DNA from: a bacterium
GTDB lineage: Bacteria > Zhuqueibacterota > Zhuqueibacteria > Oceanimicrobiales > Oceanimicrobiaceae
Direction: 5' to 3'
Length of the DNA: 50,617 nt
Assembly (NCBI GenBank): GCA_046757025.1
Contig: JBHHXN010000019.1
Span: 1 to 50,617, forward strand
Shown here: positions 1 to 50,617 of the stretch, one piece after another
Numbering within the stretch: position 1 is the first letter of the stretch
Layout: every line of letters begins with the position of its first letter
Translations under genes and position numbers: made by a program
Notes under the pieces: model-generated
Told to the model about the DNA's origin: nothing
Database searches by the model: none
Seen by the model: the letters and a program-made list of their open reading frames with translations, nothing else

Positions 1-220
1 AAGTTATTATAAAGAATTAGGTGAATCCAGGTTAAGAAAAATACACTAAAAACCAGTAATTACACAACTGCGAAACTTGAGTTACAAATATCTGTGAAAA
101 CAGTCAGCGATGTTTCAATAGCCGTTAGATCAAATTGCAAGCTGAGACCTTCATTTCAAAGCGATGGCTGTAATTCATTTCGTCAGTTTACAATCTTCAA
201 ACGGCCGCCGCCTGTTTATG

Positions 221-377
221 AGGGTTTGTACCAAAACGACCCAATCTTCCCGAAGCCCTCCTAACCGAGGTTGAATTCCTGTACATCTCGGCGGGGCCGG
301 TCATGAGCTTTGTCGAAGGGATGCCCTCGCGAAGAGGTTGATAAGCCGCGCAATTCTTGAGTTTTTGTGCAGACACG
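221..377. mobile_element. MITE-like element, inverted homolog of 14210..14342
   Basis: Aligns along its length with the reverse complement of 14210..14342 (AAAACGACCC..TCTTCCC..CCGAGG.TGAATTCCTG..CTCGGCGGGG..CGCGAAGAGGTT..GAGTTTT..CAGACAC), with an extra ~24-nt insert. Confidence 0.7.
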
Positions 378-379
378 AA

Positions 380-1729
380 TTATCGAAATCCTCCAAATGA
401 AGCCGAAACGATCACCGGCGTACGATGAATCATGTTGCCGAGATAGCCCTTTGGATTCCAGGGCTGTTTAAACGGCTGTGCCAGGCCCTGGCTATCAAAT
501 GCCCGGGACCAGATTTCATAGTATCCCGCCCGGAAAAATGAAATTTCTCTTTTCCAATTATGCCAGGCAAATCGATTGCGCGCATTCATGAGTCGGGCTG
601 GCTGCCAATGCTGACCGAAATCCGTGGAAATCATCACTCTCTCCACGCGACTCTCTCCGGCCCAGGCGTGTCCGTGCACGGTGATTTTAGCAGCTATTTT
701 GAATTCCTGCAAAGCCTGCGGCCGGGTGATCATCGATTTTATCTTGAGTGACGTAGCGATGATCATGTCCGATGCCGGCGGTTTGCTGCCAGCCGCCAAA
801 GGGTAAGCCGGTAGACGGTAGGAATACCCGCTCATCTTTTCGGAATCGTGCACTTTATCTCTTATCCAGATGCGGTTGAGCCATTTTTGCATGCTGCTGC
901 CTATCCATCCAGGCACGATCAGTCGCACAGGAAAACCGTGCTCTGCAGGTAAAGGTTGACCGTTCATCTTGAAGGCAATGATCGTATTTTCATCCAGGGC
1001 CTTTTCGATGGGGATGCCTCGGGAAAAAGGCTCGTGCTTACCGTGAGGCGGGTCTTCGCCAAAATGCCCGGTGTAAACAGCGGTATCCTTGAGCTCGGCT
1101 TTTGCCAGCACATCGCGCAGGCGCACGCCGGTCCAGGTACTGCAAGCCACGGCGCCGCTAAGCCAGGAAGTTTCTTCGATTTCCGGTATAAAATTGGAGC
1201 GCCCGTTTCCGGCACATTCGATGACGAAATCTCTTGTGACCAGTGGGAACTTCTGCAAATCTTCGTAAGTGAGCTGCAATCGGTTGTGGACTTCCCCATG
1301 GATCAGCAAATGCCAATTCTGCAGATCTTTTTTCCGGGCGCGCTCGGGCTCGAGTCCGTTGTTGCGCACGAAATGACAGTGGCTGGGCGTGGTGGCCTCG
1401 TCCAGCAAATGCAGTGAATATTCTGTATTATACGGTCGTTGTTCGTGGACGATTTTACCATTTTTTCCATAGATAAAACGAAGAATGTTGGTCCACACTA
1501 CGGGCAGCAAACCTCTTCCGAATAAACCGTTGCAAACTGTGGTGGCAGCGTTTCCAAATATGTTATGGGCTGCTGTAAAGCCGGCGTTTGTCATACGGTG
1601 CAAAAGACGCTCGTCAGAAATGGCCCGATCAAATCGCTGCAATTCCTCATCGCAATCCTCTGCGGCGGCAAGCGAGGTACGACATTGGCGCCAATCAAAT
1701 GGTTGCTGTAAAAGTGCCTGATCTTTCAT
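380..1729 (-). CDS. Sulfite oxidase family molybdoenzyme (SorA/SorT/SoxC-like)
   Basis: HFVRNN, ECAGNGR (Mo-ligand Cys), WTGVRLRDVL, HGFPVRLIVPGWIG..KWL, C-terminal dimerisation domain ending QP..WNPKGY. Confidence 0.9.
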   Translation of the reverse strand: MKDQALLQQPFDWRQCRTSLAAAEDCDEELQRFDRAISDERLLHRMTNAGFTAAHNIFGNAATTVCNGLFGRGLLPVVWTNILRFIYGKNGKIVHEQRPYNTEYSLHLLDEATTPSHCHFVRNNGLEPERARKKDLQNWHLLIHGEVHNRLQLTYEDLQKFPLVTRDFVIECAGNGRSNFIPEIEETSWLSGAVACSTWTGVRLRDVLAKAELKDTAVYTGHFGEDPPHGKHEPFSRGIPIEKALDENTIIAFKMNGQPLPAEHGFPVRLIVPGWIGSSMQKWLNRIWIRDKVHDSEKMSGYSYRLPAYPLAAGSKPPASDMIIATSLKIKSMITRPQALQEFKIAAKITVHGHAWAGESRVERVMISTDFGQHWQPARLMNARNRFAWHNWKREISFFRAGYYEIWSRAFDSQGLAQPFKQPWNPKGYLGNMIHRTPVIVSASFGGFR

Positions 1730-2180
1730 TGATGGATAAATCCTGATGATTAGGTTAATTCACAAAAACGCGGCTACAGAATGAAGGAAACTGAAAATTT
1801 CATAAGAATAAAAAATCCAGAAGCCATCTCATATTAAACAAAATTTGAAGATGTGATTGCGCAGAAGATCTGGCCTATCACTGTTTTGGAGGCTCGATAC
1901 TTTATTCTGAATGTATGGGATCATCCGGTAACGAATATAACATTGAGTTTAATGTAATCATTCCCTCAAAAATCAAATTTATGCTTTATTTTACTTTCCT
2001 GGCAGGACATAATCTGAATTATGCTCAATCACGGTTTAATTTCTTGATACCACTTGTCCATTCTGCCTGCTAAGATTGTTTCATAATGATAAATCTCATC
2101 AAAGTTATTTAAAATTTGACTATCCTCTTTGAATTTACTAATTTCTGAGCAATCGATAATAACAATTTGAAAAGAACAAC

Positions 2181-5100
2181 TTGATGCAACACGCGCTCTT
2201 GTTTTGGTTTCTTGTTTTTCCCGGCCTGCTACTTGCTCAAAACAATCAGATAAGAATCAATCGAATTGCTCACGAACAAGGCCTTTCGCAAAGTACGGTG
2301 CTCTGTGCCCTCCAGGACCGTCATGGTTTTATGTGGTTCGGCACTCAGGATGGCCTGAATCGCTACGACGGCTACCATTTCAAAATTTACAAACACCGCA
2401 CTGGTGACGCAAACAGTTTGAGCGAAAATTGGGTGTGGACAATTTTTGAAGACAGCGCAGGACATCTCTGGATCGGCACGTTCGGCGGCGGCGTTTGCCG
2501 TTTTGACCCGCAAACCGAATCCTTTACCACCTACCGGCACGACGCGAAAGATGCCAACAGTCTAAGCAACGACACGGTTTGGTCGATTTGCGAAAGCACT
2601 CCGGGCACGCTGTGGGTGGGCACCAACGACGGGTTGAACCAGTTTCATTTAGAATCCAATACTTTTTCATACTACAAACCACCCGGTGATCAATCCAACA
2701 TTTTTCGAATTGTAAACGGCCAGCCCGAAAAACTGTGGATATTAACTGCAAGCGGATTAGCTGAATTCGATCTGTCCGCTCAGAATTTTCTTTTCCATCC
2801 CTTGCCCAAACTCGAAAGCGATAGCCCGCCGCGGATTCTGCGTAATCTGACCAAAGGCCACGCTGGTATATTATGGCTGGGAACAGACTGCGGTCTTTTT
2901 CGTTTTGACACAGCTACCCAAAAATATGATCATTATACGCACCATCCAGATATGCTGCAATCCAGCCTCCCGAGCAACTACATTTCCGCGATTTATGAAG
3001 ATGCCGACGGGGTTTTGTGGGCAGGAACCCGCAGCCAGGGTCTTTCTCTGCTGCAATTTGACGGAACGAAACTGCAAAGCGTGCAGAGAATCAAACACGA
3101 TCCACTGAATCTGTTCAGCATAAGTCATGATTACGTGTTTTCGATTTATGAAAGTAACGGCGGCGTAGTCTGGATCGGCACGCGCGATGGCCTGAATCGA
3201 TTTGACCGGCATAATCAAAAATTTGCCCTGTATCAGGCTTCGCCACAAAAAGCTAACGGTATCAGCCACAAAAATGTTTTGCCGATTGTGGCTTCGCGCC
3301 AGGAAGACGGCGTTCTCTGGGTAGGAACCTACGACGGCCTCAACCGATTGCATCTTTCGACCGGCAGCGTCAAACAATACAAGAGCGAACCAAAAAATCC
3401 CGAAGGTAGCCTCGCCAGCAGTTACATTCTCTCGCTTCTGGAAGACGACCACGGCAATCTCTGGGTGGGAACCCGCGGCGGCCTCACCCGAATGCATTTC
3501 GACGCCGGCCGGGCCACTTTTCGTCATTTTCGCTTTCATCCGGACGATACCACGAGTCTCAGCAACGATAACATTCACTGCTTATATGAAGACCGAGCCG
3601 GCGACTTGTGGATTGGCACCGGCGGCGGAGGGCTCTGTCGATTCAACGAACAAAACGGCCGTTTTACACGTTTCCGGTTTACCGCCAATCAACCTGGCAG
3701 CACAGTGGATCCGTTTGTATTTGCCATCCTCGAAGATCGCAACGGGCGGTTCTGGCTTGGAACCGCTGCGGGCGGCTTATATCTGGTTGATCGCGCCAGC
3801 GGCCGCTTCAGGCAATTTTCGAACGAACCGGACAACCTCGGCAGTCTCAGCAACAACCGTGTGCTGTGCCTGATGGAAACCCGCTCCGGCGACATCTGGA
3901 TCGGTACGGCTGCCGGGCTGAACAAGTTGATGCCGCCGGATTCCTCAAACGGCGAATTTACTTTCATCCAGTATCACGAAACCGACGGGCTGCCCAACGA
4001 CGTGATCTACGGCATTCTGGAAGACGATGGCGGTCATCTCTGGATCAGCACCAACCACGGGCTGGCGAAAGTGACGCCCACGGCCACGCAATTGCAAGTA
4101 CGCACATACACCGCAGATGACGGGCTGCAAAGTCTGGAATTTAATCACAACTCTTTTCACAAAGACCGCCATGGTCGAATGTATTTTGGCGGAGTCAACG
4201 GCTTCAACGCCTTCCATCCGGACAGCCTGAAAGATAATCTGTTTCCTCCACCGGTGGTGATCACGGACTTTAAAATACTAAATCAATCGCAACCGCTGAC
4301 TTCCGATGAGATCACCCTTTCGTATAACGATTACATGTTGTCTTTTGAATTTGCGGCGCTGAACTTCACCCTGCCCCAGAAGAATCAATATGCATATATA
4401 ATGGAAGGATTTGATGAAGATTGGATTTATTGCGGTACGCGCAGATTTGCCACCTACACTAACCTGGATGCCGGCAAGTATCGATTTCGCGTGAAAGCCA
4501 GCAACAACGATGGCGTGTGGAACGAAGAAGGCGTTTCGGTTGCCATCAATATCAAGCCGCCGCCGTGGAAAACCTGGTGGGCGTATGGATTGTACGGACT
4601 GCTATTTCTTGCCAGTGTGGGGGGCGTTATCCGTTACCAGATTCGTTTGCACGAAAAAGAAATGGCCGCCCGAGCAGATATCGAACGCGCCAAAAGCGAG
4701 GAGCGCGAACGCGTGCGCAAGAAAAGCTCGGCCGATTTTCACGACGAAGCCGGCCATCTGATCACCCGCATTTCTCTGTTTATCGAATTGGTGAAAAGAA
4801 AAACCGGCAACGATGTAAACTTGGCGGAGTACGTTAACAAAATTGAAGAAAATATCAAAGCCCTTTCCAGCGGGATGCGGGACTTCATTTGGGGTCTGGA
4901 CCCGGCCAAAGATTCCTTGTATGACACGCTGCTTCGCCTGAAAGATCTCGGCAACACCCTGTTTCTGCACAGCGACATACATTTCCATGCAGGAAGCATT
5001 AAGTCGTCATTTAAAGAGTCGATCCTGCCCATGGATTTCCGACGGGCGATCATGTTTATCTTTAAAGAAGCCATGAACAATTGTCTGAAACACTCCGCTG

Positions 5101-5309
5101 CGGACTCTGCCTTTTTAAGGATGGAATATGAAGAAAACGAACTCGTCATCACCTTCGAGGACGATGGCAGTGGAACAGCTAAAGCTGAAAACAGTGACAG
5201 CTACGGACTGAAAAATATGAACGCCCGCGCTGAAATGATCGGCGCGGAACTGGAGATTCATTCCAATTCTGGAATGGGAACAATAATCACTCTGAGGATG
5301 AAATTGTGA
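2181..5309 (+). CDS. Membrane sensor histidine kinase: periplasmic beta-propeller repeats, Y_Y_Y domain, HisKA_3/HATPase
   Basis: Signal peptide; many 'LWIGT..GL' Reg_prop repeats; YTNLDAGKYRFRVKASNNDGVW; TM after PPPWKTWWAY; DFHDEAG H-box; KEAMNNCLKHS N-box; DDGSG; GMGT. Confidence 0.93.
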   Translation: MMQHALLFWFLVFPGLLLAQNNQIRINRIAHEQGLSQSTVLCALQDRHGFMWFGTQDGLNRYDGYHFKIYKHRTGDANSLSENWVWTIFEDSAGHLWIGTFGGGVCRFDPQTESFTTYRHDAKDANSLSNDTVWSICESTPGTLWVGTNDGLNQFHLESNTFSYYKPPGDQSNIFRIVNGQPEKLWILTASGLAEFDLSAQNFLFHPLPKLESDSPPRILRNLTKGHAGILWLGTDCGLFRFDTATQKYDHYTHHPDMLQSSLPSNYISAIYEDADGVLWAGTRSQGLSLLQFDGTKLQSVQRIKHDPLNLFSISHDYVFSIYESNGGVVWIGTRDGLNRFDRHNQKFALYQASPQKANGISHKNVLPIVASRQEDGVLWVGTYDGLNRLHLSTGSVKQYKSEPKNPEGSLASSYILSLLEDDHGNLWVGTRGGLTRMHFDAGRATFRHFRFHPDDTTSLSNDNIHCLYEDRAGDLWIGTGGGGLCRFNEQNGRFTRFRFTANQPGSTVDPFVFAILEDRNGRFWLGTAAGGLYLVDRASGRFRQFSNEPDNLGSLSNNRVLCLMETRSGDIWIGTAAGLNKLMPPDSSNGEFTFIQYHETDGLPNDVIYGILEDDGGHLWISTNHGLAKVTPTATQLQVRTYTADDGLQSLEFNHNSFHKDRHGRMYFGGVNGFNAFHPDSLKDNLFPPPVVITDFKILNQSQPLTSDEITLSYNDYMLSFEFAALNFTLPQKNQYAYIMEGFDEDWIYCGTRRFATYTNLDAGKYRFRVKASNNDGVWNEEGVSVAINIKPPPWKTWWAYGLYGLLFLASVGGVIRYQIRLHEKEMAARADIERAKSEERERVRKKSSADFHDEAGHLITRISLFIELVKRKTGNDVNLAEYVNKIEENIKALSSGMRDFIWGLDPAKDSLYDTLLRLKDLGNTLFLHSDIHFHAGSIKSSFKESILPMDFRRAIMFIFKEAMNNCLKHSAADSAFLRMEYEENELVITFEDDGSGTAKAENSDSYGLKNMNARAEMIGAELEIHSNSGMGTIITLRMKL

Positions 5310-5369
5310 CTACTCACGCAAAGTCGGGCAAATGATAACATTTTTCAAGAAGAAAAGGTTATGACAAAT

Positions 5370-5415
5370 ATCCCACAAATGGGTGATTGTATTCACAAAA
5401 TACTTTTTGTACATT
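5370..5415 (+). promoter_or_regulatory. Putative response-regulator site abutting a sigma70-type promoter (TTGTAT-17-TACATT)
   Basis: ATCCCACAAATGGGTGATTG matches 6126..6145 at 16/20; -35 at 5387-5392, -10 at 5410-5415. Confidence 0.5.
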
Positions 5416-5422
5416 CGCAAAT

Positions 5423-6052
5423 ATGAGCCGTGAAGAAATTTCAGTTGCCGTGGTGGAAGACGACCGCGAAATCCGCCAGTTGCTGACGCTAATTATTGAC
5501 AGCTCACCGGGATTTTCCTGCAAGCAGTCGTTCAATGATTGCGAAACCGCGATTCCCGCCATTGAGAAGAATCCACCCGACGTGGTGCTGATGGATATCG
5601 ACCTGCCCGGCATGTCCGGCATCGAAGGCGTCAAGCGGTTGAAAGTCAAGCTGCCGGACACCGATTTCATCATGCTGACCATCAAAGAGGATGACGACTC
5701 CATATTCGACTCCATTTGTGCGGGTGCCACGGGCTATCTGGTGAAAGACATGCCGCCGGCAGACTTGCTGCAGGCTATTAAAGACGTGTACGCCGGCGGC
5801 TCGCCCATGAGCGCTAACATCGCGCGCCGGATCGTCACCTCGTTTAAAAAAAATACCCAATCACCCCTCACTCCCCGGGAAACAGAAATCATGCAAAAAC
5901 TATGCGACGGCGACAATTACAAAACCATCGCCGAATCGCTCTTTATCAGCGGCGACACCGTGCGCGCTCATATAAAGAATATCTACCGTAAACTCCATGT
6001 CAGCTCCCGCGCCGAAATGGTAAAAAAAGCCATTCGAGATCGCCTCATTTAA
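5423..6052 (+). CDS. NarL/FixJ-family DNA-binding response regulator
   Basis: VVEDD, DVVLMDIDLPGMSG, GATGYLVK receiver motifs; LTPRETEI...TVRAHIKNIYRKLHV LuxR HTH; ATG at 5423. Confidence 0.95.
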   Translation: MSREEISVAVVEDDREIRQLLTLIIDSSPGFSCKQSFNDCETAIPAIEKNPPDVVLMDIDLPGMSGIEGVKRLKVKLPDTDFIMLTIKEDDDSIFDSICAGATGYLVKDMPPADLLQAIKDVYAGGSPMSANIARRIVTSFKKNTQSPLTPRETEIMQKLCDGDNYKTIAESLFISGDTVRAHIKNIYRKLHVSSRAEMVKKAIRDRLI

Positions 6053-6125
6053 TCCGCTCACCAACACAACATTCCAATCATTCCTATCACACAACCTTCT
6101 CATCCCATCTAAATCCAGGTGCAAA

Positions 6126-6170
6126 ATACCGCACATGGGTAATTGATTTTCCAGGTAAAAAATTTATATT
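6126..6170 (+). promoter_or_regulatory. Second copy of the putative response-regulator site with promoter (TTGATT-16-TATATT)
   Basis: ATACCGCACATGGGTAATTG; same position relative to a -35 box as at 5370. Confidence 0.5.
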
Positions 6171-6258
6171 CAGACAAAGTCATCTTTTTTTATTTGTTTC
6201 AGATTTAATTGCCAATTATCTGAAACTTTTGCAACTCACTACCCTAAAAGGAGGCAAC

Positions 6259-7137
6259 ATGAAATCTTTTTACAATTTTTTTATCTCGTTTCTATTTGTT
6301 TTGAGTTCTGCATTATTTGCTCAAAATCCCATCCCCAATCCGAGTTTTGAAAACTGGAGCAACGGCAACCCGCAAAGCTGGGCAACAACAAATGTCCAGG
6401 GAACGGTTACCAACGTCACGCAATCAAACACGGCCCACGGCGGCTCTTCGGCGGTTAAAGGTGAGGTAGTCAATTTCAATGGAATTCCTTTTGCAGCATC
6501 GATTTTTGCCGGCGTGAGCCCCAATTTGCCTTTTCCGGTAACTCAAAATTACGCGAAACTGACCGGGTTCTATCAGTTTGAACGTGCCTCAGGGACAGAC
6601 ATTCTTGGAATCACAGCCAACCTTTTTGATTTAAATTTCGCTCTGGTAGCTATCGGTATCGATACTCTTACCACGACAAACGGTTCGTATGAGCGGTTTG
6701 AAGTAGTAATGAATTACTCCGCTGGCTCGAGCATCGCTGATGCGGCCTTCGCTTCCATCCAGTTTACCATCGGCGGCCAGGGTACGATCGCCTTAGGCAC
6801 GTTTTTTCTGGTGGATGACCTGCAGTTTGAAGGCCTGGCAACCAGCGTCGCCGAACAGCAGGCACCCATTCCAGATGCCTTCGCTTTACAGCAAAATTAC
6901 CCGAATCCATTTAATCCTTCAACCACCTTTGCTTTCACCATTCCGGTGGCCGCGAACGTGAAATTAACTGTATTCGATCTCCTCGGTCGGGAAGTGGCGC
7001 GCGTGCTGGATGAGCACCTGCCTGCCGGTGATCACCGCATTCAGTGGCAACCGCAGAATTTGACCAGTAGCGCTTATTTCTACAAATTGCAAGCGGGCAA
7101 ATTTACCAGCGTCAAAAAACTCTTATTGTTAAAATAG
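6259..7137 (+). CDS. Secreted protein: carbohydrate-binding-like domain plus T9SS-type C-terminal sorting domain
   Basis: RBS AGGAGG; signal peptide; IPNPSFENW N-terminal motif; QNYPNPFNP...KKLLLLK. Confidence 0.85.
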   Translation: MKSFYNFFISFLFVLSSALFAQNPIPNPSFENWSNGNPQSWATTNVQGTVTNVTQSNTAHGGSSAVKGEVVNFNGIPFAASIFAGVSPNLPFPVTQNYAKLTGFYQFERASGTDILGITANLFDLNFALVAIGIDTLTTTNGSYERFEVVMNYSAGSSIADAAFASIQFTIGGQGTIALGTFFLVDDLQFEGLATSVAEQQAPIPDAFALQQNYPNPFNPSTTFAFTIPVAANVKLTVFDLLGREVARVLDEHLPAGDHRIQWQPQNLTSSAYFYKLQAGKFTSVKKLLLLK

Positions 7138-7172
7138 TTAATTCGATAATTTAACCCAAAAGGCAAAACACC

Positions 7173-7619
7173 ATGAAAAAAACAATCACCGTTCTGTTTC
7201 TCGTTTTGACTGTGATGGCCGCCGCTTGCAGTAGCGGTTCATCTGAATCGAAAGACGAGAAAACTGCCAGCAAAAGCACTAAATTCGCCCTCGTCGGCAC
7301 CTGGAACGCAAAAGAGTTGAGTTATGTCAGCAAGAAAGATCGCAACCGCACTCAGGACATCAAGAAAATGCTCAACGCCTCCATCACCATGACCATTCAA
7401 GCCAATGGCCATTACAGCTACAAAGTGAATATGATGGGGATGACCAAAACCGAATCCGGCACCATGAAACGCGATGGCAATCGCATTATCATGGACAATC
7501 CGGATTTCAAAATGACCCTCGCCGGAAAAACCCTGACCCTGACCAACGACAACCAGTCCTGGGATTTTGGGCAAGGCAAAGAACCGGCCCTATCCAAAGC
7601 GGTTTTTGTGCGGAAATAG
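7173..7619 (+). CDS. Lipocalin-like lipoprotein
   Basis: Lipobox AAAC; LVGTW lipocalin-like motif. Confidence 0.75.
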   Translation: MKKTITVLFLVLTVMAAACSSGSSESKDEKTASKSTKFALVGTWNAKELSYVSKKDRNRTQDIKKMLNASITMTIQANGHYSYKVNMMGMTKTESGTMKRDGNRIIMDNPDFKMTLAGKTLTLTNDNQSWDFGQGKEPALSKAVFVRK

Positions 7620-7772
7620 CCCTGACTGAGTGTCGAAAGCGGCAAGCTTCGGAGCACATTTTCAGGCAGGAATATTTGTACACGAGAAGTCAAAACTCCT
7701 GAATTTGTTTTAAAGAAATTTCTTTACAATTTTCGCATAAAATGCAAATCAGTCACAAAACTGGAGAAAATT

Positions 7773-8747
7773 ATGAAGTGGTTTTTGAGTATCCTTTCAC
7801 TGTTGATGCTATCCAATTCAGCCATCATGGCACAAAAAGACGTGCCGGGCAGCCAAGACCATCCGTTGATCACGCGCTATCCCGGTTCGGTCATTCGCTG
7901 GTACGATGTGGAAGCCTACACTGAGTTCAAACTGCCGGTGGGTGCGGTAACGGGCTACCGTCACATCGACAAGTGGCTGGAGCTTCACGGTAAGCTCACC
8001 CGCATTTACTACGTTTTAAACGGCGACAAAACCGTGGCCGAAGTGTACGCCAATTATCTCAAAGCCATCACCAACGCCCGATTTGAAGTGCTGGCCAAAA
8101 ACCTATTCACCCAAAACAACACAGCCAAACAGGTAGGTGGCGGCACCTGGTTGGTCACCGCCTATAAGGATCGCCTCCCCAACAGCGCCGGCGTCCAGAT
8201 CACACAGGGCAGTGCCACCAAAGGCGGCACCTGTTACATCGCGGGCAAACTTTCCCGTCCACAGGGCACGGTGTACCTAAGCCTGGCTGGCTCCCAGTTC
8301 ACAAAAGACCAGGTTTTGTTCCTGCTGGATATTCTTGAAGTCGATAAAGTCGAAGACGATCTCCTCAAAGTGGACGCCGAAGCCATGTCCAAAGATCTCG
8401 ACACCTATGGAAAAGTCGCGCTGTACGGCATCTATTTTGATTACGATAAAGCAACCATCAAAGCCCAGTCAAAATCAGCGCTTGATGAAATCGCCAAACT
8501 CCTTAAAAAACGGTCACGACTGCAGCTGTACGTCGTTGGGCACACGGACATGAAAGGCCGCCTGGAATACAATACCCATCTTTCGCAAAAGCGCGCCGAG
8601 GCCGTGGTGGCCGCGCTGGTTAACCAGTACGGAATCCACGCTGCTCGACTCACGCCGCGAGGCGTCGGGCCGCTGGTTCCCGTGATGTCGAACCAAAACG
8701 ACAAAGGCCGAGCGAAAAATCGCCGGGTGGAATTGGTTGAAAAATGA
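7773..8747 (+). CDS. OmpA-family peptidoglycan-binding protein with DUF4892-like N-terminal domain
   Basis: Signal peptide; DVPGSQDHPLITRYPGS; GIYFDYDKA, VVGHTD, LSQKRAEAV, GRAKNRRVELV. Confidence 0.9.
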   Translation: MKWFLSILSLLMLSNSAIMAQKDVPGSQDHPLITRYPGSVIRWYDVEAYTEFKLPVGAVTGYRHIDKWLELHGKLTRIYYVLNGDKTVAEVYANYLKAITNARFEVLAKNLFTQNNTAKQVGGGTWLVTAYKDRLPNSAGVQITQGSATKGGTCYIAGKLSRPQGTVYLSLAGSQFTKDQVLFLLDILEVDKVEDDLLKVDAEAMSKDLDTYGKVALYGIYFDYDKATIKAQSKSALDEIAKLLKKRSRLQLYVVGHTDMKGRLEYNTHLSQKRAEAVVAALVNQYGIHAARLTPRGVGPLVPVMSNQNDKGRAKNRRVELVEK

Positions 8748-8831
8748 GCCGCTACGGTAAAATCGCGGACAGTTTTAGCCGGACTCGAAAGTACTTGCGC
8801 GAACACGTTTATCCGGCGAAAACACCTAATG

Positions 8832-8980
8832 AGTGTCCATCCGTAATCGTCATTCCCGAGTGCTCCCTGCTTACAACATGCAGGGACAAGCTCATCGGGA
8901 ATCTCGTGCCTAACGGAACAATGGATTCCCGCTTAAAGATTGCGGGAAGGACAAAAAAAGGTTCTTTACGGATGGACACC
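8832..8980. mobile_element. MITE-like element (AGTGTCCATCCG family), copy 1
   Basis: TIR GTGTCCATCCGTAA/TTACGGATGGACAC; near-identical to 17081..17228 and, inverted, 36888..37035; flanks AATG/AATT. Confidence 0.85.
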
Positions 8981-9073
8981 AATTATTTTGAAACGATTTC
9001 AACACGTTCTCGTTTTCCAAATTCATAACGACCGATTAGTTGAGCAATTCCAAAATCAGAAAAGGAGCTGAAC

Positions 9074-9992
9074 ATGCGAACAATGAAATGGCACAAGCTA
9101 TTAGGAAACGTAATTTTATTGCTGTGCCTAACCTCCATTGTGTAGGCCCAAGCACCTGTATTCAACGACATCTTGTGGGAATTCGACTCCAAAGGTTGAG
9201 TGTTTGTCACACCTGAAGTTTCAGGAGAGCTGCTGTATGTAGGTTCGTGTTCGGGCAAGTTTTATGCTCTTGACACGGTAAGCGGCGAAATGGTCTGGCG
9301 CTACGACATCCAGCAAGACGGCGACCAGACCCGATTTCCGGCCAGCGCATCTGGCGCTTTCAGGGTGAGGTCGAAGGCAGCGTCCCACGTTTGATGACGC
9401 GGTCGCCGGCGTTATCTGGTGACCGAATCTTTTTCGGCGGCAGAGCTGGCAACATTTACGCCCTGTCAAAGAAAACGGTGAACTGCTTTGGACACGCGAA
9501 ATCGGCGCCAGCATTTCGACTTCGGTGGTGGCTGACGAGGAAAGCATTTATTTTGGCGCAGCCGACAACACCCTCTATCGAGCTTCACAAAATAGCGGTA
9601 AAATAACGGCCAGCCATGCAACAGAAAGAATTCCCGTCGGTCGCCAGACCCTTTCTTCAAATGACATTTTTGTTTTTTTGAGTCAAGATATCATCATGGG
9701 CCAAGGACAAGGACGAGGAGAAATACTGTTGGCCATGGATAAATCCCTGAGTCAAATCCGGTGGCAGCTCGAACCCGATTTCAAGTGGACCGCCACCAAA
9801 TCTTATCTTTGGAATCAGTTTTTGTTGACCGGCACCGAGTACGGTGAAGTGATCGCGTACGTCACAGATAACGGTTCGGAAAAATGGCGAGTGCAAACTT
9901 CGGGTGCGGTGCGTTCCATCGGCCGCAACGGGAACACGTTGTTTGTTGGCACGCTGGAGGGATATGTGTTTGCGGTCAAGGTGGGAAAGTGA
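9074..9992 (+). pseudogene. PQQ-like (BamB-type) beta-propeller protein, disrupted
   Basis: RBS AAGGAG plus ATG at 9074, signal peptide; in-frame TAG 9143, TGA 9197, frame break ~9337 and again ~9476; propeller motifs (YALD..SGE..WR, IYAL..GELLW, AY..NGSEKW) continue across frames. Confidence 0.8.
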
Positions 9993-10415
9993 TAGGTGCC
10001 TTTTGACCATTTTTATCCTGCAAGTTTTGTTGAAATCCGATTGCTCTGTGATTATCTTTTCGAATTCAAAGTGGTCTGGATTAGTTGTTTAATATGATCC
10101 GGCTGATTGAATTTATGATTAATTGCTTGACAGGTAATGATCATATGGTTATATTGTTCCCTGACTATACTACCTCGCTTTAAACAAAATTTATATAAAA
10201 TTCTGCCCTTCTGTGCAGGGTTCAAATAGCCGTCTTTGAATCCAAATTCGATTTCATAATAAGAAGTCGATCCGCTAACTTTCCTTCAAACAGAACATAG
10301 ATTCATCATAGATTTCTGGTTTCAAACCAGTTGCCGGTCAGACATCTAAAGCTGGTAAAAACTGCTTTTTTTTTACCGCACATTTCCTAAATCATAATTT
10401 AATTCATAATTCACA

Positions 10416-10802
10416 TAGACTTATGTAAAACACAATTGAACGTCATTGCGAATCCCGCGTTTTGTGCGGGATGAAGCAATCTCCTGAGTTGCAGAAAATC
10501 AGGGGATTGCTTCCTCATCCCGCTGTTGGCGTTTTGACGTCAACCTAAGAAAAAATCTTGTTCCAAAACTCCACTTTGGGAACAAGGGTGTCTAAGAAAT
10601 TCGGTTTCTTCCCGCTAAATCGGGCATTCGAAACAGAGTTTTCTACACTTGCGTTCCAAAATAGAAATTTTGGAACGAGAACGCGGTGGATTTTCTGCAT
10701 AAATATGGCAGATATGGATTCTATATTCCTTAAGATGATGTTAAAATGTTTTTAGAGGGAATCTTCGCAATGACAACATTTTCTTTATTTTGCAGAAGTC
10801 TA
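10416..10802. mobile_element. Composite MITE-like element with a nested second element (~10532..10746)
   Basis: Outer TIR AGACTTATGTAAAA/TTTTGCAGAAGTCT; cargo GTCATTGCGAA...TTCGCAATGAC; inner imperfect TIR TTTTGACGTCAACCTAAG/CTTAAGATGATGTTAAAA around GTTCCAAAA..TTTGG(G)AAC hairpins. Confidence 0.65.
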
Positions 10803-10828
10803 ATAATTTACAAATTAAGGAGGGCAAG

Positions 10829-12115
10829 ATGTTCAGAAAAATCCTGGCATTAGGGACCATTTTTTATGCTTTTTTGTTTTTCGCAAGGGAATCGGCAGGG
10901 CAGCAATTTGTCCCACTAACCGCCAAAGAAGCGGTCGAAAGAGCGGCGCCGGTGGCCGCCCAATGGGCCGCCGATGCCCGGCTGATCTTTGTGGGCAGTG
11001 GCCCCGAACCCGGCATGTATCCCGACGGCAAATGCGATTTCTGGGTTTGCGCTTACTATTCGCCGGCCAAAGATTCCACGTATAATTTTTACGCCACCAA
11101 AGTCGGGCCCGTGAGTTTTGAGTCACGCCCGAAAGAGGGGTATCCTTCTTTGAATGGCATCGGCATGGACTGGAAGGACAGCAGCACGGCCGGACGCAAA
11201 GCGGAGCAGTTGGGCGGCTCGCAATTCCGGGCTAAGTATAGCGACACCATAGTCGGCGCATCCGTAACCTATGAAACGATATTCGAGCATACTCAACATC
11301 CCAGGTGGGGATTCTGGTGGACGTTCACCTACTTTTCTGCTTCCGCTCAAACTTTTATCAAATTACACTTTAACGCCCGCTCCACTCGACCCGCGCCCAC
11401 CTGGACCATTTCCAGCAAACAGCCGGCTCAAAATCAGGATATCGCTTTTACCACGCCAAACGACGATACTTTAGCCGTCCTGAATCTCAGCTCCGGCGCA
11501 TTGGACAGCGTCAAAGTAGAAGTGTTTGAAGGTTACTTGCCGGATACCGCTGCCACAGAAAACACCATGAAAAAATATTATGACATTTCCTCCTATCCGG
11601 AAGGCGCGCCTTTTGAAGGTACCCTGACCCTGTTTTACATGGATGCTGAATTTGAAGCTTCTGGCATTCAGGACGAAGCGGGCTTGCAACTCTACCGTCA
11701 CGACGGTCAGCGCTGGCAGCTGGTGGGCGGCACCGCCGATCCGCAGCAGAATTCTGTGACCGCGACTGGTGTGACCGAATTCTCACAGTGGACGTTCGCC
11801 AATCCCAACGACCAACCATTGAGCATTGAAAACGCCCATATTCAACAGCCAGAGGATTTTGTTTTGTGGCAAAACTATCCCAATCCCTTTAACCCGGCAA
11901 CCACCATCCACTTTGCCATCCCAAAGTCGAGCCTGGTCACTTTACGGATTTACAACCTGCTCGGCCAGGAAATCGAGACGCTGGTCGATGAACAAAAGCC
12001 GGCTGGCGAATACAAAGTGAACTGGGCGCCGAGGAATTTGTCCAGTGGAATCTACCTGTATCGGTTGCAAGCCGGGGAGATTGCTGAAACCAGGAAGCTT
12101 ATGCTGTTGAGATAG
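10829..12115 (+). CDS. Secreted protein with duplicated N-terminal module and T9SS-type C-terminal domain
   Basis: RBS AAGGAGG; signal peptide; two repeats of 'TA..A...A...A..W....YYS'; QNYPNPFNP...RKLMLLR. Confidence 0.85.
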   Translation: MFRKILALGTIFYAFLFFARESAGQQFVPLTAKEAVERAAPVAAQWAADARLIFVGSGPEPGMYPDGKCDFWVCAYYSPAKDSTYNFYATKVGPVSFESRPKEGYPSLNGIGMDWKDSSTAGRKAEQLGGSQFRAKYSDTIVGASVTYETIFEHTQHPRWGFWWTFTYFSASAQTFIKLHFNARSTRPAPTWTISSKQPAQNQDIAFTTPNDDTLAVLNLSSGALDSVKVEVFEGYLPDTAATENTMKKYYDISSYPEGAPFEGTLTLFYMDAEFEASGIQDEAGLQLYRHDGQRWQLVGGTADPQQNSVTATGVTEFSQWTFANPNDQPLSIENAHIQQPEDFVLWQNYPNPFNPATTIHFAIPKSSLVTLRIYNLLGQEIETLVDEQKPAGEYKVNWAPRNLSSGIYLYRLQAGEIAETRKLMLLR

Positions 12116-12154
12116 TCCAATCGAGCCGCTTACCTCAAGCGGTAACCAAAACCA

Positions 12155-12206
12155 TTCAACTGAATAGTACAAATGGTCAATTTGAAGTTTGTACTATTCA
12201 GTTGAA
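12155..12206. repeat. Perfect 19-bp inverted repeat (terminator-like hairpin or element remnant)
   Basis: TTCAACTGAATAGTACAAA-14 nt-TTTGTACTATTCAGTTGAA, 40 nt after the stop at 12115. Confidence 0.7.
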
Positions 12207-12326
12207 CATTCCTGTTATTTTCCCTAGCCATTTTTTCCGATCTTCGAATGATCTGTTGACTTTGATTTTGAGAATTGCTTAATTGCTCACAAGTTTGCAA
12301 CGAATCTTTGGGATTTGCAGGAACCC

Positions 12327-12981
12327 ATGACCAGAACCATTCAATATCTTTTGTTGGTGTTGCGGGTAACTGGTGTCGTCGCTATCGGCGGGCTTTTAAA
12401 CGAAGCCGTAGCCGGTTCAGGTATTCTCTTCTGGATTATCATCTTCCTCGTTTTTCTTTTCAGTATGGCACGATACCCACGTGAAGAAGTCTTCGCAGCG
12501 TTTGGACTGGTGTTTGGATTTATCGGCCTGTTTGTCCTCGGTGGCGTTTATCTGCTGGTTAAAAACGGTTTCAATGGATTCGCGGCAATCTGGTTTATGG
12601 TCTGGTTGGCAGTGGCCATAAAGTTTAGAAATCCCGTTCAAAAGTGGCTGACTCCGACCTATTTTGTCGCTGACAAATTTTGTACAGGTGGTGGGTCCCG
12701 TTCCAATACGACGCGAGCTGCCACGTGGGTGCGTTTTAACCGGTTTCGAGAGTATCTTGTTTTTCATATTCTTGATGACCGCGGGTTTGCTCGGCCCCAT
12801 TTTTTGGCTGGTACAATTGGCACTTTTGCTCGTCTGGCTGAAAAAACACCGCCTGAAAAAATTTACCTGGAGCAAGCACTTTCTATTTGTCCTTTTCAAC
12901 CTGCTCTTCCTGATGACACTCTATTTGACCATGCAAGAACTGGGCGTGGAGAAAATCGTCAGAAAACTGTTGGGTGGCTAA
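12327..12981 (+). pseudogene. Multi-TM membrane protein with a probable frameshift near 12660
   Basis: Hydrophobic helices in the 12315 frame stop at WLTPT; TM-rich sequence continues in the 12664..12981 frame, while the original frame becomes non-membrane-like. Confidence 0.55.
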
Positions 12982-13095
12982 AAGAAAATTCTGATTGATT
13001 TTGTTAGGATTTATTTTAGCTTAATTGTAATTGAGTAGTGAATGGCACGAAATAGCAGAGTAACCCAATTCAACCCGTGAAATCCGGCTACAAAA

Positions 13096-13902
13096 ATGGT
13101 ACCTAACATGAACGACGATAACATCGATGTGCTGCTTGAGAACCAATCCCTCAAGAACGAATTCAAATTGCGGGGATTAGATCTGGCGGAAGTCTTTTTC
13201 CCCATTCCTGAAAACCTGGAAAGGGAGAACAATATTCTACGCCATTTACTCGATTGGGTGCAGAAATATCGGGAATGCCCGGATCGCAAACGGATGGAAG
13301 CCGATGGCTATCACTTCCCTCCCATCGACCCGGACATTTCCCCGGACGACGACTGGTATCGCTTCGAATTGTGGATGCAGGGCAAACCCACCCGCATGCG
13401 GCTCATCGACCAGTTACCCCCAAATTTTACTCCAATCCCGCCGGAACATCTTACCGAAAACGGATTGCAACGCGAGCTGAAACATCTTCAGGAGCTATTG
13501 TTCGAGATTCACATTTCAGTGGAGCTCAATCCGGATGTCCCCCAACGTCTGATTTACGAGCATCTCCTCGAATTACTCCATGAAAAGTTTGAGTTGACTC
13601 AGGAAGGTTGTTGGCATGTGAACGGCTGTTCAGGTTATTGTCCGGGCTGCTTTCAGCGACCCTGGTGTGCTGCCGGCACCGCATCCTGCTGGACAGAAGA
13701 CGAAGAAGCCGGTAAAATGTTTCTCCCTCCTGAGCTCAAAAACTACGTATCTGCCAGCCCGGGTTCATTACAAATTTTGCAGAAACTCCAGGCAGAAGAG
13801 GACAAAAAATTCGAGGAATTCAAGCGGTCGCAAAAAGACTCTGACTTGACCATCGACCCCCTGTCTTTCGACTTTGACGAGGATGACGATCTACCTTTTT
13901 GA
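13096..13902 (+). CDS. Hypothetical protein with Cys-rich motif
   Basis: 268-aa ORF; GCWHVNGCSGYCPGCFQRPWC..SCW; acidic tail DDDLPF. Confidence 0.8.
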   Translation: MVPNMNDDNIDVLLENQSLKNEFKLRGLDLAEVFFPIPENLERENNILRHLLDWVQKYRECPDRKRMEADGYHFPPIDPDISPDDDWYRFELWMQGKPTRMRLIDQLPPNFTPIPPEHLTENGLQRELKHLQELLFEIHISVELNPDVPQRLIYEHLLELLHEKFELTQEGCWHVNGCSGYCPGCFQRPWCAAGTASCWTEDEEAGKMFLPPELKNYVSASPGSLQILQKLQAEEDKKFEEFKRSQKDSDLTIDPLSFDFDEDDDLPF

Positions 13903-13959
13903 GAGCGGATTGCACCCAAGCTCTTTTCAAACGAATCCCTGAAGTTAACAGGCGTTGCG

Positions 13960-14180
13960 TACGGCCTTCCAGTTAGCTCAGCTTGAACTTTTAAAAGCTC
14001 TTTTCGATTGATATAAACCTTAATCGTCATGCCCGCGAAGGCGGGCATCCAGAGGTTTCGACCGCCTCAAATCTTTGTTTCTAAATGGATTCCCGCTTTC
14101 GCGGGAATGACTGACTATAGCATTCTTTTTAATACTGAATTCAGTAATAACCCCGTTTCTGAGCAAACTGGATAACCGTA
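13960..14180. mobile_element. MITE (TACGG...CCGTA family) with 9-bp target-site duplication
   Basis: TIR TACGGCCTTCCAGTTAGCTCAG/CTGAGCAAACTGGATAACCGTA; GGCGTTGCG at both 13951-13959 and 14181-14189; cargo GTCATGCCCGCGAAGGCGGGCATCC...GGATTCCCGCTTTCGCGGGAATGAC. Confidence 0.85.
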
Positions 14181-14209
14181 GGCGTTGCGCCAGCATAAAC
14201 CGAATAATT

Positions 14210-14342
14210 AGTGTCTGAACGAAAACTCGAGATATGAGCGAATTCGAAACCTCTTCGCGAAGGCGTCCCCGCCGAGCCAGGCAGGAATTCATCCTCGGCC
14301 AGGAGGCCTTTGGGAAGACAGGGTCGTTTTCGTTCTGATGCT
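14210..14342. mobile_element. MITE-like element (AGTGTCTGAACGAAAAC ends)
   Basis: TIR AGTGTCTGAACGAAAAC/GTTTTCGTTCTGATGCT; flanks AATT/ATTT; homologous to 221..377. Confidence 0.7.
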
Positions 14343-14477
14343 ATTTATCCACACATGTTCACAATTTTACTCTTGCCTTTCTTTGCTGGTTTCTGTAATT
14401 TTCATCAAAGGAACGTGGTTATGACATCCCGCCAACGCCCTGTCAATTGCACAACTACAAAAACACGGAAGGTCGAA

Positions 14478-14945
14478 ATGAAAGACTCTATTATAGAAAC
14501 CTGGCATATCAATAATCGGGTTAATCTTATGCTCATCGAAGCCATCCGCGACGAAGGGTTTGAGTGCACGCTTTCCACCCGCGGCGGCAACACCGTGGCA
14601 CGGCAATTTGCGCATCTGCACGACGTCCGATTGTTGAAGCTGGAAAAATTCGATAAAGAACTGCTGCAGGGATTGAGCAAAATCAAAAAGGAAGAAAGCG
14701 TCCACCGCGCCAAACTGACAACCCATCTCAACGCTTCGGCGGAGGCCGTGGCCAGAATGCTGGAGCGAGGCGCAGCCGACAGCGGTAAAATCAAAGGCTT
14801 TAAACGTGGGGTGATCACCTTGCTGGGATATTTTATCTGCCACGAAGCACACCACCGTGGCAACATTCTGCTCACCCTCAAACAGGGTGGCTATAAAATT
14901 CCGCGCGCCACTCAGTACGGCATCTGGGCGTGGAATCAGATTTAA
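14478..14945 (+). CDS. DinB/YfiT-family protein
   Basis: QFAHLHDVR and ICHEAHHRG metal-binding His motifs; ATG at 14478. Confidence 0.88.
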   Translation: MKDSIIETWHINNRVNLMLIEAIRDEGFECTLSTRGGNTVARQFAHLHDVRLLKLEKFDKELLQGLSKIKKEESVHRAKLTTHLNASAEAVARMLERGAADSGKIKGFKRGVITLLGYFICHEAHHRGNILLTLKQGGYKIPRATQYGIWAWNQI

Positions 14946-15077
14946 GACACCCAATCTAATGTACTCTTTTTAGGAGGGAATTACTGCCAGTTTCGGTATC
15001 CTGAGCGCCGTACCGATTTCATCTGTTACCTCAATTCTAACAATCGATTCATTTATTAATTGAAGGAAGGAGCCATC

Positions 15078-16931
15078 ATGGGTAAGACCATTTTTTATCT
15101 GCTCGTCTGTGTACCTCTTCTGGCTTGCGCAAAAAAAGAAAAAAAGCGTGAAAATACCACGGCGGAAATTAAAAAATCCACCCCTGTCAACGCCACATCC
15201 ACCCCCGAAACCAGGACGATACATTACGATATCCAACCCACGGCCGATTTTGAATCGTTGATGGAACTGCCCGCAAGCGAGCTCGGAGACGTGGTGGCCG
15301 GTTATTCAGCGGATCGCAGCGGCCTGCTGCGCCGACACAACTTACCCTACTCCCCTGCCCAGCGCGCTCGGTTGCGAGCTTTTTATCAGGGTTGGCGATT
15401 GGGATTGGACGATATCGAATTCGACTCGCTGAGCATTGAAGGCCGCATCGACTACGTTTTGATGCACAACCAGCTCGAATACGAGTTGGCCTTACTCGAT
15501 CGCGAAGAGAAACGATTTGCACAGATGCAGACCTACCTGCCCTTTGCCCTTACCGTCATTCAGTTAGAAGAGGCGCGCCGAAACATGGAACCTGTCGAGC
15601 CGGAGAAAGTTGCCGCTACTCTGGATGCGCTACCCGATGAAATCGAGCAAACCCGCAAATCGATTCAGGCATGGCTGGAAAGCGATAAAAATGGCTCCCA
15701 ACTTTCCCGCATCGCGGCACTCAACGCTTCCAATGCACTGAAAGATTTGCGCAGCCGGCTGGAACGCTGGTTTAAGTACTACGCCGGTTACGATCCCGCA
15801 TTCACCTGGTGGGTGAGTGCACCTTACAAAAAAGCAGAAAAGGCGCTGAAGTCGTACGTCAGCTTCCTCAACGAAAAAGTGGTGGGATTTAAAAGGGGCG
15901 AAGATCCGCCCATTGTGGGCAATCCCATCGGCGCCGAAGGTTTACAAGTGGCGTTGAAACATGAAATGATTCCTTACACACCGGAGGAGCTCATCGCCAT
16001 AGCCGAACGCGAGTTTGCCTGGTGCGAAGCGGAGATGAAAAAAGCTTCGCAGGAAATGGGTTTTGGTGACAATTGGAAAGAAGCTCTGGAAAAAGTCAAA
16101 ACCCTGCACGTGGCGCCCGGCCGCCAACCGCAACTGGTGCGGGAGCTGGCGCTGGAAGCCGTGGACTTTCTGCGGGAGCGGGACCTGCTGACCATTCCAC
16201 CCCTCGCTGAAGAGATCTGGCGTATGCAGATGATGTCGCCGGAAATGCAAAAAATCAGTCCCTTCTTTCTCGGCGGCGAGGTGATCCTGGTGGCCTTCCC
16301 CACTGATGAGATGGCGCACCAGGACAAGCTCATGAGCATGCGCGGAAATAACGTGCATTTTGCGCGCGCCACGGTCCACCACGAGCTGATACCCGGCCAT
16401 CACCTGCAGGGATTCATGACCCGACGCTACAACTCGCACCGGCGGGCGTTTTCCACACCTTTCTGGGGCGAAGGCTGGGCGCTGTACTGGGAAATGTTTT
16501 TGTGGGATCTCGGTTTTCCAAAATCGCCTGAGGACCGGGTAGGCATGTTGTTCTGGCGTTCACATCGCGCAGCGCGCATCATTTTCTCGCTGAGCTTCCA
16601 TCAAGGCGCCATGACGCCACAGGAAGCCATCGACTTTCTGGTTGAGAAAGTCGGCCACGAGCGCGCCAACGCCACCGCTGAGGTGAGACGCTCGTTTAAC
16701 GGCAACTATTCGCCGCTCTATCAGGCGGCCTACATGATCGGCGGACTGCAGATTCGCGCGCTGCACGAGTCGCTGGTGGCTTCGGGAAAGATGACCGACA
16801 AACAATTTCACGACGCCATTCTCCAGGGCGGCAGCATGCCCATCGAAATGGTACGCGCCCGACTCACCGGCGAAGCGCCAGTAAAGGAATTCCAAACTTC
16901 GTGGCGATTTTATGGCGCGCCGCTGGAATGA
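15078..16931 (+). CDS. DUF885-family lipoprotein (putative metallopeptidase)
   Basis: Lipobox LLAC; HHELIPGHHLQ, FWGEGWALYWE, YQAAYMIGGLQI, FHDAIL..G.MP. Confidence 0.9.
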   Translation: MGKTIFYLLVCVPLLACAKKEKKRENTTAEIKKSTPVNATSTPETRTIHYDIQPTADFESLMELPASELGDVVAGYSADRSGLLRRHNLPYSPAQRARLRAFYQGWRLGLDDIEFDSLSIEGRIDYVLMHNQLEYELALLDREEKRFAQMQTYLPFALTVIQLEEARRNMEPVEPEKVAATLDALPDEIEQTRKSIQAWLESDKNGSQLSRIAALNASNALKDLRSRLERWFKYYAGYDPAFTWWVSAPYKKAEKALKSYVSFLNEKVVGFKRGEDPPIVGNPIGAEGLQVALKHEMIPYTPEELIAIAEREFAWCEAEMKKASQEMGFGDNWKEALEKVKTLHVAPGRQPQLVRELALEAVDFLRERDLLTIPPLAEEIWRMQMMSPEMQKISPFFLGGEVILVAFPTDEMAHQDKLMSMRGNNVHFARATVHHELIPGHHLQGFMTRRYNSHRRAFSTPFWGEGWALYWEMFLWDLGFPKSPEDRVGMLFWRSHRAARIIFSLSFHQGAMTPQEAIDFLVEKVGHERANATAEVRRSFNGNYSPLYQAAYMIGGLQIRALHESLVASGKMTDKQFHDAILQGGSMPIEMVRARLTGEAPVKEFQTSWRFYGAPLE

Positions 16932-17027
16932 TGGTGTTAAAGACTGTGAAAACTATGTGTAAATTTATTGTTAAAAATATTGTAACTATTCAGCTATTGG
17001 CATTTAGCTGTTGGCCATTGTTTAATT

Positions 17028-17380
17028 AGTGCTACAGCGAAAGTTTGTCATTCTGAGGAATTTTCGGTCAAGCACTAATTCGTGGCCATCCGAATTCGTC
17101 ATTCCCGAGTGCTCCCTGCTTAAAACATGCAGGGACAAGCTCGTCGGGAATCTCGTGCTGAACGGAACAATGGATTCCCGCTCAAAGATTGCGGGAATGA
17201 CAAAAAAGGGCTCTTTCGGATGGACACTAATTAAGATGGGCGGCAAAAATTCACTGTTACAAACAGTGAAGGATCAATTCAGGCTAACTTTTTGTAAATC
17301 AGATGATTTTGTGGTTACAGAGTCTTCGTCACTTCGTTCCTCAGAATGACACGTAGTTCGCGCGTTTTCACACAGGCGCT
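17028..17380. mobile_element. Outer hairpin-carrying element interrupted by the MITE at 17081..17228
   Basis: GTCATTCTGAGGAA (17047) pairs with TTCCTCAGAATGAC (~17337-17350); degenerate outer TIR AGTGCTACAGCGAAA/TTTCACACAGGCGCT. Confidence 0.5.
17081..17228. mobile_element. MITE-like element (AGTGTCCATCCG family), copy 2
   Basis: Near-identical to 8832..8980; 4-bp AATT on both flanks. Confidence 0.85.
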
Positions 17381-17440
17381 AAAGCGTGAACACCGGCACT
17401 GAATCCCAAAGTGAATTATCGATCAAATTCATCCACTTTT

Positions 17441-18418
17441 TTACGGGTTATGGATACCGGTGCCTTGCATCTGGTAAAGATCTAGGCATTGTTGGCAAAT
17501 CGGTTCAGTGGCGGCCCATTTCGGATGGGCTGATTTTATTTGGGAAAGAACCGATTTCGGAAGAAGATTCGCTGCCAACACGAGATGAAAGGAAGGGAAT
17601 CGACACAGCGGACAGATACTGTGGCGGTGATTTTTTGAATCAGCAGCAAATGGCGGAATCACGTTTAAAATCGTCAAGGCTAGCAAATCTTGATGTTTGG
17701 GTGAGGGATTCTCAAACAAGTGGTCGAACGTGTCATCCAGGTCCTGAATAAGACCGGAAAACGCCTTTTTAAAAATCTGGCGCTGTCTTTCGCGCACATC
17801 GGAAGAAAGGAGATTCGCATTGCAGAGCCGGCCATAAATCGTGCTATCCCATAAAATGCGATAGCGTTCCTGCAGCAGCCGATCATACAAGGCGCCGGTT
17901 TCCGATCGGGGTAGTGCGGGTTCATAACCAAAATCCGTGTCGAGCATATCCACCACGTGTAACAGCTCGTAGCGGAGAAAGGTGAGTAACGATTCGATGT
18001 GCATAAAATGCTCTGGCAGCACCTGGATGAGAATGGAACGATCTCCTCTCTGGACGGTCTCCCCGCGTTTGCCCGAAACATAAAGATCAGCAAAGGTCTC
18101 CTTTTTGGTAGGCGCCTTAACCACCAGGCATCTTTGCGTTTGGGCTTTCAAAACAGGCCAGTCAGCGAGGACTTGCTGCAGCGGCCGATGTAAACCGAAA
18201 ATTTCAAACCACTTTTGATGCAAAGTCTGAAAAGCCGCTTCGCGTGCGACAGGGTCGAACGAATAGATTTCATCTCTTTCCGTTCTAAATGCCGCTTCCT
18301 GAGGATTTCCAGCAACTGCCAGCAAAACCGTTTCTTCCATCAATTGCGGTTGGTATTCAACCACATAATCCGATGAAGATGGGTCAATCGGAGGCGGGTT
18401 TTTCAGTCTCTTTTTCAA
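17441..18418 (-). CDS. Hypothetical NXR-operon protein with C-terminal CxxC...CxxC
   Basis: 325-aa ORF 30 nt downstream of the chaperone gene; RYELLHVVDMLD; CPLC...CQQC; start codon uncertain. Confidence 0.75.
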   Translation of the reverse strand: MKKRLKNPPPIDPSSSDYVVEYQPQLMEETVLLAVAGNPQEAAFRTERDEIYSFDPVAREAAFQTLHQKWFEIFGLHRPLQQVLADWPVLKAQTQRCLVVKAPTKKETFADLYVSGKRGETVQRGDRSILIQVLPEHFMHIESLLTFLRYELLHVVDMLDTDFGYEPALPRSETGALYDRLLQERYRILWDSTIYGRLCNANLLSSDVRERQRQIFKKAFSGLIQDLDDTFDHLFENPSPKHQDLLALTILNVIPPFAADSKNHRHSICPLCRFPSFHLVLAANLLPKSVLSQIKSAHPKWAATEPICQQCLDLYQMQGTGIHNP

Positions 18419-18448
18419 GGTAAACAGCTTTCATCAATTCAACAAACA

Positions 18449-19246
18449 CTAATCGGCATCTTCATCTACATGGCACAAATCCTGAATGACTTCTTCTCCA
18501 GAACCACAGGTAAAACAGGCGTTCTCCATGGTTTCCGGTCGCAAGCGCAGATTTTCAGGACCGGCCGGCACGCCAAATTGCGCGCACTCCTGAAAGATAA
18601 ATTTGCGGGCAAGCTCTGCCAATAGCGCGTAAAAACTGCCCGGATTTTCTTTCATGAGCAAGTGCGTAAACGCTGGAACAAATCTCCCCAAATGATCTTG
18701 CAAAAACAATTTTTGTGCCTGACGGGTCTGCTGCAGCATGTCTTCATCGTGGACTTCTATTGCATAAGCTTCCTTTCTGGTTACAAAAGCGAGAAACTCA
18801 CACTCACAACTGATGTGGTCCACGCGCTCCTTTTCTTGGCCATTCAGCGTCAAACCGAATGCAGCAAAAAAACCCGAAATGTCGCTGAGCTGCTGGGGCT
18901 GCTGAAACAGCGTTTCGGTGCCGTATTCCGTTTCGTAAGGCGGGACTTTGGGACGAGCAGTGTGTCCGAAATAGAAACGATACGAGCATTCCAGGGAATC
19001 CAGGTTTTGGGCGTCGGTACATGAGCGTAACCGCAGCACCGCTTTTGACCAGCCAATCGGCCGGGAATCGGAAGTCATGTTTTCCAGCATGCCGACCATT
19101 TCGGCCAGGGCGCGGTTTTGTACTTCCGACAGCAAGCGCTCGAAGGTTTCTGCGGTGGGCGGTCGAAAACCCAACGCCAGCGCTTCATAAAATCCGCTTC
19201 GGCAAAGCGCCAAATCAATCGTATGTAGGTTTGTGGTTTCGGTCAT
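18449..19246 (-). CDS. TorD/DmsD-family molybdoenzyme chaperone
   Basis: PPYETEY, DISGFFAAFGL, ERVDHISCECEFL, FLQDHLGRFVP. Confidence 0.9.
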   Translation of the reverse strand: MTETTNLHTIDLALCRSGFYEALALGFRPPTAETFERLLSEVQNRALAEMVGMLENMTSDSRPIGWSKAVLRLRSCTDAQNLDSLECSYRFYFGHTARPKVPPYETEYGTETLFQQPQQLSDISGFFAAFGLTLNGQEKERVDHISCECEFLAFVTRKEAYAIEVHDEDMLQQTRQAQKLFLQDHLGRFVPAFTHLLMKENPGSFYALLAELARKFIFQECAQFGVPAGPENLRLRPETMENACFTCGSGEEVIQDLCHVDEDAD

Positions 19247-19278
19247 TTTTTCATTCCAAAAAAGTGAATTTGTTATTT

Positions 19279-19454
19279 AGTGTTTGACTTAAAAGTCCCC
19301 CAACGCCCTGTCATTGCGAGTCCCGCGGTGTGGGCGGGACGAAGCCATCTCCTGCCTGAGAAGAGAGAGATTCCAGCACAAAGCTTGTCCCTGCATGTCT
19401 TTAGCAGGGAGATCGCTGGAATGACTTTAAGAATCGAGTTTTCGGCCAAACACT
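19279..19454. mobile_element. MITE-like element inside the NXR operon
   Basis: TIR AGTGTTTGACTTAAAAGTC/GAGTTTTCGGCCAAACACT; ATTT on both flanks; GTCATTGCGAG...GGAATGAC cargo sharing the TCCCTGC..GCAGGGA hairpin with the 8832 family. Confidence 0.75.
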
Positions 19455-19479
19455 ATTTGTCTCCAGCGCTTCTGGCCGA

Positions 19480-20730
19480 CTAAATTGAATTAGCGTATTT
19501 TGCATCGCGTTCAAAAACAGGCTCTTCCACGCTGGTGCGGAAAAGCTCCTGATCATTTTTACCATACGCGATGATGGTGTCATTGTAAATCGTTACCGGC
19601 TTGCCGCGCAAATTGCCTTCGTAAACCTTCGGCCCTTCTTCAAATTTATATTTGAAAATGATCAGATTGGAACGCCGAAATAGCTGCAGCACCGCCAGTA
19701 GCTCTCGGTCCGGATTGACATAACGCTCGATGGCCTGATCCACGCCGGGGCCAAACATCTGCTTCAAATAATCGCGCGGCACCCATCGCGGCGGGATGTA
19801 GTAGCCGTTGGGCGAGGTACCCAGTTGCGGATACAGCGGTAGAGCCACCTTCGCCACGTGGACTAAGAAGTATAGTGGATTGTAACGGTCTTCAATCCAG
19901 CGGCCCTCTTTGTTCATTTTCACCAATCCTTGCAGCCGGATTTGCCCTATACACGAAGCCATGCAGCGGGTTTCCATGGGCTGGCGGTTCGCCTCCGGAT
20001 CGCTGCCCTCCACCCGCGGGTAGCAGGCAATGCATTTTTCTGAAATTCGTGTGTTGCCGCGGTACATGGATTTTTTGTACGGACAGGCCTCCACACACTT
20101 TCGGTAGCCCCGGCACTCCTTCTGATCGATCAATACGATGCCGTCTTCTGGACGTTTGTAAATGGCATTGCGCGGGCAGGCTGCCAGACAGGCCGGGTAG
20201 GTGCAATGATTGCATATACGTGCCAGATAAAAAAACCAGGTTTTGTGTACGGGCAGCTCTACCCCTTCTTTATCAAACTCGTACTTTTTGCCATTTTTCC
20301 CCTGCGGATTATCTTCGTAGATATTTGGCGAGTTCCACTCATGATCCGGAGGCAAATAGCCCAGCACACGCGAGCTTTCCGGCGTGAGTTTTTTCTCGGC
20401 CGCTTCAAAAATCGTCTGGCCGTTAAATTGCGTTTGGCCATTTTTCTGCGACCACTTCTGCCCTTCGGGATTCGCTTCATCCAGCAACTGCAAAATTTTT
20501 ATATCCCAAAATTGTGGATAGCCGCCGTAAGGTTTGGTCTCGACGTTGGCCCACCACATGTGCTCCTGCCCCTTGCTGAAAGTCCATGTGGACTTGCAAG
20601 CCATGGTACAGGTTTGGCAGGCAATGCAGCGATTGATGTTAAAAACAAACGCAAACTGCCTTTGCGGAAAAGCCGCTGCATGCGGATATTTCATATCACG
20701 GCCAAGCTGCCAGTTATAGACTTTAGGCAT
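19480..20730 (-). CDS. nxrB: Nitrite oxidoreductase/periplasmic nitrate reductase beta (Fe-S) subunit
   Basis: MPKVYNWQLGR start; CIACQTCTMAC, CNHCTYPAC, CRGYRKCVEAC, EKCIACYPR, RCMASCIG; ALPLYPQLGT.PNGYYIPPRW. Confidence 0.9.
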   Translation of the reverse strand: MPKVYNWQLGRDMKYPHAAAFPQRQFAFVFNINRCIACQTCTMACKSTWTFSKGQEHMWWANVETKPYGGYPQFWDIKILQLLDEANPEGQKWSQKNGQTQFNGQTIFEAAEKKLTPESSRVLGYLPPDHEWNSPNIYEDNPQGKNGKKYEFDKEGVELPVHKTWFFYLARICNHCTYPACLAACPRNAIYKRPEDGIVLIDQKECRGYRKCVEACPYKKSMYRGNTRISEKCIACYPRVEGSDPEANRQPMETRCMASCIGQIRLQGLVKMNKEGRWIEDRYNPLYFLVHVAKVALPLYPQLGTSPNGYYIPPRWVPRDYLKQMFGPGVDQAIERYVNPDRELLAVLQLFRRSNLIIFKYKFEEGPKVYEGNLRGKPVTIYNDTIIAYGKNDQELFRTSVEEPVFERDAKYANSI

Positions 20731-21025
20731 GGTTGTTCTCCTTTTCAACATGATTTTTGGATTTGGCTTGAGCCCTGCCCCAGATGGCCAGGCACTCATC
20801 CACAATTTTATCGACTTTTTCAACGCCGAGCTCCAGAAAAGCGCGATGGGAGCCGGCATAAAATGGATGACTGAATATCTTCATGATCTTTTGCTTTTTA
20901 AATCCCAATCGCACGAACTCTTCAGCGAAAACGTACGCCATGTCCACGGTTGTAGAAGCGTTGACTGGCAGTTCCACACCTACGAGCGTGTTGGGATCAT
21001 CGGGATCAGGTTCATGGTAAGGCAT
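20723..21025 (-). CDS. Small hypothetical protein between nxrA and nxrB
   Basis: RBS AAGGA, 100 aa, overlaps the nxrB start by 8 nt; DPDDPNTLVGVELP..MAYVFAEEF..FYAG. Confidence 0.75.
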   Translation of the reverse strand: MPYHEPDPDDPNTLVGVELPVNASTTVDMAYVFAEEFVRLGFKKQKIMKIFSHPFYAGSHRAFLELGVEKVDKIVDECLAIWGRAQAKSKNHVEKENNHA

Positions 21026-21052
21026 AATCGGTTCCTTTTAAAAATAACACCT

Positions 21053-24000
21053 TTAACTCTTAACAGTCGTTAAACCACCAGCCAGATATTTTTTCATGAA
21101 ATCGCTTTCGTTATCCGGCGTGAAACCCGTGGTAGCCGGCTGCCAGATTCCCACGCCATCCATGCCGCCGTTTTCCGCTTTCGTAACCCGTACCAGTGTT
21201 TCTTTGGGCACGGTGTTGATGGCGTGATTGTCCGCTTCGCCGCCAAAAATAAATTTCATATACACTTTGGCTTTGTGGAAAAGGCTATCGGTTTGGTGCA
21301 TGGGCATGTGCCAGTTGCGGGTAATGGATTGTTGTGAGCCGTAACGCAAATTGGCCTGGTAGCCGGTGTTTTCCGAAAGCGCTCGCCCATCCGGTCGAGT
21401 TTCATGCGCCCGCACGCTCTTTTCCGTGGCGATGAAGGGGGCGTGTTTCATCATCACAATATTGTAGGGATAAGCGTGGTTGTATTTCACCCGCAACATA
21501 CAGCGGGACACGCGGTAGAAAAATTCGTCTGGTTTGGCGCCGATATAGGGGCGATCGGCCGGGTTGGCGTCCACGTAAACATAGTCGCCGTCGTTGATAC
21601 CGAGGTCGCGCGCAGCTTTTGGATTGATATGCAATTGATGCTCACCCACGCAAGGGGCGCGTTTGTCGAGTCGGTAGGGATCGCCGAAGTTGGAATCGTA
21701 CAGCATGTGCCAATCGACGTTGGACCAGCCGCTGTGAACGCGATGCCGGGTTTTGGGTGTCAGGCAGTAAAATTGAAAACCCTTTTCCCAGAGAAAATTG
21801 TGGGTATTTTTGACCCGGCTCCAGTTCATTTTTATGTTGCGTACGGTGCGTTCATCCCAGTGCCGGGCGCTGGCGGCAATGCCGTAATCGTCGGGTCGGA
21901 TGTACGGGTTGGAGCTGACGATGACATTAGGCAAATAGGGCGTCGCTTCCGGTCCCTCACGGTGCACGATAAAGTTTTCACCGTATTCGATGGCCTCGGG
22001 AATGTCCGAGTAAGCATGCATGCGACCGGTGTCGGTGTGAAATGGCTGACTGTCCTTGACCTGCTCGTAAAACGGAATACGCGGATAGGTGCGAAACATC
22101 ATGAGCGCGCCCCCGGACGGACCGTATTTTCCCGCCATGATATCATCGAGATTGTAACCAGCCGTCGTGGTGCAAGTGTCGAGCAAACGTTGAATGTAAA
22201 CTTTGCGTTTGCCCTCGTATTCGAATTTAAAATAATCTGTGAATCGTTTGTCGCCGGTGACTTTTGCCAGACTTTTGGCGATGCCAGCGATGATGGAGAG
22301 ATCGTCTTTGCTGTCAAAAACCGACGGGATGCCGCCTTTCCAAATTTGCAGAAACGGGTTGGAACAACTGGCGGTGATTTCCAGGTCCTCGAATTCCAGC
22401 CAGGAGTTGGCCGGCAGCGCCAGATCGGAATATTCAATGGAAGCGGTCATTTGAATGTCGAATGACACGATCATCTCGATATTCGGATTCACGTTCTTGA
22501 TCATTTCATAAACCCACTTGGCATTGTTGATCAGATTGACGTTATTGAACAACAAAGCCTTGGTTGGCGTGGGCATGTGGGTATCGCCGGTAAAATTCTT
22601 TCGGCCGTATTTGGGCGTATTGACAATCAGCGCTTTGTCACCGTGATTCCAGTAAGCTGGCTCCTCCCCTTTTGCGTGGCCGTGGGCCTGGATCTCTTTA
22701 CCGTGGGCGCTCTCATCGAGATTGGGCGCGAACGGGTCTTCGGCAACCCACCCCTTGAATCCGGGTCCCGTCCAGGGAGAACCCTGAAACAATGCCGCTT
22801 TATAATTGCCGGCCCAGGTCTGACAGCCAGCTCCCGGTTTGCCGATGTTTCCAGTCAAAATCACCGGTAGATAAGCCGCCCGGTTCATTTCCGTGGCATG
22901 GAACCAGTGATTGATGCCTTCCCCCTGATGAATGGCCACCGGCTTGAGGGTGGCGATATCTTCGGCAAGCTGCTCCACCAGCTTTTTAGGAGCATGGGTG
23001 ATCTCACAGACCGTGTCGATATCATAGTCTTTCAAGTGCACCTGGTACAGCGACCACAAGGTCGCGACCTCTACTTGCCGGCCATCGACCAATCGCACTT
23101 TGAAACTGCCAGCGAGCGCCGGTTCGATGCCTTTTTGTATCATGGTCTCGCCCACGTCGTCACGCGTGAGCGCTTTAGGCTGATTTGACTTTTTATCCCA
23201 GACCACATAATCCCCCAACTTTTCGTGCTGCTCTTCCGTGAAACCCTGGATTTTGACGGACGGTCCATCGGAGGAAAGGCTGCTTTTATAATCTGGAAAC
23301 AGCTCATGGGCGCGCAGACGCTTGAGGGTATCCTTTCTAACCAGGAACGGAAAATCGGTAAACTTTTTCACAAACGCCTCATCGTACCACTTTTTGTCGA
23401 TGAGAATTTTGGTGACCCCCAGCCAGAGCGCGGCATCGGTGGCCGGCCGGATGGGAATCCAGTAATCGGCTTTGGTAGAAGGCGGCCCGTATTCCGGCGC
23501 GATGACCACAATTTTTGCCCCGCGTTCCATGCATTCGATAAACCAGTGCGAGTCTGGCAATTTGTTTTCCACGAGATTTTTGCCATCCATGATGATCAGC
23601 TTGGAAAAACGCAGATCGTTGAAGTCGCAATCCGAGGTTTGCAGGCCGTGTACCCAGGGATGGCCGGGCGCCTGATCGCCGTGCCAGGTGTAGTTGGAAA
23701 AATTGCGTCCGGCCAACGCTTCCTTTTTGCTGACGCCGCGGTTGAGTGTATCGAGAATGGCCAAAGAGTTATTGAGACGGTACATGCCATATTTGCCGAT
23801 CACCCCCAGCAGCCCCATGCCGCCGCGCATTTTCACACAGCGTGTGCCCGCGCCGCCGGTCGCCGCCACCATTTCAGGTTGGTATCCCTGTGCCAGCAGA
23901 CGGTTTTTGCCGGCCTCACCGCTGTATCGCTGAGTGATGGCCACCAGAGCTTTGGCAATATTATCGAAGGCATCCGACCAGCTAATCTGCACAAATTCAT

Positions 24001-24523
24001 CATCGCCGCGGCTGTCGAATTTAAATTTCGATTTGAGCTCCGGCGTCAGCTCGGGAAAGCCGGCATCTGCCCAAGCCTTCCAACCCTTGCGCACGATGGG
24101 ATGCTTCAAGCGATAAGGGCCGTAGATAACGCGATGAAACGTGTACCCTTTGGCACATTGCCGCGGATTCCAGTTGCGGGTGGCGTGGTTGCCGTCCAGA
24201 TCGGAATAGGTCTGGTAATCGTAAGTCGAACCCAGCCGCGTGACGATGCCATTGCGCACATAAGCGCGCACCCGGCAGGCATGTGTGTCATTGGGCGAGC
24301 ACACCCAGTCGAAATAAGAATCGTATTTATACTGATCGCGGTATATCTTTTCCCAGTCGCGATTCACCGAGCCGGCTAACGGATTCTGGTCTGCCGCCAC
24401 CGCGGCCAGTAACTTTAACGGCAGGTTCAGGCCGGCAATGGTGGCGCCGGTACCTGCGCCCAACCAGCTCAAAAACTGTCGGCGATTTATTTGAGTACGA
24501 TCCTCAAATCTTTTTTTACCCAT
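21053..24523 (-). CDS. nxrA: Periplasmic NXR-type molybdopterin alpha subunit (type II DMSO reductase family)
   Basis: Tat motif NRRQFL; FS0 motif CSPNDTHAC...NWNPRQCAKG; Mo-ligand Asp in TWHGDQAPG; TPKTRHRVHS; YGSQQSITR; NTVPKETLV. Confidence 0.9.
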   Translation of the reverse strand: MGKKRFEDRTQINRRQFLSWLGAGTGATIAGLNLPLKLLAAVAADQNPLAGSVNRDWEKIYRDQYKYDSYFDWVCSPNDTHACRVRAYVRNGIVTRLGSTYDYQTYSDLDGNHATRNWNPRQCAKGYTFHRVIYGPYRLKHPIVRKGWKAWADAGFPELTPELKSKFKFDSRGDDEFVQISWSDAFDNIAKALVAITQRYSGEAGKNRLLAQGYQPEMVAATGGAGTRCVKMRGGMGLLGVIGKYGMYRLNNSLAILDTLNRGVSKKEALAGRNFSNYTWHGDQAPGHPWVHGLQTSDCDFNDLRFSKLIIMDGKNLVENKLPDSHWFIECMERGAKIVVIAPEYGPPSTKADYWIPIRPATDAALWLGVTKILIDKKWYDEAFVKKFTDFPFLVRKDTLKRLRAHELFPDYKSSLSSDGPSVKIQGFTEEQHEKLGDYVVWDKKSNQPKALTRDDVGETMIQKGIEPALAGSFKVRLVDGRQVEVATLWSLYQVHLKDYDIDTVCEITHAPKKLVEQLAEDIATLKPVAIHQGEGINHWFHATEMNRAAYLPVILTGNIGKPGAGCQTWAGNYKAALFQGSPWTGPGFKGWVAEDPFAPNLDESAHGKEIQAHGHAKGEEPAYWNHGDKALIVNTPKYGRKNFTGDTHMPTPTKALLFNNVNLINNAKWVYEMIKNVNPNIEMIVSFDIQMTASIEYSDLALPANSWLEFEDLEITASCSNPFLQIWKGGIPSVFDSKDDLSIIAGIAKSLAKVTGDKRFTDYFKFEYEGKRKVYIQRLLDTCTTTAGYNLDDIMAGKYGPSGGALMMFRTYPRIPFYEQVKDSQPFHTDTGRMHAYSDIPEAIEYGENFIVHREGPEATPYLPNVIVSSNPYIRPDDYGIAASARHWDERTVRNIKMNWSRVKNTHNFLWEKGFQFYCLTPKTRHRVHSGWSNVDWHMLYDSNFGDPYRLDKRAPCVGEHQLHINPKAARDLGINDGDYVYVDANPADRPYIGAKPDEFFYRVSRCMLRVKYNHAYPYNIVMMKHAPFIATEKSVRAHETRPDGRALSENTGYQANLRYGSQQSITRNWHMPMHQTDSLFHKAKVYMKFIFGGEADNHAINTVPKETLVRVTKAENGGMDGVGIWQPATTGFTPDNESDFMKKYLAGGLTTVKS

Positions 24524-24595
24524 GGGACTCTCCCTTTTCAATGGTTAAAATTTCCTGTAAAATAATTTCATCGACCTGTCAAATCTATGTTTTTT

Positions 24596-26218
24596 TCAAT
24601 CGAGTATGACCAAATCTTGCCAGATGGTCACGGATTTCTTGCCGTCGCGGTCGCCGGCGCGGCCGTTCCAGACCGCAAACGCGACCGGGACCGTCTGGCC
24701 CGGACTGAGATTTACGCTGTTCCTGCCGCTGCCATTCAGTGAACGGCGCAGCACCACCCGGTACGTTCCAAGATCATAAAATCCTTTCGCTGCCACATTT
24801 TGATCCGACATGGGATGCGCTTTCAGGGTGCCAAATCCTTGCGAATACAAATCTTCAGATGGATTTTTCCGGGTGGGATCCGACACAATGTTGTCCGCTC
24901 CCCAGCCCGTAATAAAGGCCGGGTCGGATTCCAGGGTGAGCGCCCGGCGCGTGGGCTGCTCCAGGGCTGAGCGGATTAAATTGGGATAGGAATCGATGCC
25001 GATGTTCGGATAGACTTTGTCGATATCCTGAAACGCCGGTTCGAGATCCGCCTGCCGCTCCGATTTCCACATCCACAAATTGACATAACTGCCGCGCTCT
25101 CCCATGCCAAAAAACGGCGGATCATCGGTCATGGCAAACTCCACCGCCGCCGCATCGCGAAAATCTTGCGGGCGAATCACGGTTTGATCATGACTCTCAT
25201 CTTCCCACATCAGGCGAATGGCCAGCGTGTTGCCGTCGTGCAGCGCTTGTACATTCAAAATTTCGGGGCGATCGTCGCGCCACCAGAGCGGCATCATGTG
25301 CAAGTTCACGGCGTCGGCCTCGCGCCAGACGCCGGCGTCGGGATGGTCGGGGATTTCAGCCACCCGTCGGGCTACAATGCGGAACTTCTTCATTTCCACC
25401 CGCTCACGCTGCTGAGCGCTGGACATGGAAAGCACAAAATGCGTTAAATGCCAGGCATCTTCGCCGTAGGACCAGTCGCTCATGGGCATGGGTGAACCCG
25501 GTAACCCGGCCACAATACGACGATAAATCTGCTCTGGTTCAGGTCCCCCTTTGAAAATCCCCTGAGTCAAGTCACGCGGGCGGGTGGGATACCCCTTTTC
25601 ATCGATTTGCTTTTGGACGCCATCGCCCCGGCCCGTCGCTCCATGACAGGCGGCACAGGCGTCGGCATAGCGCTGACGAGCGCGCTCCTCGGCCTGGGCA
25701 TCGTAGGCAGGTTCCGGCGGAATCTTGATGATGCCCTTTTGCTCTTCGCTTTCCTCACTCACCGCGGGGATGGGTTTCCTGGCAAAGGATTTAATGTAAT
25801 GCACCAGAGCCCAGCGCGTTTTCTCGCTTAGGTGCGACCAAGAGGGCATGGCTGAACCGGGAATCCCCCGAGAGATCACATAAAAAATATCTTCATCGGT
25901 AGGAATTCTCTCCCAGGTTGAGACAATTCGGTAACGCGCAGCGGTAAAATCTCGTGGCTTGGGATAAAGCAGGTAGGCCGCTTCTCCCTGCCCGTCGCCT
26001 TGCAATCCGTGGCAGGGAGCGCATCTTTGATCGTAAATAATTTTGCCTGCTTTTAATAAATCTGTTGAGGAAGGTAGAACTTCAGAAGCCTGCAGATTCG
26101 ACGCAATGGCGCCCGACCTCAGCTCCTGAGCAGCCTGTTTTCCTTTCCTGCAACTCATCTGCAATAACAAACCCACAACTAAAAAGCAAACAATACAAAC
26201 CGTTGATTCCTTTTTCAT
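24596..26218 (-). CDS. Lipoprotein diheme cytochrome c fused to an EbdC/NxrC-like heme-b domain
   Basis: Lipobox-like QMSC; CAPCH and CAACH with PRDFT/PRDLT and GSAMP/GSPMP; C-terminal FRDAAAVEF, FFGMG, VNLWMWK, VAFAVWNG..GDRDGKK. Confidence 0.85.
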   Translation of the reverse strand: MKKESTVCIVCFLVVGLLLQMSCRKGKQAAQELRSGAIASNLQASEVLPSSTDLLKAGKIIYDQRCAPCHGLQGDGQGEAAYLLYPKPRDFTAARYRIVSTWERIPTDEDIFYVISRGIPGSAMPSWSHLSEKTRWALVHYIKSFARKPIPAVSEESEEQKGIIKIPPEPAYDAQAEERARQRYADACAACHGATGRGDGVQKQIDEKGYPTRPRDLTQGIFKGGPEPEQIYRRIVAGLPGSPMPMSDWSYGEDAWHLTHFVLSMSSAQQRERVEMKKFRIVARRVAEIPDHPDAGVWREADAVNLHMMPLWWRDDRPEILNVQALHDGNTLAIRLMWEDESHDQTVIRPQDFRDAAAVEFAMTDDPPFFGMGERGSYVNLWMWKSERQADLEPAFQDIDKVYPNIGIDSYPNLIRSALEQPTRRALTLESDPAFITGWGADNIVSDPTRKNPSEDLYSQGFGTLKAHPMSDQNVAAKGFYDLGTYRVVLRRSLNGSGRNSVNLSPGQTVPVAFAVWNGRAGDRDGKKSVTIWQDLVILD

Positions 26219-26396
26219 TTTGAACCCCTTCAATAGGTTACTATTCAAAAAAATTAGTCTGGCTTGTAGGAGTAATGTATATTTATATATTTGTTTACGA
26301 TAACAGAAAGGAATATGGTGCTGCTACGATTCCGTTTTAAGTTCGGTCACTTATTACGGTTTTAACCATCTGATGAAAAATATAACAGAAAAGAGA

Positions 26397-26452
26397 TTTA
26401 TATCGGACTACTTTGTCCGATATAAAATAAATCGTTTTTTTTTAAATGTCAA
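26397..26452 (-). promoter_or_regulatory. nxr operon promoter (TTGACA-17-TATTTT) overlapped by a 12-bp perfect inverted repeat
   Basis: -35 at 26452-26447, -10 at 26429-26424; TTTATATCGGAC-TACTTT-GTCCGATATAAA at 26397-26426. Confidence 0.65.
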
Positions 26453-26659
26453 GCATTTTATTTTTTTTTGATTTTTTTTATAACAGAATGCAAATCAATA
26501 ATGCTGGTGATCGTTGCCCGGTTATTTATTGAGTTGACCTATCGACAGAATGTGATTGAAATATTGTGGTTGGCTCAAAGCTGAAAATGAGGTCCTTTAA
26601 TGGCAGACTACTCAATCAGAAATAATGAAATTTATGTGATTGATTTCAAAACTTAATTT

Positions 26660-26851
26660 CTAACATTTCTCACTTCAGATTCGGTCAAAAAAAGTGAACC
26701 GTAACTGTCATTCAGGAGGAATCTTGTTAATTATCAGCACAGTAGCTTGTTCGATACTCATTTCGTAGAACTAAAAAGATTCTTCCAGAATGACATTTAA
26801 GACCTTGTTTATATGACAGTCTAATCAACTTAGTGAAGTGAGAAATGTTAG
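26660..26851. mobile_element. MITE with perfect 18-bp TIR and 7-bp target-site duplication
   Basis: CTAACATTTCTCACTTCA/TGAAGTGAGAAATGTTAG; TTAATTT on both sides; cargo GTCATTC..GAATCT...AGATTC..GAATGAC. Confidence 0.8.
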
Positions 26852-26871
26852 TTAATTTTTAAATCCGCGAA

Positions 26872-27624
26872 TCACTTCAAATACAACATCTTCCTGGCGG
26901 AACGAAATGCTCCGGCGGCCATCCGCACTACATACACCTCGCTCGCCAGTTGCTGCGCTTCGAATTCGACTTCATGGGAGCCTGCCGTTAGCGATTTGTC
27001 CAGCAGAGTTGTGACTCTTTGTCCCAACAGGTTGAACACCTCAATTTTTACATGCACTGCCTTCGGCAACCCAAACTGAATGGTAGTCGAGGGATTGAAC
27101 GGATTGGGGTAGTTTTGCCACAATGCGAATGAAGTCACGGCATTTTCATCTATCGGATCCGACACCGCACCGACCAAATCGGAATTGATCACGATGATGA
27201 CCGTATCCTGCCCGACATCCATTATCACAGACAACGTGTCTGCAAGCAGCCGTCCGCTAAACCCTCCGCCGGTCAGCAAAGCCGGGACAATCGCAACCGT
27301 TGTAGAATCGCCCGGCGGAATCGCAATTGGGTAACTCAGGATTTCGCCCTTCAGATCAAATAATTCATAGGACCAGTTCTCCGTCACCACCAGCGTATCC
27401 ACATTGACAGTATGCGTGCTGATATTTGTGATGCTGAATTGGTTGTTTTCTTCGAAATCGTCGGGCTTGAGAAAAAAAACCGTATCGGGTTGTACGATGA
27501 CGCAGTCCAATTTCGCAGGCATTTGAGGAGGTACGCTGTCAGTGTTTTGGGCATTAAGGTCATTGAAGAGACATAAAAAGAAGATCACCGTTTTCACGAA
27601 ATAACTATTTTCTGCTTTTAGCAT
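26872..27624 (-). CDS. Secreted protein with T9SS-type C-terminal domain
   Basis: RBS GGAGG; signal peptide; Ig-like region; QNYPNPFNP...RKMLYLK. Confidence 0.85.
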   Translation of the reverse strand: MLKAENSYFVKTVIFFLCLFNDLNAQNTDSVPPQMPAKLDCVIVQPDTVFFLKPDDFEENNQFSITNISTHTVNVDTLVVTENWSYELFDLKGEILSYPIAIPPGDSTTVAIVPALLTGGGFSGRLLADTLSVIMDVGQDTVIIVINSDLVGAVSDPIDENAVTSFALWQNYPNPFNPSTTIQFGLPKAVHVKIEVFNLLGQRVTTLLDKSLTAGSHEVEFEAQQLASEVYVVRMAAGAFRSARKMLYLK

Positions 27625-27758
27625 TTTCACCTCCCACCTTTGGAAAAGCAGCGGCTCCAAGTTCAAAAACAGTTTTAGTTCATTCAAGAATTCGTCAAAT
27701 CAACTAAAAGCGTCAGTTAAGTCTGGTTTATCTTTTGGTATGGTGTAGAAAAAGCATG

Positions 27759-28925
27759 TTACAATTTCACAGCACGCATGAGTGCTTCATTGGAAGGAGC
27801 CTGTTCCAGAAGTCGCAGCATACTTTGCATGGCCGGTCGAGGTTCACTATCCGCCAGCCGGCGACGTAGCGCGGCCAGCCACTGGGTTTCACCATCCGAG
27901 TACAGCAGCTCCTCTTTACGGGTACCGCTGGCTATTATATTGATGGCGGGAAAAATTCGAGCGTCTGCCAGCGAACGCTCCAGCACGATCTCACAATTCC
28001 CCGTCCCCTTGAACTCTTCGAAAATGAAATCATCCATGCGCGAGCCGGTCTCGACAAGCGCCGTGGCGATGACGGTCACGGAACCGCCGTTTTCGACGTT
28101 GCGCGCCAGGCCAAAAAACTTTCGTGGAATTTCCAGCGCCCGGGCGTCCAGCCCGCCGGTCATGGTGCGTCGGGAACCCTTGCCGGATTTGTTAAACGCT
28201 CTTCCCATGCGGGTGAGGCTGTCCACCAGCACGACGATGTCCCGTCCACATTCCAGCTCACAACGGATGTGCGCCAGGGTAAGCTCCGCTAAATTGATAT
28301 GCGATTCAAGACTCTGATCATTGGAGCTGGCCAGTACTTCTGCAGGCACGGTGCGGCGAAAATTCGTCACCTCTTCCGGACGCTCGTCGATGAGCAGCAC
28401 GATGATACGCGTTTCCGGCTCGCTTTCTTGAATTGCGCGCGCTATTTGCTCCAGAATCCGGGTTTTACCGGCTTTCGGCGGTGACACGATCAGGCCGCGG
28501 GTACCCTTACCAATGGGCGCAATCAAGTCGATAATGCGCATGGTCGGATTGCCGCCCACACCTAATCGGAATCGCTCCGTGGGATCGATGGCCAGCAGCT
28601 TGTCAAATCGAGTACGAGCTTGGAACTGCTCCGGCGTCAAACCGCAGACGGATTCGATGGCAATTAGTTGATTCCCTTTTTCAGTTTGCACCCTCTCGCC
28701 GCGGACCGCGGCCCCGTCTTCCAGGCCATATTCTCGGATCATTTTGGATGACACCCAGGTATCCTGGGAGGTTGCCTGAAAGGACCTGTGCGCGTCTCGC
28801 AAAAAGCCACTGCCCTGTTGAATGCGTTGTAAAACACCGCTGACCGTCTGATTCGTTGATTGTGAATTTCGGGTTTCGGGTTTTGGGTTTTGGGTATTAT
28901 TTTTGCCTGAACGCGATGAATCCAT
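27759..28925 (-). CDS. rho: Transcription termination factor Rho (short form)
   Basis: GFLR RNA-binding motif; PIGKGTR, PPKAGKT Walker A, LIDERPEEV, DSLTR, EEFKGTGN, SGTRKEELL. Confidence 0.93.
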   Translation of the reverse strand: MDSSRSGKNNTQNPKPETRNSQSTNQTVSGVLQRIQQGSGFLRDAHRSFQATSQDTWVSSKMIREYGLEDGAAVRGERVQTEKGNQLIAIESVCGLTPEQFQARTRFDKLLAIDPTERFRLGVGGNPTMRIIDLIAPIGKGTRGLIVSPPKAGKTRILEQIARAIQESEPETRIIVLLIDERPEEVTNFRRTVPAEVLASSNDQSLESHINLAELTLAHIRCELECGRDIVVLVDSLTRMGRAFNKSGKGSRRTMTGGLDARALEIPRKFFGLARNVENGGSVTVIATALVETGSRMDDFIFEEFKGTGNCEIVLERSLADARIFPAINIIASGTRKEELLYSDGETQWLAALRRRLADSEPRPAMQSMLRLLEQAPSNEALMRAVKL

Positions 28926-29337
28926 CGTCTTGTTGCTTCCTTTTTTATTGATAAAGCTACGAATTGAGAATTTCAACTACCAGGGTACAGGGTGCGCCCG
29001 CTGCCTATCAGCTATTCATACTTTTGCATCTCGATAAGGGAAAGGCTCATGCAATTTCATCGTGAACAGACAGCCATGCCCATCTCTGAAACGAATCATT
29101 TGTCAGGTAAGTTTCGCGATCTTACTGGATTTGAACACGTGCGGATTCAATTGCAACAGAAATGTTTATAGCATAGCAGCGTTTCAATCCATTGAATCCT
29201 ATCCATCATTTTGAGTTCATCACAACAAATAGTGTTTTCAATAATGTGAATTGAGGAAAAGGTGTACTGGCCAACTCCCAAAGAAGATGGCCAGCCTGGG
29301 ATCTGGAGACACTTACAGAATTACCGCCGATATCGCT

Positions 29338-29646
29338 CTATCGACGATGCCAGCCACCGCCACCACCGCTTTTACCGCGATTTCCACCACCGCCACGTTG
29401 ATCTCTGCGAGGCCGGGCTTCACTAACCGCGATGTTCTTGCCTTTCAATTCCACACCATTTAATTCACTAATCGCGGTTACGGCTTCGGACTTGTCGGGC
29501 ATTTCAACGAATCCAAATCCACGCGACTCTCCGCTGTAGCGGTCTTTGATCACATTCACCGAGCTCACCTGGCCAAATTTCTCGAAAGCCTCTTGCAAAT
29601 CTTCGTTTGTGACTTCAAAAGATAAATTTCCAACATATAGATTCAT
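29338..29646 (-). CDS. RRM RNA-binding protein with Gly-rich tail
   Basis: LYVGNL (RNP2), SRGFGFVEM (RNP1), EARPR, GGGG tail. Confidence 0.95.
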   Translation of the reverse strand: MNLYVGNLSFEVTNEDLQEAFEKFGQVSSVNVIKDRYSGESRGFGFVEMPDKSEAVTAISELNGVELKGKNIAVSEARPRRDQRGGGGNRGKSGGGGGWHRR

Positions 29647-29861
29647 GACGTTCTCCTAATAACTTACAAGGTATTTGAAATTCGCCACCATACAATAAAT
29701 CAAAAACAAGATTGAACTTAAAGAAAAATGAGATAAGCGGTGAATGACAATAATAACCAGGTCCTTCACATTTCATTTATAATATATCAAGCCTTCTGTT
29801 TTGGTAATTTTGTGGCGATGAATTATTCGGGATAAAAAAATTGTGGAGCCGTTTCGAATAC

Positions 29862-30290
29862 TCAAACAATCTCCATCAATTGGATATCGAAAATGAGTTC
29901 TTTGCCGGCCAAGGGATGGTTCGCATCTAAAGTCACCGAAGAATCACTCACGCCCATGACGGTCATGATGATCTTTTTACCGTCATTTTGAACACTCTGT
30001 AATTTTTGCCCGATTTCGGCGTTTAAGCCATCGGGCAGCTCTTTTTTATCTATCTCCCAAACCAATTCTGCATTGTGCTCACCGTAGGCGCTTTCTGGCG
30101 GGATGGTTATCGATTTTGATTCTCCGGGCGCCATGCCGATAATTCCTTGCTCAAAGCCTGGAATCAATTGGCCATCGCCGATTGTAAATTGCAGTGGTTC
30201 GCGTTCTATGGAGGAATCGAAAATGGAACCGTCCTCCAATTTACCAGTGTAGTGCACCACCACCGTGTCACCTTGTGTTGCTTTTGACAT
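29862..30290 (-). CDS. slyD: FKBP-type peptidyl-prolyl isomerase (SlyD/FkpB-like, no His-rich tail)
   Basis: VHYTGKLEDGSIFDSS, LIPGFE, AYGE, DANHPLAGKEL. Confidence 0.92.
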   Translation of the reverse strand: MSKATQGDTVVVHYTGKLEDGSIFDSSIEREPLQFTIGDGQLIPGFEQGIIGMAPGESKSITIPPESAYGEHNAELVWEIDKKELPDGLNAEIGQKLQSVQNDGKKIIMTVMGVSDSSVTLDANHPLAGKELIFDIQLMEIV

Positions 30291-30467
30291 GTAATTCTCC
30301 TTGAATGAGGTTAAGATCGTACTAGAAATATGTCAGAGTCACCTGCAGATAAGAGAAGAAAGAGAAAAGAAATGAAAGAATGAATAGGAGAAACCGGGTC
30401 TTCTCGCGAACTTCGATTATAAGAAGCGATATCACATATCACTAGTGATGAATTGATCATTGCTTTT

Positions 30468-30496
30468 AATGTAACGTATAAAAATCATGAAAACAA
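30468..30496 (-). promoter_or_regulatory. Putative promoter TTGTTT-17-TACATT upstream of slyD
   Basis: Hexamer spacing on the minus strand; implies a ~170-nt pyrimidine-rich leader. Confidence 0.4.
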
Positions 30497-30759
30497 CATT
30501 TTTTTACATTAAATTAACTGAAGATATTTAATTTTCCTTAAAATATGGCGTATCTGGGATAAATGTAGCCAGCTAAGAAATGAAAGGCACGGCACCACTT
30601 TGTTGGGAAAAATATCGCCATAATGAGTAGCAATTATATAAAGAGTAAAAAAAGGTTGAGCATGAACAAAACGGACGGCCGTCTGGTTAATATGGAATCC
30701 AGCCGCGGGCAGGAACGGCAGAAAGGGCTGCTTTTGTCCAGACTCGTTATGTTTGGGGG

Positions 30760-31509
30760 CTATTTGGAATTGGGATCCATGAATTTAGTATTCGGGTGTT
30801 CCTGCTTCCATGTGCGCCAGCGAGTTTTAGTCGATTGAAATTCGGTAAGTTTGCGGTCTGCATGCACCCCGCTAATACAGGTTAATCCGTCTTCCTCCGG
30901 CAAATGATACCACAGACTTTCGGTTTCATAATCATACAAAACAAATGTTAAGTCATAGGTCCAACCGCTTGCACTTAACGTAAGCACCTTGCTTGTACTA
31001 TCGGATGTGCTGAAATTTACTATCTCGCGGCTGTACACGGCAGCCAAACCCACCAGCGGTCAGTAGGCCACCGCTACGTGCACGTCGCTAAATTTTTCAT
31101 TGGCGACCTCGTTTAAGCCCAGTTTTTGAATGGAATATGCGCGCGCATCTTCTTCGAAGCTGGTACCAAGAACCAGAAATGTGCTGCTGGCATCCGGATA
31201 CCCTGGTTGACCGGGCCGAAGCATTTTAGGTTCGAGAATCGGGGGGATGGCGTTTGGGCCCAGTCCAAACTCAAACTTTTCGGGCACGAAACCATATTTG
31301 TGCACCGCGTGACTTATCTCCCACCTTTTGCCGGTGCGATCGACAATAAAAATTTTTGTGGTGTCGGTCTCCACCGGTTCACCGGGTGTCACTTCGTCCT
31401 CCGGATTAGGATCTTGAAGATATTTGAGGGTAATTTCATCCTGCAAGCAGGCACTCTGTGAGAGCAGGAATCCAAATAGGAGGTATCTGACCATAAGGGA
31501 AGACTTCAC
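30760..31509 (-). CDS. DUF3179-domain selenoprotein (lipoprotein), UGA read as Sec at 31060-31062
   Basis: The two ORFs 31060..31509 and 30760..31053 are in one frame: VAVAY-TGA-PLVGLAAVYSR, where the family has 'YCPL'; DARAYS..L...EVAN and ASGW......LYDYETESLW motifs; hairpin GGCTG..CAGCC 14 nt after UGA. Confidence 0.85.
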
Positions 31510-31616
31510 ACTTGCTCCACGATTTTATGACACGTTTTCTACTGCTTTAGATAACAGTTCGTGAATCAATTTTATTTCCTGTTCGCGTAAAATCAATGAA
31601 ACAAAAGTAATTCGTT

Positions 31617-31758
31617 GAGACTGTCGAAAAAGTCCCCTTCATATCATTTCGAGGAACGAAGTGACGAAGTAATCTCCCAATTCAGTGCCTAAATCAAGGG
31701 GACTGCTATCGTCATTGGAATTCCTCGCAGTGACATCTTAGGCTTTTTCGTCAGTCAC
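31617..31758. mobile_element. MITE-like element (GACTGTCGAAAAAG ends)
   Basis: TIR GACTGTCGAAAAAG/CTTTTTCGTCAGTC (13/14); degenerate TCATTTCGAGGAA..TTCCTCGCAGTGAC cargo. Confidence 0.6.
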
Positions 31759-31815
31759 GTTGGCAGGTAAACCCCATGCGGACTGGTTACGTTTCTACAA
31801 AGCCGGCAAAGAAAT

Positions 31816-31856
31816 AAAAAAAGACCTCTCCTTGTAGGCAGGGAGAGGTCTTTTTT
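31816..31856. terminator. Intrinsic (bidirectional-type) terminator after susD
   Basis: A7-GACCTCTCC..GGAGAGGTC-T6. Confidence 0.85.
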
Positions 31857-31905
31857 AGTCAAGATTAAACAATCCGTGACGGATTTTCACATCCGCAAAC
31901 TTCGT

Positions 31906-33327
31906 TTAATAGCCGGCATTTTGCGTAATATTCGGATTTACGTTGGTTTCCTCAAAAGGAATGGGTAAAACGAATAATTCGCTTGGGTAAGCCATGATGC
32001 AAACCGGGGAAGTACAATCCGTTCTGACCACATCCTGCTTGTGCCGGGTGATATCAAAAAGCCGATGTCCTTCAAAGCACAATTCAATTCTTCTCTCTTT
32101 CAGAATTTCAGCCAGCAGGTCAGCACCGGTGGCAGTGACCGGAGCGGCGGAGGGCAGCGCTCTTTGTCGAATCAAATTCAAGTCTGCCTGTGCGCCGGTA
32201 TCGTTTCCTTGTTGTACTCTGGCTTCGGCTCGATTCAGGTAAACCTCGGATAGTCGAATCACCGGCAGGTTATCCGTGCCGATAGCGGCGCCGGTGCTGG
32301 GGTATTTGTTTACACGGAAGCTGGCGTACTGCCCCTGTAGGTTGGGATCGGTAGTGAACATGGTTTTCCGGATATCGTTATCGTCCATCATGGCCAGCAA
32401 AGAGTTCGCAGGCAGATAATCGCCGTAACCGGTCTCTTTGTACATGCCGCCCAAGTGATTCGAGCCGGGGTTGTCCGTGGCGGTGTACACCATTTCAAAG
32501 ATGGATTCCGCAGAAAATCCGTTTAGAAACATCGTTGGATATTCCGAAGCGGTTGCCAGGCTATATTTGCCACTTTGAATCACGGCGGTGGCCATCGCTT
32601 CGGCGTTGGCATAATCCTCTTTGTAGAGGTAAACCCGCGACAGCAAAGCCTGAGCCGCCTCCTTTGAGAAGCGACCGGAATTGGGCGGGTCGATGGTCAT
32701 CAAAGAGATAGCTTGCGTGAAGTCGGAAATAACTTGATCATAGACTTCTTTCACCGTATTCCTGGCCGGTTTGTTCGTGACATCGAATTCAAGCACCAGT
32801 GGCACCCCGGGGTGCGAAGCATCGGGGGTGAACGTATAGTGCTGGGCAAAAATCCTTACAAGGTCGAAATAAGCCAGAGCTCGCAGGGCATGGGCTTCGC
32901 CAACAAGCTGATTAAACTGGGCCCGAACAGATTCGAGCGGCTCGAAAGACGAATTGATCATTTGATTCGCCATATTGACCGCTTCGTATATTTCCGCCCA
33001 GAATTCTCTGTCGACGCGGTGCGTGGTGTTGATGGAACCATTGTATTCGGCCCATTCTTTCGCCCGGTTGGCGCTGGCATTCTGTTTTACATCTTCACCC
33101 ATAATGTCAGGCACTAAAAGCATGTAGCGCCCATACCAGTCAGCTAATTGTAACTGGTCATAGCCGCCAATTATAGCAGCTTGAAAATCCGATATCGATT
33201 GCAAAAATTCGGTATCGCTTACGCTTTGTTGTGGGGTTAGATTTAAAAAGTCATCATTGCAGGCGAAGCTAAACAAAATTATCACCAGCATGATAAGACT
33301 TATTTTGAATGTCTTGAATGGTTTCAT
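31906..33327 (-). CDS. susD: RagB/SusD-family nutrient-binding lipoprotein
   Basis: Lipobox FACNDDFL; GEAHALRALAYFDLVR, AAQALLSRVYL, IRLSEVYLNRAEA, ERRIELCFEGHR, QNAGY. Confidence 0.93.
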   Translation of the reverse strand: MKPFKTFKISLIMLVIILFSFACNDDFLNLTPQQSVSDTEFLQSISDFQAAIIGGYDQLQLADWYGRYMLLVPDIMGEDVKQNASANRAKEWAEYNGSINTTHRVDREFWAEIYEAVNMANQMINSSFEPLESVRAQFNQLVGEAHALRALAYFDLVRIFAQHYTFTPDASHPGVPLVLEFDVTNKPARNTVKEVYDQVISDFTQAISLMTIDPPNSGRFSKEAAQALLSRVYLYKEDYANAEAMATAVIQSGKYSLATASEYPTMFLNGFSAESIFEMVYTATDNPGSNHLGGMYKETGYGDYLPANSLLAMMDDNDIRKTMFTTDPNLQGQYASFRVNKYPSTGAAIGTDNLPVIRLSEVYLNRAEARVQQGNDTGAQADLNLIRQRALPSAAPVTATGADLLAEILKERRIELCFEGHRLFDITRHKQDVVRTDCTSPVCIMAYPSELFVLPIPFEETNVNPNITQNAGY

Positions 33328-33367
33328 GATTGCTCCTTTTGAACATTGGTAGTTAGTTTTGTCTGGT

Positions 33368-36300
33368 CTAAAGCCCAAAATTGATACCGAAACTGGCCGT
33401 CTTACTGATAGGTGTTATCGTGTTATAAACTCCGCTGATGACTTGTTCCGGATCAAAATGCAGATTGTCGTCGGCCACCCAGGTCCAATAATTATTTAGA
33501 TTGAGGTAAACTTCCAAATCGCGTACACCCAACCGGGATGTGACGGAGCGTGGCACATCATAGCCGACTTTCAGGGTTTTCAACCGAATGAAATCGCCCT
33601 TGAAAAGGTATCTTGAGGAATTTCGAGTATTCGATGACTGATTCCCGCCCCATCTAAACTGCGGGAAAAGAGCCTTCTGTCCGGGGGTGGTCCAGCGATT
33701 TTCAAATGCCCAGGTGGAAGTACTGCGCGGGGTGAAGCGTCCGTCACCATGAATGACCCAGCCGGGATTATCGTAAACATAATTTCCGAACTGGTAATTA
33801 GCCTGAGCCGTGATCATGACCCGGCCAATTCTTGCCGAAAGGCCAAAGCTACCGAAGAAATCGGGCGTGGCGCTTTTGCCGTCATAAAAACGCTCTGCCT
33901 GACCGATTTTGTTAGTGGTGGTGGTTTTCGTGGAATCGGTGTACCAGAGCGGATCTCCGTTCGCCGGATCCACGCCTGCCCAGCCATAAAGCCAATACTC
34001 CTGAAAATCCCGTCCTTCCTCACGTCTCTTGGTCCCAGCCAGGATGGGTTCAGGAAGACGGGTAATTTTATTGTTCAAGGTGGTGATGCTGAAATCGACG
34101 GCTACGTTCATGTTTGCCTTCCGCAGAATTTCTGTTCTCAGCGACAATTCAAAGCCGGTGTTTCTCATATCACCCACATTTTGCTCCACTTCCCTGAAAC
34201 CGCTGGTAAAGGAAAGTGGCCGATCCAGCAGCAGCTCTTTTGAGTTTCTTCTGAATGCCTCGAACGTACCCGACACCCGGTCATCTAATACCGCAAAATC
34301 AAAACCGATGTTCAGGTTTTGCTGGGATTCCCAGGTTAAAATTGGATTGGCAATCTGGGAAGGTGCCGCCCCGGGTTGTCCGTCGTATTCTCTGTTGAAA
34401 CCATACAAGCCGGCCCACGGAAAGTTGCCGATTTCTGCGTTGCCGGTTTCGCCATAACTACCTCTTATCTTCAAATAATTGAGGAATTCGATATTTTGCA
34501 TGAAGGCTTCCTCAGTAAGCGTATATCCAACGCCAAAAGACCAGAACGTTCCCCATCGCTTATCCGGTCCGAATCGCGAAGAGCCGTCTCTTCGGAGCGA
34601 AGCCGATGCATAGTACTTGTTAGCGTAATTATAGTTCGCTCGCGAAAAATACGATTGAAATGCGTAAGAGGTTCTGGAACTAAAGGAGGCAGTGGGAACC
34701 GCGGCGCTGGCCAGGGTTTTCAGGCTCGGATGGGAGAATCCTTCGCCCCAGGCTTCCACAACATCGCTGGTGATTTTCTGATTTTCAAATCCAAGCAGCA
34801 GATCGAGATTGTGGACGTCTTTGAAAGTGTGGCCATAATTCAGCGTCTGAATGCCTTGCCAATTGACGATATCGGTTCTGCCTTCATTTACGTCACCACC
34901 ACGGTTACGTGCATCGCCATATCTCATGTTTCTATATTGATATTCATCCACGTTTAAAATATCAAAACTCCAGGTGGTGCTTAAACTCAGGTCTTTTGTT
35001 AATTCATATCTGGCAAAAAGGTTGTCGATGATGCGGGTTTGCTCAAGTTCTCTTTCATCTTCGTTCAAATGGCCCACAGGATTGTTGCCGCCCATGAAAA
35101 AGTTCTTGTGATCCGCATAATATTGACCCTCGCTATCCTTAATGGGAACGGTCGGGGCCAGCAGATAAGCCAGATACATAGGAGCCTGCCACCGGGTGCC
35201 ATCCGTAATACCTCTTTGCTTAAAGTATGAAAGGTTCAAATTATTTCTAATTGTAAGTTTCTCATTGGGTTGCGCTGAAAGATTCACTCGGGATGAGTGC
35301 CGTTTAAAGAAGTTTTGGATGATCGCGCCTTCCTGATCGAAGAGACTGCCGGAAACAAAATAATTGAACTTATCGGTGCCACCGTGAGCACTGATGTCAA
35401 ACTGATTGGTGACCCCGGTGTGGGTTATTTCATCCAGCCAAATGGTATTGGCGGGTTCCGGAAATTGCTGTGCAAACTGAGCCTGAGCTTCTTCCTGGGT
35501 TAATCGACCGGAGTTGATGTAACCTTCCATGTAGAGCTGTCGGTATTGTTCGCTATTGAGCCCTTTGAGAATGTTACCAAAGGCAAAATCAGAATAACCC
35601 CGCTGGATTTTTACATCCACCTTGGGACCCGTACTGCGAAAGGCGCTGCCACTAACACCGCCTTTGGTGTTGATCATAACAACGCCGTTTGCTCCCCGGG
35701 CGCCATAAATAGCGGTGGATGCGGCATCTTTGGCAACCACGATACTTTCAATATCATTTGGGTTGAGGGATGCCAGCACATTTGAGCTCCGACCGCCGTT
35801 ACTAAAATCGGTTGTCGAAACACTGCCGGAAGTCACCGGAATGCCATCGATAACATAAAGAGGTTCATTAGAGGCGTTTATTGAACCAATCCCCCGTACT
35901 CGGACTGAAATGGCTGCACCGGGAGCGCCATCATTGGCGACAACTTGTAGCCCAGGATTCCCTTGTAGCACCTCTTGAAAGGACGAAACAGGTACTTGCT
36001 CCAGTTGTTCCGCATGAATCACTTTGATGGAACCCGTTAATTCTTCCTTGCGGGCCGTGCCGTAACCAACCGTAACGACTTCCTGTAGTCCGATGACATC
36101 AATTTCCAGATTGAAATTCTGAGTAATCGTGCCTGGCACCAGCGTGATTGCAACCGAGCCTTCTTTATAACCTATGAATCTGGCACTCAGTTGTACTTGT
36201 TGGTTCTGCGCCATGCCCGCGGGCGCCGAAAACTAAAAGCACCGTCCGCATCGGCGGCAGAGCCATAGCTCGTGCCCTGGATAAAAACATTAGCTCCGGG

Positions 36301-36420
36301 TAACGGATTACCGACATTGTCAAAAACCATACCGTTAATCGTAATACCTTCTTGCCCCAGTACGCACAAGGGCAATAGAGCCAATATAAACGTAACTAAC
36401 TACAAAAGGGGTCTTTTCAT
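33368..36420 (-). pseudogene. susC: SusC/RagA TonB-dependent transporter with a disrupted 5' end
   Basis: RBS GGAGG plus ATG at 36420; TAG at 36400-36402; 1-nt frameshift ~36225; the remaining 948 aa are intact (VTVGYG, EPLYVIDG, KDAASTAIYGARGANGVV, DGSSRFG, LTWE). Confidence 0.85.
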
Positions 36421-36887
36421 TAGCCTTTCCTCCCTTTTAATGAAATGATAGTGAAAAATAAATTAGAAGAATACTATAGGTAATTAAGTAGATATGGCTG
36501 AATATTTAACGCAATTATTACACTAAAACATGTATCATGAAGACAATATCAACTTAAGTCATTAAAAATGTTTAATATAACTTCAATTATCCATTAGCTA
36601 ATTCTGGTTACAAATTATTAAAAGTATGCAATTACATTCATACGATTAGGCAGATAAATGCACAAGTGATTACGCTCAAAAGAAAGTTTTACTGCACACG
36701 GATTTGCTTGAAATCTCAGCAAAACCTCACTCCGGATCTTTCCTAAATCTAATTTATTTGGGATTCAGCAGAGATGACCAGAATTCTGGGGCCGGCTGCT
36801 TTTCTCTAAAGTGAGAAGGCCTACAAACCGTAATCACGCGTTTTCTTAAAAAAGTAACCAACTATTTCCTGTACTGTTTATTTATTT

Positions 36888-37035
36888 AATGTCCATCCGT
36901 AAAGAGCCTTTTTTTGTCATTCCTGCATCCTTAAGCGGGAATCCATTGGTCACTTAGGCACGAGATGCCCGATGAGCTTGCCCCTGCATGTTGTAAGCCG
37001 GGAGCACTCAGGAATGACGATTACGGATGGACACT
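36888..37035. mobile_element. MITE-like element (AGTGTCCATCCG family), copy 3, inverted
   Basis: Reverse complement of 8832..8980; ATTT on both flanks. Confidence 0.85.
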
Positions 37036-37046
37036 ATTTAATGTAC

Positions 37047-40000
37047 TTATCTCAGCAATAACATCTTTTTTACGCTTGTAAAATCGCCGGCCTTAATTCG
37101 GTAAAGATACACTCCCGCTGCAGTTAAATTTCCCCGGCGATCTTTGCCATCCCAACGAATCTTATGAACTCCCGGCTGATACTCTGAATCGAGCAGGGTT
37201 TTGATTTCCTGGCCCAATACGTTGAATACTTTAATTTGCACCCGTGTCTGCATTGGAAGTTCAAATTGAATTTCGGTTTCAGGATTGAATGGATTGGGAT
37301 AATTTTGATGCAGTCGGTAGGTTAACGGGATAGTCCCTTCTGGCTCATTATTATTAATACTTACTACTAATAATTTTTCCTTGTCTGAATAGTTAAAGCC
37401 GCTATAAATTGCCCAGGCTGAAAAATAGGCTCTTTCGTTTTCATCAATGAAATTGCCTGAATGGCTGCCATTCAAAACAGATTGAATAATTACCCCATTA
37501 CCCAAAGCATCCTCAACCTGATACTGCTTGCCATTTAAGGGTCGGATGTCAGGCGGTCCTTCGAAAGATCGAACAACGATGACACCTTTAACAGAATCCG
37601 TACTTATTGTTTGCCAGTTGAATGTATACCCCTGAATTAGTTTTGTTGAATCGAAGACGACTAAATCAGCGAGTCGATCAAACGCGCCCATATCGTTTAC
37701 CGTGCCATCCGGGTCATTAAATTGAGAATCCGGGCTGCCCGCATCAATACAGGGCGAATCCGCTGAGAGCTGAAAATCACCCGCCGCAGCATTCTCAAAT
37801 AGTGGATTGACAGAGATGTTGCCGGCGCCGGCCCCGGAGACACCATTGAAGTCGATGCCGTTGTTCCAGACGTCGCTGTAGGTGACCGTAGGAGGAATCC
37901 CATCTTGAGAGTGAATACCAAGCTGGGCATTGCTGACAACCACGGCATTGATAATTTGCGGATTGGATGAAAAACAGGCGATTCCGGCGCGCCCGTTGCC
38001 CACGATGGTGACATTTTCGATGACACTCGAAGACGTGACATTACTGAGCTGAATGCCGTCATCAAATTGACCGCCGTTCGAGTCCCAGATAACGGTACGT
38101 TTGATTTTTGGAGAACAGTTTTGTACCAGAAAACCGGTGTCGTAAGAATGTAAAATCATGCAATTCTCCAGAGTCAAATTACTGCTCCGACAAATCACGC
38201 CTATTTCTGCATATTGAATGCGACAATGTTTTAGCGTGGTGGACGGAATATCAGCATCGAAAAAGAGTCCGCCCCACTCACCATGAAGGGATTCATTTAA
38301 TGAAGTAAAAGTAATGGGTTTTTCAACCGCGCCATGTGCATTTAATTCTCCAAAAATGACTAAATTTACAGGTTCTTCTGCATTTGGCATAAACTTCAAT
38401 GTCGTGCCGGGTTGGAGAGTCAGAGAAACATCACGGCCTATTTGTAGACTATTATGAATATAATACGGCGAATCTTCGCGACGCCAGGTGGTCTTGGTAA
38501 GCAAGGAGGTTAAAGTGACGACGGTACCCAGTTTATCAATTTCGAATATGGCAGACTCCGCCAAACCGGTAATGCCGGTCACCATAATCGAATCCCGAAA
38601 GCCTTCCACAAGATTCCCACTTAAATCAAGCGTGACGGTCTTATCGTTAATCCCGGCATTTTCAATGGTCACGGACGCGGCCGAAGGCCCGACAATCTGG
38701 TAATGGTTTTTATTATCTGCGCCGTTCAAAATGACGTTAAATTGGATATCGATTTTATCGCCGGCCGTTTGTTTGACGGCAATCAGGGAAGTTTGTTGGT
38801 TGAGAAAATTTCTCAAATCGAAGAGTCCGTATCCCTTCCGATAATGCCAGGTGTTATCCACCGCCAGTTGCGCATTCTTGGCGTCTTTCCGAAACATCGC
38901 CCGAATGGCGTCGTCATCGAGCGCCTCGTTTGACTCCAGAAGAGTCGGGAGACCTCCAGCGAGAAGCGGCCCCGACACACTAGTACCATTCACAGATTGT
39001 TGACAGCAAAGACCAAATACCGGTAACCGGTCACCATAAGAACGAAAGTCACCAAATGAACCGTTTCCATTAGTTTGAATATCTTCTGATAGCGCAGATA
39101 TGACCATCACACCGGGGGCCACAACTTCTGGCTTGTGTCGGCCATCGCGTGTGGGGCCGCCAGAGCTAAAAGTGGCAATTTCATCGATCACTTCATTAAC
39201 GGATACTTCGGTGCCATCAGGAATACCCGGAACATCTCGAACCCGAACGCGATTGCGGGTGACCATGGCGCCAACCGCAATGACATTCTTACCACAAGCG
39301 CCATTGGTTAAAGTGTAGTGGTTGTCGCTGGTGGAAAATGCAAAACCCGCTTCCGGATCGCCATCCCACATCCAGGCATGGACAGTCGTCGCGCTGACTG
39401 ATGACAAACGAAACTTCCAGGTACCAGCCGCCACTGAGTTTTCTAAAATCACTGAAATGCGTTTATCACCGTTGTAGGATTCCGATCCTGCCGATGCGTT
39501 ATCCACAGTGGCATTTCCCTGATTGGTGGTTTGTTTGCCGCTTTGCCCGGGCTGCAAAGTAAAGTCCGGCACGTTCCCCGGTCCCAGCACGCGGATGGTG
39601 ACGTTTTCAGCGCCGTCGTACCACAACTCAAATTCCAGTTTGGACGCGGTTTTGGCGACGGTGAATTCCATGTCCTCTCCGTTGGCATCTGCAGAAACCT
39701 GGTGGTGAATTGGATTCGCACCGTCATTGCCAGCGGATTGCACGATGATGCGGCCGGGCCCGGCCAGCAGATCCCGGGCCGCGGTCACCGGATCGCTGCC
39801 GTCATGCGGGCCGTTCTGGCTGCCCAGACTCAGATTTACCACGGCGGGTTTACCGAGCTGCCGGGCTTTTTCAAAAATGTAATTGACGCCATCCAGAATG
39901 TGGGTGCTCAATAAATCTGTTTTCACGATCACTAAATTGGCGGCGATGGCGCCGCCGTCGTACGCTGAATCCGGACCTGCGGCAATAAACTGCGCGATGG

Positions 40001-40652
40001 AACCCGCCACATGCGTACCATGACCATCGGTGTCTTTTGAGGTGCATTCGCCGTTGTCGATTTGTGATTTGCGCCATTCAGTGCCATAATCGAAAGAGGG
40101 TGCGGATGGACTACTTCCCGTTTGCGTCTGGTCCCAGAGGTAGAGAATGCGGCTGCCGTTGTCGTTCTTAAAGCCGGGATGATGGATGTCGATGCCGGTG
40201 TCTACTACCCCAACGATCACGTTTTCTCCGGTGTAACCCGCCTGGATAGCGTCGTCGATGCCCATAACCTGCGTGGCGATATCGTTCAACAGCCATTCTT
40301 TGATGGCCCCGGAAATATATTTGACCTGCGACAGGGCAGCCATTTTTTCCACGTTGGACAGCGGAATCAGCGCCGTGGCATAATCCCCCACAACAGTACG
40401 AAGCCTACCCCCCATGGATTCCACAAACTTAAAATCCTGGCCAGAGCTCTGGATAATCACCTCGACCATAGGCGCCTTGTAAGTCTTGTCGAATTTAACA
40501 CCCCGGTCCTGCATCTGCGACAGCTTTTCTGGATTAACTTTTTGTCGTGAAAGGATATCTTTAAGCCAGAAGTCGATCTTGTTTTGACCGATCGCATCAG
40601 AAAGGCTGAACATCAAATACAAAAAAACCAACATTCTTAATATAATCTTCAT
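37047..40652 (-). CDS. Secreted S8 subtilase with beta-helix region and FlgD-Ig/T9SS-type C-terminal domain
   Basis: Signal peptide; VVDTG (Asp), GHGTHVAG (His), SAGN, GTSVSGP (Ser); SPCIDAG..D.G..DMGA; QNYPNPFNP...KKMLLLR. Confidence 0.9.
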   Translation of the reverse strand: MKIILRMLVFLYLMFSLSDAIGQNKIDFWLKDILSRQKVNPEKLSQMQDRGVKFDKTYKAPMVEVIIQSSGQDFKFVESMGGRLRTVVGDYATALIPLSNVEKMAALSQVKYISGAIKEWLLNDIATQVMGIDDAIQAGYTGENVIVGVVDTGIDIHHPGFKNDNGSRILYLWDQTQTGSSPSAPSFDYGTEWRKSQIDNGECTSKDTDGHGTHVAGSIAQFIAAGPDSAYDGGAIAANLVIVKTDLLSTHILDGVNYIFEKARQLGKPAVVNLSLGSQNGPHDGSDPVTAARDLLAGPGRIIVQSAGNDGANPIHHQVSADANGEDMEFTVAKTASKLEFELWYDGAENVTIRVLGPGNVPDFTLQPGQSGKQTTNQGNATVDNASAGSESYNGDKRISVILENSVAAGTWKFRLSSVSATTVHAWMWDGDPEAGFAFSTSDNHYTLTNGACGKNVIAVGAMVTRNRVRVRDVPGIPDGTEVSVNEVIDEIATFSSGGPTRDGRHKPEVVAPGVMVISALSEDIQTNGNGSFGDFRSYGDRLPVFGLCCQQSVNGTSVSGPLLAGGLPTLLESNEALDDDAIRAMFRKDAKNAQLAVDNTWHYRKGYGLFDLRNFLNQQTSLIAVKQTAGDKIDIQFNVILNGADNKNHYQIVGPSAASVTIENAGINDKTVTLDLSGNLVEGFRDSIMVTGITGLAESAIFEIDKLGTVVTLTSLLTKTTWRREDSPYYIHNSLQIGRDVSLTLQPGTTLKFMPNAEEPVNLVIFGELNAHGAVEKPITFTSLNESLHGEWGGLFFDADIPSTTLKHCRIQYAEIGVICRSSNLTLENCMILHSYDTGFLVQNCSPKIKRTVIWDSNGGQFDDGIQLSNVTSSSVIENVTIVGNGRAGIACFSSNPQIINAVVVSNAQLGIHSQDGIPPTVTYSDVWNNGIDFNGVSGAGAGNISVNPLFENAAAGDFQLSADSPCIDAGSPDSQFNDPDGTVNDMGAFDRLADLVVFDSTKLIQGYTFNWQTISTDSVKGVIVVRSFEGPPDIRPLNGKQYQVEDALGNGVIIQSVLNGSHSGNFIDENERAYFSAWAIYSGFNYSDKEKLLVVSINNNEPEGTIPLTYRLHQNYPNPFNPETEIQFELPMQTRVQIKVFNVLGQEIKTLLDSEYQPGVHKIRWDGKDRRGNLTAAGVYLYRIKAGDFTSVKKMLLLR

Positions 40653-40700
40653 CCTTCTACCCTCCTCCGAATTGGTTTAATAATCCTGAATTATTTAAAA

Positions 40701-43550
40701 TCAGTCAGCATTGCCGGTCAAAATAAAGCCTCCCCAGTGATACGGGTGCGCAAATGGGCAAGCATTTTCATCGCTGTATTCAACGGATCGTAAAAGTTTT
40801 TTAACCTGCCACTCTTGTCGATATATTCTCTTTCTCGCCACTTCCGAATTTGTGCTGGCGGCAAATTTACTTATTTCAGAAATAATTTTATTGAGAAACG
40901 ACTGAATTGCGGGGGCTTTTAATTTTCGTACCTCCGCTTGCGCCGCTATTAAAGCATCTCTTCTACTCAGACCTTCGCTGACCACGTTCTCATACCATTT
41001 ATGAATTAAAACAGCCGTGGACAAATCATCCACCGACCATAAACTGCTCACTACACTGGCAGCGCCTGCATACAAGAACGCGGCCGGCAATCCAATGTAC
41101 TCATCGCCCTTATCGAGTTTGATCATGCCGGTTTCACAAGCGCTGAGAAGAACCGTATGTGCATTCGGTACTTCCAGAGAAGTGAATATTTTTTGAGCGG
41201 TTAACTTTTGCTGCCTCCCGCCAAGCGTGACAAAAGCCTCTAAAGAATTTTTTAAAAATGTGGCGCCTCTACCGTGGGTGGCAAAATGAACGAAATGAGC
41301 ATGCCGACTCAAATCTTCAATGGCTTGAAAAGTCGCTGCTTCACCAGCGAGAATTTCAGACTGTGTGAATAAACTCGCCACCACACAGGTTTCAGCATCT
41401 GCCCAGAAAAGATCGCCCGCTGGATTGCTGACTGCCAATAATTTGTTTTGCGATCTTTGTAGTTTTTCATGTTCATAACAAAGTTTTAACATGCGAAAAT
41501 TGGGCGAATAAGATATTTTGTATCGATCCACCAGGTATTTTCTTTCATTTACCGGGAAACGTATTAAATGCAAGGGCAACAAATGCAATCCGGCATGCGG
41601 TATCAGAATGAGGTTTTGAGGTTTTATATCATCCAGTACCTTTTGAATGGGCTGCCACATATTCGAAAACAATCTTCCACCGACGTCTTCAATTGTCTGA
41701 TACCAATTAAATTTCGCCGATCCATAAGCCCGATCTGATTCCCGCCCCGGATTTCTTTGCCGCATCTGAGCCTGGTTTTGAAGTTCACCATAGCTTTTGA
41801 ACCAGCAATCGTGCAGCAATCGATTGAGTGCCCCCTCACTAAACTGCTCAAGTTCAACCACCTGCCAGTCATCTTCCTGAAAAATAAAGGCAACCGTTTT
41901 TTCATGTCCTACCCAGAATTCAATTAATACCGTATTTTCATGAAAGGACTTTAAATGTTCTTTAATCTCCGCAACCGTGACAGGATGCGGCTCAAAAATC
42001 TCAGCAAAGGCCACATCGTATTGTGCGATTTCCTTGAAATTATCTATCTGCTTTTGTCGAACAACCAACAATTCTGCAACATAGCGTTCATAGGATTGCT
42101 TCGACGTGGTCTGGCCAGCCGCGGTCATGGCAACGCCGCCTATCCGATCCGCCAGTGTTCGTTGTCGAACTATCAATTGTTCATGCTGCTTAATTAAATT
42201 CACAGGCACATTCTTTGAAGGCTGCAAATTCACCTCCGCCATCATGCGCATTAAGGTGTATGCTTTCCCGCGTTCAACGTATCCGATGGCCTCTTCCTCG
42301 CACCCTAACAACTGCAGACTGGTCTTCACTATCTCCCGATAAACCAGTACTTTGCTTTCTCCATACCCCCTGCTGAATTCTTCAATTTTCACTTCACGGC
42401 GCAATTGTTCCAGGCGATCGATGGCAGTGCGGAAGTATGTGAAGGCTTCGGCAGCATTGGAACAGTCTCTCTGATAGATTAAGCCGAGGTTGTAATTCCA
42501 GAGGTAACAATGATCTAAGTCGTGTATTTTTTCTGCTAATTTTAAAGCGGTTTTATAATGGTCAATTGCTTTTTCTGTTTTCGCAAGGGCGCTGTAAACG
42601 TTTCCGAGGTTGCCGGTCCACCTGCAAATAAAGGGTAAGTCGCCAAATTCTTCTGCTATCGCAAGCGCTTTGAGGTAGAATGCCTCTGCCCGGTTGAATT
42701 GACCGGTCTGAAAATAATAATTGCCGAGATTACCGAGCGCATCGCCCTCCCCTATTCTGTCCGCGGCTTTTCGTGCTACCGCCAGACTTTGCTGGTAGAA
42801 ATTCCTTGCTGCCGGCAAATCACCACTGTCTCTGCAAACGATTCCCAGGCTGTTTAAAATACGATTTTCGTTCTGACCGTCATTCAATTTTCTGGCGCTA
42901 TCGAGTGCACTTTGGTAATAATTGAGCGCGCTATCATATTTTCCCAATTCCCGATGCATGCTACCCAAACTGATATCGAGAAGCATGGTGGTTTTGGTAT
43001 GCAGCAGGTTTTCACCGAGCAGGGTGCGAGCCTGCAGGTAATATGCCAGCGCTTTTTCTTTATAACCTGAGATCGCGTACGAGCGTCCAATATTTCCCAG
43101 ATTCTGGGCGTCGGTCTCGCTCTCCATAAACGCGGGATTTGAAGCCAATACCCACGCTTGCTGCCAATATTTCGCTGCCTGGTGGAGATCTTTAGCAGCA
43201 AAATGGGCATGACCTAAAGCGAATAAAATATTCTTGCGATACATTTTGTTTTTAAGCAGGTCAGCAACTGCACAAGCCCGTGTCAGAAATTCCCTGGCTT
43301 TTTCAAATTCTTCCTGCTCGTAAAATAACTTGCCCAATTCATAAGTGGATAAAATCAGCAATTTTAACGCATCCATATCGATCTGCGAAAAATCATCGCA
43401 GGCGATCCGCGTGGATTTGAATTGTTCAAAAAACTCAATGGATAATTGCTGTTGATGCCGGATGACAAAGTTTTGAATTTCTGTGTGAGTTGTTATTCGA
43501 AGGAGTGCGTCAGCGAGAGAATTAAAATCTTTATTCGCTTCTGAATTCAT
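40701..43550 (-). CDS. TPR-repeat CHAT-domain (caspase-like) protease
   Basis: Multiple TPRs (LGN.G..Y...G...A..YY..AL); LHLLPLH, VHFATHG (His), LSACETG (Cys), SLWSVDD, HPYHWGGF. Confidence 0.93.
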   Translation of the reverse strand: MNSEANKDFNSLADALLRITTHTEIQNFVIRHQQQLSIEFFEQFKSTRIACDDFSQIDMDALKLLILSTYELGKLFYEQEEFEKAREFLTRACAVADLLKNKMYRKNILFALGHAHFAAKDLHQAAKYWQQAWVLASNPAFMESETDAQNLGNIGRSYAISGYKEKALAYYLQARTLLGENLLHTKTTMLLDISLGSMHRELGKYDSALNYYQSALDSARKLNDGQNENRILNSLGIVCRDSGDLPAARNFYQQSLAVARKAADRIGEGDALGNLGNYYFQTGQFNRAEAFYLKALAIAEEFGDLPFICRWTGNLGNVYSALAKTEKAIDHYKTALKLAEKIHDLDHCYLWNYNLGLIYQRDCSNAAEAFTYFRTAIDRLEQLRREVKIEEFSRGYGESKVLVYREIVKTSLQLLGCEEEAIGYVERGKAYTLMRMMAEVNLQPSKNVPVNLIKQHEQLIVRQRTLADRIGGVAMTAAGQTTSKQSYERYVAELLVVRQKQIDNFKEIAQYDVAFAEIFEPHPVTVAEIKEHLKSFHENTVLIEFWVGHEKTVAFIFQEDDWQVVELEQFSEGALNRLLHDCWFKSYGELQNQAQMRQRNPGRESDRAYGSAKFNWYQTIEDVGGRLFSNMWQPIQKVLDDIKPQNLILIPHAGLHLLPLHLIRFPVNERKYLVDRYKISYSPNFRMLKLCYEHEKLQRSQNKLLAVSNPAGDLFWADAETCVVASLFTQSEILAGEAATFQAIEDLSRHAHFVHFATHGRGATFLKNSLEAFVTLGGRQQKLTAQKIFTSLEVPNAHTVLLSACETGMIKLDKGDEYIGLPAAFLYAGAASVVSSLWSVDDLSTAVLIHKWYENVVSEGLSRRDALIAAQAEVRKLKAPAIQSFLNKIISEISKFAASTNSEVARKRIYRQEWQVKKLLRSVEYSDENACPFAHPYHWGGFILTGNAD

Positions 43551-44869
43551 GGTTTCATTTTTTCATTATTGTGGTCAGTTTTTTTACGCTTAAATAGGCT
43601 AAAGTTTGGCGGTTTCCGCCATAAAAAAATGATGCTTCCCATCAGAATGCCGATGCTGAGAATGATGATTTTTAGATTAAATGTCAATTCCTCTGAAAAG
43701 CCGTCAATCACCGCCAGCACCATGCCCACGATGCCTAAAATGCCCACCAAACGACGCTCATTTTTGCCGCGCTCAATGTCCACAAACGAATGCAAGGTTT
43801 GCAGCGTCAACAGAGCCTCGTCATTGCTGGAGTTGAAATAATTCAAATCTACTTTCATCTGCTCGACGGCAAGCGCAGGGCCTGCGCCAAATAGCGACCA
43901 CCACTGCTGGTATTTCCCCTGGATAACTGGTTCCTGTAAAATTTTATGGATGTTGTTTAAATTGGTTTCCATGCCGATTATCGTTTGTCGCAATTTTCCG
44001 ATCCATTCTATCAACGTGTCCTGCCTCTCAGAGAGAGCGACGATTCTTTTCTCTAATTTTTTCAACTTTCCGCTCTTTTCACTGCCTTTTAATTGCTTTT
44101 TGAGATCATATTCTGCTTTTTCAATTTCTGCCCTTTCCTCTTCATATTTTTGAAATTCTTGCTCAATTTTTAAATGCATCAAAACGATTCGAGGCAGAAT
44201 AAAATTAATAAACCAGGAGGCGGATTCTTTACTCTTTTCGTCCCGAAAACTGAGCACCGCCATGGGATTATTGGTAATGGCCGGCAAATACAAATATCCC
44301 CAGTCATATTTCATGACGACGATTTCTGTCCGAGGCTGCTTTTGGGAAGCACTGGCCAGCATCGATTTCAAATCCTGGTTTTCATCTTCGTTGGTGATTT
44401 CAGCATAAAAACAAACGGTATCGCCGATGAGCACATTCTGATTCCCATTCATTTCGATTTGAAATTCACTCATCGCCTCCTGCAGTGTATTAAAAGCGCT
44501 CAAAGCGGTATCCCGATGATCCCAGAATCCGAATTGGATAAATAAACTATCGAGGATGAATCTAACTTCTATGAGAAACGACATGGACTCGCTGTTATTT
44601 TTGAGCCAATCGGTTCCGACAATTCGCAGACTCTCTCGCAAACCCATGTCGAATTTGGGCTGTTGGCATGCTGGTGGTGAATGGCCGGCTTTTTGATGAA
44701 TCCATTGCCAGGAGCGCAGAATTATTTTCCAGAGCTCGTTCCATAATTTGTCTTTTACATCGGGGCTATCGTCCACGCGTCCGCGATTGAAATAGTAAAA
44801 ATAAAACAGGCTCGGGTCATGAAATTTTTGCTCTTGGGGCATTCGCTGCTCCGCTTTGAAAATGGACAT
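43547..44869 (-). CDS. Coiled-coil protein with two C-terminal TM helices (CATRA/CorA-like architecture)
   Basis: Globular N-terminal half, long heptad helices, then LVGILGIVGMVLAVI and IIILSIGILMGSIIFLW; 4-nt overlap with the CHAT gene. Confidence 0.8.
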   Translation of the reverse strand: MSIFKAEQRMPQEQKFHDPSLFYFYYFNRGRVDDSPDVKDKLWNELWKIILRSWQWIHQKAGHSPPACQQPKFDMGLRESLRIVGTDWLKNNSESMSFLIEVRFILDSLFIQFGFWDHRDTALSAFNTLQEAMSEFQIEMNGNQNVLIGDTVCFYAEITNEDENQDLKSMLASASQKQPRTEIVVMKYDWGYLYLPAITNNPMAVLSFRDEKSKESASWFINFILPRIVLMHLKIEQEFQKYEEERAEIEKAEYDLKKQLKGSEKSGKLKKLEKRIVALSERQDTLIEWIGKLRQTIIGMETNLNNIHKILQEPVIQGKYQQWWSLFGAGPALAVEQMKVDLNYFNSSNDEALLTLQTLHSFVDIERGKNERRLVGILGIVGMVLAVIDGFSEELTFNLKIIILSIGILMGSIIFLWRKPPNFSLFKRKKTDHNNEKMKP

Positions 44870-44870
44870 G

Positions 44871-45248
44871 TTAGGGTTCCTCCATCTGCTCTTTTAGCGT
44901 GACGACCACTGCGATAAACACGCTCTCAAATTCACTCTTACCGCTTTGTCTTTGCCGCACATAAATTTCCTGTTGTCTGGCTTCAATTTGATTGATTGGT
45001 GCAGTAGCTGCTCGTGAATTGGTATCCAGAGTAGTCCCGGCAGAAGCGTGATTCACCCGTTTTTGTAAAGACTCAAATTCAGTAAATAGTGAATTTAGTA
45101 TCTTTTCGCTTTCTTCCAGATTGCCATTTTTGAGTTCGTCATGCGCTGAATCGACACGCCGTTTAAAGGTTTCCCAACTATCACCCAACTCCGCTTTGAC
45201 GGATTTCAGATCAAATAAAATCACATCGAGTTTATCTAAGAGTTTCAT
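44871..45248 (-). CDS. Small helical protein heading the CHAT operon
   Basis: RBS GGAGG; 125 aa; 1-nt gap to the next gene. Confidence 0.8.
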   Translation of the reverse strand: MKLLDKLDVILFDLKSVKAELGDSWETFKRRVDSAHDELKNGNLEESEKILNSLFTEFESLQKRVNHASAGTTLDTNSRAATAPINQIEARQQEIYVRQRQSGKSEFESVFIAVVVTLKEQMEEP

Positions 45249-45427
45249 AAAGTAATCCTCCCGATATTTGTAGTCAAAACTCCTGAATTGGCGAAAGAGT
45301 TATTGGCAGGTTGATTTAGGAGCGGTGCATCGCAAACGGTCGCTTGGGATTAAAAAGAACAGGATATTTTATTCAATGTCGATAATGGTTTTCTTTACCC
45401 CAATAGCAAGGAATTTGTGAATCTTCG

Positions 45428-45928
45428 TTATCTTTTATTCCACCAAATTCGACTACGAGTAATCAGGTGCCAAATACAACCAAAAAGAAAAGACAAAAAC
45501 GACAGCGCCGATAAGCTGGTTTCATTTTAAAACATGCCGATGATTCCCAGAACAATCAAAACCATTGACAAGGCTTTTTGTGCAGCAAGATCGGATGATT
45601 CTGGTGGAGATTGCGGTTTCGAATTGGCGGTTTTCTTGCTTTTCCGCTTGGATTCTTTATTTTTGTGGTAATGATACGTATCGCCACTCCATGATTTTTT
45701 CATCACGCCTTCTTCCCCGTTCGACTTCCTTACTTTGTATTCATTGCCGGATGAAAACAAACCGGAGCGGTCTGTCAGCTTAAAACTGGTGCCGAAAAAA
45801 GTGGATGTATAAAGTGTTCCGCCAAATAGGGATTCATGAAGCTCGCCATGATCGATGTCTCCCAGGAATCCAATTTCTATCAGATGTTTTTTGCCATTTT
45901 TTTTGATTATTTTAAAAGTCTCAGCCAT
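45428..45928 (-). pseudogene. Hypothetical membrane protein with a probable premature TAA at 45527-45529
   Basis: The frame continues past TAA as NETSLSALSFLSFLFGCIWHLITRSRIWWNKR* (second TM plus basic tail), ending at 45428. Confidence 0.55.
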
Positions 45929-46303
45929 TTGTTTGCTTTCCCAAAAAATCAAATAATTCGTAAACATCGTTCACGACAAACACCAAACGATACTTTACTT
46001 CACCTTTTTTCAAGTAAGACCTTTTGATTTCAAAAAGTCTAAAATTTCTGCCACAGAACAGTACAACAGCACTGCAAGACGAAATTCTTCAACCTCAGGG
46101 TTTCCCTCGATTGCAAAATTAAAGGAATCCATGGAAAAAACCAGATAACGCTCAAATCACAGGCAGACATTTGCAGGCGGCCAAGTCATTACAGAGCAAA
46201 TTAGCCCATTTCGTAACACGGTATTTGATTTCGACAGGTTGAATTCTCTTTTCAAACCAACTTAAATCGTAAACTGGAAAAAGTAACCACAATATTCATG
46301 CAA

Positions 46304-46576
46304 TTAAATTTTTGAATCCTCTCCCATTTCCTGAATGTTTCGCGCTTTGATGAATTCGGCGGCGTCAAACCCATACCAGATTAAACAAGCAACAACGAAA
46401 ACCGGTTGCGACAATTCGATACCAATAAAGGCTATGGCGTCGCCGTCGGTGTATAAACCCAATCCCCAAATAAAAATTCCTGTGGTGATTAGAAAGCCGA
46501 CAATGGCCCCGGCCATGCGCGATGCCCTGGCAATTAATGATTGAATAACAATGGCAATAATAATAGCTGGATTCAT
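46304..46576 (-). CDS. Small membrane protein (about 3 TM)
   Basis: RBS GGAGG; 90 aa, strongly hydrophobic. Confidence 0.8.
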   Translation of the reverse strand: MNPAIIIAIVIQSLIARASRMAGAIVGFLITTGIFIWGLGLYTDGDAIAFIGIELSQPVFVVACLIWYGFDAAEFIKARNIQEMGEDSKI

Positions 46577-46928
46577 TTTAACCTCCCGTAAAAGTGAATT
46601 ATGAATGATTAATTACAAATTATAAAGATTGAATTTGAGCAATAATTTTTCATTTCAAATAGATTTAAGTTAAAACATTTCACAGCTTGTGTTCGTCTAA
46701 ATCCGTCAAAAATCGGCTATTTCATCGCAAACCTATTGGGGGCAGGTTTTCAATTGCCCGCCAATAAAGGCATTCGTCCCTAATTTGCAGAAGCGACATT
46801 TTAGCAACACAAGCTTTCAAGGTAACAAACAATCTTCCAATATCACAACGTGTTGTGCTGGCGGTGTTTTTCAGCATGATGAGAAACAAATTTGAATTAC
46901 CGCTTTTGCAATCATTCGATCAACATGC

Positions 46929-48041
46929 TCACTTATTAAACTGCCAATTTATTGACAGATTGAACACCGAAAAATTCGCCCATTTGTCATAATTCTTGAT
47001 AAAAGATGGCTGTTTCAAACTGGTCATATCAAATTGAACATTTAACGGTATATTTTTTTTAGTCAGTTTGCTAACGGGTAAGGCAATGCCAAACCCATAA
47101 GTGAAATCGGACAGGTGATTTTTGTTTGTGTCGCTGAATCCAAAATCATCCTGGTCTGTTCGATAATAACCCAAACGCACAAAAAGCAGTTGGAGAAATG
47201 ACAGCTCGGCGCCGGTCTGAAAGCCATTCAGATATTTTGAATTGAGTAAATCTTGATATGCCACATGCAGCAGCAGTCCAAATGTCTGCAATTCCACGGA
47301 ATTTAACTGACTCCTACCCCAGAAGAATTGGCAGGCTGCGCCCACATGCAAAGTGCGGGGTAAGATTTCCGTGATCTTCCTGTCCGGACCGAAATCAGAG
47401 ACCATCTTCGAGTTCGACACATTAAACAAACTCGCTCCCAGGCTCACGCTCTTAACCGAGGAATGTCTCTGGTGGAAACGGAAAATCTTCAACAACCCGA
47501 CATCGATTAAATATGAGTTAGCAGTATCTACTAATTTGTCCCGAACCAAATTGAAATTGATTCCGACATAGAAATCTTTAATCGTTTCCCGGGAGTAATT
47601 TAACGAGTACAGCGAAGTCGTTGGCGTCATCTTTTCGGACTGCGCATTTGGATCATTGATGTCTGTCACGAATAACGGTTCTCCGAAACTAAAACGAAAA
47701 AGTTGCAACCCCAGCACACCCAAGTTTCCGAAATGGTAAGTCGCACCGATAAAAGTGTAGTCTGCTTTATCCGCTAAGTAATATGGACCTGCATAAGATG
47801 CGCTGATGAGCCAACCCGGCTTCAGACTGGTACTAGCTGGATTGTAAAAGGCGCTGAATGCATCCGCCGAGGTGGCGACCAGGCTGCGCCCCATGGCTTC
47901 GGCTTTGGCGCTCGGCTGCCGGCCGAAAAAAATCTTTTCCAGCGCGCCATTGTAATCCTGTCCCAATAAATCCCCCGCAAGGCATGTCAAAACAGCCCAT
48001 CCAATCAACAAGCAGCCACAGCTTCGCAAATTATTTTTCAT
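46929..48041 (-). CDS. PorV/PorQ-like (FadL-fold) outer-membrane barrel protein
   Basis: Signal peptide; SAKAEAMG...A....SAFYNPA; LP..L..G; G.E......LFVRLGY; GFGI. Confidence 0.75.
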   Translation of the reverse strand: MKNNLRSCGCLLIGWAVLTCLAGDLLGQDYNGALEKIFFGRQPSAKAEAMGRSLVATSADAFSAFYNPASTSLKPGWLISASYAGPYYLADKADYTFIGATYHFGNLGVLGLQLFRFSFGEPLFVTDINDPNAQSEKMTPTTSLYSLNYSRETIKDFYVGINFNLVRDKLVDTANSYLIDVGLLKIFRFHQRHSSVKSVSLGASLFNVSNSKMVSDFGPDRKITEILPRTLHVGAACQFFWGRSQLNSVELQTFGLLLHVAYQDLLNSKYLNGFQTGAELSFLQLLFVRLGYYRTDQDDFGFSDTNKNHLSDFTYGFGIALPVSKLTKKNIPLNVQFDMTSLKQPSFIKNYDKWANFSVFNLSINWQFNK

Positions 48042-48822
48042 TCGCAAATCTCCCTATTTTGATACCCGTTCGCGTGGATTCACTGAATTACCATCCCACT
48101 TGTCCGCGCACTTTTTTTCATTTACTTTGAATTGAGTGAAGCTCAATTACTGTGTTCAAATTTTGCCTTCTCATAAAACATGCAAGAAATCTGCACGAAT
48201 GAATTCCGGCGAAAACAGAAAGTCAGCTTTTTCAATCTCCCATCGCAAAGCTCGATTGGCTACCAAAGTTAAACCATCACCTCTGCAATCGACTAATCAA
48301 CGGTTTTGTGCAGTAACAATCCATTTTTATCCACAGTGTTTTCCTCTGCAATTGACTACATCCGGCTTGTTCTCATTTCACCCAATTGCCTGAATTTCAA
48401 TCACGACTTTTTCTGGTCCGGTAATCAGAGATGCGAAAAACTATGAAAATACGTTTAATTTGAATTATCTGAGATGAGATTTTTTTAGTACAGATACCGA
48501 ATCGCTTGCATCACGTGGATGGGGTTCTTTCCGGAACCGGTTCTGAATCTGGTCGAAGACTGCTACTAGCCGCTGAAGTGCATGCACAGAAGTTTCACAT
48601 CGTCAAAATGAGCCAAAAGAGGTAATTGGTGTCAGCGGCAACTTATTCAAAAGTGCAAAAAAGTATGGTCTTTTGCTAATGAATTCTATGTATTGAATCA
48701 ACTTATTTAGCCAATTTCCGAATTATCGCCAATTCCATTATTTACTTCATTGTGATATTTAGGCTGTGTATTTCCAAATTAAACAACCAAAAATTATGCA
48801 AGAAATTTTATCAGTACCCTCC

Positions 48823-49344
48823 TCAAAGGATCAGCGCTGGCAATCCTAGTCCGATACCAATGCCATATAAATAATCTATCCAAAAAAACGAAAGCAGATT
48901 CGCGAGGTAGATTACAAGCACAAGAGGATAGCTTATGATGGCTAACGGTTTCAAGGAAGCGATTTCTTTCTTCGCATAATGCAGCAAATGCTGTGCATCC
49001 TGATTCGATGGAAACGCGTGCATGCCGATGGACACGCCCAGCCAAATCAGCACATAAGAAAGCGGATTATTCAGCCCAAATATTTTAACTGGAACAAAAG
49101 CAGGAAAACAGATAACAATGCACAACAAAGAATTCACCAAGAACGGGCCAATTGAGACCAGAAAAGCGGTAGTAAAATCCTCAATTTCATCATGCAAAAC
49201 ATAACCCGCTGGGTTATCGAACTGAAAAAAGCACACATCCAAAACGGCTACCTTTCTGAGCTTACAAAACAACATGTGCGCGACCTCGTGCACGATAACT
49301 CCGGGAAAGGTGAGCGCCGCTACGATTTCTCCTGGAATGAACAT
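48823..49344 (-). CDS. Membrane metalloprotease-like protein (HExxH; DUF3267/M50-like)
   Basis: PGVIVHEVAH, GYVLH, SIGPF, AFPS..D; several TM helices. Confidence 0.8.
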   Translation of the reverse strand: MFIPGEIVAALTFPGVIVHEVAHMLFCKLRKVAVLDVCFFQFDNPAGYVLHDEIEDFTTAFLVSIGPFLVNSLLCIVICFPAFVPVKIFGLNNPLSYVLIWLGVSIGMHAFPSNQDAQHLLHYAKKEIASLKPLAIISYPLVLVIYLANLLSFFWIDYLYGIGIGLGLPALIL

Positions 49345-49346
49345 GA

Positions 49347-50264
49347 TTATTTCTCCGTTAAATTATTCCATCCATTCGGGAAACGACGTTTGAACTCGTC
49401 GTTTGAAATGATTTCTTGTGAATAAAGACGAAATTGAATGCGATTTTCGTATTCCCTGAAATCCTCATCGTCGCCTGCTAATTGTTGAGCCTTGCTAAGC
49501 CAATCAAGCGCTTTAACCTTAAATTTCTCATCGTTAGAAATCGCATATTTACAGGCATAAGCCGAAGCTACCGATCCGATGGTTATGGCATCATCCGGAT
49601 ACAATTTAGCGAGCTCTTTTGAGGCTCGTAAAAAGCCATCGTAATCTTGAGAATCAAACCGTGCTCCTTTTTCCGCCTGCAAAATCAGCACGTCCAAATT
49701 ATATTCTTCTGGAAGCGTTTCTCCACACATTAGAAACTCCTCCTGCGCCTCAGCCGACTGACCCTCATACAACAATCGAAGGCCCTCTGTGTAATGTGCC
49801 AACATCTGCAGATCTTCGCTTTCGGGCACTCTTTGTGCCGCCGAGGACATCAGCGCGGAGGCTTTTTGTAAATCCCCCTGATCGAAGCTTTCAAAGGAGC
49901 GGCTCATTTCTTTGTATGCCTGGATAAATCGCAAATTCCAAAGCAAAGATAGAATGACAAAAGCCACAACTCCTACAAAAGAGGTTTTGATCCAACCTGG
50001 AAACGGACGGTTACGGAAAAAATTGATGCAGTCGTGACAGGCAGGAAATCCGACAAGCAATGAAAACTCACTGGTACCATTATCCTTTTCGCAATTTACG
50101 CAAATTGTCGGATCCACCTGCTGGATAAAATCTGATTCTGAATCAAACTCTTTTGTCTTTAAAGCTTTATCAGCACAGGTCTGGCAATACACCTTTCCAG
50201 AGATCAAAAAAGTATGATTCATCGGTTTCTCTTGTCCACAAGATTCACATTGACTTTTTAACAT
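49347..50264 (-). CDS. Membrane protein: N-terminal Cys-rich zinc-finger region, one TM, TPR-like C-terminus
   Basis: CESC, CQTC, CVNC, CHDC; TM SFVGVVAFVILSLLW; helical repeats. Confidence 0.8.
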   Translation of the reverse strand: MLKSQCESCGQEKPMNHTFLISGKVYCQTCADKALKTKEFDSESDFIQQVDPTICVNCEKDNGTSEFSLLVGFPACHDCINFFRNRPFPGWIKTSFVGVVAFVILSLLWNLRFIQAYKEMSRSFESFDQGDLQKASALMSSAAQRVPESEDLQMLAHYTEGLRLLYEGQSAEAQEEFLMCGETLPEEYNLDVLILQAEKGARFDSQDYDGFLRASKELAKLYPDDAITIGSVASAYACKYAISNDEKFKVKALDWLSKAQQLAGDDEDFREYENRIQFRLYSQEIISNDEFKRRFPNGWNNLTEK

Positions 50265-50370
50265 TTTTTGTTGCTCCTTCCACTATATGATTTTCAGGTA
50301 TTCTCCGCTCAGGGTGAAGGTAGAACAATCTGTAACTTGTTAATTAACAAATTAGTTATGAATCACTTCG

Positions 50371-50553
50371 TACGGTTATCCAATTTACTCAGAAAATGTC
50401 ATTCTGAAGGAGCGAAGCGACTGAAGAATCTCAGACCACCAAACTTTATTCATTCAATCAAGCTCAGTAGCATGAGATTCTTCGCTCTCCCGCTGAGCGG
50501 GATCGCTCAGAATGACCATTCTGGAGGTTTGCTGAGCTAACTGGATAGCCGTA
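50371..50553. mobile_element. MITE (TACGG...CCGTA family) with 9-bp target-site duplication
   Basis: TIR TACGGTTATCCAATTTACTCAG/CTGAGCTAACTGGATAGCCGTA; ATCACTTCG at 50362-50370 and 50554-50562; cargo GTCATTCTGAAGGAGCGAAGCGACTGAAGAATCT..AGATTCTTCG..CAGAATGAC. Confidence 0.85.
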
Positions 50554-50562
50554 ATCACTTCG

Positions 50563-50617
50563 ACGGTTATCCAATTTACTCAGAAAATGTCATTCTGAAG
50601 GAGCGAAGCGAATGAAG
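50563..50617. mobile_element. Tandem second copy of the preceding MITE, cut by the window end
   Basis: Repeats the sequence from 50372 onward with one mismatch. Confidence 0.8.

Follow-up and report, generated by a model that had tools for sequence, protein, structure and literature searches.

A half-size DUF3179 lipoprotein gene with an in-frame UGA, very likely decoded as selenocysteine, and a tentative outer-membrane channel partner

RESULTS

Locus and reading frame

The window (the whole stretch of DNA analyzed, 50,617 nucleotides [nt]) carries on its minus strand, at positions 30760 to 31509, a DUF3179 gene, recognized by its frame and its Pfam match, that would encode a one-repeat lipoprotein of 249 amino acids (aa) with selenocysteine (Sec) at position 150. 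The 249-codon frame runs from GTG at 31509 to TAG at 30762-30760, and its sole internal TGA (31062-31060), which column conservation in homologs marks as a very probable Sec codon (U150), lies in the translated context V-A-V-A-Y-U-P-L-V-G-L-A-A-V-Y-S-R. The sequence-only reading had joined two open reading frames (ORFs) into this one gene, and the joined frame holds: the entries 31060-31509 and 30760-31053 share a frame and are parted by the TGA, and the Pfam model of DUF3179 (PF11376) matches across it (residues 86 to 246, positions 30772 to 31254, model positions 2 to 149 of 292) with 97.6 bits and an E value of 1.2e-27, at a gathering cutoff of 27. Scored separately, the halves reach 22.6 bits (model positions 2 to 64) and 51.5 bits (model positions 66 to 150); as they match adjoining model positions, U corresponds to model position 65. 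The TGA is unchanged in contigs of three runs (X1, X2, and X3) of one study, two of which are possibly the source of the window; no RNA run was listed as carrying the sequence.

The GTG start is backed by a ribosome-binding-site-like GGAG (31515 to 31518, minus strand) 5 nt upstream, a motif that also precedes the start in locus L138, and by a K-S-S start shared with L059 and L138. Farther upstream, between a susD-like gene and the DUF3179 gene, a terminator-like hairpin with A and T runs (31816 to 31856, minus strand) was read by eye and suggests that the two genes are transcribed separately; a systematic sequence scan did not report this hairpin, and a promoter scan stayed at chance level. 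The same upstream region contains an imperfect palindromic repeat (31620-31760), which we take to be of the REP type; its 34- to 50-nt core has seven more matches in the genome and is also present in other contigs of the same samples. Elsewhere in the window, a minus-strand cluster at 17444-26248 contains genes for a 1,162-residue molybdoenzyme-like subunit with a Tat signal and for an iron-sulfur-like subunit, along with a chaperone-like gene and a fusion involving cytochrome c, and is presumably an operon of the nitrate reductase or nitrite oxidoreductase type; a Rho termination factor homologue with a short N terminus at 27759-28976 may be a second copy of Rho.

The Sec column in homologs

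The 20 further close matches retrieved from 41 genomes (48 to 67% identity) each contain an internal TGA. A profile search of the fetched loci yielded 224 distinct aligned sites, second-repeat hits included, and at the column in question these sites include 139 short genes with TGA, 4 cut genes with TGA, 22 longer genes with TGA, 2 short genes with Cys, and 27 long genes with Cys. The pairing of Cys and UGA that had been proposed for this column is therefore what the homologs display (29 Cys-codon sites among the loci), and TGG is absent at the column from every fetched locus. Five first-repeat sites carry Arg, Ser, or Glu there. Among 81 database proteins, the column is occupied by Cys in 24 (13 long proteins and 11 short ones, among them P0033) and by Trp in 4, and 5 more have Thr, Arg, or Ser there; the sequences that do not reach the column end in ...VAVAY. 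The expectation that gene callers would split the gene is thus realized, with many database proteins, including a 149-residue product, ending just before the UGA. Short homologs with Arg, Ser, Thr, or Glu at the column (L168, L169, L180, L117, and L164; P0016 and P0027 to P0030) lack the hairpin codons described below and are possibly noncatalytic members.

Tryptophan at this position had been named in advance as a finding that would tell against Sec. It does occur in four database proteins (P0003, P0004, P0008, and P0024, whose own DNA lies outside the loci compared), which likely represent TGA translated under another code on short contigs. Two proteins with W, P0087 and P0094 (250 aa, from contigs of ~1.3 kb), fall into the same 90% cluster as 149-aa truncations such as P0093, and P0093 matches, by the length of its contig, locus L138, whose codon at the column is TGA. 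Trp at the column is most likely a gene-caller artifact.

The sequence-only reading had also remarked that Val replaces the usual second Cys (UPLV). This is so here, but it is not a trait of the single gene, since the whole half-size subfamily shares it: the +3 residue in 142 short sites is Val (113), Ile (12), Ala (6), Glu (4), Gln (4), Lys (2), or Met (1) and never Cys, Thr, or Ser. In a quick tree of 98 rows, in which the 35 short Sec rows are a random sample, the short forms group together (support, 88), and the placement of Cys members within this group suggests reversions from Sec to Cys. Tandem pairs or triplets of short Sec DUF3179 genes are frequent (L085, L090, L099, L149, and other loci), and in L107 a Sec copy adjoins a Cys copy.

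A SECIS hairpin within the coding sequence

A stem-loop had been noted to start 14 nt after the TGA, and its arms are in place (GGCTG at 31045-31041 and CAGCC at 31033-31029, around a 7-nt loop, CCGTGTA, at 31040-31034). A sixth pair, U-G at 31046/31028, lengthens the stem, such that the upper stem-loop of the putative SECIS element, as delimited by comparison of homologs, spans 31028 to 31046 (minus strand) with six pairs and an invariant G-U at +22/+23 (31038-31037). Folded as a single sequence, the region is within chance expectation (minimum free energy [MFE] of -11.3 kcal/mol; z of 0.54; 133 of 200 shuffles fold equally well), and a like geometry follows 2,941 of 221,540 genomic TGA triplets (1.3%); the significance of the hairpin therefore derives from the comparison of homologs and not from single-sequence folding. 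The 45 to 50 bases of this region are the part of the gene that recurs in other contigs of the same samples.

All five core pairs are present in 131 of 142 short TGA sites, and the G-U at +22/23 is present in all 142. The complete stem recurs in 13 of 20 long Sec genes and in none of the 29 Cys sites, including two short Cys genes with a nearly identical peptide. Codon usage was tabulated for the 110 of 145 sites that passed a motif filter, and the main counts were redone on 142 sites, with 3 sites belonging to other subtypes excluded. Within the 110 filtered sites, codons +6 to +10 are frozen (GCT in 77/80, GCC in 91/94, GTG in 107/110, TAC in 105/106, and Ser as AGY only), and codons +2, +3, +11, and +15 vary freely. 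The Tyr codon at +9 is TAC in 136 of 137 cases, versus 553 of 1,213 Tyr codons elsewhere in the same genes. On the 5′ side, the Tyr codon immediately before the UGA (31065-31063 in the window) is likewise TAC in 121 of 127 cases, versus the same 553 of 1,213 for other Tyr codons; this preference is an unexplained constraint 5′ of the UGA.

Pairing is maintained through changes on both sides of the stem. Pair 16/30 is G-C in 99, A-U in 29, and G-U in 10 of the 142 sites and is unpaired in 4. In an alignment of 106 distinct rows, pairing holds in 98.4% of cells and 30 changes are two-sided, a level reached by 0 of 500 shuffles, and windows slid along the alignment as controls have 18 to 56% paired cells; the two-sided changes also alter amino acids (Ala/Thr with the choice of Ser codon, and Gly with Thr), and kinship inflates the counts. 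Comparative evidence (the synonymous freeze, the compensatory pairs, and the absence from Cys genes) identifies the downstream hairpin as a SECIS element, insofar as sequence comparison can do so. The bacterial SECIS model, in the portion of PMC13188914 available, specifies a loop of 3 to 9 nt, a stem of 4 to 16 bp, a G in the first two loop positions, a distance of 16 to 37 nt from the UGA, and an MFE of at most -7.5. With its 6-bp stem, a loop ~20 nt from the UGA, and the MFE given above, the hairpin lies within these limits; its G takes the second loop position only when C-A is counted as the closing pair of a five-base loop, being otherwise third of seven, and this closing position is U-A in 11 of 110 relatives.

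Selenocysteine machinery

The corollary that the genome should decode Sec is borne out: selA (E value of 2.9e-151), selB (E value of 6.1e-108), selD, and tRNA-Sec(UCA) are all present in the genome (G000, 94.8% complete), with tRNA-Sec scoring above the Rfam cutoff and selD occurring twice. Next to selB, one selD copy is itself interrupted by an in-frame TGA at a position aligned with Cys, followed by a hairpin with a loop G at +21; the second, a Cys-type selD, lies inside a 755-residue open frame (G000:C344:188-2452, L009) that is probably a fusion protein. A thioredoxin-like frame on the plus strand of G000:C37, near 17630, reads W-A-S-W-U-A-C, has a Cys-aligned paralogue and SECIS-like geometry, and is a further candidate selenoprotein. 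Four of the six DUF3179 genes of G000 contain an in-frame TGA.

Of the 41 genomes, 38 yielded selA and 31 yielded tRNA-Sec. The short TGA form occurs in 14 other genomes, all 14 of which have selA or tRNA-Sec (these genomes are kin and not independent). In G011 (96% complete), neither selA nor tRNA-Sec was found, and all 7 of its DUF3179 matches are free of the stop; the exception is G007 (76% complete), with a TGA-bearing long form and neither selA nor tRNA-Sec found. From the literature, KSB1 genomes carry selABD, according to the available part of PMC9012183.

In seven genomes of the same family, tRNA-Sec lies ~0.5 to 2.5 kb from a long TGA-bearing DUF3179 gene (G000:C28:26973-30112 [L015 and L025], G001:C122, G004:C78, G006:C478, G008:C370, G013:C309, and G015:C523), and these long genes are of the U-P-L-A type where read. 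This proximity could reflect either common descent or a tie to selenium handling.

Protein anatomy and predicted fold

The N terminus is a putative signal peptide ending at Cys21 (Q-S-A-C; 31447 to 31509, minus strand), the predicted lipoprotein anchor; this Cys follows a hydrophobic helix and is invariant in 21 of 21 alignment rows. The lipobox of relatives reads L-T-A-C or L-S-A-C, and the atypical Gln at -3 occurs solely here; of 132 short Sec genes, 106 match a regular expression for a lipobox-like Cys. In a search for the surface export signal of the Bacteroidetes type, few acidic residues were found after the Cys (0 or 1 in 77 of 106). Export and lipid anchoring at Cys21 are, judging from these sequence features, quite probable.

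Long DUF3179 members consist of two repeats (hhalign, 99.6%, E value of 8e-25). The protein encoded here has one repeat plus an N-terminal extension and so covers part of the 292-position two-repeat architecture; profile comparison of the extension with the second repeat gave a probability of 6.9%. Across 131 short sequences, E134, R161, G182, Y185, F189, D193, W200, G214, and W234 show little or no variation; His133 is present in 91 (it is Asn here), and Cys211 is present in 104. The only thiol or selenol residues of the protein are Cys21, Sec150, and Cys211.

The structure model (mean pLDDT of 88.7) has a predicted Rieske-like beta fold over residues 120 to 231 (30817 to 31152, minus strand), free of C-x-H and C-x-x-H motifs. 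The first 38 of the 50 structural matches listed are Rieske-type domains, the best with a Z score of 6.5, which is below the fold-search caution mark of 8, and an rmsd of 2.7 over 92 residues; no thioredoxin fold is among the 50. The likeness to Rieske domains (PF00355; e.g., the toluene dioxygenase ferredoxin 3DQY and the NirD-like small subunit 3C0D) lies in predicted beta topology, whereas the cluster-binding motifs are missing, the Z score is low, and profile homology is not significant (at most 13%, against a set of 32 Rieske segments that was chosen by motif and includes 2 off-frame segments). A sequence search of the PDB returned no relatives at an E value of ≤1, NCBIfam had no model matching either this protein or the barrel described below, and an ESM Atlas search with P0007 retrieved DUF3179 clusters only. 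On balance, the model favors a Rieske-like scaffold without its cluster. From the aligned ranges, we infer that the invariant Arg161 and Asp193 would lie near the two cluster-ligand loops of Rieske domains, with Sec150 placed away from them. Strands 135-140 and 143-150 form a predicted hairpin, from which it follows, on secondary structure only, that Glu134 and residue 133 likely face Sec150.

Two further ideas about Sec150 were set aside. Its equation with the first Cys ligand of Rieske domains has a profile probability of 1.6%, within the range of the reversed control (0.6 to 1.8%), and was rejected. That Sec relaxes the need for His133 is not supported, as the long Sec forms retain His in 19 of 19 cases and short Cys proteins lose it too.

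A predicted outer-membrane barrel beside homologs

The most common genuine neighbor of the short Sec genes is an unannotated secreted protein of ~300 residues (29 of 121 loci). Searches with a hidden Markov model (HMM) of this neighbor, predicted to be a barrel (see below), found its gene no more than 2.5 kb away from short Sec sites in 39 of 145 cases; where long flanks were available, the share is 20 of 70. This leaves 106 of the 145 (and 50 of those 70) with no barrel in the fetched DNA. The corresponding counts are 5 of 27 for long Cys sites and 0 of 20 for long Sec sites. Each of the four strong barrel genes in G000 is next to a DUF3179 gene (one on C335, one on C16, and two on C3); the HMM found none in the window at 29001-33000 and none on the contig of the present copy. 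In many short-form loci, the barrel gene and the DUF3179 gene converge, such that cotranscription is not general. On C16 (9251-9688, L028), a very divergent short DUF3179 gene reads U-Q-V-I and has its own hairpin with the G-U at +22/23; a barrel gene lies directly upstream on the same strand.

The modeled barrel has 12 strands, and its best match among COG4313 channels is 4RL8 (Z score of 23.5, rmsd of 2.7 over 242 residues), followed by FapF (Z score of 23.0); PF13557 is hit by 2 of 32 barrel members. Modeled together, the two-repeat Cys paralogue of C3 and the barrel encoded upstream of it gave a complex score of 0.81, versus 0.02 for the best control; 116 of 157 solved pairs and 2 of 215 mismatched pairs attain this mark (a rough calibration, as alignments made for this analysis were used). 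Contacts agree by at least 96% between runs of this complex, and the pLDDT of the partner is at least 92; recall of a like complex is unlikely, as no DUF3179 structure is on record by sequence. The predicted contacts involve the barrel's long loops, those that follow strands 1, 3, 5, 7, and 9, which by the usual topology of such barrels form the outward face. On the paralogue, part of the interface (residues 7-21, 62, 104-106, and 120) corresponds to residues 75-89, 132, 181-183, and 197 of the short form and covers its near-invariant G82, G84, S181, G182, W183, and E197. Most of the lowest-error pairs are linker contacts (169-195) with no counterpart in the short form, and the catalytic Cys is absent from the contacts listed for the complex. 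DUF3179 is also found in haloarchaea, organisms that have no outer membrane.

DISCUSSION

The claim that Sec-containing DUF3179 proteins exist agrees with the literature: the family appears in tables of selenoprotein families with the motif UxxC/T (available portions of PMC9312934 and PMC13188914), and RefSeq uses the label “DUF3179 domain-containing (seleno)protein.” Selenoproteins in PMC1976440 go by OS_HP names rather than DUF3179 in the part of that source available, and neighboring table rows suggest it as the origin of the DUF3179 entry. As in the catalogued proteins, the Pfam match here is above its cutoff, Sec occupies the same Cys column, and a bacterial SECIS element lies just 3′ of the UGA; unlike them, the protein has one repeat instead of two, a distinct N-terminal extension, a relaxed His133, and UxxV/I/A in place of UxxC/T, although the catalogued set, judging by those portions, may already hold short members. 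The gene very likely encodes a real selenoprotein, a half-size UxxV member of a known family for which the recoding itself is already known. Its open frame, in-frame TGA, and conserved hairpin, together with the genomic sel genes, make it almost certain, as far as sequence can speak to decoding, that UGA is read as Sec.

On balance, we favor a single selenoprotein gene whose predicted product is an exported lipoprotein of 249 residues that carries a selenol and likely acts at a small outer-membrane channel, as its lid or partner. SelB would bind the G-U loop of the hairpin and bring Sec-tRNA to the UGA, and the protein would then be exported and lipid anchored at Cys21. Its one-repeat domain, on a cluster-less Rieske-like scaffold, would place Sec150 beside the invariant Glu134 as a single reactive center, with no second Cys three residues on. 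DUF3179 would dock on the long outward loops of the 12-stranded, COG4313-like barrel, where a small molecule on its way in would be bound by, or react with, Sec or Cys; the present copy would rely on a barrel gene at another locus, such as that on C335. The lid-on-barrel arrangement has somewhat less than an even chance of holding for the DUF3179 family, and it is a more doubtful proposition for this barrel-less copy. The broader proposal, that DUF3179 proteins are cluster-less Rieske-fold lipoprotein lids on COG4313-type channels, with the short Sec clade working at the cell surface, is similarly speculative.

The partner barrel of homologs resembles COG4313/PF13557 channels (Pput2725, 4RL8; FapF, 5O65) in its 12 strands. 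Further COG4313 channels are SphA and TcpY, and such channels are linked to the uptake of hydrophobic molecules (PMC4493636, available portion); that portion's description of them has no lipoprotein lid, and the COG4313-like partner gene lies outside this window. By analogy only, a predicted lipoprotein over the outward loops of a barrel transporter recalls the surface lipoprotein lids of SusCD-type systems, but the folds are unrelated, the 12-stranded barrel is small and not TonB dependent, and the lid bears Sec or Cys. Our literature searches on DUF3179/PF11376 returned table mentions only, with no function in the portions available, and those on the lid idea or on a link to arsenic returned nothing relevant.

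The principal rival, which we consider unlikely though it fares best among the alternatives, keeps the selenoprotein and makes it a stand-alone redox or metal-scavenging lipoprotein of the envelope, acting through one Sec or a Sec150-Cys211 pair, with the tie to the barrel limited to other subtypes or historical. Neither this copy nor most short genes have a barrel neighbor, tandem arrays of short genes are frequent, and the catalogued UxxC/T is a motif of the thiol-redox type, yet none of the 142 sites has Cys, Ser, or Thr at +3, and no thioredoxin fold appears among the 50 structural matches listed. Cys211, the would-be partner, is present in 104 of 131 sequences but missing from 27, and barrels occur beside both short and long forms, with the paralogue complex outscoring its controls.

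An improbable variant of the lid arrangement has the Sec lipoprotein and the barrel handling arsenic or soft metals, the selenol trapping an organoarsenical or metal(loid) at the mouth of the channel for nearby genes of an arsenosugar pathway. Selenols bind As(III) and Hg(II) tightly, and genes for ArsS radical SAM proteins (8 of 121) and TIGR04282 glycosyltransferases (5 of 121) occur at short-Sec loci; in G000, a TIGR04282-like gene lies 1.2 kb from the barrel-DUF3179 cluster on C3. Such loci total only 12 of 121, however, several from kindred Latescibacterota genomes; no such gene lies beside this copy, arsS of G000 is on a different contig, and COG4313 channels are tied to hydrophobic organics (PMC4493636, available portion).

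Were the TGA a true stop, which is highly improbable, the gene would be a pseudogene or two small genes: the 149-residue product stands in gene calls and databases, a GTG eight bases past the TGA could open a 97-residue ORF, and the hairpin is unremarkable taken singly, but TGA occupies the same column in 139 distinct short sites from several phyla with Cys in true homologs, synonymous freezing and covariation set in just 3′ of it, and a break there would cut one compact predicted domain. Reading UGA as Trp, genome-wide or by suppression, is largely refuted and has a negligible chance, as W in P0003, P0004, P0008, and P0024 is countered by the lack of TGG at the column in any fetched locus, by the clustering of P0087/P0094 with 149-aa truncations, one of which matches the TGA-bearing locus L138, by a sole tRNA-Trp (CCA) among 46 tRNAs, and by the use of TGA to terminate 53 of 142 of these genes and ordinary genes of G000.

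For the family, decoding as Sec amounts mainly to an annotation correction: gene callers truncate the subfamily at ~150 residues or write Trp, and the result is an undercounted selenoprotein that is common in genomes labeled KSB1, Calditrichota, and Latescibacterota. The alignment also offers a clean natural case of bacterial SECIS covariation within coding sequence. The predicted lid-on-channel arrangement gives DUF3179 a testable partner, location, and set of interface residues; if it is true, a single selenol placed at the mouth of the channel would capture or chemically screen solutes such as soft metals, organometalloids, or thiol-reactive organics, in what would be a selenium-armed analogue of SusCD.
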